Of a stretch of DNA of 64,000 bases, positions 1 to 64,000 are shown in pieces. Origin of the DNA: Chiloscyllium plagiosum (taxonomy: Eukaryota); contig NC_057718.1 of assembly GCF_004010195.1 (NCBI RefSeq), positions 43,983,809-44,047,808 on the forward strand. Direction: 5' to 3'. Position 1 is the first letter of the stretch, and each line of letters starts with the position of its first letter. Below the pieces are notes generated by a model. It saw only the letters and a list, made by a program, of their open reading frames with translations. It made no database searches and was not told the DNA's origin. Made by a program: the position numbers and the translations under genes.

Positions 1-97
1 CTCTTTAACATTTCTGTCTTCATCTTGTCATATAAACACAGTGGCTACAAGAGCAGCCCAGACGCTAGGAATACTGCAGAGTGTAACTTGCCTCCTA

Positions 98-230
98 GTC
101 TGAAGAAGGGTCACTGGCGTCAGAACATTAAGTCTGATTTCTCTCCACAGATGCTGCCACACCTGCTGCATTTTTTCAACAATTTCTGTTTTGTTTCTGA
201 TTTTCAGCATCCTCAGTTCTTTTGTTTTTT
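98..230 (+). mobile_element. Short Penelope-derived terminal-repeat element with a degenerate hammerhead motif
   Basis: CTGAAGAAGGGTCACTGG...CACAGATGCTGCC..ACCTGCTG, same family as 30692-30942. Confidence 0.7.
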
Positions 231-251
231 TTAACTTACTCTTGACTCCCC

Positions 252-792
252 TAAGCTTGTAATCCATCTACAAACCACAAATCAGGAGTGTGATGGAATA
301 CTCTCCACTTCCCTGGATGAATGCAACTCCAACAACACTCAAGAATCTTGACACCATCCAGGACAAAACAGCCCACTTGATTAGTGTTACATCCACAAAC
401 ATCTACTTGGTCCTCAGCAGCAGCAGTGTGTACCATCTACAACATGCACTGCAGGACTTCACCAAAGATCCTTAGACAGCACCTTCCAAACTCAGGATCA
501 CTTCTATCTCGATATACAATGGCATTACATACATGGGAACACCACCACCTGCCAGTTGCTCTCCAAGCCACTCACCATTCTACTTGGTAATGTATCACTG
601 TTCCTTAACTGTCATGAGGTCAAGATCCTGGAATTCCCTCCCTCAGGGCATTGTGGGCCAACCCACAGCACATGGACTGCAGTGGTTCACGAAGGTAGCT
701 CGCCACTCCCTTCTCAAGGGCAACTAGGGAAGGGCAATAAAATGCTGACCAGCCAGCGATGTTCATGGCCCACGAGGGAATATATTAAAAAA
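252..792 (+). mobile_element. Non-LTR retrotransposon 3' fragment (abundant shark LINE family)
   Basis: RT C-terminal-like RSVMEYSPLPWMNATPTTLKNLDTIQDK and 3' end CTTCTCAAGGGCAACTAGG...GGCAATAAA, shared with copies at about 8.0-9.4 kb, 25.4-25.8 kb and 60.7-61.5 kb. Confidence 0.8.
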
Positions 793-2240
793 ATTCCAAT
801 TTTTTTTTCACCTTCTGTACATTAGTTAAATCTATTTTATATTATCTGCTTTACACTTCATGGTTTGCATTCTCCATGGCACAGCGAAGATTCTTATGTC
901 TGATTGGTTAGAGACAATCCCCAGCTCTTGTTATGTTCAAAGATGTGACAAATCCCCTGTATAAGGTACTGCATCAAAACAATAAAACAATTGAAACTCC
1001 CACTGATAAGCCCGTCATAACCCACTGGTAACTGTCAGTGAAGAGAATGCCAAGTACTATTTCGCCACAACTAAGAATAAAGTCCAGGACATTGTTTCCC
1101 AGGTTAATGAATTAAGAGCTAGGCTATGTAATTTTATTTCGACTGCCTTAAGTTAAATGGAAACTGCAATTGAAGAAGCAGGAAATATAAAAAATGCAAT
1201 GTATGAATGTAGTTCAGCAACTGTTCTATAAAATCTACTGGATTAAAAAAAAATACTTTTGTAATTGTTACAGAATTCTGGAATGAAACTCACATTGGTT
1301 ATAGGTTAAACACTATGCATATGTTTAGCCAAAACACAAAGTGCTAGAACTTGTGACTCAGCTAATGCAAAGCTAACGTCACTCATTCTTACTCAAGGTC
1401 AATTGGAAAACAGCTTCAAGCATAGATATGTGGACTTAAATGTGACTATACAAATATTATTCCATTCCACTTTTATCATCATACCACTTTCATCCCACTT
1501 TCAGACTCCCCCCTCCTTTTAAAAAAAGTCTATTGCTATAGCGGCTTTTTTAAAATTTGCTCATTAAACTTGTTACAGAGAGTTGTCTTGTCATTAGTAG
1601 TGCAAGTCCCTTTAAATTATATGAAGTTATAATGACTGACAAACAATCTCTCTGGAAATAAAAATTAATCAGGCATGGAATCTTATTAATTTAGATTTTG
1701 GATATTTTATGCACGTTTCTAAAAATATCACGTGTTAATTTTTACAATGTTTCATACCATTTATTACTCTTTCCTAATCTCTCTCTCTTAATCCAATTTA
1801 AATTTAAATCTTAATTTATTTATGTTTCAGTAACTGATTTGGAATAAGTTTGACCCCTTTAATCCATGTTTTTTCTTAATCTTTCTTGTCATTATTTTCC
1901 AATCTTTAAATTTTATCTATTAATGCAATGCCTTGTGATTACCCAGGCCATTCAGATTTCAGGGAAACAGTGTACTCAAATACTCTTTCTCTCAGTCAGC
2001 CAAAGGTTGAGCTGGCAACTTACAGCTTTGTCGTCTATGAGGCCTTTGTTGAGGAGAAACTCTGCAACTATAGAAAGTAGTTCATATCTGTCTACATCTC
2101 ATTGTTCATCTTCATCAATGCAATGAGATGTTTTCTTATTTAAAAAATGACTTTAATTTTCAGGGCATTTAGTGAAAGGTTAAATTTTTTTGTTTGTTTT
2201 GGAGGATTCCACTATGGTTTGGAGTTCATTATCAGAGTGA

Positions 2241-2303
2241 AAAATCACACAACACCAGATTATAGTCCAACATGTTTATTTGGGAGTATCTCCACATGAT
2301 GAA
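2241..2303. mobile_element. 63-bp Penelope-terminus-derived mini-insertion with 11-bp TSD
   Basis: AAAATCACACAACACCAGATTATAGTCCAAC matches the 15925 and 43863 elements. Flanked by TATCAGAGTGA at 2230-2240 and 2304-2314. Confidence 0.75.
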
Positions 2304-2786
2304 TATCAGAGTGAGCACACACTCACGCTCTGTGGCTGAGAGTGGAGTGCTTTTAGTTTTGGATTGAAGGTGATGTATTTTGACAGTTTCCCATTTGTTC
2401 TGTTGATTCTATTTATATCTGAAAGGATTTTTATTTATTTGTTCATGGGCAGCATGTCTTACCCATCTTTAATTTGCCCAGATGGCAGTAAGAATCAACC
2501 ACAATGACATGCGTTTGCAGACGCTTGGAGACCAGACTAGGTAAGGATGGCAGGTTTCCTTCCCTAGATGCCATTAAAGTAATAAATGATTTTTTTATTA
2601 ACAACAATTGATAATGGTTATACGGTTGCTACTAGGCTAACTACCAGGAAACATCATGACTAGTTTGACCAAGATGTCTTAGTGAATGTAATCATAGAGT
2701 TGTAATTAACTGAAAACTCCACTAAAGCTCAAGAAACAAGCATCAGTCCTACGGGTAATATGACAGCAAATAACTTCCAACTTAAA

Positions 2787-2886
2787 GTAAATGTAGGGGT
2801 ATGGGTGGGTTGCGCTTCGGCGGGTCGGTGTGGACTTGTTGGGCCGAAGGGCCTGTTTCCATACTGTAATGTAATCTAATCTAATC
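2787..2886 (+). mobile_element. 5'-truncated HE1 SINE 3' end
   Basis: GTAAATGTAGGGGTATGGGTGGGTTGCGCTTCGGCGGGTCGG...(TAATC)n tail, with CTTAAAG repeated at both junctions. Confidence 0.88.
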
Positions 2887-2949
2887 TTAAAGAACAAATA
2901 GGGTAGAAAGAGTACAAGAGATCTAACAACTTGTGGACGCAAATGACAT

Positions 2950-3700
2950 GCATGGTTTCTTCAGCACTGTTAACATGATCATGGCCCCAAGCGCATGAAG
3001 GTTCACCAACTTCAAAGCCAAGCATAGACAAGCACAGAGAAGCAGTCTGAACCTGCTGCACAGAATACATTGAAGCATTTCTTAAACAAGATTATTTCTA
3101 CAGCTTAAAACATCTGGAGCTCCATTTTTCTGTACCTCTTCCAGTGTCAAATTTTTAACAAGTTGTTTGATGGCTGTGAAACAACAAGGCTTCTGAAGCA
3201 GATAGAATCTCTGAAAATTCTAAAGTGCCGTGAGGTATACTCCTGGCGTCTAGGATGGAGGGAGCATGCTGGGTATCTCTGGAACACTGCACTCATGACC
3301 ATATTCAAGATGGAGAACAAGTCTGATTGTGATAACTACTGAGGAGCTTACCTGCTGCTTGCCACAGACATTTTTGGAATTACCCTCCTGAGTAATATTC
3401 TTCCAGTGGTCAAAGGACTCCTTCCAAAGTGACTGTGCAGTTTAGCTTTGCTTGTGTTGGTTTAATGAGCAGACTGTGAAGATGTCCACACCACCTACCC
3501 CTTGATAGGTACTGATATCTGCTGGACTGATCACCACCTTTTCTGTTCTATCATTTCTGTCAGCTTGGACTTTAAACAGTGGAGCCAAAGAACTAATGCC
3601 ACAAGAAAATTAGCATTGAATGTCTCAAGTATCTCATTAAGGCAGTCCTGCTTTGCTTATGTCCACTGCAAACCTCTCAGCCTCCAGTGACCAAGAGGTT
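2950..3700 (+). mobile_element. Degraded RTE-clade LINE fragment
   Basis: Decayed TIFKMENKSDCDNY*G motif (RTE RT 'IFKKGDKSDCGNYRG') near 3300-3345. Confidence 0.55.
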
Positions 3701-6209
3701 TGCAATTTACCAACAGCCAAAATAGTCTAGTGACTGAGCGCATTATATTCAAACCTGAAAGCAATACAAATTTAAGTGGGAAAGTAAGCTGGAGAATGTA
3801 AAGGGATAGTGATTAGTTGAATGAGTCGGTAAGAACATGGGAGATGGAATGTAATGGGCCAAGTGTGAAGTTGTCCACTTTGATGGGAAAAAATAGAAAA
3901 TAATATATTTATTAAATGATTGATGTCTGATAGAGTCACTAGACTTGAAACGTTAATTCTGCTTTCTCCCCACAGATGCTGCCAGACATGTTGAGTTTCT
4001 CCAGTAATTTTGTTTCACCACTCTTTGATCTCTCTGATATACCTTCCTTAGTTTTGTACCATGAGGTATTCAGGGATGCTTCAGTACAAACCTTCATTAT
4101 TAATTATTAAGTGACTTTCCAAACACCACCGTATCCGTCAATTCTTGAACTCCCCTTAATACTTCTTGTGTAAGAATTCAATTTTTATATTCCTTTTTCT
4201 CTTTTTTTTTCTGATGAAGCATTCTAGTTACTTCAAATATATATGCTTTTCTATAATTGTGTAAACAATATTCAAGAGTTTAAAAAATGGATTTAGCCTA
4301 AAATATGTTTTGAATCTTTTACTGTAGGAAAGACATCAAAGTCATGTAAAGGTGTAGCAGTAATTGCTAAAATGGTAGCAAGATGAGTGTAATTGTGAAG
4401 AAAGACAAAAATAGCTTGTTCTCTTTTCATTAGGTCATTAAGTCTTCAGAGGTGCTCAGATGGTCTGTCCTATTGCTCTCATTATTAGTCGTGACTATGT
4501 CCCACTCTTTGCCAGTACTAAACAAATGAAGTCAGTGGCCATGCTTCTTCCATTGGCACTTTCAGAAGTGTGCAGCATATGATTGTGTTCTGATTTGAGC
4601 AGAGTCATATTTCTAGCTCTAAAATTCAGCATCACTTACAAACTACCATTTCCTTGCTCTCAAGGGTCCAACATTCGTAGCAAAGTCTGAAACAAAATTT
4701 GCGTGGATCTTGTTTAGAATCCATTTAAGCATATTGTAACATTTAATTATTCTTAAGTCATCTAAATTGGATGATTTCTTTTTTTTTGTCTATTATCTAA
4801 GTCAGATTAAAATGTTAATAAGACAGCCTGATACTATAAGTCATATCCATAGAACAACAAACATGGAGGAGGTTGATTCATTTTGTTTTTAAAACTTAAT
4901 GTACAGTAAAAAATAAAATCAATTTTAGTTAAGAACCTACCATCTGTTCTTTACAAACTAGCTTTAGTTTATAGCCAGAGAGACTTGAAAAGATTTAAAT
5001 TAACTGTTATTGGGTAAAATGTTTATTCCCTTGATTTTAATTTTGTCACAATTTAAAATATGTCAGCCTTCTGTAAACAAATTAAAGCTTTCATTTCAGG
5101 TATGCTTCTCCACCACTCTCTGCACAGATACACAAAATGCCATTCTTATCATCTTGATTTACATGCTGCCAATTCTTTTCTGACCACTCTCTGCCTTGGT
5201 ACTGTTAGACAGGCGCAGAATGCCTAATATACAATGCAGCTGTCTAGGTCAATCTGTGACCAAATTTGATTTAGCAGCCATTAATATGAGTCAGATTGGA
5301 AAGCTTGCACAGGCCTCCATCTCCTGACAAGGCCTTGCAACAGTGAATGGGACAAGGTCATGAAATGTAGCACAGGGCTGACAGCCAAGTATAGAGGGCT
5401 CTAATAGTTACCAGAGAACAGCAACCAAAAGATACCAAAGTGACAGGAATCTGGACATTCTTTGGAGGGTGTGGCTTGCCAGACGTTTTGAGACTAACAG
5501 CTTCTTGGAACATTTTTTGGTTGCATCTCCAATAATCTGAAGTAGCAGTCCACCTCATTTGTGGTATTATGTGCAGACCACACTTGTACAAATTTAGGAA
5601 GCCTCAGAAGTCCTAAAGTTAAATGGCCAATAAAGTCAGTTCCTACTTTTGTTCAGATCTTTGCACCTTGAGGATGTGTATTTCCAACAGGGAGAGATTG
5701 CAGGAAAATCAGCAAATGACCTTGGAGAATTGGTCTGCCATGCTTAATTAGAGGCAATTCTGGTGGTGATAGCTCTCTTGAACATTCCCAGAAAAATAGA
5801 TTCCATGGTCCCAATGTCCATCAGAATAGGCTCTTTTGGTCCAATGGCAGGAGTGAACATTTGTCTGTAAACTTTAGCTTTAGCTTCAGATGATCACAAC
5901 ATTTTTAGTGGATCATAAGAAAAACAATGAATCATTCTGTTCAGCCAAGTTCATACCTTGATCTTAAAATTATCCTTCTGCGTGTACTTCTGCCTGAATA
6001 CACTGAAGCTGATAGTGCACATTTTCACCTGGACAAAACTTCTCATTGTAAATCCAATCCATTACCAAAAACAGTACAGTAATGTATTGCTTAAAGTTAC
6101 AGTATGATCGTGAAAATTGTGAGTTTAAGTGGAATGATTTTAAGCAAAATACAATTTCTCATTAAAATCAACATAAAACAATGATTAGGCTTTACATGAC
6201 TTTTCTTAT

Positions 6210-6584
6210 GGTTGGTGGGGGACGAAAGTGACTGAACTGGTCCTCACTCTGAACAACTTCGCTTTCCAATCCTCCCAATTAAAAATACCTCGACATGGTC
6301 CTGTCCCCTTTAGTCCAAGAACTCCCCACCTACGTTTGGGACACCACCCACGCCCTCCACCTCCTCCATGATTTTCACTTCCCCGGTCCCCAACGCCTTA
6401 TCTTCACCATGGACATCCAGTCCCTGTACACCTCCATCCCCCACCATGAAGGACTCAAAGCCCTCCGCTTCTTCCTTTCCTGCTGTACCAACAAGTACCC
6501 TTCCACTGACACCCTCCTTCGACTGACTGAACTGGTCCTCACTCTGAACAACTTCTCTTTCCAATCCTCCCACTTAAAGTGAAC
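6210..6584 (+). mobile_element. Penelope-like RT internal fragment with 15-bp TSD and 55-bp terminal duplication
   Basis: ORF LIFTMDIQSLYTSIPH...LTELVLTLNNFSF (PLE RT motif). TSD CATGACTTTTCTTAT at 6195-6209 and 6585-6599. Confidence 0.88.
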
Positions 6585-6644
6585 CATGACTTTTCTTATC
6601 CCAAGGAAAAATTAAGAAGTTATATCCTGTCAATAAAAAATCCT

Positions 6645-6954
6645 GGTGGGCGGCACGGTGGCACAGTGGTTAGCACTGCTGCCTCACAGTGCCAGAAACC
6701 CGGGTTCAATTCCTGCCTCAGGCGACTCTCTGTGTGGAGTTTGCACATCCTCCCTGTGTCTGCGTGGGTTTCCTCCGGGTGCCCAATCCAAAAATGTGCA
6801 AGTTAGGTGAATTGGCCATGCTAAATTGCCCGTAGTGTTAGGTGAAGGGGTGAATGTAGGAGAATGGGTCTGGGTGGGTTACGCTTCGGCGGGTCGGTGT
6901 GGACTTGTTGGGCCGAAGGGACTGTTTCCACACTGTAACTAATCTAATCTAATC
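6645..6954 (+). mobile_element. HE1 SINE
   Basis: tRNA-like head GGCGGCACGGTGGCACAGTGGTTAGCACTGCTGCCTCAC, V-SINE-type core, CR1-like tail (TAATC)n. Confidence 0.93.
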
Positions 6955-7559
6955 AAAAATACTTTACATTGTTAAATTCCTATATTCTTGCCTGACAAAA
7001 CCTTTTCAACTAAAGTAAATGTAAATATATACAGTAAAAGGAATATGCTTGTATTTGCTAATGTGTTTGCCCCCGTTCCTTCTTACACCCACATTCCACT
7101 TTCTGACCACCTTGTTTGCTGTGTCCCCTCCTCTCATCAACTTTCCAAATTGCAATCTCAGAACTCTGCAGCTTTTGCTTCAGATCTGATCTGGACTTTC
7201 CTTGACCATTGCCAACAATCCCTACCTAACTTACCATTCAACTAATAAACAGAAGGAAGGGAATGGGTAAAGGAAGCACATATTGTGCCCAGTCAGAACT
7301 TGCCATGGCAGCTTTCATAGGATACAATTTCCATGGAGAGAGATTCACAATCAGCTTATGTCTGAGGTCCAGGGAGGTAGAGCCAGGTATGTTTATAGTA
7401 TTGTCATAAATCTCGAAAAGAGATCTATGACAACTTCAGCTGATTGACACAGACATTAATAGACTTCACCATTACCAGAAAGGTCCACATGACCATCCCA
7501 GTGACAACTGTTCAGGGAGTTCAAATGGGCTTGGAAATTGTTGAGAGGCTGGAAGAGAG

Positions 7560-7915
7560 TCAGAGAGGAGAATGGAATTCTCTGTTGGCTGGCTAATGAT
7601 AAGAAAAGAGAAGTGAAGCAACTTATAATTTTCAGTTGGTTCAAGTGTTAAATGTTGGTCATGATCATGATCAAGCTGGACAGAAAGTGTCAGAAAAAGT
7701 GAGAGCACTGACCAGAAACATTGCTGCTGGTCTGAGATGGCTATCAATATTGATGATGACTGTTCAAATTGTGAAAGGCATACCTTGGCCAAAGCAACAA
7801 AATGGCTTCATCCCAACATAGAATCCATTTGCTAAGAGAGTTCTAGAAATCCTTGAAATGGATGTAATGGTCTTTGACCCGTTGGTAATGGAATAAGAAA
7901 ATATTCTCAAATTCA
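7560..7915 (+). mobile_element. Degraded Gypsy LTR-retrotransposon integrase remnant
   Basis: Frameshifted HDQAGQK..RALTRN / WSEMAINIDDDCSNCERHTLAK / KRVLEILEMDVMVFDP..ENIL, resembling an integrase HHCC zinc finger and the start of the catalytic core. Confidence 0.65.
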
Positions 7916-7959
7916 GAAAATCCCACATGGTTCACAAATATTAGTGAAAGAAAATACCC

Positions 7960-9380
7960 ATCCTTACCCAGTATAACTCCAGACACCAGCAATGTGGTTA
8001 ACTCTTAACTGCTTTCTGAGTTGGCCTAGCAAATGGCCTACTCATTTGTAATAATCGCTAGAAAGTCTTAAAGAAGAAATAAAGCCATCAAACTAGGCAC
8101 TTGAAATGACAATAGCTAAAGTAAGTTTGTGGATCCTGCAAAGTCCTCCTTACTAACATCTGGGAGCCAGTGCCAAAATTGGAAAAACCATCTCACAATC
8201 TAATCAAGCCTGATAAAGTCACATTCATGGAATCAAACCTTACAGTCACCAACATCAACATTCCCTGGATATTTCTATCTTAGTAGCAGGAGAAACCCAA
8301 TAGTGGTGATGGCACAGTGGCATAAGGTTGAGAGGGAGTTACCCTTGAAGTTCTGAACATTGACTCAGGACACTATGAAGTCTCAAGGCACCAGATCAAA
8401 CATGGACAAGAAAACCTCCTGCAGGCTACCATATTACCATTCTTCCTCTGCTAATGAATCAATACTCCTCCACATTGAACAACACTTGGAGGAAGCACTG
8501 AGAATGACAAGGGTGCAAAGTGTTCTCTGGGTGGGGAATTTCAATATCCACCAGCAAGAGTGGCTTGTCAGCAGCATTACTGATTGAGCTGGTTCCCTGC
8601 ATTTTGAGGTCAGAAATGGGGATGTTTGCTAATGATTGTGCAATGTTTAGTATCATCCATGATTCCTCAGATACTGAAGCAGACCATGTCCAAATGCAGC
8701 AAGATCTCGACAATATCCAGACTTGGGCTGAATAGCAGCAAGTAACACTGTATCTCTCAAATGACAGGCAATAACTATCTGCAAAAGGGACAATCTAAGC
8801 ACCATCCCTTGGTATTCAAAGGTATCACCACCACAAAATCCACCATTCTCAACACCTTGGGAGTTACCATTGTCCAGAAACTGAATTGAACTAGCCATAT
8901 AAATACAGTGACTACAAGAGTAGGTCAGAGGCTAGGATGCTTGACACCATCCAAGACAAAGCAGCCTGTTTTATTGACACCACATGCACAAACATCCATT
9001 CCCTCCACCAACAATGCTCAATAGTTACAGTGTGTGCCATCTACAAGATGCACTGCAGAAATTCATGAAAGCTAGAATTTCAAAATCCATGACTAACTTT
9101 CATCTATATCGCAATAGTACATACAAGGGAGCGTCAGCACCTGCAAGTTCCACTCCAAGCAACATATCATCCTTATTTGGAAATATATTGCTGTTTCTTC
9201 ATTGTTGATGTATCCAAATGCTGGAATTTCTCCCCAAGTGCATTGTGGGTTAACCTACAGCAAATGGACTGCAGCAGCTCAAGAAAGCAGCTCACCATCA
9301 CCTTTTCAAGGGCAACTAGGGACAGGAAATAAATGCAGGGAAGGCAGTGACACCTACATCCCATGAGTAAATTTTAAAAA
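7960..9380 (+). mobile_element. Internally deleted copy of the LINE family at 252-792
   Basis: Endonuclease-like VLWVGNFNIHQQEWL joined to RT-like MGMFANDCAMF...MQQDLDNIQTWA and the same 3' tail. Confidence 0.8.
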
Positions 9381-10119
9381 AGACTTTGGACACAATTAGG
9401 GTAGAGGTGAGAAAGCAGCAGTGTTCTCATCCACCACCTCTGGCCCAAGTAAATGACCCCCAATCATCCACCTCCCACTAAGCTTGCCAGGCAGAAAGCA
9501 CAAGGTTCTGCCCAGAAAGTGTTTCTCCATGCATTGCAAAAGCAACAAGCAGGCTACTAGAGAGGGCATTGCAGGCTAAACCTCTGGAATTGTCATAGAA
9601 ACAATTAGATGGGCTTAATGATGTTCCCATATTCTAATTTTGGAGTGATGGACCTAAAATCAGTTATATTTTTTTTCTATTATTGTATGCATGAAATGCA
9701 ATCTGTTGCTGCCACTATTGGTAGACATTATATTTGCTTTTATAATGCAAAAGCAGTTTGTGTTTTCTTATTTCATTTGGATTGCATAGAGTCTTATGAT
9801 GATTTACGTCAAAGAACACAGAACAGTGCTTTCAGATCTTATTGCATTTGTGCATCTAGGTGAGCTGACATACTTCAAAAGGAATGTATAAAATTCAGCA
9901 GCACTCGTAATGTTAATTATTGATCTGTTGCTGTGTAATAATTTTTATTGTATGAATAATTTGATTCTGTATATTAGTTCTTGTAATGAATATATATGAA
10001 GCTTTCTATATGACATTCATTTGTGACATTCCATCTATATTTATAAAGACTGGTTCCTATTTTAATTCTTGAAATTATTATTTCAATTTGTGGTTAAATT
10101 ATTTTGATAACACATGAGA

Positions 10120-10330
10120 TCTATGTTGTGGAATTCTCTTCAGCTCAGGCAACAGTGGGAGCAGGGTCACTGAATATTTTTAAGGTTGGGTTAGATTCTT
10201 GATTGACAAGGGAGTCAAAGGACATAGGCAGGAAAGTGGAGTTGAGAGCATAACCAGATCACGCATGATTTCATCAAATGACAGAGCATTCTTGAGCATT
10301 CTTCCTGAATAGCCTACCATTATGCCTAAT
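10120..10330 (+). mobile_element. Old CR1 LINE 3' end
   Basis: TGTGGAATTCTCT...GAATATTTTTAAGG...GGAAAGTGGAGTTGAG CR1 3' signature. Confidence 0.65.
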
Positions 10331-12944
10331 TTAATTTATGTGAGATTAATTTAGTTCAGGTAAATAATTAGCGATTGATGATAATACTGATCTTCAAATA
10401 TATTACTTAACTCACTGATATTTATTGAGTAAATATTTCTTACATCTTGCAGATAGTAATCAGTTTCATTAAAGGTGAAATTTTGTCTGTAGCTTATACT
10501 CTGCGAGCATACACATCTGGTACCTTCTTGTAGATGTTTAAATTTTAATTCATACCCTGTACCTATGGTTTTAAAAAAGATGTAAGGAATTGTTTGATCA
10601 TATTGCAATGCTAAAGAATAAAAATGTGCAGCAACACATGCAATAAATTAGTATTGGTGTGCCATCCATCTTTTGCAGGATCTTTAACTATTGAAATGTT
10701 TGGGAAAGACAGCATAAACTCTTAGGATGATAGTATGGCTAAGGATCTCAAAGATTTGATCTTTTGTTTTTGCATTGATTTTCAGTAATTGACGGTCAAC
10801 TTCTATAGATCAATTGTGTTAACCTACTTTCAGAAACACCAGTTTGAACTTAATTTTTTTTTAATTTTGTACTTGTGGTGAGAGTGCTTACCCATTGGCA
10901 GTACTATCAGAAATATATACACATGCTTCACACTATTTCTAACTGTTGCTTTTTTAAATGGTTTGAAAAAAAGTATGCATTGTGGTACAGTTTTCTAATA
11001 TGTGGCACTGATAGTCAAGGTTCTTTACCGAGAATGTGAAGTCAAAAGATTTCCCGTATTGTGTGTTCTTAAAGTCTGGGAGCATTAGAATGTGTCATGA
11101 ATATGACAAAACTGAGTAGCCTGTCAGAAGAAAACCTTCAACAATGGTGCTGAATCACACATTAACATCCAACATAGACATATAAGCACTATAAATAACA
11201 CTCAGTACATCAGTACAGCTGTCATTTGCACAAATTGAAGTGATAATGGAAAGAGGAAGACATAAAAAGGTCTGCTTTAGTGACGAGGCCTTTCAAACGT
11301 TGTGAATAGCAAAACCGAAGAGGGGAATGCCGTCTACAGACAAGGACAACCCACTTGTAAACTAAGGGTTCAGCAGGTAGCAATCAATCATGTAGTTGAT
11401 TAATGTGGTTCCCACTATCCGCTTTGCGTGCACAAATGTACACAAGACGTATTTTAGTGTGACGTTCTAAGGTAAGCACTTAATATCACTATCAATTATG
11501 ACACAGCAAATATATAGGAATGAAGATCAGTTATTTTATCTTGCGATATTTGGGTGTGAGTGCTAATTTTGTTGTATTAATAGAAAAGTTTAACCAGTTG
11601 TGGAAATCAGACATTTGATTCTGACTACTTGCACACAGGATTATTGTTGAACTGAATTTCATCATTACACTGCTACAAGTGAAGCACAATGAGATTACAA
11701 GGCTATTTCTGCATGATTACTACAGGCTGGAAGAAGCAGACCTCCTGCCAAGAAAAATTGTTCACAAACTATCCTTATACATATCTCATCTTTAACAGAG
11801 AAGTATCTTGAATTTTATTTAACTGATGTAGAGTTCCTGATCCGAGCTGACCAACACCAATTTTCATTCATCAACACAGACTGCAGCCTTTAAGTATTGA
11901 ATGCCTATGACATGCAAATAGTGATAAATGGTTTTACAGTTTTGGAGAGGAGTGAATTCTTTAAGTTATCTTTGATTTCTTTGAACCCACTAAGCTTTCA
12001 GCTCCTATTGATGCTTCTCCTCCTGCAAAATGTGTAACATTGGCAGTGTTAATGAAACACCCATGCCACAGGGTTCACTGTAGGACTCCTTTAGACAATT
12101 GCACCAATTTCTACGGATCAGTGCTTCTAGTAGCAAAAGCCTGGATGTGAAAATTGAACAAAAACATTAAAAAGCTCAATTTGCATTTCTCTTGGTTTCT
12201 GTGCACAAATCAAATGTGGGTCCTGAAGGTATGTGTGTTAGCAGATCACTACACAGATGCTGAGATGTAACTGCGCTGAATCCTCACTGTAAACCTCGGT
12301 ATGTCTACATGGATTATTAGGGGTATTTTGGGGTCTCAGAGCTTTGCAGCAAGGTTGGATAATGCAGCACAGTGAGCCATAGAGTGGGTTGTTGCAGATC
12401 CTTAGGAATCTTACTCTGTAGTCCTCCACAACTTTCCCCTTCCTCCCTCCCTCCTTCCTCCAGATGTTATTTTTGCATCTCCCCCTCTGTTTACAAATAA
12501 AAGTCCCTTTAGTTCCATTGGCTATTAAGTTTTATTCTTTCTGGAATTTCTTTACTCCTCTTTTTTTTTCCACCTCTAAAACATTCTGGAGCACTATAAT
12601 TTAGACCAAAATTTGAAACACAAGTCTTAATCTTTTCACCATGACTTAACATCTGTTATCCTATTTCTGTTGACTCTACATTCTCCCCCTACAGTCAGTA
12701 CCTCCAATCTGTCCTTTCCCTTCCACATATAAAGTATCTTGGAATATGTTTTGTGATTTTACTGTTTTCTGTTATTTTGGTCTGTAATAGCTATCCACAA
12801 TCAGTTGTGACTTTCTCTCATTCTGTTCAAGCTCATTAATTCATTTCTTTCATCTGTTTGAAATTTCTGACATTTTCGCACCTCACCCTCTTTGATTTCT
12901 ATCTTACTTCTCACACAGTTTTCTCTGATTTTTCTTCTGGCTAC

Positions 12945-13180
12945 TGAAATAACTCTACAGAGGCCAATATCCTGTCACCAAGTAACCTGTTATTTGCATG
13001 TGCATTGTAATGGACATTGATCCAGCTCCCTCAGAGTCAACTCTCAGAGTCAACAGAACCTCTGACTGTCCTGTTTATGTCTGTCAGCCAGGGCTCCCTG
13101 AGTGGACCACGTTAACAGCTCTAATCAGGGAACTCATATTCCGTGAAGTCCACCTGACTGGCCTTGTTACAATCACTACA
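12945..13180 (-). mobile_element. Solo LTR (236 bp)
   Basis: TG...CA termini and 5-bp flanks GCTAC (12940-12944) / GTTAC (13181-13185) consistent with a TSD. AATAA-like signal on the minus strand. Confidence 0.65.
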
Positions 13181-13264
13181 GTTACATCCTGCTCTGGTCT
13201 AGCATATGGATTTTTGTCCTGACATCCTTTTATCAATCAATGGCATCACAGAGTGGATGATATC

Positions 13265-13568
13265 ACAGAGTCACAGGGTCATAGAATCATAGAGCTGTAC
13301 AGCATGGAAACAGACCCTTTGGTCTAACTCATTTATGCTGACCAGATATCATAAATTAATCTAGTCTCATTTGTCAGCATTTGGCCCATATTCCTCTAAA
13401 CCCTTCCTTTTCATATACCCATCCAGATGTCTTTTAAATGTTGTAATTGCACCAGCTTCCATCACTTCCTCTGGCAGCTCATTCCATATGTGTACCACCC
13501 TCTGTGTGAAAAGGTTGCCCTTAGGCCCCTTTTACTTCATTCCCCGTCTCACCTTAAACTTATGCCCG
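13265..13568 (-). mobile_element. CR1/HER1 LINE 3' end
   Basis: CATAGAATCATAGAG tail and CTCACCTTAAACTTATGCCC (reverse complement of GHKFKV-coding sequence). Confidence 0.85.
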
Positions 13569-15971
13569 AACATAGGAACAGAACTTTACATTGATTTCAA
13601 TGACAGCTTTTCTGCAAATACTTTATATTGAATTTACATTGAACTCCTCTTGATATGTAAAGGATTATTATGCTTTCTTCCAATATATAATTGAACCATA
13701 CATGTTGCTTTTAAAAAAATCAAATGGTATTTTAACATACAAGAGACCCTGGGTGGGGAAAAGACCTGTCTCACTCTCTGTCCCTCTCTGAGTGACAATC
13801 CAATTAATGCAAAGTTAGGGGGAGTGCAGCCTATGGATTTAGAGCAGAAGAGAAAACATATCAGAGGGTCGGAGAGGAATTAGCATCACAGCTAGAACAC
13901 AGGAAAACTATACTTGAGACTTGGAAATGTCTTAGAGAGAATACTACAGTATACAAGACCTCAGGAAAGCACAGCAATATATCAAGAATGATTTATCACT
14001 AGATTGTAAATATTGAGTCCAATTGGGATAGACCTTTTTTGTCCTCATGTCAGGGATCATCAAGATATTTTCTTTTCATAGCAAACTTAATTTTTTACGT
14101 GAAAATGGGCCATGCAAACTACCCATTTGCCTGAAGGGTCAGTTTTGATCCTGCATGCATATTATCTGCTGACAGGATTGCCATTGACAGCATAAGGGAA
14201 TATTTGTTTTTTCTGTCTTCTAGTATTTCATTGTTTGGGCAAGTCACCGGAGCTCTGAAAAACCTGTCCTGTTTGAGACTTTTAGGAACATTGGGGACAG
14301 TGTGCTGAGGATTTGAGAAGATTTTGACAGGTTAACTGATTTGACAACTTCAAATGTCATCATTAACTGTTGTGTGATGGATGGATATGTTCTTATTGCA
14401 AAAATTGAGAATTGAGCTCTACGTGGCAAAGCTAAGTCGATCATTATATTCATCAGCATTATGTAAACGTTGAAATGCACTTGAATAATTTTGTTCTTGG
14501 AAAACGTGCAATAATACATTCTAAATTGAAAACAACAATGATTAAATTTTCCACAGTCCTTTAAACATGAGAAAATATAGTCGGCGGCTTCACACAAGGA
14601 AAAGCTCTAGGCATCTGCTCCTTCACTGCTTTGATTGAGAGGCCATCCAGTGTAGCTCAGTAAAATCCTAGCCATCAGTTTTTACAGTTTGAAAAGGCAC
14701 CATTGTCTGCAAATTCAGTACTTTGACAGCTAAGCCCATTAGGCATGTTTGGTTTCAGGCCTGCAGAATCATTTATCTCAGTGGAAGATTATTGAAACAG
14801 TTTGATTAACAGTTTTAAAAGATTATTAAATGAGTACTTAGCATTGATATGGTTTCTGAAGAAATGTTTATTTTCACACCAAAATGATCACTTAAAGAGA
14901 TTTAATGGTTTTCTTTGGCTTGGTTTTGAGTTTTCTTTCAAAATGTAGTGCATTGTGCTTTTGCATGACGGCTGTACAAGATTGTTAAAAGTGTTAGGAG
15001 AAATGGAAAGCATTTGAGGGACGTGAGAAGAGATGGGAAAGTGTCATCAAGAAGAAAGCTCACCACCAAATTCTCAATACAACTTGGGGGCAACAGAGGA
15101 CTCTGCACTTGCCAGCAACCCATGACTGAATTTAACATGAAAACAAGAATGAATCACTTGTGTGATTGCAAGCAAATAGAAACCTATTGTATTTAATATA
15201 GCTCAAACCGCTTTAGAGTGGGAGTATTCTTACATAAAAAGTCATTTGCACGAACTGTGACAAACTGACCAATCATGCAATGCCTGTCATAAAAACATTA
15301 TTACTTGGTGTAAAGACTTCTCAAATGGTGACAAAAACAAAAAAAAAGCTATCATTACCACTGGTAGCTATGCACAATTCAGAGTTATGCTGCCGTGTTT
15401 AACTGTAATCATTACCGTGTGGAACAATAAAATACAGTGGCTATTCCCAAAGGAAATATAAAAATGTTTTAAAAAAAGATAAATGACTGACTCTTCAATA
15501 AGATGGAAGATGCTTCTTTTCAGTAACACCATTCAAAATAGTGATGGTAAACTTTTGTATTAGCAATGATCTTTACAATAAAGATGAAATATAGAAAGAA
15601 ATGAGGAAAAGAAGAAAGAAATGATTATCAGAAGACTGGTGAAATGGACTGATTAAATCTATTGCAAAGTAATGTCTATTTGGGTATTTTGAGAGGAAGA
15701 ATAAGGAGACAATATAAACTGAATATCAAACGTAGTGTGGAAACAATGCAACTTGAGGTTGCTTGTCCACAAATTTTTGAAAGTTGGAGTATAAGTTCAT
15801 AGTGCTACCAATAAGGGATATGGATTCCTAGACTTTAGAAATAATGGCCCAGACTGAAAAAAATCAAGGAAGTTACACTCAAACTTTATAAATAATTGGT
15901 GAAACCAATATGGTCACCGTTATTAAAAATCACACAATACCAGGTTATAGTCCAACAGGTTTAATTGGAAA

Positions 15972-16003
15972 CACTAGCTTTCGGAGTTCGGCTCCTTCAT
16001 CAG
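15972..16003 (-). ncRNA. Minimal hammerhead ribozyme motif (Penelope type)
   Basis: Minus strand reads CCTGATGA-A-GGAG-ccgaa-CTCC-GAAAGCTAGTG: core boxes plus stem II. Confidence 0.7.
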
Positions 16004-16874
16004 GTGGTTGTGGAGTACATGATTGTCAATTGTGTACTCCACAACCACCCGATGAAGGAGCAGCACTTCGAAAGCTAGTGCTACCAATCAAACCTGCTGA
16101 ACTATAACCTGGTATTGTGTCATTTTTAACTTTTTTACAGACCGCAATTTCCCTTCCCACGTGGTTCAAGATGCCCTCCAACACATCTCATCCACATCCT
16201 GCATCTCCGCCCTCAGACCCCACCCCTCCAACCGTAACAAGGACAGAACGTCCCTGGTGCTCACCTTCCACCCTACCAACCTACACATAAACCAAATCAT
16301 CTGCCGACATTTCCGCCACCTCCAAACGGACCCCACCACCAGGGATATATTTCCCTCCCCACCCCATTCCGCCTTCCGCAAAGACTGTTCCCTCCGTGAC
16401 TACCTGGTCAAGTCCACGCTCCCCTACAACCCAGCCTCCCGTCCTGGCACCTTCCCCTGCCACTGCAGGAATTGCAAAACCTGCACCCACACCTCCTCCC
16501 ACACCTCCATCCAAAGGCCCTAAAGGAGCCTTCCACATCCATCAAAGTTTTACCTGCACATCCACCAATATTATTTATTGTATCCGTTGCTCCCAATGCG
16601 GTCTCCTCTACATTGGGGAGACTGGACGCTTCCTAGAAGAGCACTTTAGGGAACATCTCTGGGACACCCGCACCAATCAACCACACCGCCCTGTGGCCCA
16701 ACACTTCAACTCCCCCTCCCACTCTGCCGAGGACATGGAGGTCCCCTCCCCCACTCACCTATTGTACTCTATGCTATTTTCTCCCCACCCCTACCCTCCT
16801 CTCATTTATCTCTCCACTCTTCAGGCACTCTGCCTGTAGTCCTGATGAAGGGCTTTTGCCCGAAACATCAATTT

Positions 16875-18004
16875 AGAACAAACAGCCCTACCAACCATCA
16901 AACCAAAAATCTGGGTCCGCTACATAGATGGCACTTTTGTCATCACAAAATGAAACAAGATAGAAGAGACATTTAACATCATCAACAACACCCTGACAGG
17001 CATAAATTTCACCAAGGAGGAAGAAACCGACAACAAACTTGCCTTCCTGGACGTCACAGTCGAAAGAAAGGACAACGGAGAACCACAAACCTGCGTATAC
17101 AGAAAACGAACAAATACTAACCAAATACTTAACTACACCAACAACCATCCCAACACACACAAACGAAGCTGTATCAGAACACAATTCCAACGAGCCACCA
17201 CACACTGCAGCACAGACGAACTTCGGAAAACTGAGGAGAACCACCTATACAACGTATCCAAGAAGAACGGATACTCAAAAACACAGTGCACAGATTCCTC
17301 AAGAACAAACCACGACAAGCAGACCACCCACAGCCAGACACCCTAACCACCTTACCATGCATCAAAGAAGTTTCAGAAATGACAGCCAGACTACTAAGAC
17401 CCCTCGGAATCCTGGTAGCACACAAACCCACCAACACTCTCAAACAAAAACTAACAAACTTAAAAGACCCAGTACAACCCATGGACAAAACCAACGTAAT
17501 CTACAAAGTTCCATGCAATGACTGCCACAAACACTACGTAGGACAAACAGGAAGAAAGTTAGCCACCAGGATACATGAACACCAGCTAGCCACAAAAAGA
17601 CACGACCCTCTCTCCCTCGTAGCCCTACACACGGATGAAAAAACCCATCAATTCGACAGGGACAACACATTTATCCTGGGACTGGCTAAGCAAAGATATG
17701 CCAGAGAATTCTTAGAGGCCTGGCACTCCAACCACAATGCCATAAACAAACGCATAGATCTAGATGCCATCTATCAACCCCTCAGAAAACGAACAGGAAA
17801 TGACATCACCACAAACCCCAGGAACCCCATCCAGGAGAAAGATATAAATAGAAAGCAGGAGACAACAGCTTCGCTTCACTTGGAGGTTGCCACTGATGAT
17901 GTTACCTAGCCAAGTAATGAAACGTCTGGATATCAAACCTACAGCTCAGCGAGCAAACCTACACCCTAAACCTCAACTTGAGCTACAAACCTTCACAAAC
18001 CTTG
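16875..18004 (+). mobile_element. Penelope-like element B (RT C-terminus plus GIY-YIG), innermost insertion
   Basis: KIWVRYIDGTF (RT YxDD region), LAFLDV and NVIYKVPCNDCHKHYVGQTGRKLATRIHEH; contains a stop and a frameshift. TSD CATC(A/G)ATTT at 16866-16874 and 18005-18013. Confidence 0.92.
17889..17930 (+). ncRNA. Minimal hammerhead ribozyme motif of Penelope element B
   Basis: CTGATGA-T-GTTAC-ctagccaa-GTAAT-GAAAC-GTC. Confidence 0.65.
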
Positions 18005-21000
18005 CATCGATTTTACTGGTCCTTGGATGCTGCCTGAACTGCTGTGCTTTTCCAGCACCACTCATCCAGAATCTGGTTTCCAGCATCTGCAGTCATTGTT
18101 TTTACTTCATTTTTAACTTTGTACACCCCAGTCCAACACCGGCATCTCCAAATCATGGTCACCATTATTGACATCAAAAGCCTTGGTGAGAATGCAAAGC
18201 AGACAAACCAAAATGATATCAGGAACTTCAGTTAGGCAAAAGGACTAGAGAAACTGAGATTGATTTTCATGGAGAGGGCAAGTTAAGAGGAGATAAAGTT
18301 TGAAATGATGGAGAGACTTGAGAGGGTAATTAAGGGTAAATTATTTTTACTAGTGGGTTTGCATTAGTAACCAAAGGATGCAGAATCAAAATATGTTTGC
18401 TGAGGAAGCAGAGAACTAATTTATCAGATATGTTACTCGATAATGGACTTGTGTGGCATTGAACTAGGGTAGGAGCATTCATTTTTATGACCCTTCCCAC
18501 ATTTGGAATTGAAAAATGCTGTTATTCCTGAAACATTTATGCAGCAAACTCCAAATTGAGTCTTAATTGGCTGATGTCCAATAGGATAGTTTTACATTGC
18601 TTTCAATGATCTAACCACTTTAGAAATACTGTCTGTCACATCTCAGGAAACCTTGAGAGCTTTGCCCAAAAGGAATGATTTTGTTAGTTCTTCTCCCCAC
18701 ATTTTCCTGTACTACTAAAGTATCATTGCTATAGTGGCAGTATTTGCAAATCAGGGTCACCAGTTATATAGTTCTTCCCTTACTAATTAAACAGGCAAAT
18801 AGTGGGACTATAAGAGATCAGTGCACAATGTGTACAAGTTGACAACTCAATCAGAGAAATAGACAGAATGACAGAGAGAGATGAGTGTTGATATCTATAT
18901 ACCTTGCCTATAAGAGAGTTTACCTTTAAGGACTCCTTTTTTTTGTGTATATAATATTGCAATTCTGGCAGTTAGTCTGTATTGAGTTTGCAAGCTGCAC
19001 ACATCACAGAAATCAGTTGAATTGCTGTAATGTCTGTTTCATAGCTTGTAATGTATTGTAAATAAACAAATCTATGGAGTTATTTAATCCATGGCAAATG
19101 ATTGATCATTTTACCATTACATTAACATGGTAATGAGAGAAAAAAAGAAAATGTAGTTATTACGATAATTGTATATTTTAAAAACTGTGAATACCATAAA
19201 TTGAAAAATGCAACAGCAACTTGAAAAATTCACTATCTGCAACTAGCTCAAGATGATCCACAATGAAAAAAAATCTCCTTGGATAAGATTTTTAAGACAA
19301 GACATTGCTCATTGACTGGATTTGCAGACAAATATGACAGAATTAAGTGTAAATTTAATATATCCTGTTACATACTATTAATGTATAAAGAAGAAATCAA
19401 AACATTCAGCAATTAACCACCAGAACTACTCCACAGATTTTCACTTTTTTTTCACATAACAAACTTAATTGAATATGTAAAGAGAAATTAAACAAACAAT
19501 ATACTGCTAACTCAACACGAAAATTTATAAAGATAAAAATTCAATTCTATTTACTTACTTCTTTCTGCTACAGATAAGGTGTGAGAGAACTGCTGAAAAC
19601 TCTGTCCCATTCCCCACTATCCCCAATGTTGAGAGAAAGATATGTATATATTCTTTAACCCCTGAGTGTGTGGGCAATCTGGATTACCAGCAGCTGAAGT
19701 TGGTGGTTTAAACAAAGAAAAAGGATTGTTTATTAAAGCACTCACCCTAAAATCAAACACGACACCATCCACTCAAAAAAATCACACATACACATGAGCA
19801 CACTCAAGGAAAATGCAATTGAAGAGGATGGTACATTTTTCCAAGTTATAAAAAATCGTCATAATTCACATGATCGTCCTTTTTTGGATGATGTATATTG
19901 CTCATTTGATGGAAGGTACCTGAAGTGCAGTTTAGATGAGTTCAACAGTCAACATCCTTTGTCAACATTGTTTACTGGATTTTTTCCAAGTGCTGCACTT
20001 TCCATAGGTTATAAAGTTAGTGTCTTCTGGTCTCATTACCAGGGGCTTATTAACTGCTTTGATCGATCTAAAATGAGACTATAAGAGATAGGAGTAGATG
20101 TGAGCCATTCAGTCCATCGAGTCTGCTCTGCAGTTAATGAGATCGTGACTGATCTGAATTGTTTCAGGCTTAATGACCTTCCTCCAGCACAGATATAATC
20201 ACTGCTCTTTGTGCTGTAAGAACAGACCTTATTAAAGTTGCTTTTGAAAGGTGGTTGCTATCACATGGTCTGTACAGATCATTTTATTCACTATCAAATA
20301 TTATTCCTTAAAGTGTGAAACCCAAGCTATATTGTTCTTTCAGTGATTAAGTTGTTGATTTCTACATATTTATCTGTCTTCAGGATATAGCAAGACATTG
20401 AGTCAACCTTAGGTTCGATCCTTGAAAACACAGACCAGGTTATCTGACCTGTGGGACTACCTTGTCAGAGCACACTATCCATTTTAAAAGCAGAGGCCAA
20501 TTCAAAGACTTTGTCATGAATAAAGCTTGTATTTTAAAAGTTATGAAAAGGATATTCTTTTGTTGGGTATGATTCCCTCCAATACTTCCTTCATCTTTAG
20601 GAATCTTGAAGATTCATTCACCATCCTTTGGAACAAACCCAAAGCATAGCAAGCTGTTCGGAATTAATCCTGATTTCTCTTCAGTGTTCCGCAAGGTGCA
20701 AAGTTTCATGGGAATCCTTCCATTAGCTTGCAATGAAGTGACGCTCCAATTTTCTTTACCAATCCCACAAATCTGGATTCCACATTTCAAGCTCAAGCTA
20801 CCTGTCATTCCTACACATTGGCTTAAAACATCAGACACCACCCTAGGTTTCCAAGGGCATGTTATTTTTGTTTCAAACTGCAACCAAGATGATTAATTCC
20901 AGAACTGCAATCGCAATAAAATGAAGTGCTTATCAGTTAGAAAATTAAGGTAGTTTTCTTCCTTTAATTTACAGCAAGATAAATCATGTATCCTCTTACA

Positions 21001-21569
21001 AACTTTGTCTTATTCTGAATGACAATTCCCAATTGGCAGCTGTGTCATGGACAATAAATTTTAACATTTATAGTGAATGTCTGATATTGTTGATAGACCT
21101 TTGAAATGATAAAAGTTATGTAAGACTTAAAGCTTACACATTCTCTTTGCTGTTTTCGAAATATTAACCAGTCTTGTCTGCTGGCTGTGTGCTAACTCAT
21201 TTCACAGATTAACTCAAAGCAGAGAATCTCAAAAAAAGCTCCACCCTTCCAATCTTTCCTTAATTCTAGGAAAATGCATTAATGGCACATGATTTGCTAG
21301 AATAATTGCAGCTATCATGTGTCCAGTTCCTGAGCAAAGTAACCATCTGCCATTTTTATGACTCACACCATCTTACTCTGACTTTATCCAGGAAACACAA
21401 ATTACCTTTTGAGCTGTACTTGTCTTAAACCTGTGAAGTTTTCCAGCCTCTATATGTTTACTAATTAACCCCTCTTTCTCCCTCTAAACTGGCATTTCAA
21501 CTTCTAAAATAAAAAGATTTCACTTTTAAAACATATGAATATGATATTAGGAATATAGTAATACAGGGG

Positions 21570-21770
21570 ATCAAGTAGCTGGAGCCTGATTTGAAATGCA
21601 GTGATGTCAACAATATAGGCTCAGTTCCCACATTGATTGAGCTCACAGTAAAGGACTGTCCTTCTCAAACTTTCCCTTATCTGAGGTGTAGTGACCCTCA
21701 GATCAAACCAGCACCAGTTATTTCTCTCTAATGAGAGAGCAGCCTATGATCTAGTAGGGGTATGGTTACA
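21570..21770 (+). mobile_element. Old tRNA-type SINE copy (family unnamed here)
   Basis: Shares CCTTCTCAA...CTGAGGTGTAGTGACCCTCAG..AAACCA.CACCAGT..TCTCTCTAATGAGAGAGCAGC with 24780-24990 and 30270-30450. Confidence 0.65.
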
Positions 21771-22583
21771 TATCAATATTTTTGTGGTAGTATCTTCTAG
21801 ATGATTTGTCTTCAATCGATCTTGCCTGAGATTTATGACTTTAATGATTTTTCTTGAGCATTCAATCCCTGTACCTACCTGATGGTCCTAGTGATTGATA
21901 AGGTAGGTTAAATTTCATGACGAGTCTTAGCAGCTGTCTCAAAAAGGGGCTTAGTAAGAATGAACAATCCTTAGTCTTTATTGAGCCTCAGAACTATCTG
22001 TACAAATAAAGATGTGTCTTCATTCCCCCTCCCCCCAAGTTTGAGTAACTATCTAGTTTTATCTTCAGGCAGTTGAAGTATGTATTCTAAATAAACAAAG
22101 ATGACAGAATCCAAAAGAAAAAAAAGATGGCCAATGCTAATAGTATAACTTAGTTTAGCAAAGCTTACTTCTTCATAGTCAGTTCAAATGTATATAAATT
22201 TATGCATAAAGTAAACGGTCACTAGCTGTGTTTCATATGAAGAAGTGTACATGGTAAAATATGTTTTTGTGTCCGAATGCATAAAATATAACAACAAAAA
22301 CTCTTAAGACAGTTGCAATTTTTATTATGCTAAAAAAGCTTTGTATAGTGAAGTGCTGTCTTTAATATGCATATATTTTTCTGCTTTTTGAATCTAATTA
22401 TCATTTTAACAGCACCATTATGAAATTTGCATACAAGCAATTTAGCAGCAAAGGTCTTCGAATGTTTCTGACAGAACAGCATTCCTGGTGATCCCCAGGA
22501 TTGGTTTGAGGAGAATTTTGAATCCATTCAGCATATGTTCTCTGCAGTTTTCTCTGCTCTAATTCTTCCACGCTTCTCGACAG

Positions 22584-22734
22584 CTCCAGATGGTGTGCTG
22601 CCTCCAAGGCTCTCATCTGCCACTTCGACCAGTCTTCAGGTTGCCTGGTCTACACCAGCTCGTAACAATGCTCCAGGCTTGCCCATTTACCAGCTTCAGA
22701 CAAGGCTGCTACATTCCTTTGGTGAAATTTCAGA
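22584..22734 (+). pseudogene. USH2A: USH2A exon 39 equivalent (151 bp, open frame)
   Basis: Acceptor ctcgacAG, then (A)PDGVLPPRLSSATSTSLQVAWSTPARNNAPGLPIYQLQTRLLHSFGEIS, then donor GTACAT. Nearly identical to human APDGVLPPRLSSATPTSLQVVWSTPARNNAPGSPRYQLQ (recalled). Confidence 0.95.
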
Positions 22735-23130
22735 GTACATATTGTGAAGACTGTTTTAACTATCAATTTTATTTAAACAATTGGAGTTACATTTTTGCTG
22801 TTTGACATTAAAACGAGGTTTGTTTTGTTTTCTACAAATTCCATTAAATGTACAAGTTTGCAACAGGAGCAGGCCATTTAGCCCCTTTGAACCTGCTCCA
22901 CCAGTCAATAAAACCATGGCTGATCTGATTACTCAGCATTCCTACCAAATTCCAATAACCTTTCATCCCCTTGCTTTACACAAATCTGAGAAAAAAATCT
23001 TCTTCATCTGTGAGGACAATGCGTTTTTTAAAATATTGACCTCTTATTTCCTCTTGTCCCACAGAAGAAACTTTCTTTTCCTCATGGACACAGTCAAGAC
23101 TTCTCAGCATCTCATATGTTCCAATCAAGT

Positions 23131-23520
23131 CATAGAGTCATACAGCACAGAAAAAGAATCTTCCATCCAACCAGTCCACATCAAACATAATCCCAAACTA
23201 AACTCGTCCCACTTGCCTGCTCCTATCCCATGCCCTCCACCCTTTCCTATTCATGTACTTATCCAGATGACTATTAAATATTGCAATTGTATCCACATCT
23301 ACCACTTCTTCAAGAAGTTCATTCCACATGCAAACCACCGTCAGTGTAAGAAGGTTGTCCATCAGCTCTCTTTAAAATCTCTCTCCTCTCACCTTAAAAA
23401 GGTGCTCGCTAATCTTGAAATCCCACACCCTAGTGAAAAGACAAATATAATTAACTCTGTCGATAGCCCTCATTATTTGATAAACGTCTATAAGGTCACC
23501 TCTCAACCTCCTACACTTCA
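23131..23520 (-). mobile_element. CR1/HER1 3' end nested in older CR1
   Basis: CATAGAGTCATACAGCACAGAAA tail; same family as 47872-48045. Confidence 0.8.
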
Positions 23521-23974
23521 ATGGCCTCTTGTTCTTCGAAACTCTAGTGGATATCTGCCCAGCCTGAACAACTTGTCTTCACAATATAACCTACTCATTT
23601 CAGACATTAATCTAGTTAACTTTTGCTGAACTGCTTCCAATGCATTTGCAAACTTCCTTAAATAAGAAGACCTCTATATAGTACTCCAAATGTGGTCTCA
23701 CTAATGTCCTTTAAAAATGAGGGATAACTTCACTACTTTGATATTCAGTACCAGTTGGAATAAACAATAAGCTTCCATCAGCTTTCCTAATTACTTGCTG
23801 TACCTGCATAATATTATTTTTCAATCCAGCAACCCAGATCCCTCTGTACCTTTGAGTTTTATAATCTCTCACCACTTAGATAACATACCTTTTTAATCTT
23901 CTTGCCAAAATGAACAATTCATGTCTTGATAATATGATATATTATTTACCAAATCTTTTCCCTCTCATTTAACA

Positions 23975-24188
23975 GGAGAAAGTGAGGACTGCAGATGCTG
24001 GAGATCAGAGCTGAAAATGTGTTGCTGGAAAAGCACAGAGGAAGAGAGCTTCGTCAAGGAAGGCATCCTTGCAAGAGGATTCGCAGTAGGTTAAAATCTT
24101 CTGAAGAAGGGCTCATGCCCGAAACGTCGATTCTCCTGCTCCTTGGATGCTGCCTGACCTGCTGCGCTTTTCTAGCAACACATTTTCA
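23975..24188. mobile_element. Inverted-dimer Penelope terminal-repeat element with perfect 14-bp TSD
   Basis: GAAAATGTGTTGCTGGAAAAGC ... GCTTTTCTAGCAACACATTTTC inverted arms. TSD CCTCTCATTTAACA at 23961-23974 and 24189-24202. Confidence 0.88.
24099..24135 (+). ncRNA. Minimal hammerhead ribozyme motif
   Basis: CTGAAGA-A-GGGC-tcat-GCCC-GAAAC-GTC with intact core and stem II. Confidence 0.7.
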
Positions 24189-24779
24189 CCTCTCATTTAA
24201 CAAATTTATATCTGCTTGTAGCCTCCTTTTATCCTCTTGACACTTTACTTTCCTACCTATCTTTGTGTCATCTGCAGGTTTAACAAGGATTCATTCAATT
24301 CTTTCACATGAACTATAAAAAGTTGAGGTCTCAGCACTGATCCCCGTGGCATATCACTTGTTATATCTTGCCAGCCAGAAAAATGATCTGATCATGACTA
24401 CTATCTGTTTTCTGTTAAATATAAGAGATCACCTAATAATGAACAGATTGAGAAGAATTCCTTACCAAAGTTTGTGTGTCTTTGTAATTCTTTTTGATAA
24501 CAGACGGTATAAGCAGAGTCTTTGAATATTTTTAAGACAGAGGCAAGTAGATTATTGTTAAACAAGGGGGAGAAAGATTATTGGAGCTGGATAGAAATGT
24601 AGAATAATCAGATTAGCCATGATGTTCTTGAATGATGGATAAAACTAGAGGGGTCTACTGGTCTACTTGTACTCTTATTTGCCTGCTTGTATATTTGTGA
24701 GTTATGTGGAATATTACTCACCACTCAGTTACATAAGATAGCTGAGTGCCAAATTAGGGATCTGAAAATGCTGGTCTGG

Positions 24780-24990
24780 CATAAATGGCTGGATGGCTGG
24801 TGAGTGATGGATGAATGAGCATGGATTCAATTCCCACAATGGCTGAGGTTACCATGAAGGACACTCCTCCTCAAGCTCTCCCTTCACCTTAGGTATGGTG
24901 GCCCTCAAGTTAAACCACCTCCAATCATCTGTCTCTAAAGATAGAGCAACCCTATGCTATGTTGGGACTATGGCAACTTCTTGCCTTTTA
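24780..24990 (+). mobile_element. Old tRNA-type SINE copy
   Basis: GGCTGAGGTTACCATGAAGG...CCCTCAAGTTAAACCACC...GGGACTATGGCAACTT. Confidence 0.65.
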
Positions 24991-25439
24991 GTTATCAGCA
25001 TTAATAGTGCTTATTCCAATCTTTATATATTGTAATTGAGAACTAATATGTGAATAGAAGTTCATGATAAAGCAAAAAGAAATTGCAGTCTCTGCCAATG
25101 ACATTAGCACTGTTGCTAAGAGGAGATTGAGACTGGGACAAATGGATCAGGAGCAGTTCTTGACTGAACTGACTGAGCAGTAGGTAATGGCAAGGGAAAA
25201 CTGGATGGTAATGAATAGATAACAATAAAACTGAGAAATTGATCAATGAAATTGGGAAATCAATGGCATTGAAAGCAGGGAAGGAATGGTGATGAAATGG
25301 GATAAATTAGGAAATGGGTGACAGTTAGAGGTATATCTCCAAATCCCAGATTGGGTGTAATTGGAGCAATGCTTTAGAAATGTGACACTATCCAAGACAG
25401 ATAACTCATTTTATTGGTGCTATATCCATTAGCTTAAAT

Positions 25440-25825
25440 GTCCACTCCCTCTGTTGTTTGTGTCTTGTGGTTTCAGAGGACATTGCTTAAGAATACACTG
25501 CAGAAAATTGTCAAGGCTTCTTTAGACGCTAATTCCAAATCTGCAACTTCTAGAAAATCAAAGGTACATGGAGTGCTTCAAGATCCCCTTCAGCTCCCAC
25601 CACAATATGACTTAAATAGCAAATGGTGATATCTTCATTATCATTTGATTAAAATTCGACAACTGCCTACCTAGCTGCCTTTTGTTGGTAAATAACTTCA
25701 CCGCATGCAATGCAGCAGTTCAAGAAGGTAACTCACCTCTACCTTCTTAAAAGAAACTAACTATGGGAAATATATTCAGGCTGCGTCAGTGACACACACA
25801 CTCAAAGAAGGACTTTAAAAAACAA
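25440..25825 (+). mobile_element. Degraded 3' end of the LINE family at 252-792
   Basis: GCAGCAGTTCAAGAAGGTAACTCACCTCTACCTTCTTAAA tail similarity. Confidence 0.6.
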
Positions 25826-26483
25826 ACGTAAGGAGGAAATGGATGCCACTGAAAGGAAAGTATGTACTGGCAGAGTCAGAGAATGAAGCACAAATCTTTC
25901 AATTTGTATTGGATAATGATCTCTCTGAACTGATTGGGCTAAATGCAGTTTCTTGTAAACTGAAGTGGAGAGTTTGGATATAAGATGGTGACTTTCTTGC
26001 TAACTTACAACTAACGATGCTATAATTTCTCTTGTGGATCAAAAATCCTAAATGGAAAATATCGTAGTACTTAAATTGTATAAAATGTATCACTTTTAAT
26101 TTAATGATTAAAAATATGATTAAAGAGTGACCTAGTTTTAATCGGCCTGTTCTGATTGTTTAGCTTTAAACGATGTGTTTTATATCTGATTATGTCTAAT
26201 TATATAGATTGTTTCATAGTGCACTGCTTTGTGCTCTTTATTGGTGCATACTGAATAGCACATTTTAAAGTATGAAATTGTTGAAAAAATGTAGACATGT
26301 AATATGAGATCAATTTTAGAAGGCATAATATTATCTAATTTCATAATTGGAAATAAATGTCAGATTTAAAAAAAACTTGTTTCATATTTACTTTGAAAAA
26401 AGGTAAATCATTATTGCAAATATGCACATTTTCTGCACATAAGGAATAGATAAATTATAAATCAATATATCCATTCATTTCAG

Positions 26484-26626
26484 CTTATTGCTCAATCCAC
26501 CAACAGCCTTTAGCTATTTAGCAACTGGTCTTCATCTATATGCAGCCCATGAGTTCAGACTGGTTACTTCCAATGGACATGGTCATACCATCAGAGACAG
26601 GACACAGATGGCTACCTCAGAAGATA
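26484..26626 (+). pseudogene. USH2A: USH2A exon 40 equivalent (143 bp, open frame, diverged)
   Basis: Acceptor cattttcAG-like, LLLNPPTAFSYLATGLHLYAAHEFRLVTSNGHGHTIRDRTQMATSED, donor GTAAGT. Aligns to human LFSNPSASLSYEVSDLQPYTEYMFRLVASNGFGSAHSSWIPFMTAED (recalled). Confidence 0.9.
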
Positions 26627-28684
26627 GTAAGTGTGCACTGTAGCGATATAAGCTAAACATTGAATAACTTAGTACCTGAAGATGACAACACGTCAATAAT
26701 AGTGAGGTAGATCTGCTTGTGAAATACTCTGGAAATTGTATTAATATGTTAAAATGTGATTTTCTTTTAAATCATTGAAGATGCTTTTAGATACATTTTT
26801 AAGATCAAAGTGTGTGCATAATATTGAAAATAGAACCATGAACAACCATTGAACAGATCTGGTATACTTAAGCTTTTACCCTATTTTAGTGTCAATTACT
26901 TTTCATGTTTAACCCAATTATAACAATTACTTATTTATATTACTCTTGAAGCACAAACCTCAATTGCACATTTCTTCAGATAGCAGAAAACAATATTCTA
27001 ATCCATTGGCAACTATCTATGTATAAGTATTGATGTCTTAGTACTTACATGTGGATCATCCAAGAAGAGAGTTGCTGCTGTATCCTGCACCACTCTCCCC
27101 ACTTCCCACCCCCACTGTCCCCACAGTCATCTCTCCCCAACTCTTAAATATTTTTCTCTTGTCTTCCACAGAAGCCTTGTGAGGAAGCAAAACTGTCCAG
27201 TGAGAATAGGGGTTGAACTTGAGTTTCCTGTAGTCTAATTAATCACTTTTAGTATAGTCCCCGCAGGTCTGCCCAATATCACAGCACATCTTAAAAAACA
27301 TATTAAATAACAACTTGTCTTTCAGGGCTTCACTGTTATTAATTTTTAAGAGCAGAGTTGAAACACAATAATAAAAAGTGTAGCTCATATTAACTGCTGT
27401 TTCCCCTGATTGATTTGTCATTAAATAATATTTCTGCACTAAAAATCAATTATCTCTTTCACGTATTTATCCTTCAGAGATTTTTAAAAGCAGTATCCAT
27501 TCGGAGAACATAATACTGGAACTCATTGCGTTCAGGGGGCAACATGAGTGGAACATTACATGGTGTCTGTTGATGAACATGGAGCTTACAGTTATGTTAG
27601 AAACAAACTCAATCAGATCAGAACTCAATGACTTTCTCCAATAAATCATGGGAATTTTGAGACTTGGAACTTTCTAATCTTGATCCCTGGTCTTGGCTGA
27701 GCTATCTAATCCCAATTGGATCATAATGGGAGGTAATACAATTGGGTTAAATGCCCATGAGTTAGAAAAAGAATCAACTGGAGTTACTGGTCCTGATAAC
27801 TATCAAGTGACCCCTGCGAGAAGTGCATAGGTAAGATGAGGATAAGATGAGTTGGGCTGTAGTGTCTCCATAGTGGACGAGGTTGCCAGCCATTATTGTT
27901 AAGATTTACAGATGGATTCAGTACTAAAATGTAACTAGTAATTAAGGAAGCATATTGAGCAACAATCTAAGGAAAGAGAAGGAGTGAAAATCATGGTGGA
28001 ACAAAAAACATAGAACACATCTTGCCTTAGGGTTGTATTCGTTATGTATCTCAATATTTTACCTCATGGATCCCTCCTCCACTGTTATCACTCATATTAC
28101 GGTATATTTCCCATTTGATGGCAGCTTCCCTTCACTTTATCGAAAGTTCACAAATCTGAATCTATTAAAGGAGTATTAGAAAGAAACTTTACCATAACGA
28201 ATATGGTTAAGCTATGTCAAGTTATTGGCCAACATCCACATGTGTATATTTCGTTTGATGTTATTAGATAGCAATCAAGAATGGGAACCATGATTGATTC
28301 TTTTTCCTTTCCTTGACCATAGGTATTGAACACAGCTTTAATGTCTCCACATTAAGCAGCTGATCACTCTGGCCTCCTTAAGTGCAGTTGTGTAGTTACA
28401 CTGGCTATTATTAAATGAAGAATTTTTTGCACTGGGGTGCATTCGTGAAAAAAATAAGCAGAGGTTCGTAGCACTATTTTGTACCAAAATGTTAATACTG
28501 CAATGACTGTTATTTCTTGCTGTGATCAAAAAGGATGATTGTTGTTGAATCAAATTAAACATTTTACTGATTTTCACCTCAGCTTGGATTAACAAACTCA
28601 TAGATCGGTAATAAATCAATCAAACTAAGAGGTTGACTTTGTGTAATGTAAAGAGAAAGGGACAACTTGTGCTTTCAGAACATT

Positions 28685-29420
28685 GGAATATAAGAATAGG
28701 GGCAATAGTAGGCTATATGGCTCATTGATCCAGTTCCATCAGTTGACAAGATCATGGCTGACCATCAACCTTTACTCCACTTTCTCGTCTGTTCAGTGTA
28801 GCCCTTAATTCCCTGAGAAGCTGAAACCCTGGCTAATCTCAGTCATACATATGTTAAATAATGACACCTCCACAAATCTAGAGAATCTGAAAGATTTGTG
28901 ACCCTTGAGTGAAGAAATTTCTCCTCATCTCAGTCCTAATGTTTGGCCTCTTCTTCTGAGACTATGCTCCTATGCTCTAGGTTTCCAAGATGGGAAAAAT
29001 ACTCTGAGTCAAAAAATGTGGAATTCCTAATGAAGGGCTTATGCCCGAAACATCGACTGTCCTGTTCCAGGGATGCTGCCTGACCTGCTGTGCTTTTCCA
29101 TTGTGACACTTTTCAACTCTGATCTCTGGCATATGCAGTCCTCACTTTCTCCTAGTGGAAAAAAAAAGACTCACACTGTCTACCCAATTAATCCCCTTCG
29201 GAATCTTATACACTTCAATTAAATAATTTCCCATACTTTTAAACACCAGGGAGTTTAGGCCAATTATCTCAGGCTCCTAAGACAACTCTGTCATCCCAGA
29301 TTTTCAAACTCTGCTACAGAGCATTGAAAATGCAAATGCAAAGCATTATTCCATTAATGCACATAGTATGGCAGGTATAGTCTCACTAAGGACCTGTACA
29401 ATTATAGCTCGAATTCCTTG
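28685..29420 (-). mobile_element. Old CR1 3' portion with Penelope terminal-repeat insertion at about 29005-29153
   Basis: GAGTGAAGAAATTTCTCCTCATCTCAGTCCTAA (CR1). The insert carries CTAATGAAGGGCTTATGCCCGAAAC (mutated hammerhead) and CAGTCCTCACTTTCTCC. Confidence 0.7.
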
Positions 29421-30269
29421 TTCTTATACTCCAATCTACTTGCATTAAAGTTTAGTCTGTCATTTATCTTCCTCATTGTTTGTTTTACCTACTTGCTAAC
29501 TTTGTATTCCTTGTACAAGTCTACACAAGCCTCTATAAATGTCATCATTTACATGTTTCATGACTTTCAAAAAATATTCTGTTTTCTACTCTTAAAGATT
29601 TTGGGCTACTTTATATTAATAAGTTTGAACATTTAATGATTGAATTCAGTGGAAAAGTAAATATGTTTAACTAGTCAAATTTAGTTCCTTAAGTTACCTT
29701 TAATATTCCACTTTAATTTTAATATTACATTTTGGTTTAATTTAGCATTATTCATAATCTAACAGTTCCCTTTCATGGGATCTTATCTGTAGAGAAAACA
29801 ACGCTATAACTGGGAACAGCTCCTTACAGCTATATTGTCAGAGCCCCCAACATGGCGCCAGTTAAAGTTTGTAGAGCAGCAAGTAGAGTTGTAACATAAA
29901 ATGATTTTCAAATAATTACACGTTAGTTACTCAATGTAAAACTTCTCATTGCCAAATCGGTGATCTTTCAATATAACTGTATCATTCACTTGAAACCTGC
30001 TTACACTCACCTTTAAAAATCTGAGGGGAAGAGTTTCAGTATCAATTATTCTTAGCAATATTGTGAACTATATGGAATGCATTTACCATTTTAAAATTAA
30101 CAAAAAATGTCTTTGACTTGGTAAACTTGCATAAAGTTTTTAATAACAACATCAACATCCCTAAGGTCCAGACAAGTGTATAAAACATTAATTAAAATGA
30201 ATCAGCAAGAGTCTCCTGTCTGAACTAGGATATAATTCTAGGATTACATTTATATGTGTAGGGGGTTGA

Positions 30270-30377
30270 TTAGCTCATTACAGGTTCTGACTGAGGTTAT
30301 CATGAAGGTCCTGCCTTCTCAATGTTGTCCCTTGTCTGAGGTATAGTGACCCTCAGGTTAAGTTCACCACCAGCTGC

Positions 30378-30409
<32 letters not shown>

Positions 30410-30450
30410 AATATGAGAGAGCAGGACAATGGTAACTTCACCTTTACCTA
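30270..30450 (+). mobile_element. Old SINE copy with internal (CT)n(CA)n microsatellite expansion
   Basis: CTGAGGTTATCATGAAGG...GTGACCCTCAGGTTAA..CACCACCAG followed by (CT)n(CA)n at about 30377-30408. Confidence 0.65.
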
Positions 30451-30691
30451 TTTATATGTCTATATATTTGGTTACCTGTATTTTTTTGTAATTTATTTAT
30501 GAATAATGAGACTAAGACCTGAAGCAACAGTATTGTGCTTTCTTCACTCACTTTTGTTTCCTGTTCTTGACATCAAGATTAGTTGGCACTTGCAACTTGC
30601 AATTAGTTGGGTTCAAAGTTTCTTCTGCACCTGTCTGTGACTTAAGCTGTTAAATCCAAAAGGGCAATCAACAATGCTGTCTGGTTACTAA

Positions 30692-30942
30692 ATAAAAACT
30701 GAAAGAACTGTGGGTGCTAAAAATTGGAACCAAAACAGAAGTTGCTGAGAAAGCTCAGCAGGTCTGGCAGCATCTGTGCAGGGAAATCAAAGTTAACGTT
30801 TCAGGTCCAGTGACCCTTCCTCAGAATACTTTTTTGTTCCAGTTCTGAGGAAGGGTCATCAGACCCAAAATGTCAATTTTGATTTCTCTTCACAGATGCT
30901 GCCAGACCTGCTAAGCTTTTCCAGCAACTTATGTTTATGTTT
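30692..30942. mobile_element. Palindromic Penelope-derived element with hammerhead-like motifs in both arms
   Basis: GCAGGTCTGGCAGCATCTGTG ... CACAGATGCTGCCAGACCTGC arms and CTGAGGAAGGGTCA motifs. TSD CTG(T/C)CTGGTTA(C/A)TAA at 30677-30691 and 30943-30957. Confidence 0.85.
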
Positions 30943-30970
30943 CTGCCTGGTTAATAAGTGGGAGCGCTTT

Positions 30971-31311
30971 TAAGACCATAAGACATAGGAACGGACGTAA
31001 GGCCATTCGGCCCATCGAGTCCACTCCGCCATTCAATCATGGCTGATGGGCATTTCAACTCCACTTATCCGCATTCTCCCCGTAGTCCTTAATTCCTTGT
31101 GACATCAAGAATTTATCAATTTCTGCCTTGAAGACATTTAGCGTCCCAGCCTCCACTGCACTCTGTGGCAATGAATTCCACAGGCCCACCACTCTCTGGC
31201 TGAAGAAATGTCTCCGCATTTCTGTTCTGAATTCACCCCCTCTAATTCTAAGGCTGTGTCCACGGGTCCTAGTCTCCTCGCCTAACGGAAACAATTTCCT
31301 AGCGTCCACCC
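30971..31311 (-). mobile_element. Young CR1 LINE 3' end
   Basis: Minus ORF RTRGHSLRIRGGEFRTEMRRHFFSQRVVGLWNSLPQ; CpGs retained. Confidence 0.92.
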
Positions 31312-31594
31312 TCATGTCTCATCACAGGCCCACTCAACTCAAAGGGAAGCTACATAATAATGCAAAATCATCTGACTGCTAAAGGCTCTTTATCCAAATT
31401 AATATGTGGAAGCGCCAGATTTGATGAGTCTTAACTCTGCCCAGTGATTCTTGGAGGAAGCAGGCAGTATCAAGTGATATTTAAAGGAATCCTCAGCATT
31501 AAATTCAAAGTCCACTAGATTTCTGGACTCTACATTTCAAAAGCTTATTTTTGCATTGACAGAGATAATTCTTGAACAAGTGAACTGTTTCTAT

Positions 31595-32440
31595 TAGAAC
31601 ATAGAAAAGTACAGCATAGAACAGGCCCTTCGGCCTATGATGTTGTGCTGAGGGTTAATCCAATGTAAAATAAAATTGCTTAACCTACGCACGCCTCAAC
31701 TCACTGCTATCCATGTGCATGTCCAGCAGTCGCTTAAATGTCCCTAATGACTCTGTTTCCACCACCACCACTTGCAACGCATTCATGCATTCAAAACTCT
31801 CTGCGTAAAGAACCTTCCTCTGACGTCCCCTCTATACCTTTCTCCTAATATCTTAAAACTATGACCCCTCGTGCCAGTCAATCCTGCCCTGGGGAAAAGT
31901 CTCTGGCTATTGACTTTATCCATTCCTCTTATTATCTTGTATACCTCGATCAGGTCACCTCTCTTCCTCCTTCTCTCCAGAGAGAACAGTCTGAGCTTAG
32001 TTTAGTCAACTTTTCTTCATAAGGCAAGCCCTCCAGTCCAGGCTGCATCCTGGTAAACCTTCTTTGCACCCTCTCCAAAGTCTCCTTGATCTTTTCTTGA
32101 ACAAGGGGGTTACAACAGTGATCTTCCAATCATCCGGGACTTTCCCTGATTCCAGTGACTTTTGAAAGATTTCAACCAACGCCTCCGCTATTTCCTCAGC
32201 CAGCTCCCTCAGAACTCTAGGATGTAGCCCATCAGGGCCAGTAGATTTATCAATTTTAAGACCTTTTAGCTTTTCTAGCACTTTCTCTTTTGTAATGGCA
32301 ACCATACTCAACTCAGCCCCCTGACTCCCTTTAATTGTTGGGATATTACTCATGTCTTCCACTGTGAAGACTGACGCAAAGTACTTATTAAGTTCTCCTG
32401 CTATTTCCTTATCTCCCATCACTAGGCTTCCAGCATCAGT
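31595..32440 (-). mobile_element. CR1 LINE pieces: 3' end (about 31595-32080) joined to an upstream ORF2 segment (about 32080-32440)
   Basis: Minus ORF LNKYFASVFT...KSTGPDGLHPRVLRELAEEIA...PDDWKITVVTPLFKK, and (GTTCTAT)-type tail at the left end. Confidence 0.9.
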
Positions 32441-32790
32441 TTTGCCTCTAAGTCAGAAGATTGTGTGTTCAAGTTCTACACAAGGAACCTGAGAAAAAAA
32501 TCTGAACAAAGCTCCACTGCAGTACCAAAAGTATTGTGGTGTTGGAAGAATGAGAGTTTAAACCAGCCACTTTCTGCCCTCTTACATGGACATAAAGCTT
32601 CCTTGGAATTATTTTTCACAGGAATTCTCCCTGGTGTATTGGCCAACAGTTGTACCACATAAAAATGGTCTACTCACTATCAATTGACAATTTGTAGCCT
32701 CCACTTCTACATTATAATAGTGATTATATTGGCAGTAAAGTATGATCATGCAGGATATGAAGTGCGCTACATAAATGCAAGCTTTTTTAT
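32441..32790 (+). mobile_element. Old Deu-domain SINE (SacSINE1/AmnSINE-like)
   Basis: GCCTCTAAGTCAGAAG..GTTCAAGT head, GAG..TTAAACC...TTCTCCCTGGTGTATTGGCCAA core, GCGCTACATAAATGCAAG tail. Confidence 0.72.
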
Positions 32791-35553
32791 TGTTTTGGCT
32801 CACCACTCACGAATGAAAGTAGGAGACTTTGTGGTGGAGTTGCAGTACTTCCACCTCTGGGACAGAAATTCCAGGTTTAATTCCCCTCTCTGGAATCAAT
32901 GGCCACAGAAGATGTGTCATAATGTGGCCAAATAAGTTAATTGGTGACCTGTAAATTCTTCAGTTTTGCTTACAGACGTTACTAATATTGAGATGGCTCC
33001 CTTGTCAGTCAGAATTGTGGTAGCTGCAGCACAACAGTTGTTAATATTAAAAGACTCAGGGCATGGGTTCTTACCATGAACAAGTGTCTGAGGGGCTGCC
33101 ACATCTATGTCAGTGTTAATTGCAGAACTTGCTCACCTGCACAGGTCCCATTTTAGTCTTTCTTGAAATTGGTGCTGCAAAGATGGCGCCTTTAAGGTCA
33201 ATTTTACTGTACTGTCTGAAATTAGACTCAGTGGTTGCTTCACTCAGTGTTGCATGAATGCATTTCTCAAAGATTGCTGTAACAGCATAACCAAATAACA
33301 TGTTTTAATGTATTGTTGCTGAAATTGATTTTAAAAATATAGTTTTACTCCTCACATTTCAGCAGAAGCTGCCAAAAGGATTGCTGGAGATGAGCTCATG
33401 CTGTTTATAGCACTGACCTCTGTAATTAGAGAGCAGTGACAGCCAACAGGGAGTATTTTTGGCTGGTTGTCTCAGGTCTGGCACCTTGAGTTATGGACAA
33501 AGGTGCAGGGAAGCTTTGTGGATGCATATCAACTAATTGATCAGCTGATCTTATGAGCAGCAACAACTGAGAGGCTGATCACCGCCAATATGGCGGTTAA
33601 TTGGGTTTCTGCTGTGAAGTCTTCATTCTGATTTCCCCTCCCTGCAGAGTACAAAATTATTTGCAATTCTTGACTTTTCCCATGTAAATTCATGTGACTT
33701 GGCTCGACTTTGCCTTTGGATGTCTTTTTTTCCAAAGTTCTTCAATAATGTAATGAAAATGATAAATGTGTTTCGTGTCCTGATTCTGAAAATTGTACAA
33801 AATAGAATGTGATACAAGTCCTTGGTATTTTCTGACAAGACAGAATCTAAACAGATACAGGATTAGCAGTCATCAGCAATTGCTCAAAGGTAATGTCTCA
33901 GTTGGATTTGCAGAACTGCAATCAGGCAAAAATGTGAAAACTAATCTCTGGGTCTTTCCCAAAATGGTCAAAGGACTGATGTTGTGGCCCACTCACTGCT
34001 CATTCCCAGCAATGTCACAAAATGGATTTCTTTTCTTCACAGTAACAATAGTTCAACACCCATGACAAAGAATTATATTTATGATTAAACTACTGAACTT
34101 TACCATTTTTAAAATAGGCTCCAGATTCCCCTTCGCAGATGAAATCTTGTCTGCCCAGCAATTTCAAAATAATACAAAAAGAACAGATATTCCAGAATTC
34201 TTTAAAACTAGCGCAACAATTTAATAACTTTGCATCAATTGAAAGAAGACAGTTGTTAATGGACACTGTGAATTCAAAATATTTCATCCTCTGGTTATAT
34301 TTAAACAGGATTGGTTTTATAATTATAAGATTTATTAGCTTAGAAATGACTGTGATATCAGCATGTGTTAACACCTCTGTTAAATTACTGTGAATACAAT
34401 GACTTTTGTTGAAATATGATTGCTCAGGTTTTGATAGCTCATCCAAGTAATCATTTTTCACAGGTCAAGCCAGATGTTGAATGTTGGCAAGCTATTTTAC
34501 CATAGGGACATTATAGCTGAATCCAATTCCATTCTGGGTCAACAAAGCTATGCATATACATTCGAGCAGGAATCGCGAGATAGAATCATGGAATGGTTAC
34601 AACACAGCTGGAAACTATTTGAACCATTGTGTCCCTGCCATATCTCTGCAAGAGCAACTCATCCTATCTCATTTCCCCCATATTTTGCCTGTATCCCTGC
34701 AAAAATATTTCTCTTCAGATAATTATTCAATTCTCTTTTGAAAGTTTCAAACAAATCTGGCTCCCCCACACTCTCAGGCAGTGCATTCCAGATACTAACT
34801 ACTCACTGCAGAAAAAAACATTTTCTGTTGTTTCTTTTGTCAACCAACTTTAATTAGTCCCTCCACCAATGACAGAAATTTTTGCTGTTTGTTCCCACGC
34901 TGGTATATCTCAATTTCTCTCAGACTTTCTTGTGGGGCTCTTTACCTCTAAATGCCACAAATTCTATTTTATCCACATTTTTGGCCGTGCACAAGGTTAT
35001 AAGTTCATTAACTCTATTTTTTTGAACTTGTGCTGATTTAATTTTCTCACAACATATTAATTTTAACTATCTCCTCATTTTCAAATCCCTACATAGCTTC
35101 ACTCCATCCTACCTTGTAACATTCTTCAGCCCATAGCCTCTGTTCTTCAATTTTCAGTATACTATATAACCTTTCCTCTATTTCATTGCTGGTGGAAGAC
35201 CTTTTGCAACCATGCTACTGCACTTGTGAAGTAATTTCAAAACACTCCGTAACTTCAAAAACACTTCAAAGCTTAGGCCTTTGACAGTTCTGTCTGTCAA
35301 ATTCTCTTTGTTTGTTCTTTTTCTCGTTCTATGTTCGACATTCATCCTGTAAATTACTTGATGATGATGATGCTTTATTGTGTGAAAGGCCTGACATAAT
35401 TTAATATATTTTAATGAGCATCAGTAGCGAATTATGACTATATTAATGATCCTTCTTTATTTACAAAAGAAAACAATGAGCCCCTTAACCAAAAGAACTG
35501 TTGAAAAATTTGTTAATTTAGCTGTGGTCATGTTGATTTGGATCAAACTCTTC

Positions 35554-35877
35554 AGATTAGATTAGATTAGATTAGATTACAATGTGGAAACAGGCCCTTT
35601 GGCCCAACAAGTCCACACCGACCCGCCGAAGCGCAACCCACCCAAAACCCTACATTTACCCCTTATCTAACACTACGGGCAATTTAGCATGGCCAATTCA
35701 CCTGACCTGCACATCTTTGGACTGTGGGAGGAAACCGGAGCACCCGGAGGAAACCCACACAGACACGGGGAGAATGTGCAAACTCCACACAGTCAGTCGC
35801 CTGAGGCGGGAATTGAACCCGGGTCTCAGGCGCTGTGAGGCAGCAGTGCTAACCACTGTGCCACCGTGCCGCCCACC
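35554..35877 (-). mobile_element. HE1 SINE, full length, young
   Basis: (GATTA)n tail at left; ends CCACCGTGCCGCCCACC. CpGs retained. Confidence 0.95.
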
Positions 35878-35879
35878 AA

Positions 35880-36749
35880 AGAAGGCTACCTCAGCATACA
35901 ATGAGACCTTGATCAGATGGGCCAATGGGCTGAGGAGTGGCTGATGGAGTTTAATCTAGATAAATGTGAGGTGTTACATTGTAATAGGGCAAATCAGGGC
36001 AGGACTTATACACTTAATGGTAAGGTCCTGGCAAGTGTTGCTGAACAAAGAGACCTTGGAGTGCAGGTTCGTTGTTCCTTGAAGGTGGAGTTGCAGATAG
36101 ACAGGGTAGTGAAAAAGGCATTTAGTATACTGGTCTTTATTGGTCAGGGCATTGAGTATAGGAATTGGGAGGTCATGTTGTTGCTGCATAAAGGGCATTG
36201 GTTAGGCCACATTTGGAATGCTGCATCCAATTCTAGTTTCCTTGCTATAGGAAAGACGTTGTGAAATTTTCAAAGATTCCAAAAGATTTACAAGGATGTT
36301 GCCAGAGTTTGAGGGTTTGAGCTATAGGGAAGCGCTGAATAGGCTGGGACTATTTTCCATGGAGCGTCAAACACTGAGAGGTGACCTTATAGAAATTTAT
36401 GAAATCATGAGGGGCATGGATCAGGTAAATAGTCAAGGACTTTTTGCAGTGTAGGGAAGTCCAAAACTAGAGTGCATAAGTTTAAGGTGAGAGGCAAAAA
36501 GATTTAAAAGGAACCTAAAGATTTCATGTAGTGGGTGGTGTTTGTATGGAATGAATTGCCAGAGTAAGTGGTGGAGACTGGTACAATTGCAATATTTGAA
36601 AGGCATCTGAATGGTAATATGAATAGGAAGGATTCAGAGGGATTTGGGCCAAGTGCTGGCAAATGGGACTAGATTAATTTCGGATATCTAGTCGGCACGA
36701 ACGAGTTGGACCAAATGATCTGTTTCCATGCTGTACATCTCCATGACTC
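35880..36749 (+). mobile_element. CR1/HER1 LINE ORF2 3' portion and 3' UTR
   Basis: WAEEWLMEFNLDKCEVLH...EQRDLGVQV; ends TGTTTCCATGCTGTACATCTCCATGACTC. Confidence 0.92.
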
Positions 36750-37430
36750 AAAAACCAATGCCCACTTTGTGTATGAACCATATTTCCTAGCCTCTCCAAC
36801 TGTTGCACTCTGCCATTGTGCTATTCTGAACTGTGTTGCTTGTCAATGTTTGAGTTCCACCGAAGTCCCTTAGATGTCAACCTTAAATGTGGCATGTGCT
36901 AAGTGTTAAAATTGACCCTAATCATGTGGTAGGATTGCCCCCAAATATAATTCAGATAGAAGAAAGCTTTGCAATATGTAACAGAATATAACTGGAGGAG
37001 TTAAAAAGAAAGCTGCTGGAAAAATTGAAGTATGTTTTGTGATTTAAAACAAATATAAACTACTTTATAGAGTGACTTGATTTGATTATTATAATAGTAA
37101 ATAGTAAAAGTAATAGTAAAAGACACATTAAAAGTAATACTGTCCTGTCAGAGAGAAATGATAGACTATAATCAAGTGAGGCATTCAAGAACGAATACCA
37201 CAGAACAATGGGGTGGCTCAAGGAAAAAATAACAGACATGATCAAGCCAAACATAATTAAAAATGAAGAAATAATTGTGGACATTGGAAGAAAGATTTGC
37301 ATAGGCCAATAGGAATTAGGCAAAGTAAACAACTGTTATGTCCTATCACACTCTTGCGGGTATAATCTGTTGGAAGTCAAGCCCCACTATTCTGCAATTG
37401 TCACAAACGTGGAATATGATCATTATATTA

Positions 37431-37735
37431 GGTGGCATGACGGTTCAGTGATTAACACTGATGCCTTACAGCATCATGGACCTGATTTTGATTCCCGCCT
37501 TGAGCGACTGGCTGTGTGAGTTTGCACATTCTCTCTGTATCTGTGTGGTTTCCTCCCACAATCCAAAAATGTGCAGATTAGATGGACTGGTCATGCTAAA
37601 TTGCCCATAGTGTCCATGCTAGGTGGATTAGCCATGGGAAATGCAGTGTTACAGGGATGCGGTGTGAAGTTCTTCAGCGGGTTGATGTGGGCCGAATGGC
37701 CTATTCCACAATAGGGATTCTCTGATTCTATTCTC
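37431..37735 (+). mobile_element. Diverged HE1 SINE
   Basis: GAGTTTGCACATTCTC...GGTTTCCTCCCACAATCCAAA...CATGCTAAATTGCCC. Confidence 0.85.
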
Positions 37736-38564
37736 CGATGGCCAATACCTGACATCTGACCATGATTTAAGAAAGAAGAAACTCATACCAGTTTTTAACA
37801 ATGATCCAAAAAGCAAAAACATATTTACGATAATAAACCTATCTTCTAATATTGGGCAAAATCAGTTGTCAATTCTTAATTTCTACACCAAGATTCTACA
37901 CCGCTCTCCCCTTGCACACACATATTCATTCACACATAGGCTGGGCAAGGCAAATGGGAAACTTTTTTTAATGATTAGTGTGGGTGCAAAGTGTAGGAAA
38001 ATAGGGACAAAATTTGTGGATCAGGTTCCAATCCAAAAGGCAAAATAAGAATGTTTTCTCATAGTATTTATTTTGTTTGTTGGCAATGATATCAATGTTG
38101 ACCATGGTAATACTCAACTTGGTAGCTGGTCAGATGGATCTATGCATTGGGTTGAAATTAAAAAAAACTTTTTCAAAGTCTTTGAGTGCTATTTCTTTTC
38201 CAATTAAAATGTGAGAAAGGGAACACGTTCATTTGCTGGCAGGCTTGAAGTTTGGAGTCCCAGCTGCTTTCTTCCCTCTCAGTTCTCTGATAAACTGCTA
38301 ATATAAACCAACCCAAATCCTCAGCACTTAGTTTGCTTGAGTTGTGGATAAAAAGGACTAATAATCTAAACTTCCATTTTCCAATTTGTACTTCCAAATA
38401 AAGTATGTATAGTCCTTATCCTATAAACATCAGGAGAGTCGTTGGCACCATTTAGTCCAGAATTGGTGAGATTTTGGAGGAAGCTGTCATTTGGAGTGGA
38501 ATTTATTTCCTTCAGATTTCCATCTTTTTCTATCACTGTTCAAAATACTTTATTAAGTCTTGTG

Positions 38565-39600
38565 CATTCATTCATTCATTCATTGGCCATCCCTCACAGA
38601 TGAGGATGACTCTCTTCCACTTTTAGGATGAATGCGTAGTTGGCTGTACAGTCTGATGCAGCTTACGCAGGCTCTGTTACACTTGGGCAGAAGGTGGTCT
38701 CAGGAAGGTGTGGGTGGGGCATCGGTGTAGCAGCACGCTCCTTCTGGAAAAATCTGGATTCCACTTTTTCCTGATGACAAGTCTCAAGGTTCTTGACACC
38801 TTCCTGGATGCTCTTCCTCCACTTTGGACGGTCTTGGATCAGTGATTCCCAGGTGTCTGTGGGACACCGCACTTTACCAGTAAGGCCTTGAGAGGATCAC
38901 TGAAGTGCTTCCTCTGTCCACCTGGGGGTTCGCCTGCCATTTTAAAGCTGGGAATAGAACAGCTTGGGGAGTTACGCTATGGTTATGCAGACGGTGCCCA
39001 GCCCATCATGGCTGATCAAGGGTGGTCAGTGTGTTGATGCTGGGGATGTTGGTCTGGTTGAGGATGCTGGTGTTGGTGTCTCTTCATTCCTAGCAGATTT
39101 TCAGAATCTTGCGCAGGTACTTTGAGGTGTCTGCTATATATATTCCATGTCCCATAGCCATATAGGAGAGCTGGACACACCATGGCTTGGTGTCGGATGT
39201 TGTTGTCCTTTACCTCGGGCAGCCGAAGGCTGCACTAGCACTCCGGAGGCAGTACTGGATCTCTTCATCAAAAGCTACTTTGGTTGATAGGACACTCCTG
39301 ACGTATTGGAAGTGGTAAACCTTCTCTAAGGCCTCCTCGTGGACATTGATGATCGAGGGTTTGCTCCACAATGCCAGGTCAGGTTGGTAGAGAACCTTCG
39401 TCTTGTGGAAGTTCAGGATGGGACCTATGCTCTCCATAAGGGTGCTGACAATGGCCTAGAGTACATCCTTGGAGATTGTCCATGCATAGCATTATCTGCA
39501 TACTGCAGCTCAATGACACTGTTTGGGGTAGCTTTGGTTTTGGCTTGAAGGCAGTGGTGATTAAATAATTTCCTGTTGGTTCTATAAGCTAACTTAAGAG
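38565..39600 (-). mobile_element. RTE-clade LINE, 3' portion, degraded
   Basis: Minus peptides YRTNRKLFN..LQAKTK..VIELQYAD, KTKVLYQP, DEEIQYCLRSASAAFG and TWESLIQDRPKWRKSI. (CATT)n tail at left. Confidence 0.88.
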
Positions 39601-41587
39601 CCAGCAAGAAATTATTCAACCTCTGCCACCTTCAAGTCTTCTGTAGTGATGCACTTTTGAATAAACAGTAACAGATTTTATTGAACCTGCTAAAATTGGG
39701 CTCCAGTTCCATGTCATCTGATGTCACTATGATATAGCCTCTTTTGCCTAAGCTTAGCAATTATATCCAGAATAATGTGCAATTTCCTTTGCTCTACATC
39801 TCCCCCCACGTACTTTTACAGTATTGAAAACAACAAATGCTGGAGATCACAGCTGGTCAGACAAAATCCATGAAGAGAGAGCAAGCTAACATTTTGATTC
39901 TAGATGACTCTTCATCATAGCTGAAGTGAGGTGTGAAGGGGGCAGCATTTATGCGATAGTTTGGGAGTTTACAGTATCTCATTTTATCTTCAACATTAAA
40001 TCATGCATACGTAAAAGTTTGAATTCACTCCTACCTCCCACCGTGTCACTTGAGCTTGAAGAACTAAACTCCAAAAGTAACCTCAGTTCTGTAGCAGCCT
40101 CCTGGCAGCTAAAGCACAGATAGATAGCTAACTTGGCCAAACAGCAAGGGATGCTGGGTACATTGGGCAAGGGAAACTTTGAAATCACAAAACCCACACA
40201 CCAGACACAATGCAAACACAGTAGCCAGGTGCTAATGACATTAGAATAATGCAAAAAGGCAAAAGTTATATTAGATAGACACCCTGAACAACTTATCCAC
40301 CAACAAATGAGGGCGCAGGCAGAAAGGCACCGCGGCCTGCTACACAAAGAAATAAAGAGTAGCTGACCATCTCAATGATTGACAATGTTTCAAACTATTA
40401 AGCATGTCTCCCTGATTGGCCAAACTTTAGAAATTTCTGGAAAACCATCCAAAAAGGTATAAAATAGTATTCATCTGCAGACTACTCTCTTGTTAAATCT
40501 TCTGGATGCCTCCTGAGGAGATCAGCATGGCAAGAGGCAGAGACCAGCTGACCATCCAGAGACAGTGAGGAAGAGAAAAAGTAGTTTCATAGTCCCACAG
40601 AGATAGACAGAGAGATTGGCTCTGCAAATATACAAGAGACTTGGGAAGCATTGTAAATTTAAGAGGCTAAATAGGAAGAGAGATAATATTGTTTAGTGTA
40701 AAAGCTATTGTTTCCTAAGAAAGTTGGGACTGTTTTGTATTGGTACAAGCTCATGTTTGTAGTAATTGGATTGGTTTGATATGTGGGATATTTGGCCAAA
40801 TTCATTCATAACATTTTGGACTGAGTTGTCCAACTTGTTTAAGGAGGAACTAGACATCAGTTCTCTTAGAGAAACGTAGGGCATTTATGCTCTTAAGTCA
40901 AGTATTTTCTTTGACACACAAACACATTGAAGACAGCTTCTGACAGCTGCTGAATAGACTGAAAAGACTCACTAGTGTTTTTACAATTTGTTGATGGTCC
41001 TGCTTTCAGATGCTAATGATACAGATCACCAGTTGCTGGCCATTGAATATGAAAATGATCCACTTTGGACTTATTCTTTCTGTCTGGATGACTTCTTACT
41101 AGCTACTTGAAGTAGTTTACTTCTTGGTGGGCCTTTGGTAATGATTGAAGTTTTTCTCTGAACATGTCCCGCTTGTGTCGATCTTTTCACTGCAAGATTT
41201 CAAAGATCTGTTGTACACAATTAGTTACTGCCTGTGTGGTACTATACACTTTGACTGAAGCTCCAGTGTTCTTAAATTTGTTGTGAAGATCTGAAACCTT
41301 TTTATTATATGGCTGTACATCTCCATAAGTCATACTATCATAAATTCTGCAATCCCCTAACTTCATCGGTACTCCCTGTGCTTTCATTAGTGGTTGAATG
41401 AGTACAAGGTTCTGTTCTTGCTTGCTAACAAGGGACAAGATTTTTGGAAGGAACGTCATCTAACTGGGACTGTAATTGACAGTTCTGACTCTCCTTAGCA
41501 GTTTCTACACAATAATTAGACAACTTCACTTATTCCTTATCTTCTTCAAGAAAGGATTGACTCATCTTAAATGAAACTGCTTTTTTT

Positions 41588-41910
41588 TTAGAATTTAGAA
41601 TCCCTACAGACCCTTCATCCCAACAGGTCCACACGAACCCTCTGAAGAATCTCCCACCCAAACCCATTACTCTATCTCTACCCCTGACTAATGCAGCTAG
41701 CCGACCCATCCCTGAACACTATGGGCAATTTAGCATGGCCAATAAACCTAACCTGCACATCTTTGGATTGTGGGAGGAAACTAGAGCACCCTGAGGAAAC
41801 CTATGCTGACACAGGGAGAATGTGCAAACTCCACACAGACAGTTGCCCAAGGCTGGAATTGAACCTGGGTCCCTGTGAGACAGCAATGCTAACCACTGAG
41901 CCACCATGCC
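41588..41910 (-). mobile_element. HE1 SINE
   Basis: GGGCAATTTAGCATGGCC...TGTGCAAACTCCACACAGAC...AACCACTGAGCCACCATGCC. Confidence 0.9.
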
Positions 41911-43821
41911 TTGCAGCAATATTCTGAGGAAGTGCGGTTGCTGAATTAAAAGCATTGTAAAGTCCAAGGTTTTGGATGAGAGTAAATGAATGACCTGTGT
42001 CCTGACTCATTCTCTGTGTCAATACTCTGAAAAAGCAAGCCACTGTTCAGAATCCCCTTTGGTGACTGACCACTGCCTCCTTTGGCCACTTCTTTTCCGA
42101 CAGTAGCCAGTTTCTGCTTTGAAAGAAATGGAGGGACTGGCCCACCCTTTTGTAATGCTAGGACAGAAGTGTCTTTGGTGTCTGCTAATTCAAAGAATTG
42201 AGAGCTACTTTGGTAGGTCTGCTGTTTCAAAGGTCATAATGATTAGAAAGCTAGTACAAAGTCTCTGTAATCTCTTTTCCATGTAGCAAAGTATATATCT
42301 GGCCTCTTACACTGATGCTTGAATTTCCCAAGCTCCAAAGCGTGAAGGAAGGAAGTCTGAGGACCACATTCGTAACATGGCTTAGCATCCAAAAGATCCA
42401 ATATATCCACCCCGAATCCAATTTGACATGAGTTTTTTCTATCAGTTACCATAATATCTGCTTACCAGAACTAATATTACAGGTCTATTAGTTCACCCAA
42501 GAAGAATATGTCTGTTCATTTCGATCCTCATGATCCATATTTATATGCCTCCACACACCAAAGTGGTCTATCTTTGAACTTTTGACATGATTAAAATGTT
42601 CCTTTGGTGAGGCTATTGTATCTGGTCCTGTGCTGGCTCAGCTTTCCTGCACAGTTTGTGACATTTCCCCCAGTCATGGAAGATAATGTGAAATCAGCAC
42701 ACTATTTTATGGAGAGGGACCTGGAGGTCCTGGTGGTTGGGATGGTGCAGAGCAGGACTGTGCTCCTCCCCCAGGACTGGCGGAGGAAGACACAACACCA
42801 AACCGTACCGGACTGGCCTGAGGTTGCCGTCCATGTCAGTATACTCTCAACCCTTTAGAAGCTACAGGAAATTCAATCATCTTCTCCACTTTACCAGGGT
42901 CAGTGCCAACATTTTCTCCCTGCTACCTCATACTTGCTCTGTCTCTGGTAGTGAACCTCCTTCCCACCAACGCTCATGCTTTACCATTATCTTCCCTCAC
43001 TTGCCTTTACCCACTGCAAATCGTACACTTTGCATCGCCTCTGCAGCTCCTTTTCACTCACTCAGGGCATCTCACTATTTCCCGCACTTAACATCTGTGA
43101 AATCCACTTTCATCTCATTCAATCCTTCCCTTTCTCTCAAAACAGGAGCAAATAGCCTCAATAAGACAGAAAGAGCCAAGACATGTGGTGGCGTGCCTGA
43201 CACAGCTTCTCATCCATTACAAGAGGAGGAACCTGATCCTAACTACCCCAAGTGTTTGACTAATAATGTCCAAGCCTGACAGACTGATAGCAGAAGATGC
43301 TCTTGACTTGCTGTGTCAAGGTCCTCTGACTCATGGCTGTCTCCCTTGACTTAAATGAGGACTGCTCCCCTTAGACTTTCAGACATGCGTGTCAGCTTGC
43401 AATTGTAGACAACAAGCTCATGATGCAGCTTGGAGATTGATGTAGCACTGTGCCATACAGCAATATATCCATTCCCTTTACTGATGACTAATGACCAAGA
43501 TGACAAGCTGCCTGATTTTGGATCCGTGCTAAACTGCAAGGCAATATATAGATCCTACGAACCTTTGAAGAGCAGCTGAGGGGGCAAGTGCTGAAATGCA
43601 AGGCAAAGACGTTGTGAGCATTGATATAGTGCAAAGTGAGTAAGTGAGAAGAGAGCAAGCGAGGATCCCTGAGGTGCATCCCAGTCCAGTCCATGAGCTG
43701 GTGCCTGTCCTGCACACAAAGTGTTCTTGCAAGAGCTTAAGAATGAAATGAACTGGAGTGTATCGTTTATGTGCAGAAGCAAGTTGTACATGAATTGGAG
43801 ATGTGTAGTGATGAATAGTGA

Positions 43822-44022
43822 TGGTTTGGAGATGTCGGTTTTGGACTGGAGTGTACAAAGTTAAAAATCACACAACACCAGATTATAGTGTAACAGGTTT
43901 AATTGGAAGCACTGGCTTTCAGAGCGCTACTCCACAACTATCTGATGAAGGAGCAGCGCTCCAAAAGCTAGTGCTTCCAATTAAACCCATTGGACTACAA
44001 CCTGGTGTTGTGTGATTTTTAA
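43822..44022. mobile_element. Palindromic Penelope-terminal-repeat element (same family as 15925)
   Basis: AAAAATCACACAACACCAG ... CTGGTGTTGTGTGATTTTT arms. TSD TGATGAA(T/C)AGTGA at 43809-43821 and 44023-44035. Confidence 0.88.
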
Positions 44023-44445
44023 TGATGAACAGTGAGGATGGCATGTTGTAAATGCCAACATCCTAGGAGGTGGGGTCTGAATGGCTGCTGCTCTTGCAGG
44101 TTATCCTGAGATGTTGGCGCTGGGTGTTCAAGATGGAGGCCTTAAGGAAAAAATGGTGAGCTGGGGTCGTCAGGTATCTGCTCAGAATTTCATGTTGGGA
44201 GTTCCCGGTGACTAGTTTCTATCCTGTTGAGGGAAGAACAGGTGCCTACATGTTAAAGATGCAAGGTGGATCGTAACGAGGATGATAAAGAGCAATCGCC
44301 TCCATTAATCTATATGCCTCTTGTCACTCACTTGTGAGGATCTGGCATTGATACCCAGGACTTGGTTGGAAAATGCGACTAGTCAGTCTCATGGCGAGAA
44401 AGTTCTCGCTCGAAACCTCATGTAATTCTCCCAATTTCCCACCTT

Positions 44446-44764
44446 GGGGTGGCATGGTCACTCAGTGATTAGCACTGCTGCCTCACAGTGCCAGGGACCC
44501 AGGTTTGATTCCAGCCTCGGGTGACTGTCTGTATGGAGTTTACATTCTCCCCGTGTCTGTGTGGGTTTCCTCCAGGTGCTCTGGTTTCCTTCCACAGTCC
44601 AAAGATGTGCAGGTCAGGTGAATTTGCCATGCTAAGTTGCCCATAGTGTTAGGTGCATTAGGCAGAGGGAAATAGGTCTGGGTGGGTTACTCTTTGGAGG
44701 GTTGGTGCGAACCTGTCAGGCCGAAGGGCCTGTTTCCACACTGTAGGGAATCTAATCTAATCTA
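44446..44764 (+). mobile_element. HE1 SINE
   Basis: Typical head, core and (TCTAA)n tail. Confidence 0.92.
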
Positions 44765-47700
44765 AAAAAAGGCCAACATTGTTCAGAGCCCAGGAAGATT
44801 CTGCCCAATGTCTCCCTCCTCTTGCTAACAAATGTTTGTACTTTGAAATCCCAATTAATCTCAAGGGTGAGTGCCTGATGTTAATAATGCAAATGCCTCT
44901 CAGTAATGTTTGATTATATTCAAATCATCTCATTCTGAAGATTTGGATCAGAATCAGCACAGTGACAAATAAAGGGGATAATTCCTGCCCTCTGGTAATT
45001 TTCAACAGTGATGCAATGACTCCATTCTCTGAAATACACATACTCCACATATCAAATGCATAATAGAGCATGTAATGACAGGATCTCAAACAATAATTAT
45101 ACTTATGTTCTCTTAGATTCCACCTGCTTTCCTGAAAGAGCAAAGTGAATCTAATGGTCAATGAGGTGTTCCACTTGCCAAGCACCTATCTCACTATGTT
45201 GCATCACAGTACTGGTGAACATAATTAGAGAGAAGATCAGTGAAATAGAGGCAGATATTAGGTTAAGACACAAAAAATAATCTAGACCTATATTTGGGTT
45301 CAGACTGCAGAAGCAGTGTGTGCCCTGACCAGGAGGGTCAAGGATCAATAGAAATTGGTTACTGGCATACAGATGGCAGTCTGTCCCTGCAGGTTTCATT
45401 AGAACATATGACACATCTCAGTGATAGCCTCCCTGCTGAGCCTAAGGCTACGCATGCTGTTCGTCATGGCCAGACAGCTGACCCAATTGCAGCAGACCCA
45501 CTGTATGGGGTAGTACTTGCTGTGAGTTGCATTCCCAGACTATTCTGTTCTCCGACTGTTACACCATTCAATATCTGTCATTAACTGAAGTACTCTTCCT
45601 CTCAAACAGCAAACTTCTGACACAAAATGGTGATTCTTCAAAATCTTCTATTCAGTAAGCTTATGTATGCCAGGCCTGACGTTTCAATCTCAAAATGTTC
45701 ATTTTTTCTGTTATCCTCCGCAGCTGCTTCATTTCTAATGATTGGTATTTAACAAGGCCTTAACAAGCAGAAATAGGCTTTATTCTGACACTTCACTAAT
45801 ATTCCTGAAGACATTTTGGAATCGGAGGAATCTTCAAAGAAATGCTAAGTGTGACAAATAGTCAATTAGTACCTTCTGTCAGCATGACACTTTTTCAACT
45901 CACCTCCACTTTTTCCACAAATATTATTGAAGAGAGGATAATGTGGTTCTAAACGGTCAACGATGATAATGCTAGCTTATTTTTTTTAAAATAAACAATG
46001 GATTACATCAACTTGTTAATATACTTCAGTATAATTATCAGTTCATTATCACTTGAAATGACAAAGTGTTATGCTTTGTCTGTATTTATACCACTAATTG
46101 CGATTTTCTGCTAAAATGGTTACTGCTTTATCATTTAACTAAGTGTGTTAATTATGTTATACATTTTTGTTCTGCTGAGATACTGAGTTAATTTCCAGTA
46201 CAGTTTATATTCTAAAACACTTTTATTAATCATAGAAGCACAAATATTTTTGTTAAAAATTAGAAATGAGCAATTTGGCAATGTGCACCTAGATACGATA
46301 GCACTGCACTTGCAGTGTTCCAGCTCCCTCTACCTTCTGGCAAAGTGACAAATGCTAGTGTCTGTATTCATGAAGATGTGGCTTGTAATAATACTAAAAT
46401 TATTACAGCTGTTTCCATAATTTTGTAGGTAATAGTTTCAGCAGATTAAATGACATTTAATGATTAATTGCACAAAATAAATGGGGAAAGATCAAGAAAA
46501 CTAAGATTGTAGGCAGTGTTTCAAATATATAGCAAATAGATCAGTCAATAAACAATAAGAGTTTAAAAAATAAATAAATAAGAAGAGGAATTTAATATTT
46601 TTGACACAAGCCTTTTTCTCTACCCAAAATAATTAAGTATCTCTTTCAGCTACAAACCTGCTGACTGTGCATTTCGGATCGTTTCGGATAATAATAATTA
46701 ACATAACTTCGGATTGTACATTTGGAAATGAAAACTTGGTAATCTGTGATAGCTGCAAGTTGCAAATATCATCACCCATACCTCCAGAATTATAATGTGG
46801 GAATTTACAAATTTCAAAACCAAATCCCCTTCTGAAATTAAATGGGTGCAACAGAAGTCATTCTACTTTTAAATACAATAGTTCAGAATCAAATAAGGTA
46901 CTATTTAAATCAGATGACCTCCAATTCAACAGAAGTACAAGTATTTCACACCCAGTTTAAAAAAAACATACCAATTCAGTTCTGACAGAGGTCCATAAAT
47001 TACTTATAACAGCATTTGAAAGATCACGAAGTAGTTGTGAGTAATCACAATGAGGTCTAATTACTGGGGCAATTAGCTGTGTAACTTCAGTGATTGATTG
47101 GAGCTTAAGTCGATCTTGAGGATCTTATTGAAGATGGCCAGGAAGCAATCTTTCAAAAGCTAGCAACCTGGTCTGGAACTGTACGTGAGCACCATGATGG
47201 TGATTGAAACCTAGAAGACAGACATTTTTTTTACCTTACCGTGCACAAGCTTGAGTTCCTTTCAAGCATTTTGTTTTAAATTCTATATGAAAGGACTGCT
47301 GTTAAAAAAGTTAATCTTTATGCTTCCATTGATTTTCATTTAGTAAAGAATGTGGTCATCAAAATGCTTAAATCTTCATAGAAAGCATGTTAAGTAAACA
47401 GCTTTCTTTTCAATTAGATTTGATCATAATTTAAAGTGATATGCAACTAATGTAAATATATTATTTTAAAAGGTAATGTCAATAAATGATAGCTTGAAAA
47501 TATAATTAATAGTCCCCAGTCTTTCTTCTAAAAGAAACCACGAGGTAGATTTTTGCCTTTGTCACCTGGGCTTTAAGCATCACCAAGAAGGGTGCGGAAG
47601 AGAAAACTTGGCGGGAAGATCCACAGAACACTAACAGAATGTCAAGATCTTCCTTCCAGTCATTTTGGGGAAGGGAAACAAGACATGTCCTGCTACCAAC

Positions 47701-47871
47701 ATGCAAATATCTACACCACATTTTCTTTCTATACTCAATCCTAATGCTCAGATGGTAAAGAGAGAAAGTACCCTCTATGAAAGTTCTAACTTGCAACAAA
47801 AAAATGTCATGGGAAGAGATTGCATTTACTGAGGTCAATCAAAGATACCACAGTAGATGTAAGTTTAGTTG

Positions 47872-48045
47872 TCATAGAGTCATAGAATCATATAGCACAG
47901 AAACAGACCCATCGGTCCAACCAGTCCATGTCACCAAAAATCCCAAACTAAATTCATCCCACTTGTCTGCACTTGGCCTATATCTCTCCAAACATTTCTT
48001 ATTTATGCACTTATCCAAATGCATTTTACATGTTGTAGTCACCAC
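47872..48045 (-). mobile_element. CR1/HER1 3' end
   Basis: CATAGAGTCATAGAATCATATAGCACAGAAACAGACCC tail. Confidence 0.82.
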
Positions 48046-48417
48046 GTTTCAAATTTTCTAGCTGAATTTCTTTACAGGTTGTGAATCTTGAAGTAGTTAA
48101 AATATTATATATAGCCTTTTGAATCATTCACAGAATCTGTTTGAATAGCCTGAATTGACCACTAAATATATTTATGTATTTCAAAACAGCAGGTCTGAAG
48201 TTTCCAAAGACATCTATTTTAATGTTTTACACCAAAAATGTAAATATATTATTGAGAACTTTTAAAAAACAATTCCTAAAGAAAACAATTAGAAAGCGTT
48301 CATTATGCACCACGAGACTGTTTAACATCTTAAAATAGAAATGATTGGTTAATAATTTTGGTGTAGAAGGTCAGGGCAATTTTCTAATAAGTTATGATTA
48401 TTTTTGCAATGGATGAA

Positions 48418-48550
48418 AGCAAAAATACTGTAAAACCTGGAAATCTGAAACAAAATGAAAAGTGCTGGAGTAACTCAGCATGTCTGGCAGCATCTATGAA
48501 GAAAGAAACAGGGTTAGTGTTTCGAGTCCAGTATAACTTCCCTTTAGAAT
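48418..48550 (-). mobile_element. Short Penelope-derived terminal-repeat element
   Basis: GCTGGAGTAACTCAGCATGTCTGGCAGCATCTATG...GTTTCGAGTCC. Confidence 0.65.
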
Positions 48551-51500
48551 TCCAGTTTGAATCTTAGCTCTTTAACTCTCTCCATGTTTGAGATGGTTTC
48601 AGTTATTTCCAAGTAATTGAGACTCAAATCTATTGGATTAGCAAAAATGTTAGTTATTTGAAGATTACATTTAAAATCATTGTCTAGATTGATAACCCCC
48701 CTATCCTTTGTGGCTGTTATTCATGGGGCAATGCAAGTACTTGTTTTCCGTATTCTAATTAATATTTATGTATGATGATCTTGCGATAAAGATTGCATAT
48801 AGCGTAACTTGTTACATGTTTTTCAAATCCTATGTACTGGCCGAAGGGCCTGTTCTGCGCTGTACTGTTCTATGTTCTATGTAATCTGTTAAACAAATCA
48901 TTATAAAATATGTCTCATTTTCATGTTTTATTAGTTAGTTTAAAACTGTGATGAAGAATTGTGGTATGTTCTGCCATTCAATTAGATCATGGTTGAACTG
49001 CATCTTGGAAAGGATTTGTAGCTCTTCCTGAGGCCAGCATTGGAGTTGTGGCATGGGAACCAAAATATAGCTTCATAGGTCAACACACCACTTTGCATGC
49101 TCCATCCTACTTCCAGCCATTTTTGTGGGAGTCGGATTGGTGGATGGTGAAGCACAGTGTTGACTCATTGAAAAACAATTACATTCAATTCAAGGAGGCA
49201 GTCTGGAATGTAACCAGTTCAATTTAACCTCCAAATTCCCACAGGTGGCAGGGGCTAATTTAGATGCCTGAAGGCAAAGTGTCATCAATAGTTGGGAGTG
49301 AGGGCAGGGCAAGTCTAAAGGCCTTCTCTGTCTGCCTGGGTGCAGGATCAGCTGCAGAATGCTCTGTAGAGGAGCTTTTGCTTCTCTCATGGTGATGCCT
49401 TGGTTCTAACAGCCATTATATTTCGGTTTTAAGAAGTTGCAATGAGTGTGCCTCAGTTTTTAAGAGTCTTCTTTCTTGCTTGCCTTCAAGCTGGAAGGCC
49501 TTTGATTAGGCTTTGGCACACCCATGTAGTATCCCTATGTCTCCTGTCTCCTTGTCAGTTAAGGGCGGGTCATGTAAAATTAACAATAAATGACTGCCCA
49601 CCCAGGGTCATATTTGTCGCCCAGAAACATCTCCATCTCCACTGTGAAGAAAACGTTTCTGCCCATTTATTCACTGTAGTTCCAAAACACCTCTTCCTAA
49701 CAAAAATCTATCAATCTTCGTCTTCAACTTTTCAACTGATCAAATATCAACAGCTTTTTGTAGGCAAGAGTTCCAGTTTTCCCTTATGTTTGTGTGAAGG
49801 AATTATGCTGACGTTATTCTTGAATGGTCTAGCTCTAATTTTAATTTAAAATGATGGCCCTTTGTTCTGAGCTCCACACTTGAGAGCTTCTGAAGGAAGG
49901 AAAGTTTTCTTTTTTCTTGTTTAATGCATTCTGACTTAATATGCCTGCTTGTCTTACCAATTTAATTACACAACATTAAAATCCCTACTTGTTTTTGAAC
50001 ATCATTGTACAAACTCAGACCAATCTGTAAGCCTGACATTTTAATCAAACACACATCCAAAACAACTAATCATCTTTACAATCAAATAAGCTTCCCTGCT
50101 GCCTTTAGTTACCTGGGAATTCAGATTTCAGTTTCTATTCTGAAATTCTCAGCGGTGTCTTCATTGCTGTCATATATCTGATTGGAAGCTGTGGCAAACC
50201 TGTTTTGTATTCATTCAGAATCCACATTTATCAAGAAAAAATAAAGTTATAGTTTATATGCTAGTAAATAGAAAAAAAATGGTTTCCTATAGCATTAACA
50301 CTGGAATTTGGATGTTAAAGACAAATAGTGAATTCTATAAACTTTAGCAATCTCCTGTTTGTTTTTACAAATTCCAATGCAGTTGTAATATTAATTACTT
50401 TACAACAAGCTCTGCTTTATGTATTTGTTTTCTATTTCTTGTTTCTCAGAAACTTTACAACAAATATCACTTCTTGAACTTTGTCAATCTGTCAAGTGCT
50501 TCCTATGGGTAATAAGAGATGAGGGCATAAAAAAATCATCCATTGTGGGTTGGGATTGCTTTTCCTGCCTTAGCCTCAAATACCACCAAAGCACAAGAGA
50601 ATGTTGAATTCAGACAGAGATGATAAATGAAATAAAAAGATATCTGTTATTAGACTACTGCCATGTCATGAGTTCACCTGTAAAAAGAAGAATCCTGGAA
50701 ATTCGAAATTAAGTATTAAGTGCTGAAATAAAGCATCACTTTCTGTTTTTTTTAGCAAGGCTTGAATATTTTTCAGCTTTGCAGTAATTAATTCATCTGG
50801 GATTACATAATAATAAAAAAAAAGGTATTTAGTAAAATATGTTTGTAACTTTTTTATTGCTGTTCTATTATTTTAGGGAATGATAAATCAAGTCCTATTG
50901 ATTTCTTTTTTGATATTTCAGTAAGGGGACTTTTTCAATGTTAACTGCATTCACCATGTTATCTTTTCCATTGATTTTGCAGCTAGTGGAGCATTTTTGA
51001 TGTATAGTGATTTTTTAAATTGAACTAAATGGTTGGTTTTTGCTTTTACAATTCCATTAATACTTTATGACCATCGTGTAATGCTATTTCATACCTGAAT
51101 TCTTACTTCTTGAATTGTAATAGCTTCTACTTTGAGCATGATTTTTGCATGGAAAAGTCTACAATACGATTTCTCATTCAAAGATATGTTAATTCACAAT
51201 AAAATTATTACTACCCATGAAATGATTCTTGAATGATAAATATTTTCAATGTACCAGTTTTCCTAGAATGCTCAAAAGAGATTGTACTCTTTTAATTTTA
51301 AGTTATTTATAAGTAAGAGTTTTGCAGCCCAAATAGATTTGAAAGTGGTATGCCAACAGTCAAAATTGATCAAATTGTTTAAAAAGGATTTACATAATCA
51401 AGCTGCTAACTCTGTGTCACCAAGTTGATCAGTTTTCTCTTTAAACTGTGAGTGTGGTATACTCCCAGTATGCTTTGGGAATAATTTTGGCTCATCCCAG

Positions 51501-54500
51501 TTCTTTCCCTAAAGACCACTGAAGCACGGAGCATGGGCCAAGAGGATTTATAAATCTCCAGTCCTTAATGCTGTGCCTATCTTTCCCAATGGAGTTTAGC
51601 TTTGCACTTAGACAGGATTTGTTTAGTTTTATACCATCATTATCTTTACATTAGTGTGGGGAAGCTTACCTCATTTCCAGTTGTCAATGGGCTATGCTTG
51701 TAACAAGTAGAATCTGAGGATCTTACAATTCTCTAGTTTCAGGAATCCTTTGTGAAGTAATTGCTTGCTTTGGCCAAAGCAGTGCTTTATTCTTGAGGGA
51801 CTCTGTGCTATAAACTTTGAGTTAAATGCTCCCACTGCAACTAGAATGTGGGTGAGTGTTTAGATTCTAGCTAGTTAGAGACTCCTTTGGAATTCCCCAT
51901 TAACTGGAGCTGGGAAATGGTAGATTTCCCCAGTTAGTGTAGTCAGAGATGAAACTGTTGATTGACATACTGATATTCAGACTCTTGGTTAGAAATGTAT
52001 CCAGTTTTCTGCTGTGTATTCTAAGGGGTAGTCAAGCTGTCCTCAAAATCTGAACCTTTCTGCTTTATTGATTGTTTAAAGGTTCATTTAAGTCAAATGG
52101 CCCATAGCAGCTTTTTTTTCCAGTTTATGGAAAGCATTTAGATAGTTTCTTTATCTCAGCAAATACATCAGTAAGTGATAAATGAACAAACATAAAGAGC
52201 CTTTGGAGGAAAAAGGCCCAAGAAGTTCAATGATTACATTGGCATACAAATTTTACTCACAGAAATGAAATTTCATCATGGGTTTCTTCTTTACATTTGT
52301 TTAAGAACAAATTTTTTAAAAAGTGTGCTTGGATCACAATTGGCATGATTTGTATTGGTATTTCTTCTTCTTATAAAATATTGCTATTAAAACTACATTT
52401 AATTAAAGAATATTGAATATAATAAATAAGCAAGTTTATGTTAATGTCAGAAAAATAAATGGGAATCCTCCAATTAATTCTATGTAGGAGCAAACTATCC
52501 TCTCAAAGCATTTTTTTTTGGTCATTCAATCATTGATAAATAGGAACTGCAAACAAATTACAGAGTGCTGTGCAATAGACCATTCATATCAGGGTAGTAT
52601 TTATTTCAAATGTTCAAGCAGAAGAAGGGTCATTGTGCTATTTCCCCCTTGATGTAGCCTTTATGAAGCGTATTTTCTATGCGTCAGACAGGCGAGACAT
52701 ACATACAATGATATTTTAGGTTCCTAAACCTCATACACACTAATAGACCATATCATTGCATCTACGTGGTAACATCCTTCATTTTTTACAACACCAGTCA
52801 CCGTAGAAAACTCAGGTCAGTTAAAAAAAAAATCAGAGTCCTGTAAATGATAACGTTTCATATTTATTTTCTTTTTTTTACCAAGTCTAATACAAATAAT
52901 GAACAGATGTCTCAAAATCCCCTTGTTAAAAGAACATTTTCAAATTTGACCAGGTATCACTCTGGCACAAATGTCATAAACTACAATATGTAGAAATAGA
53001 GCTCTGTAATAATTACTGAGTGGATAGATGGCAATTTATAGATTGCAACATCTACTTTATAAGTATATTGAATGTCTTGAAATTATGGCAGTTACTGATC
53101 ACTGATTGAGCTGGGCTTGTGTTATTGCACCATGTTCTTGCTTGTACCTTGAGAGCAGTAAAGCATCAATAAAATAAAAAGTACTGCATTTTAAATGAAA
53201 TTTCAATTGAAAAACTTAACAGCCCTTCAAATTGCAGAATTTAACACAGACCAGTAAAGCTTAAATAACACATTTCTCAGCAGACCATGGTTTGCACTCA
53301 AGGTGACTTGATTGTCTCATGTGGTAAAATTATTTACAATTATGGAATTTCTCATGAGAGTTGCATCAAATTTTCTGTTCCATAACACCTATGCAGACAT
53401 ACGGTGGAATCTTTCAGTATTCATGAAGGCACTTGAACCTTTCTGATAATTGAATCAGTAACAGTGTTGAGTGGAGCAAGCATAAAAACCTGTTAACCTA
53501 AAGGTCAGATGTGTGCAATGTTTATTTATCAGTGAGCAAGGGGCTAAATCGGCAGCCCCTGTCACAATCCCAGCAAAATCATCTGTAATATTAACACAGA
53601 GTCGATGAATTCCAAAACCAGGATTAGCATGATAAACACAGAAGTGCTAAGAAATGTTGGCATTCCTTCTTGGCAGTTTGAACTTGAACAATGAGGTGTA
53701 TTCTATATTAACCCAATAAGTAGAATATTGAGTGATGAAATGTCTCAAGGTTGCCCACTATTCAACACAATAAAATCTGGAAATAATGATCAAATGCTAT
53801 GATATATATTTTGAATTTCATAATCTCATCCCTGTGACAGAATGCACTTTGTTATTATTAATATTTTTGCTCCTTAGTTGCACCTCTTTTCCACCCACCA
53901 CCTCCTTTATATATCACATCTCCCTTCAGTCAGAGACGCGGTCGAAGCTGTCAGCTTCTCTGTGTCTGTTGCCACATGTTACTATGCATTTGGTCAATAG
54001 GAGGTATGAATTAAGGTGGACAGTTATGCCTCCTCCTCAGGTTTGAATGCCCTCCTGTCACAAGGTGATTCACCTATTGGCCCAACCAAAGTAATCTGCA
54101 TATATGTAATATTAACTGTTTTAGAAATGAATGTCATCTTCAAAACTATATTTTGCTGGCTGGTGTACATTAACCCTTTACCAAATATTCATTGAATTGC
54201 CAAATTTAATTATGATTTCTTTGCATAGAGAAAGCTAAAGGTTATGATTATGATTAGTATTGTTGGAATAAACTGGGGACAATGCAAATCCTGTAAAAAA
54301 TTAATTGTATAAATTATTAATCAGTGATACATTCCATGAAATCATGCTGTGCAATATTAACACATAACTGCATTGTGTTTGTCCAAATTTACTCTCTCCA
54401 TTGTTTTAATTAAGGGGAAAAAAGTGTTTAAAACCGTATTACTGCTTAAATTCATGCTAACATAGCATCACGCAATTTCACATAATATTTGTTTCTTTTC

Positions 54501-55357
54501 TTCTCCCTCCACAGCAGATTCTGTGTGTCAGATTATGCAGACAGAGAAAATAAATGTCAAGCAATTAAATGTAGAAGGCAAAATAGGGGTTCAAACAATT
54601 TGATGTTATATAACACCTTAGGGAAGGCAGATCAGACAGAGCAACAATTCAACCACCTTGTAGACCAGAACAGCACAAATTCGCTGTAATTGAGCCATAT
54701 AACCAAACTTTGTCTTAGTTGTGTAATGTGACATGCATTGCATTGAGAGGACATGAATCCAGTGTGGTTATGTTATCCTTATGAATTTTATTTAAATAAA
54801 CTCATAACTATAGAATGACAAGTTGTTTGGCAGTTCTGGTCATTTCCCTAATGGCCAAGCAGACAAAGCACCCAATCCCTGATCTACACTGAGTTAACAA
54901 ATTTTGGTTAGTCAAGATTCTATCTGCTACAGTTGGTCTTTGCTGTCTGATGATAGTCTTTTTTTAAAAATTTCTAATACCTATCCAGTTGTCACTGTTT
55001 GAAAGGTTAGGAATGGTGATATCACACCAATAAACAATTTCATTTCGGTCCATATTTCAGGATTAGCCGCTCATGCGAGGAACAAAGGTGACTTAGGTTT
55101 TTACGAATTGATTGGCTTTGCTACTCCTCCTGAAAGTGCAGGTGAAATTGTTGCTTATAGGGACCTGCGTTTAATCCAATATTTATTATCAGCATAGCAA
55201 AACCAAGTCTGATTTAGGAAGAAGAACACTGTGTGGCTAATGCTTGTGCATATATTTTGGCAAATCTAGAACAGTTCACCAAACCCAAAGATGCAGCTAT
55301 ATATCTGAAGGACCTGCGGATTCATTTTGTGGATTTAGTTTGGTCAGAGCCTGCTTT

Positions 55358-55495
55358 GGAGAAAGTGAGGACTGCAGATGCTGAAGATCAGAGTCAAGAG
55401 TGGAGTGCTGGGAAAGCGCAGCAGGTCAGGCAACATCCAAGGAGCAGGAGAATTGATGTTTTGGGCATAAGCCCTATATCAGGAAAATGCCCTAC
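55358..55495 (-). mobile_element. Penelope terminal-repeat element
   Basis: GGAGAAAGTGAGGACTGCAGATGCTG...GGGCATAAGCCC, same family as 23975. Confidence 0.78.
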
Positions 55496-56026
55496 ATCAG
55501 AACCTGTGTTCCAAACTACAATAAAGGGAACAATTATTATAGCAACAGAAATTATTGGAGAAAACTCAGGAGGTCTGGCTGCATTTGTGGAGAGAAAGCA
55601 GAATTAATATGTTGAGACTGTGACCCTTTTTCAGATCTTTTTGTTTCTGCATCTGCAGTACTTTGTTTTATCATCTAAGATCATTCTTTAGATTCCTGGA
55701 TATACCAGTGGAGAAAGTATTTGAGTTTGTTAATACACAATATCATCGAATTATATGAAATAAGTCTACATCTAGTCTTTCCAAGACACAGATGTCACGC
55801 CAATACTATCAGGAGAACCTGCAAACATTTATTAGCAATTACTTGAGAGACAATGATTTACTCACCGGCTTAATCACCAGTTATAGAGCCGGTCATGTAT
55901 TGGCTCTCTTTATAGAAGATTGGAATATAGGAATGTAGAGGAATAGCCAAACATGTAATGAAATTCAGCCTTTTGTTTTGCTTTCAAAATAGTCTTGTAT
56001 CATTTTGTCTTCTTTTGAACTTCCAG

Positions 56027-56236
56027 AACAAAGTGGATCCACCTCTTCTGCTGAATATCAGATCTCAAAACCTGTTATTGGTATGGGAACAGTGTAATGG
56101 TTACATTACTCAGTACCAAATTTATTAGGATGGTTTCAGGCTGGCCACATTACCAAGCTGCATTACAGCTATTCTCTGAACTATCTACATGCATACTCTG
56201 TGCATGTTTTCCAAGTGGAAAGTTGTACAACAGCAG
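56027..56236 (+). pseudogene. USH2A: USH2A exon 41 equivalent, 5' piece
   Basis: Acceptor ttccAG. Reads VDPPLLLNIRSQNLLLVWEQCNGYITQYQIY*DGFRLATLPSCIT, then after a frameshift SYSLNYLHAYSVHVFQVESCTTAG. TAG at 56126-56128, shift near 56167. Confidence 0.92.
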
Positions 56237-56484
56237 GGACATAAATTTAAGGTGAAGGGTGGAAGGTATAGGGGAGATGTCAGGGGTGGGTTCTTTACCC
56301 AGAGAGTGGTGGGGGCATGGAATGCGCTGCCTGTGGGAGTGGTAGAGTCAGAATCTTTGGTGACATTTAAGTGGCAATTGGATAGGTACATGGATGGGTG
56401 CTTAAGCTAGGACAAATGTTCGGCACAACATCGTGGGCCGAAGGGCCTGTTCTGTACTGTATTGTTCTATGTTCTATGTTCTAT
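56237..56484 (+). mobile_element. 5'-truncated CR1/HER1 LINE 3' end inserted inside USH2A exon 41
   Basis: CR1 ORF2 C-terminus GHKFKVKGGRYRGDVRGGFFTQRVVGAWNALP, 3' UTR GGGCCGAAGGGCCTGTT and (GTTCTAT)n tail. Splits the Gly codon G|GA. Confidence 0.92.
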
Positions 56485-56767
56485 GATGTTCTCTGTCACC
56501 AGAGTCGCACCTGGTTCAAAGAATTCAGAGAGCTCCTGAGAATATTTCTGATCCAGAACTTTATTCAGGCACTCCAATTTCTGTGCTTATATCATGGAAT
56601 CCCTCAGCCTTTCCCAATGGTATTATTGATAGCATATTAATGGAGATGAAAGTTAAGGGGACAGAAGAGATTTTTACCTTCATAATTGAAATTTTGGACA
56701 GCCACTGAGATATGTCGATAATTCTGTGAGCCTAAACCCTTGGATTGCATATAAAAATAGGATTCTG
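56485..56767 (+). pseudogene. USH2A: USH2A exon 41 equivalent, middle piece
   Basis: CSLSPESHLVQRIQRAPENISDPELYSGTPISVLISWNPSAFPNGIIDSILMEMKVKGTEEIFTF..., then a frameshift (TGA 56706-56708 in the first frame) to QPLRYVDNSVSLNPWIAYKNRIL. Confidence 0.93.
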
Positions 56768-56926
56768 GATCAATGGTGCTGGAAGAGCACAGCAGTTCAG
56801 GCAGCATCGAGGAGCTTCAGCGGACAAGTCCGGACAAGTCAAGGGGACTGGAAGTTTGAAACTAGGATGAGGTGGGGGAAGGGGAAATGAGGAAGCTGTT
56901 GAAGTCCACATTGATGCCCTGGGGTT
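56768..56926 (-). mobile_element. Composite Penelope-derived fragment inserted inside USH2A exon 41
   Basis: Starts with the reverse complement of the Penelope terminal repeat seen at about 18020-18072 and contains a CGGACAAGTC tandem duplication. Lies between exon codons RIL and VST. Confidence 0.8.
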
Positions 56927-57044
56927 GTAAGCACTGTCAGTGGTGGAACAAATAGCAATGCTTGCAATGAAGGACCACAGGCCTTCAAGACCAGCTGCAG
57001 TGCAGCCACCACGAATCCAGGTTCTGAGTCCAAATTCAGTTGAC
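56927..57044 (+). pseudogene. USH2A: USH2A exon 41 equivalent, 3' piece
   Basis: VSTVSGGTNSNACNE, frameshift, RPSRPAAVQPPRIQVLSPNSVD, then phase-0 donor GTAATT at 57045. Confidence 0.92.
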
Positions 57045-57469
57045 GTAATTAATTCAAATTTATTTCAGCACATTTATTTTAACCACAGGAAGAGTTGCGC
57101 ACAGCTTGCTTATGTCTTTTGGTTTAAAATTTTTAGATGTTTATTTGAGGAAAATGGTATGAAGAAATGCTAAATATTTTACAATTAAGTATCCATTTAT
57201 GTCGAATTATTATTTACTGAGGCAAATATCCACAGTAAACGATGCTAATTATTTCAGATAACATGCATGTGCTGTGTATTCAGAGCAGATTTTGCTGACA
57301 CTGTTCATCAGGAACAAACTTCACGCAGAGGAGGGTTGGACACAGAACGTAAAGTCTCAACATAGTCTTAGTTTTTATAGGGATTTTCTGAGAGGCAGAA
57401 GTGAACTTGTTTCTTCATCATGCACAGATTAGAGAAAGCATTTGTAATAAAGTGGGCTGTCATGTTAAA

Positions 57470-57990
57470 TCATAAGATGTGTGAGCAAAAGTAGGCCCCA
57501 TTGAGTCCGCTCCACCATTCACTGCGATCATGGCCGAACTGACAACTCTCAGATTCAATAACTCTCCTTTCCTGTCTTATTGCCACAACCCCTGATTCTC
57601 TTACTGATAACAAATGTACTTCTCCCAGCCTTGAGAATACTGAACAGCCCAGTCTCCAGTGCCTTCCATGGTAAAGAATTCCACAGATTGATGACCCTCT
57701 GGGAGGAAAAATATCTCCTAATCTTTGCCTTAAATGGGTGACCCTTATTCTGCGATTACTCCCTCTAGTCCAAGATCAACCCACAACTACTCCACATCTA
57801 CCTTGTTAAGTCCCCTAGGAGTCTTATATGATTTCATAAGATCTCCTTTCATTTTTTTTAAACTCCACTGAGTGCAGACCCAACCCATTCAACCTGTCCT
57901 CGAAAGAAAATCTCCCCATATCCAGAATCAGCTTAGTGAAACTTCTCTGCACTGGCTCAAAGGCATTATATCTTTTCTCCAATAAAGGCA
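57470..57990 (-). mobile_element. Old CR1 3' portion
   Basis: GGTAAAGAATTCCACAGATT...CCTTAAATGGGTGACCCTTATTCTG...GTGAAACTTCTCTGCACTG. Confidence 0.75.
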
Positions 57991-58333
57991 TTCAAGATAC
58001 GTACAGTGTCTTTTCAAACATCTTTTTCAATTTCAAATACATCACACCTCCTGGTTCCCCTTTATCTATCCTGCTTTGTTACCTCCTCAAATGCTGTAAT
58101 GAATTTGTCAGGTATGATTTACCCTTTATGAAACCAATGCTGAATATCTGCAGGATAGATGGTCAGTTAGAGTCAGTTTTGGTGATAAGTTCCACTTCCT
58201 CTAATCTGGAATGTTCAGATGGGATTGTAACCTTGTGGCTGCCAATCACCATCAGTTATCAAATCAATTCAGTTACCAAAACCAAAAGGTACAATCTTAT
58301 AGGGGTCCAAGCAATGTGTGCTAAGGCAAGATG

Positions 58334-60359
58334 TGGGGCAGAATCAGGCAACAAGTGTGGCAATGCCTATTTCAATGGTGAGAGCAAATTGGGTGGCACA
58401 GTGGCTTATACTGCTGCCTCACAGCGCCAGGGTTCTGGGTTCGATTCCAGTACTCCGGTGGCTGTCTGCATGGAGTTTGCACAATTCCCCCCATATCTGC
58501 CTGAATACCCTCCAAGTGCTCAGTTTCCTCCCACAGTCCAAAGATGTGCAGGCTAGGTAGATTGGCCATGCTAAATTGCCCATAGTGTCAGGTTATGTAA
58601 ATTGGGTGGATTGGCCATGGGAAGTATGGGGTGGTTCTGGGTGGGATGTTCTTTGGAGGGTTGGTGTGCACTTGGTGAACTGAATGGTTTGCTTCCACAT
58701 TGTAGAGATTCTATGATTTCCAATTACACAATCATTTATGCTTTGCACATGTCATGCCAAGATTCTCACTAGGCAGCAGTGAGATGTCAATTGATGGAGA
58801 TTGTTGTTTAGTAAGTGCCTTTTTAATGCCACAACTCACTTCACTAATATTCAGCTTCCCATCTTACCACACTGGCTATACAATCTAAAAGGTGGGAAAA
58901 CTTGACATGTGATCGAGTGCAAGCACTTGGTGGATTTAGCTCTCCACTTTCTCCAAATGACTTTTGTGCTGCAAACTGAGCAGCAACATCTCGGGGTATG
59001 CTCAATGGACACTGGTCACACGCACCTCACATCCACAAACATTGACATCCAACATATGCCAGCCTCTGACAACCACCATGGTACATCTCTGGTCCATTTA
59101 CAGGAATCTTCTGCACTTCACTACTGCACATCAGGCTATATTGGCAACTATTATTGTAAAGCTGCAGCAGAGACACTGTGCGCTCAGGAACATGCACCCA
59201 GCTCATTGACTGGACCAGGCTGGATCTCTAGGCTCCTTGCTGGCTATCATAGCACTCAATCATTCTGAAGGTGCTCACAGCATTCTTGCATTGCATTGGC
59301 TTGCCTTGCCTTTTTGCACTTTGACACCTTAGCCAGCGATGCATATCATATTATTCTCTTTTGTCTTGCCATTTAGTGCAGACACAAAGCCATGAAGCAT
59401 GTCAGACTTGTCAGTAAACCTCTTTAGTTCAAGTGGGATAGCTTTCACTTGAGTTCCTGGCACTATAAGTGGTCAGGGTCTGATTGCAATTCAGGCCCTC
59501 TTTGCAGGAGAGGAGCAGAGCCAGATGATGGGCAGCGCAGCACCAGGCATGACTCTTTCTAGTTTCTCATAGGCTGTTTATCATCTGGTGTGGGTGACAC
59601 AGCTTTTGCTGTTGATGGCAAGGTCTTCTCAACGAGTGAGTAGGCAATGCAGAGGGCACGAAAGATTCATAGTATTGGGGTCTGGGGTTGGTGAATGCAA
59701 ATGAAGAAGATATTGCTGGTAGTAGTAAGAATAGTAGAGTATGAGTCATGTTTGGAGGTGAGTGCAGTAGCAGAGATGGAGTGACTATGATACATTGGAG
59801 AAAAGATGGTGGCACTTATGCTTGTGGAGTGGAGAAGGGTATTGACCTTCTTTCTTCAATCCTGGGCAGTCAGCTATATGACTGAGACTGCTTTAACTTG
59901 GATAGACATTTCAGACCAGGTTGCATGGTCTAGTTTCCAATCCTCCAGTGCAGGTCCTGCAGGAAAAGGAAGTAATGGCTGTAGATTATCTCATTCAGCA
60001 TGACCTCTGGTACCTCACTGACAGAGTGAGCCATCGGTGTCTCCCTGTTCGCTATGTACAGGATAAAGGTCAGCAACCATGTGTAGCAGCTCCAGACTGA
60101 CAGGGATTATCTGGGTGCACAGCAGCCTTTAATAGATGGTGCAAGGTCAATAGACGCCAGTGAACTTTGGGATATCCACTGAATGGCGTGTTGTTCCACA
60201 AATAGCGTGTGGCATTTGGATTTGAGAGATGCCAAAGGACAGGGTAAGTAATTAGTGGGGCCAGTTTGGTAAGACAGGGTGAGAAAACTCTCGAAGCCTT
60301 GCGATGAAAGCCCAACAGAACTCAGACTTTGTCAAAATAAAAATTAAGATTTAGCCCAG
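58334..60359 (-). mobile_element. Decayed Harbinger-type element, second copy, inverted relative to 42600-44806
   Basis: Termini GGGGCAGAATC ... AAGATTTAGCCCA. Minus-strand Myb-like remnant (PEVMLNEI...WSEMSIQV...RKKVN) at about 59835-60040. Confidence 0.6.
58391..58718 (+). mobile_element. HE1 SINE
   Basis: GGGTGGCACAGTGG..ACTGCTGCCTCACAGCGCCAGGG head and HE1 core. Confidence 0.88.
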
Positions 60360-60739
60360 AGGTACAGCTATAACTATCAGAGGCTTCCAAAAATTCATAA
60401 TGTTTTCCCTAGTTATGAAGATCAGACAGAAAATGATCCCTTGATTATTAAATGACCCACAGAAAGACATCCTACTAATCTCAGTCTTGACAGGAACGGT
60501 GTTTATTTCTTCTGTCTCATGGTGCAGAGGGAGAGAGGATATCTGCCCTACAATGTGTCGGATCAAGTTTTGATAGAATGTCGAGTTGTACCTGTAATTC
60601 CCATGCCAGAGTAAGAGAGCAACCTCAGCTGTGAATGCAACAGTGAATTGTGAAGTAGAGGCTAGCTATTTCTTTACAGGGATTGAGGGAAAGAGAAACT
60701 TGAGTTGAATTACTCAAAACTTTGTTATAACTTTTATTA

Positions 60740-61500
60740 TTTTCGTTTTGTTCTGCATCTTTGCAGGCAAGGCCAACATTTGATGCCCACCTTTAATTGC
60801 CTTTGGAAAAGCAGTGAGCCATGTTCTTGTATTGCCACATTTCAGACAGTGCTGGTATTTCGGCAGTGCTGTCAAGAAGGAGGTTTCAGGATTTTCACCC
60901 ACAGGCATTCTGAAAAGCAATGAGTTAGCCCCAAGTCAGAATGGTGAGTGGCTTGGAGGGACACCTGCAAGTGGTGGTGTTCCCATGCACAGGTTTGGAA
61001 AGTGTTGTCATTTTTTACAGGGCACACATTGCTGCCACCGTGTGCCAGTGATGAAGGGAGTGAATGCTTATGGTGGTGGATGGTCTGCCATTTTAATGGG
61101 CTGCTTTGTCCTGTATGATGCTGAGATTTTTTTTGTTGGAGCTGCATTCATTCAGGCAAGTGGGAAATATTCCATCATACTGTTGATTTCTGCCTTGAAT
61201 ATGTGTGGACTGCTTGGGAGGATGAGATGTAATTTACTTTCACAGAACTTGCAGCCTCTAACCAACTCGTAAAGCCACAATATTCAAACGACAGATGAAA
61301 TGGTTTTTTAAAAAAATAACTTGTCGAGCAAAATTTAACAGCACATGTTCTTTCTGTTCAATGTTAATCCCCATGATGTTGATGATGGGGCTTTAGTGAT
61401 AGTATGCCACTGCATATCAAGGGGAGAGGATTAAATTCACTGTTGTTGGAGGTGATTATTGTGTGGCTTTTGTGTGTCATTGATGTTATTTGCTTCATAC
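60740..61500 (-). mobile_element. LINE family of 252-792, degraded minus-strand copy
   Basis: GAATGGTGAGTGGCTTGGAG...GTTGGAGCTGCATTCATTCAGGCAAGTGGGAAATATTCCATCATAC. Confidence 0.75.
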
Positions 61501-63076
61501 CCTTCCTGTTATTTCTATTGTTTAAATACAGAATGTGCCAATAACAGATGTCTGAAAGATTTTGGACAAGATATTGGTTATGAACACCTAGATAATTGTA
61601 CTGGAGTCTGGAGGTTTAGTTGAGTGAATATGCAATTGTTATTCTGGAAAGCCCTTGGATAAGAAGAAAAATGGGCACACTTAATATTGCCTTAATGAGA
61701 GGACTCCACTTTTTTTTCATCAAGCTTGCAAGTTAAGGTAGTCTCTAGTAGATTCTAACCTACAGAAAAGGAATAATCAGTAAGTTACTTCACTTAGTCA
61801 TAATAGCATGACAGTAGAAATAGAGCCTGATTGCCTTATCTCTGATAGTATATTTGCTTTGGTCAGGAAAAACAATTAAAGAAAATCAATTCACAGAAAA
61901 CAATGGAAATACAGAGCAGATCCATCAGCATCAGTAAAGAGAAAAGCGAGATTAACATTTTGTGTGTTGACCTTCATCAGAACTGCAAACAGATATGCAT
62001 CTGATGCTTATTTACACATTTCAGCTTTAGTTTCAGATTTCCAATTAAGTATTCCAATCCCATTCTCCTACTTTATTCCCATTCTCCTCAATATTCCTCC
62101 TTTGCAATCAAATATTTCATTTCTCGTTTAAAGGAATTTAGGAGTGTGACATCAAGAATGATCTCTGACAGCGAAGTCCACATTTCAATCATTATACCTC
62201 TCCCTCCAATCTCCCTTTTGTGCGTGATGATCAAATTTTTGTATACCCTTCCATTGACTAGTTAAAATAATCTATCATGATTTAACCTGCTATATCCTAT
62301 TCCCTACTACATCCTCCTTCTGTAAGCCTTTCCTTCCCTTTGATACTGTCTTGTATATTATTTACTCTATGTTTTTATCTCTTTACTTATGTCCACCACT
62401 GTTGGTCTCTTAAACTATTTTCAGTCTTTTCTTGTATGTCTCTGCCTGTCTCTTTTTTTTCCCCTCCAACCTATAAATTATTTTGGTACTATTGACATGT
62501 CAGTAAATACAGTGAAGAATTACATAATTTTATGTTGTTGCTGGTAAACTGCTCATGATGCAATGAAACTTCAAAAGCTGTTAAGTCTTATTGCAGCATG
62601 ACAGTGCAAAGCTGCCTGTTATGTAGCAGACAGTTTGCTACAAGGAACATCAGACACAAACAAAGTGGCCAGTTGTGAGCAAGGTAAGAATCTACTTATT
62701 TCCCTTTATCACTGGTCTCACCATCTGTGCCTATACAAAATGGGTGCTCAGTTCAGCTCAGATATTCCAAAATATTATAGATACTAGCTATAGATACTAG
62801 TATGTTAAAGTCCAGAGTAAGAGTGTGCAAGTTATTATGCTCATCATCTGGACCAGGATGCACTTGATATCCTAAATCAGGCCACTGCTGTGGAGAAACA
62901 AGTACTTGATACACTGAAGCTGTCATATAATCAGCTGATGGTGTCCCGCATTATGCTAATATTAAAAAATGAAGGCTGATGGCCCTATTTCAGAGCATAA
63001 GTGTATTAAATGCTGATATATTGCTGTCACACTGTATAATTCCTGGGATCCTGAATATCATTTTAAATGTAAACTC

Positions 63077-64000
63077 TGGGTGGAATCTTACAGGAAGCTG
63101 ATTGACGTCAACCATGATGAGATATCTGACAGAGTCAGACAAGATGCCTCGCAAGGTTTATCTCAATAAAACAAGCAACTTGAACCATCTTTTATGGTTT
63201 ACCCAAGTGGCATTGCAAGATTGTTGCCAGGCAGTGGTCAGTTGCCATTTGATGGTGATTATTGCTTGTTAAAGACATTGTCAATGGCATAACTCTTACC
63301 AAACCTGCATAACAAGCTCACCATTGGGAAAATCCAACATAGAAAGCAACTACGATAACTCAGCTTGTTGCTTGCTCTGGACAATCTCTATGTTGCCTGC
63401 AACCAAACTGCAGTTCCAGGCATGATCCAAGGGCACCTTTCACCCACAGATATTGGCATGTGGCATCTGACAACTCCTCATGACTATCTTGGCACCTTTC
63501 CAGTGCACTGCCAGTATGCTCTAGAAGTACAGATGTGCACTGTAGGTGCAGCAGCCACCAGCATTAAAAGGATGCAACTTGGATACTGTGCACACAAGAG
63601 CAGGCACCCAGCTCATGGACTGGATCAGGCGACATCTTAGGGCTTGCACTCTTAGTGCCTACTAGCATGCCTGCAACATGCATGCCTTCCCTTACTTTAC
63701 CAATTAGCTCTGTTACACAGTAGGCAGCTTGCCTTGCTGCTCATCTGTCTTCAGAGTAGAGGGTGCACATGTGCAGCACCATGCTACTTCAAGTTCACAC
63801 CCGAACCAAGTGTCTGCAGTTTCTTTTAAAACCACACAGCATGTGTAGCAAACAAACAGGCACATCTCAAAGTCTTAGGGGAGTAATCCTTACTGAAGTC
63901 CATGGAGACACCTGCCAGTCAGAGGGTGTTTCAGTGGATACTCACATCCCTTACACTAATTACCCCAAGTCAGTGAATGGTCAGGGGACAGGAAGGTGTG
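63077..64000. mobile_element. Third Harbinger-family remnant running off the window end
   Basis: GGGTGGAATCTTAC terminus-like start and shared CACCCAGCTCATGGACTGGA segment. Confidence 0.55.

Follow-up and report, generated by a model that had tools for sequence, protein, structure and literature searches.

The single USH2A locus of the galeomorph shark Chiloscyllium plagiosum is very probably an old unitary pseudogene, from which no full-length usherin isoform b can be made. Usher syndrome and recessive retinitis pigmentosa are due more often to USH2A than to any other gene. Usherin isoform b takes part in hair-cell ankle links and in the photoreceptor periciliary complex, together with ADGRV1, whirlin and PDZD7. 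This shark had been predicted to be a natural knockout for long usherin, and the analysis upholds the prediction: of the 21 coding exons compared 14 are disabled, the gene is damaged also in a second species, no other copy was found, and the protein has evolved faster than in the sister lineage.

The window, i.e. the whole stretch of DNA analysed, is 64,000 nucleotides long and corresponds to C9 (NC_057718.1) 43983809-44047808, in an assembly of 3.56 Gb and 101,977 contigs. The DNA read comprised the window plus 200 kb downstream (264 kb, with 5,353 N in six gaps) and one further matched locus. Unless preceded by a contig name, coordinates are those of the window.

The focal exon and its lesions

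The features found in the focal exon, and the two USH2A exons preceding it, are listed below. Slashes mark splice junctions, and residues are those of the catshark protein.

22586..22743, + strand: upstream USH2A exon (residues 1-52), open, no lesion, 85% identity; acceptor cgacag/, donor /gtgaag
26485..26626, + strand: next USH2A exon (residues 51-98), open, no lesion, 64% identity; donor A/gtaagt
56027..56236, + strand: native piece 1, 210 nt, with 5-nt and 9-nt deletions, a TAG and a 1-nt deletion
56126..56128, + strand: in-frame TAG, Q in catshark, sawshark and elephant fish
56237..56484, + strand: insertion 1, 248 nt, retroposon of a young family with a (GTTCTAT)n tail; copies dispersed, absent in the relative
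56485..56762, + strand: native piece 2, 278 nt, with a 1-nt deletion at about 56688-56695
56763..56926, + strand: insertion 2, 164 nt, internally deleted copy of a very young repeat, replacing about 5 native nt
56927..57044, + strand: native piece 3, 118 nt, with a 2-nt deletion at about 56963-56972

The region 56027-57044 had been taken for a usherin FN3 exon, which is confirmed; three chondrichthyan references align to it. These are a partial, 1,583-aa model of the cloudy catshark Scyliorhinus torazame (P0001, residues 98-307), isoform X1 of the sawshark Pristiophorus japonicus (P0019) and the protein of the elephant fish Callorhinchus milii (P0004). In a protein search (3 passing out of 59 candidates) the longest open piece, 56487-56705 (73 aa), matched the catshark model at 65% identity and 97% coverage. 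The catshark model, used in turn as query, retrieved 65 passing proteins out of 2,622 candidates, among which named usherins from elephant fish (70%), Japanese sawshark (84%), tetrapods, teleosts and invertebrates; homologues in the search list range from echinoderms, annelids and molluscs to mammals. Residues 107-181 of the catshark protein, orthologous to the focal exon, form a Pfam fn3 domain, one of 12 in that model. At E <= 0.01 no Pfam family was assigned to three open fragments of the window, each 47-73 aa long, nor was any found in the seven window ORFs of at least 150 aa. Tandem Repeats Finder, at score 150, found no repeat.

Both ends of the exon, said to be intact, were read in the DNA. 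The acceptor AG is kept at 56026/56027 (cttccag/AAC), as is the donor GT at 57044/57045 (GAC/gtaatt, the GT being 57045-57046). The exon before the focal one ends A/gtaagt, which supplies the first base of the split codon K98, and the exon after it starts ttctttgcag/GTT ACT TGG, corresponding to V308. From the catshark protein and the conserved splice sites, the ancestral exon comprises codons 99-307 and the remaining 2 nt of the split codon K98, 629 nt in all. The same length, 629 bp, had been given for human USH2A exon 41, the putative counterpart of the focal exon.

Lesions were called by frameshift-aware protein-to-DNA alignment against the catshark, sawshark and elephant fish references. 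The exon totals one stop, four frameshifting deletions, one 9-nt deletion and two transposon insertions. The predicted TAG at 56126-56128 stands against all three references, and is matched without difference by contigs from two studies. The three codons (HPS) expected to be missing before CNG are absent between 56089 and 56090, directly before QCNG. Frameshifts had been predicted near 56029, 56167, 56670-56698 and 56972; all four have been placed as deletions, either by alignment or by the contig of a related species. They are a 5-nt deletion near 56029-56033, 1-nt deletions at about 56159-56169 and 56688-56695, and a 2-nt deletion at about 56963-56972. Behind 56033 the relative has ACCAA, restoring the reading K-Q-G-P-M-D-P-P found in the references.

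The division of the exon into three pieces holds, and their lengths need correction. They had been given as 210+283+118 = 611 nt; the empty site in the relative yields 210+278+118 = 606 nt, the last five nt of the supposed 283-nt piece belonging to insertion 2. The first five letters of this insertion mimic the lost codons by chance, and the relative has CCTA there. The deletions of 5+9+1+1+2 nt are therefore real, yet they do not account for the whole shortening: 606 is 629 minus these deletions and minus the 5 nt replaced by insertion 2.

Both insertions, predicted to be transposable elements, turned out to be dispersed repeats and to be missing from the contig of the relative. Insertion 1, perhaps akin to a LINE 3' end judging from its translation, has at least 1018 candidate copies in the genome; the 39 other copies that were scored are 96-99% identical over the full length, and 8 other, older matches lie within the 264 kb read. 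Insertion 2 has at least 2108 candidates, of which 24 show 100% identity along a 107-nt stretch (query 54-160). In other copies query positions 1-54 are found about 196 nt away, so that insertion 2 is an internally deleted copy. The relative retains the empty sites, since 56236 joins 56485 directly in its contig, and 56762 is followed by CCTA and then by 56927. A target-site duplication at insertion 1 would amount to an overlap of 1-3 nt at most (G/GGA...GA), and insertion 2 replaced about 5 nt with no duplication. Being absent from the relative, the insertions are late events and not the cause of gene loss.

Independent contigs, a second species and copy number

The exon was compared with assembled contigs, not raw reads, from four runs. 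One organism (A) is the species analysed here, represented by two studies (runs X1 and X5); X1 may be the source sample of the assembly. Run X1 contributes contigs over 55800-56264 and 56461-56786, both identical to the assembly, and over 56900-57300, with one difference. Contigs of run X5, from the other study and another sample, cover 56046-56203, 56464-56697 and 56901-57300 with 0-1 differences, the site of the 5-nt deletion lying outside. In all, four of the six organism-A pieces show no difference and two show one, at the intronic position 57048, and there are no gaps. Position 57048 is the sole listed difference common to all runs. Organism-A contigs reach 21-28 nt into the inserts, less than the 31 nt set by the bridging rule. 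No uninterrupted version of the exon was found in organism A among the contigs of the four runs.

Organism B (run X12) shares 35% of the 31-letter words of the stretch, which corresponds to about 3% divergence. A single contig of 1,693 nt is aligned, by adjacent segments, over 55800-56236, 56485-56762 and 56927-57300. Pieces 2 and 3 align gap-free, as do the sites of the 9-nt deletion and of the deletion at 56168, and thus the 9-nt deletion and the three small frameshifting deletions are common to A and B. Organism B lacks the 5-nt deletion and both transposons, and the ACCAA it carries behind 56033 is proof that A has lost 5 nt. Private to organism B are a T to G change at 56125, by which TAT becomes TAG, and, at 56140, a deletion of 17 nt. 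Piece 1 features 14 substitutions in organism B, 2 of the 14 not being among those listed, and it is not certain that the TAG at 56126-56128 is kept.

Small shares of the stretch were found also in a third organism, C. Among the runs that share the stretch, none was listed as RNA. In run X15 from this organism, which we guess to be RNA, only transposon parts were covered, in 11 of 30 bins.

The catshark usherin was searched against the whole genome. There are 18 matches on C9, 16 of which are collinear at 44.006-44.250 Mb with 49-88% identity. The 10 matches off C9 all have 25-34% identity. An intact USH2A copy elsewhere had been named as one observation that would overturn the prediction; matches off the locus were at the level of paralogues only. 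The 210-nt piece of the focal exon occurs once in an assembly-wide search, with no second copy. No second USH2A copy was found in the 3.56-Gb assembly, which is fragmented and gapped, by a search with a strict first look. Queries from the 5' part of the gene gave, off the locus, laminin-like matches of up to 54% identity, apart from one 5' exon located on the unplaced contig C96568 and absent from C9. USH2A is thus shown to be a single-copy gene, an unassembled copy not being strictly excluded.

One could suppose that errors of assembly or sequencing produced the lesions, or that a dead copy, collapsed or duplicated, has been assembled in place of a good one. The fragmentation of the assembly into so many contigs, the gaps within the locus, the 5' exon left on an unplaced contig and the stricter first look of the genome searches all leave some room for this. 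Against it, contigs from two studies of the species show no difference at any lesion they cover, every small lesion being reproduced, and the small deletions shared with A recur in a second species. The private lesions of this second species, as well as its clean empty sites, are impossible as artefacts of the present assembly. The quality of the assembly was checked on five C7 loci that belong to a paralogous giant FN3 frame, and they are open over the whole 3.7-3.9 kb; the frame, of 5,734 codons, is uninterrupted in the same assembly. The exon piece occurs only once, and organism-A contigs hold no uninterrupted exon. An artefactual origin is hence very improbable, and the lesions, as originally predicted, are no assembly errors.

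The rest of the locus and its two isoforms

The pseudogene reading extends well beyond the focal exon. Altogether 21 exons (1,403 aligned codons) were aligned independently to the catshark and elephant fish proteins. They are orthologous exons, with the same order and splice phases as in catshark, sawshark and elephant fish. By both references, stops or frameshifts disable 14 of them (C, D, E, F, I, K, L, M, N, O, R, S, T, U), and seven (A, B, G, H, J, Pq, Q) have no lesion. Lesions amount to 16 frameshifts and 10 stops against catshark, and to 14 frameshifts and 11 stops against elephant fish, plus, in either case, one frameshift in exon U. Disabled exons are spread over 245 kb and include each of the three stop codons as well as +1 and -1/-2 shifts, and the frame switches are independently visible in the tblastn HSPs. 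With about 27 lesions in 1,403 codons, chance alone would leave about one third of the exons clean, as seen; the clean exons are not proven to be non-functional. The exon encoding catshark residues 459-515 was not found at 80006-86772, where scores stayed at noise level (33-37) and a 13-N gap lies inside. Upstream, no further exon was detected at 1-22580 with a match better than E = 0.14.

The AG/GT ends are intact in the focal exon and in several others, and the gene might in principle still be used through the skipping of broken exons, or through recoding by stop read-through and programmed frameshifts. The ancestral length of the focal exon is, however, not a multiple of 3. Moreover, 14 exons over 245 kb would have to be dealt with, involving three kinds of stop codon and shifts in +1 and -1/-2, and the protein evolves three times faster than in the sister lineage. 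Continued use of USH2A by these means is scarcely conceivable.

The rate of evolution was measured on a maximum likelihood tree of 10 rows, in which the window genome is represented by a read-through translation with X at the breaks. Catshark and the window genome form the inner pair (support 99/96), to which sawshark and then elephant fish are joined; the shark clade and the chondrichthyan clade both have 100/100. The terminal branch of the window genome measures 0.36 against 0.098 for catshark, being 3.7 times longer; that of sawshark is 0.053 (+0.037). Unique replacements are 167 versus 56 in catshark with sawshark as outgroup (chi-square 55), and 246 versus 83 with elephant fish as outgroup (chi-square 81). 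Over the readable codons, amino-acid identity is 70% to catshark, 71% to sawshark and 61% to elephant fish, while catshark and sawshark are 83% identical to each other. The amino-acid rate of usherin in this lineage is about three times that of its sister lineage. The catshark, sawshark and elephant fish models cross the focal exon without gaps or stops and with no rate acceleration, although they are gene models and not proven proteins. Judging from the catshark and sawshark models, uninterrupted here and evolving at normal rates, the loss is not elasmobranch-wide.

The 5' part of the gene, common to the short isoform, was judged from match coordinates. Queries were the short isoform of a bird (P0069) and a 753-residue stretch of sawshark usherin comprising LamNT and laminin-EGF repeats. 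Collinear matches to 5' LamNT/EGF exons lie at C9:43.413-43.633 Mb, with one more on the unplaced contig C96568. Three consecutive sawshark matches, at C9:43595506-631, 43595649-6029 and 43596023-6157 (query 423-464, 470-596 and 595-638), fall in three frames within 652 nt. There is no room for introns among them, hence two frameshifts are indicated in one large EGF-Lam exon. The same signature is found at the catshark matches L018/L002, where it has been verified as a frameshift, in exon U. The 11 C9 matches of the 5' part to sawshark range from 49 to 90% in identity, with a length-weighted value of about 65%; sawshark and bird are 63% identical. As judged from these match coordinates, the 5' part is probably dead too.

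Stops were listed inside the 5' matches as well. They were rejected as evidence; in readable exons such stops sat at intron edges.

Alternatively, only the long isoform would be dead, and the 5' exons would still encode isoform a, the short usherin of about 1,550 residues that is secreted, the gene being truncated. Every lesion read in the DNA falls indeed in the part specific to the long isoform, identity to sawshark reaches 85% and 90% in two 5' exons, and the stops listed within the 5' matches are unreliable. The two frameshifts at C9:43595506-6157 speak against a surviving short form, as does an identity to sawshark as low as that between sawshark and bird, in what is normally the best conserved part of the protein. 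A truncated gene still in use is unlikely. The broader reading, that usherin is wholly lost in this galeomorph lineage, short isoform included, that the loss is several times older than the A/B split, and that the whole genus or family would consist of natural knockouts, is somewhat favoured on balance.

Some 200 kb ahead of the point where USH2A matches begin, two halves of a nuclear-receptor zinc-finger domain are found, at C9:43210224 and 43212606. ESRRG adjoins USH2A according to one report (PMC7617844). The zinc-finger halves may correspond to ESRRG, as expected if this gene neighbours USH2A. A genome scan for the Calx-beta domain (PF03160), aimed at ADGRV1, gave 15 matches, including a cluster of four at C2:47.54-47.75 Mb without stops; none is assignable to ADGRV1 from the domain alone.

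Age of the loss and comparison with known systems

About 4% of single-base changes in sense codons create stops, and 10 stops are present in 4.2 kb. This suggests a neutral divergence of roughly 5% since inactivation, some 2.5-3 times what organisms A and B have each diverged per lineage. In the focal exon, five or six lesions are shared by organisms A and B versus two or three private ones. Taken with this proportion of shared lesions to private ones, the stop count (about 10 over 1,403 codons) would make the loss about 2.5-3 times as old as the split of the two species.

The following course of events is the most probable. Selection on USH2A would have ceased well before the split from the relative about 3% divergent. 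Coding exons would then have drifted neutrally, accumulating stops, small frameshifting indels and in-frame deletions, with one exon apparently lost. After the split, the lineage analysed here would have gained the 5-nt deletion and two retroposons in the focal exon, and the relative its own stop and the 17-nt deletion. If no isoform b is made, its role in ankle links and periciliary complex must be dispensable or have been taken over in these sharks; we infer this consequence from the state of the gene.

A shark lineage that has long been without usherin represents a natural experiment, asking whether ankle links and the periciliary complex are required and what compensates for their missing component. 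It may show as well which of the partners ADGRV1, whirlin and PDZD7 decay or persist. Catshark and sawshark keep USH2A, so a close comparison is at hand, and the lesions, shared as well as private, can serve as characters to place the loss within the shark phylogeny. Were the complete loss true, the USH2 ankle-link/periciliary complex, conserved from invertebrates to mammals, would be either dispensable to these animals or rebuilt, and ADGRV1, WHRN or PDZD7 might have changed along with it.

Lineage-specific unitary pseudogenes are well known as a kind, and the interest lies in the gene and in the animal. A full-text literature search, with supplements and most subscription journals outside its reach, brought up no paper in which a shark, ray or chimaera is said to have lost USH2A. 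The earlier report of USH2A loss in elasmobranchs that the original prediction had mentioned was likewise not found in the full-text literature.

Losses of other sensory genes in chondrichthyans are reported for short-wave opsins (PMC12361510) and olfactory receptors (PMC10116579). Like USH2A, these are genes of sensory systems lost within chondrichthyans. Opsins and olfactory receptors are receptors, and their loss fits a changed sensory ecology, whereas usherin has a structural role. The nearest published case found concerns Sinocyclocheilus anshuiensis, a blind cavefish, in which two amino-acid replacements in Ush2a are described (PMC4698820). There too, a natural change in Ush2a is discussed in connection with altered senses, but it consists of replacements and is no pseudogene.

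Parallels are found also in mammals. In humans, loss of USH2A results in Usher syndrome type 2A, with deaf-blindness, and in retinitis pigmentosa. An Ush2a knockout mouse (Liu et al. 2007 PNAS) reportedly models the loss of usherin. As in human patients and in the mouse, the long transmembrane isoform is not makeable in the shark, and truncating stops and frameshifts hit FN3 exons. In contrast to both, the shark loss is fixed in a wild species, common to a second one and old, with at least 27 lesions in 21 exons. Its carriers, moreover, are free-living sharks presumed to see and hear, and what they carry is no disease allele.

Assembly and decay of the USH2A locus

Sequences homologous to usherin are not confined to contig C9, which carries the decayed USH2A gene. 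Two regions found on other contigs of the assembly (G000) are listed here.

C96568:17790-17999, minus strand: 5' USH2A exon, 61% identical to residues 18-87 of the sawshark query
C7:43017919-43049840: giant open frame rich in FN3 domains, 5,734 codons, including the loci L016, L020, L022, L025, L027 and L029 matched by catshark usherin

The 5' exon resides on a small unplaced contig and not on C9, and the USH2A locus is incompletely assembled. The C7 frame, in which five loci are open throughout, served solely as a control of assembly quality. At window position 57048, which is intronic, the assembly has A, whereas G is found in all three DNA runs, including both runs from the same species; the assembly's A is likely to be either a base error or a private variant.

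The 3' end of exon K, one of the USH2A exons carrying stops or frameshifts, is occupied by a (TGTG/GT)n microsatellite in place of exon sequence (contig positions 146412-146451, corresponding to C9:44130220-44130259), which is translated as CVCVCVCV.

Repeats inserted in the focal USH2A exon

Insert 2 (56763-56926) belongs to a family with at least 24 copies genome-wide sharing 100% identity across a 107-nt segment; this family is matched also by contigs from a run of organism C, guessed to be RNA. The family may be active at present, possibly transcribed, and common to several species. In some contigs from runs of organism A (the window species) and organism B (a relative about 3% divergent), which derive from elsewhere, a tail similar to that of insert 1 (56476-56485) is directly joined to a head similar to that of insert 2 (56761-56776), the short sides of these junctions being 20-29 nt long. 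Both repeats could belong to one composite element, or may often be neighbours. No direct adjacency of the two was found in the 264 kb searched, spanning the window and 200 kb downstream on C9. Oddly, the inserts stand here on either side of 278 nt of USH2A exon.

A candidate retroelement upstream in the window

Two open frames with similar motifs are found upstream.

16291-16839, plus strand: 182 aa, motif like ...IYCIRCSQCGLLYIGETGR...EH
17235-17909, plus strand: 224 aa, motif like ...IYKVPCNDCHKHYVGQTGR...EH

GC content around the frames is 48%, and strand skew is strong. Neither frame gave a match in a Pfam search. The motifs resemble the GIY-YIG endonuclease of Penelope-like retroelements.
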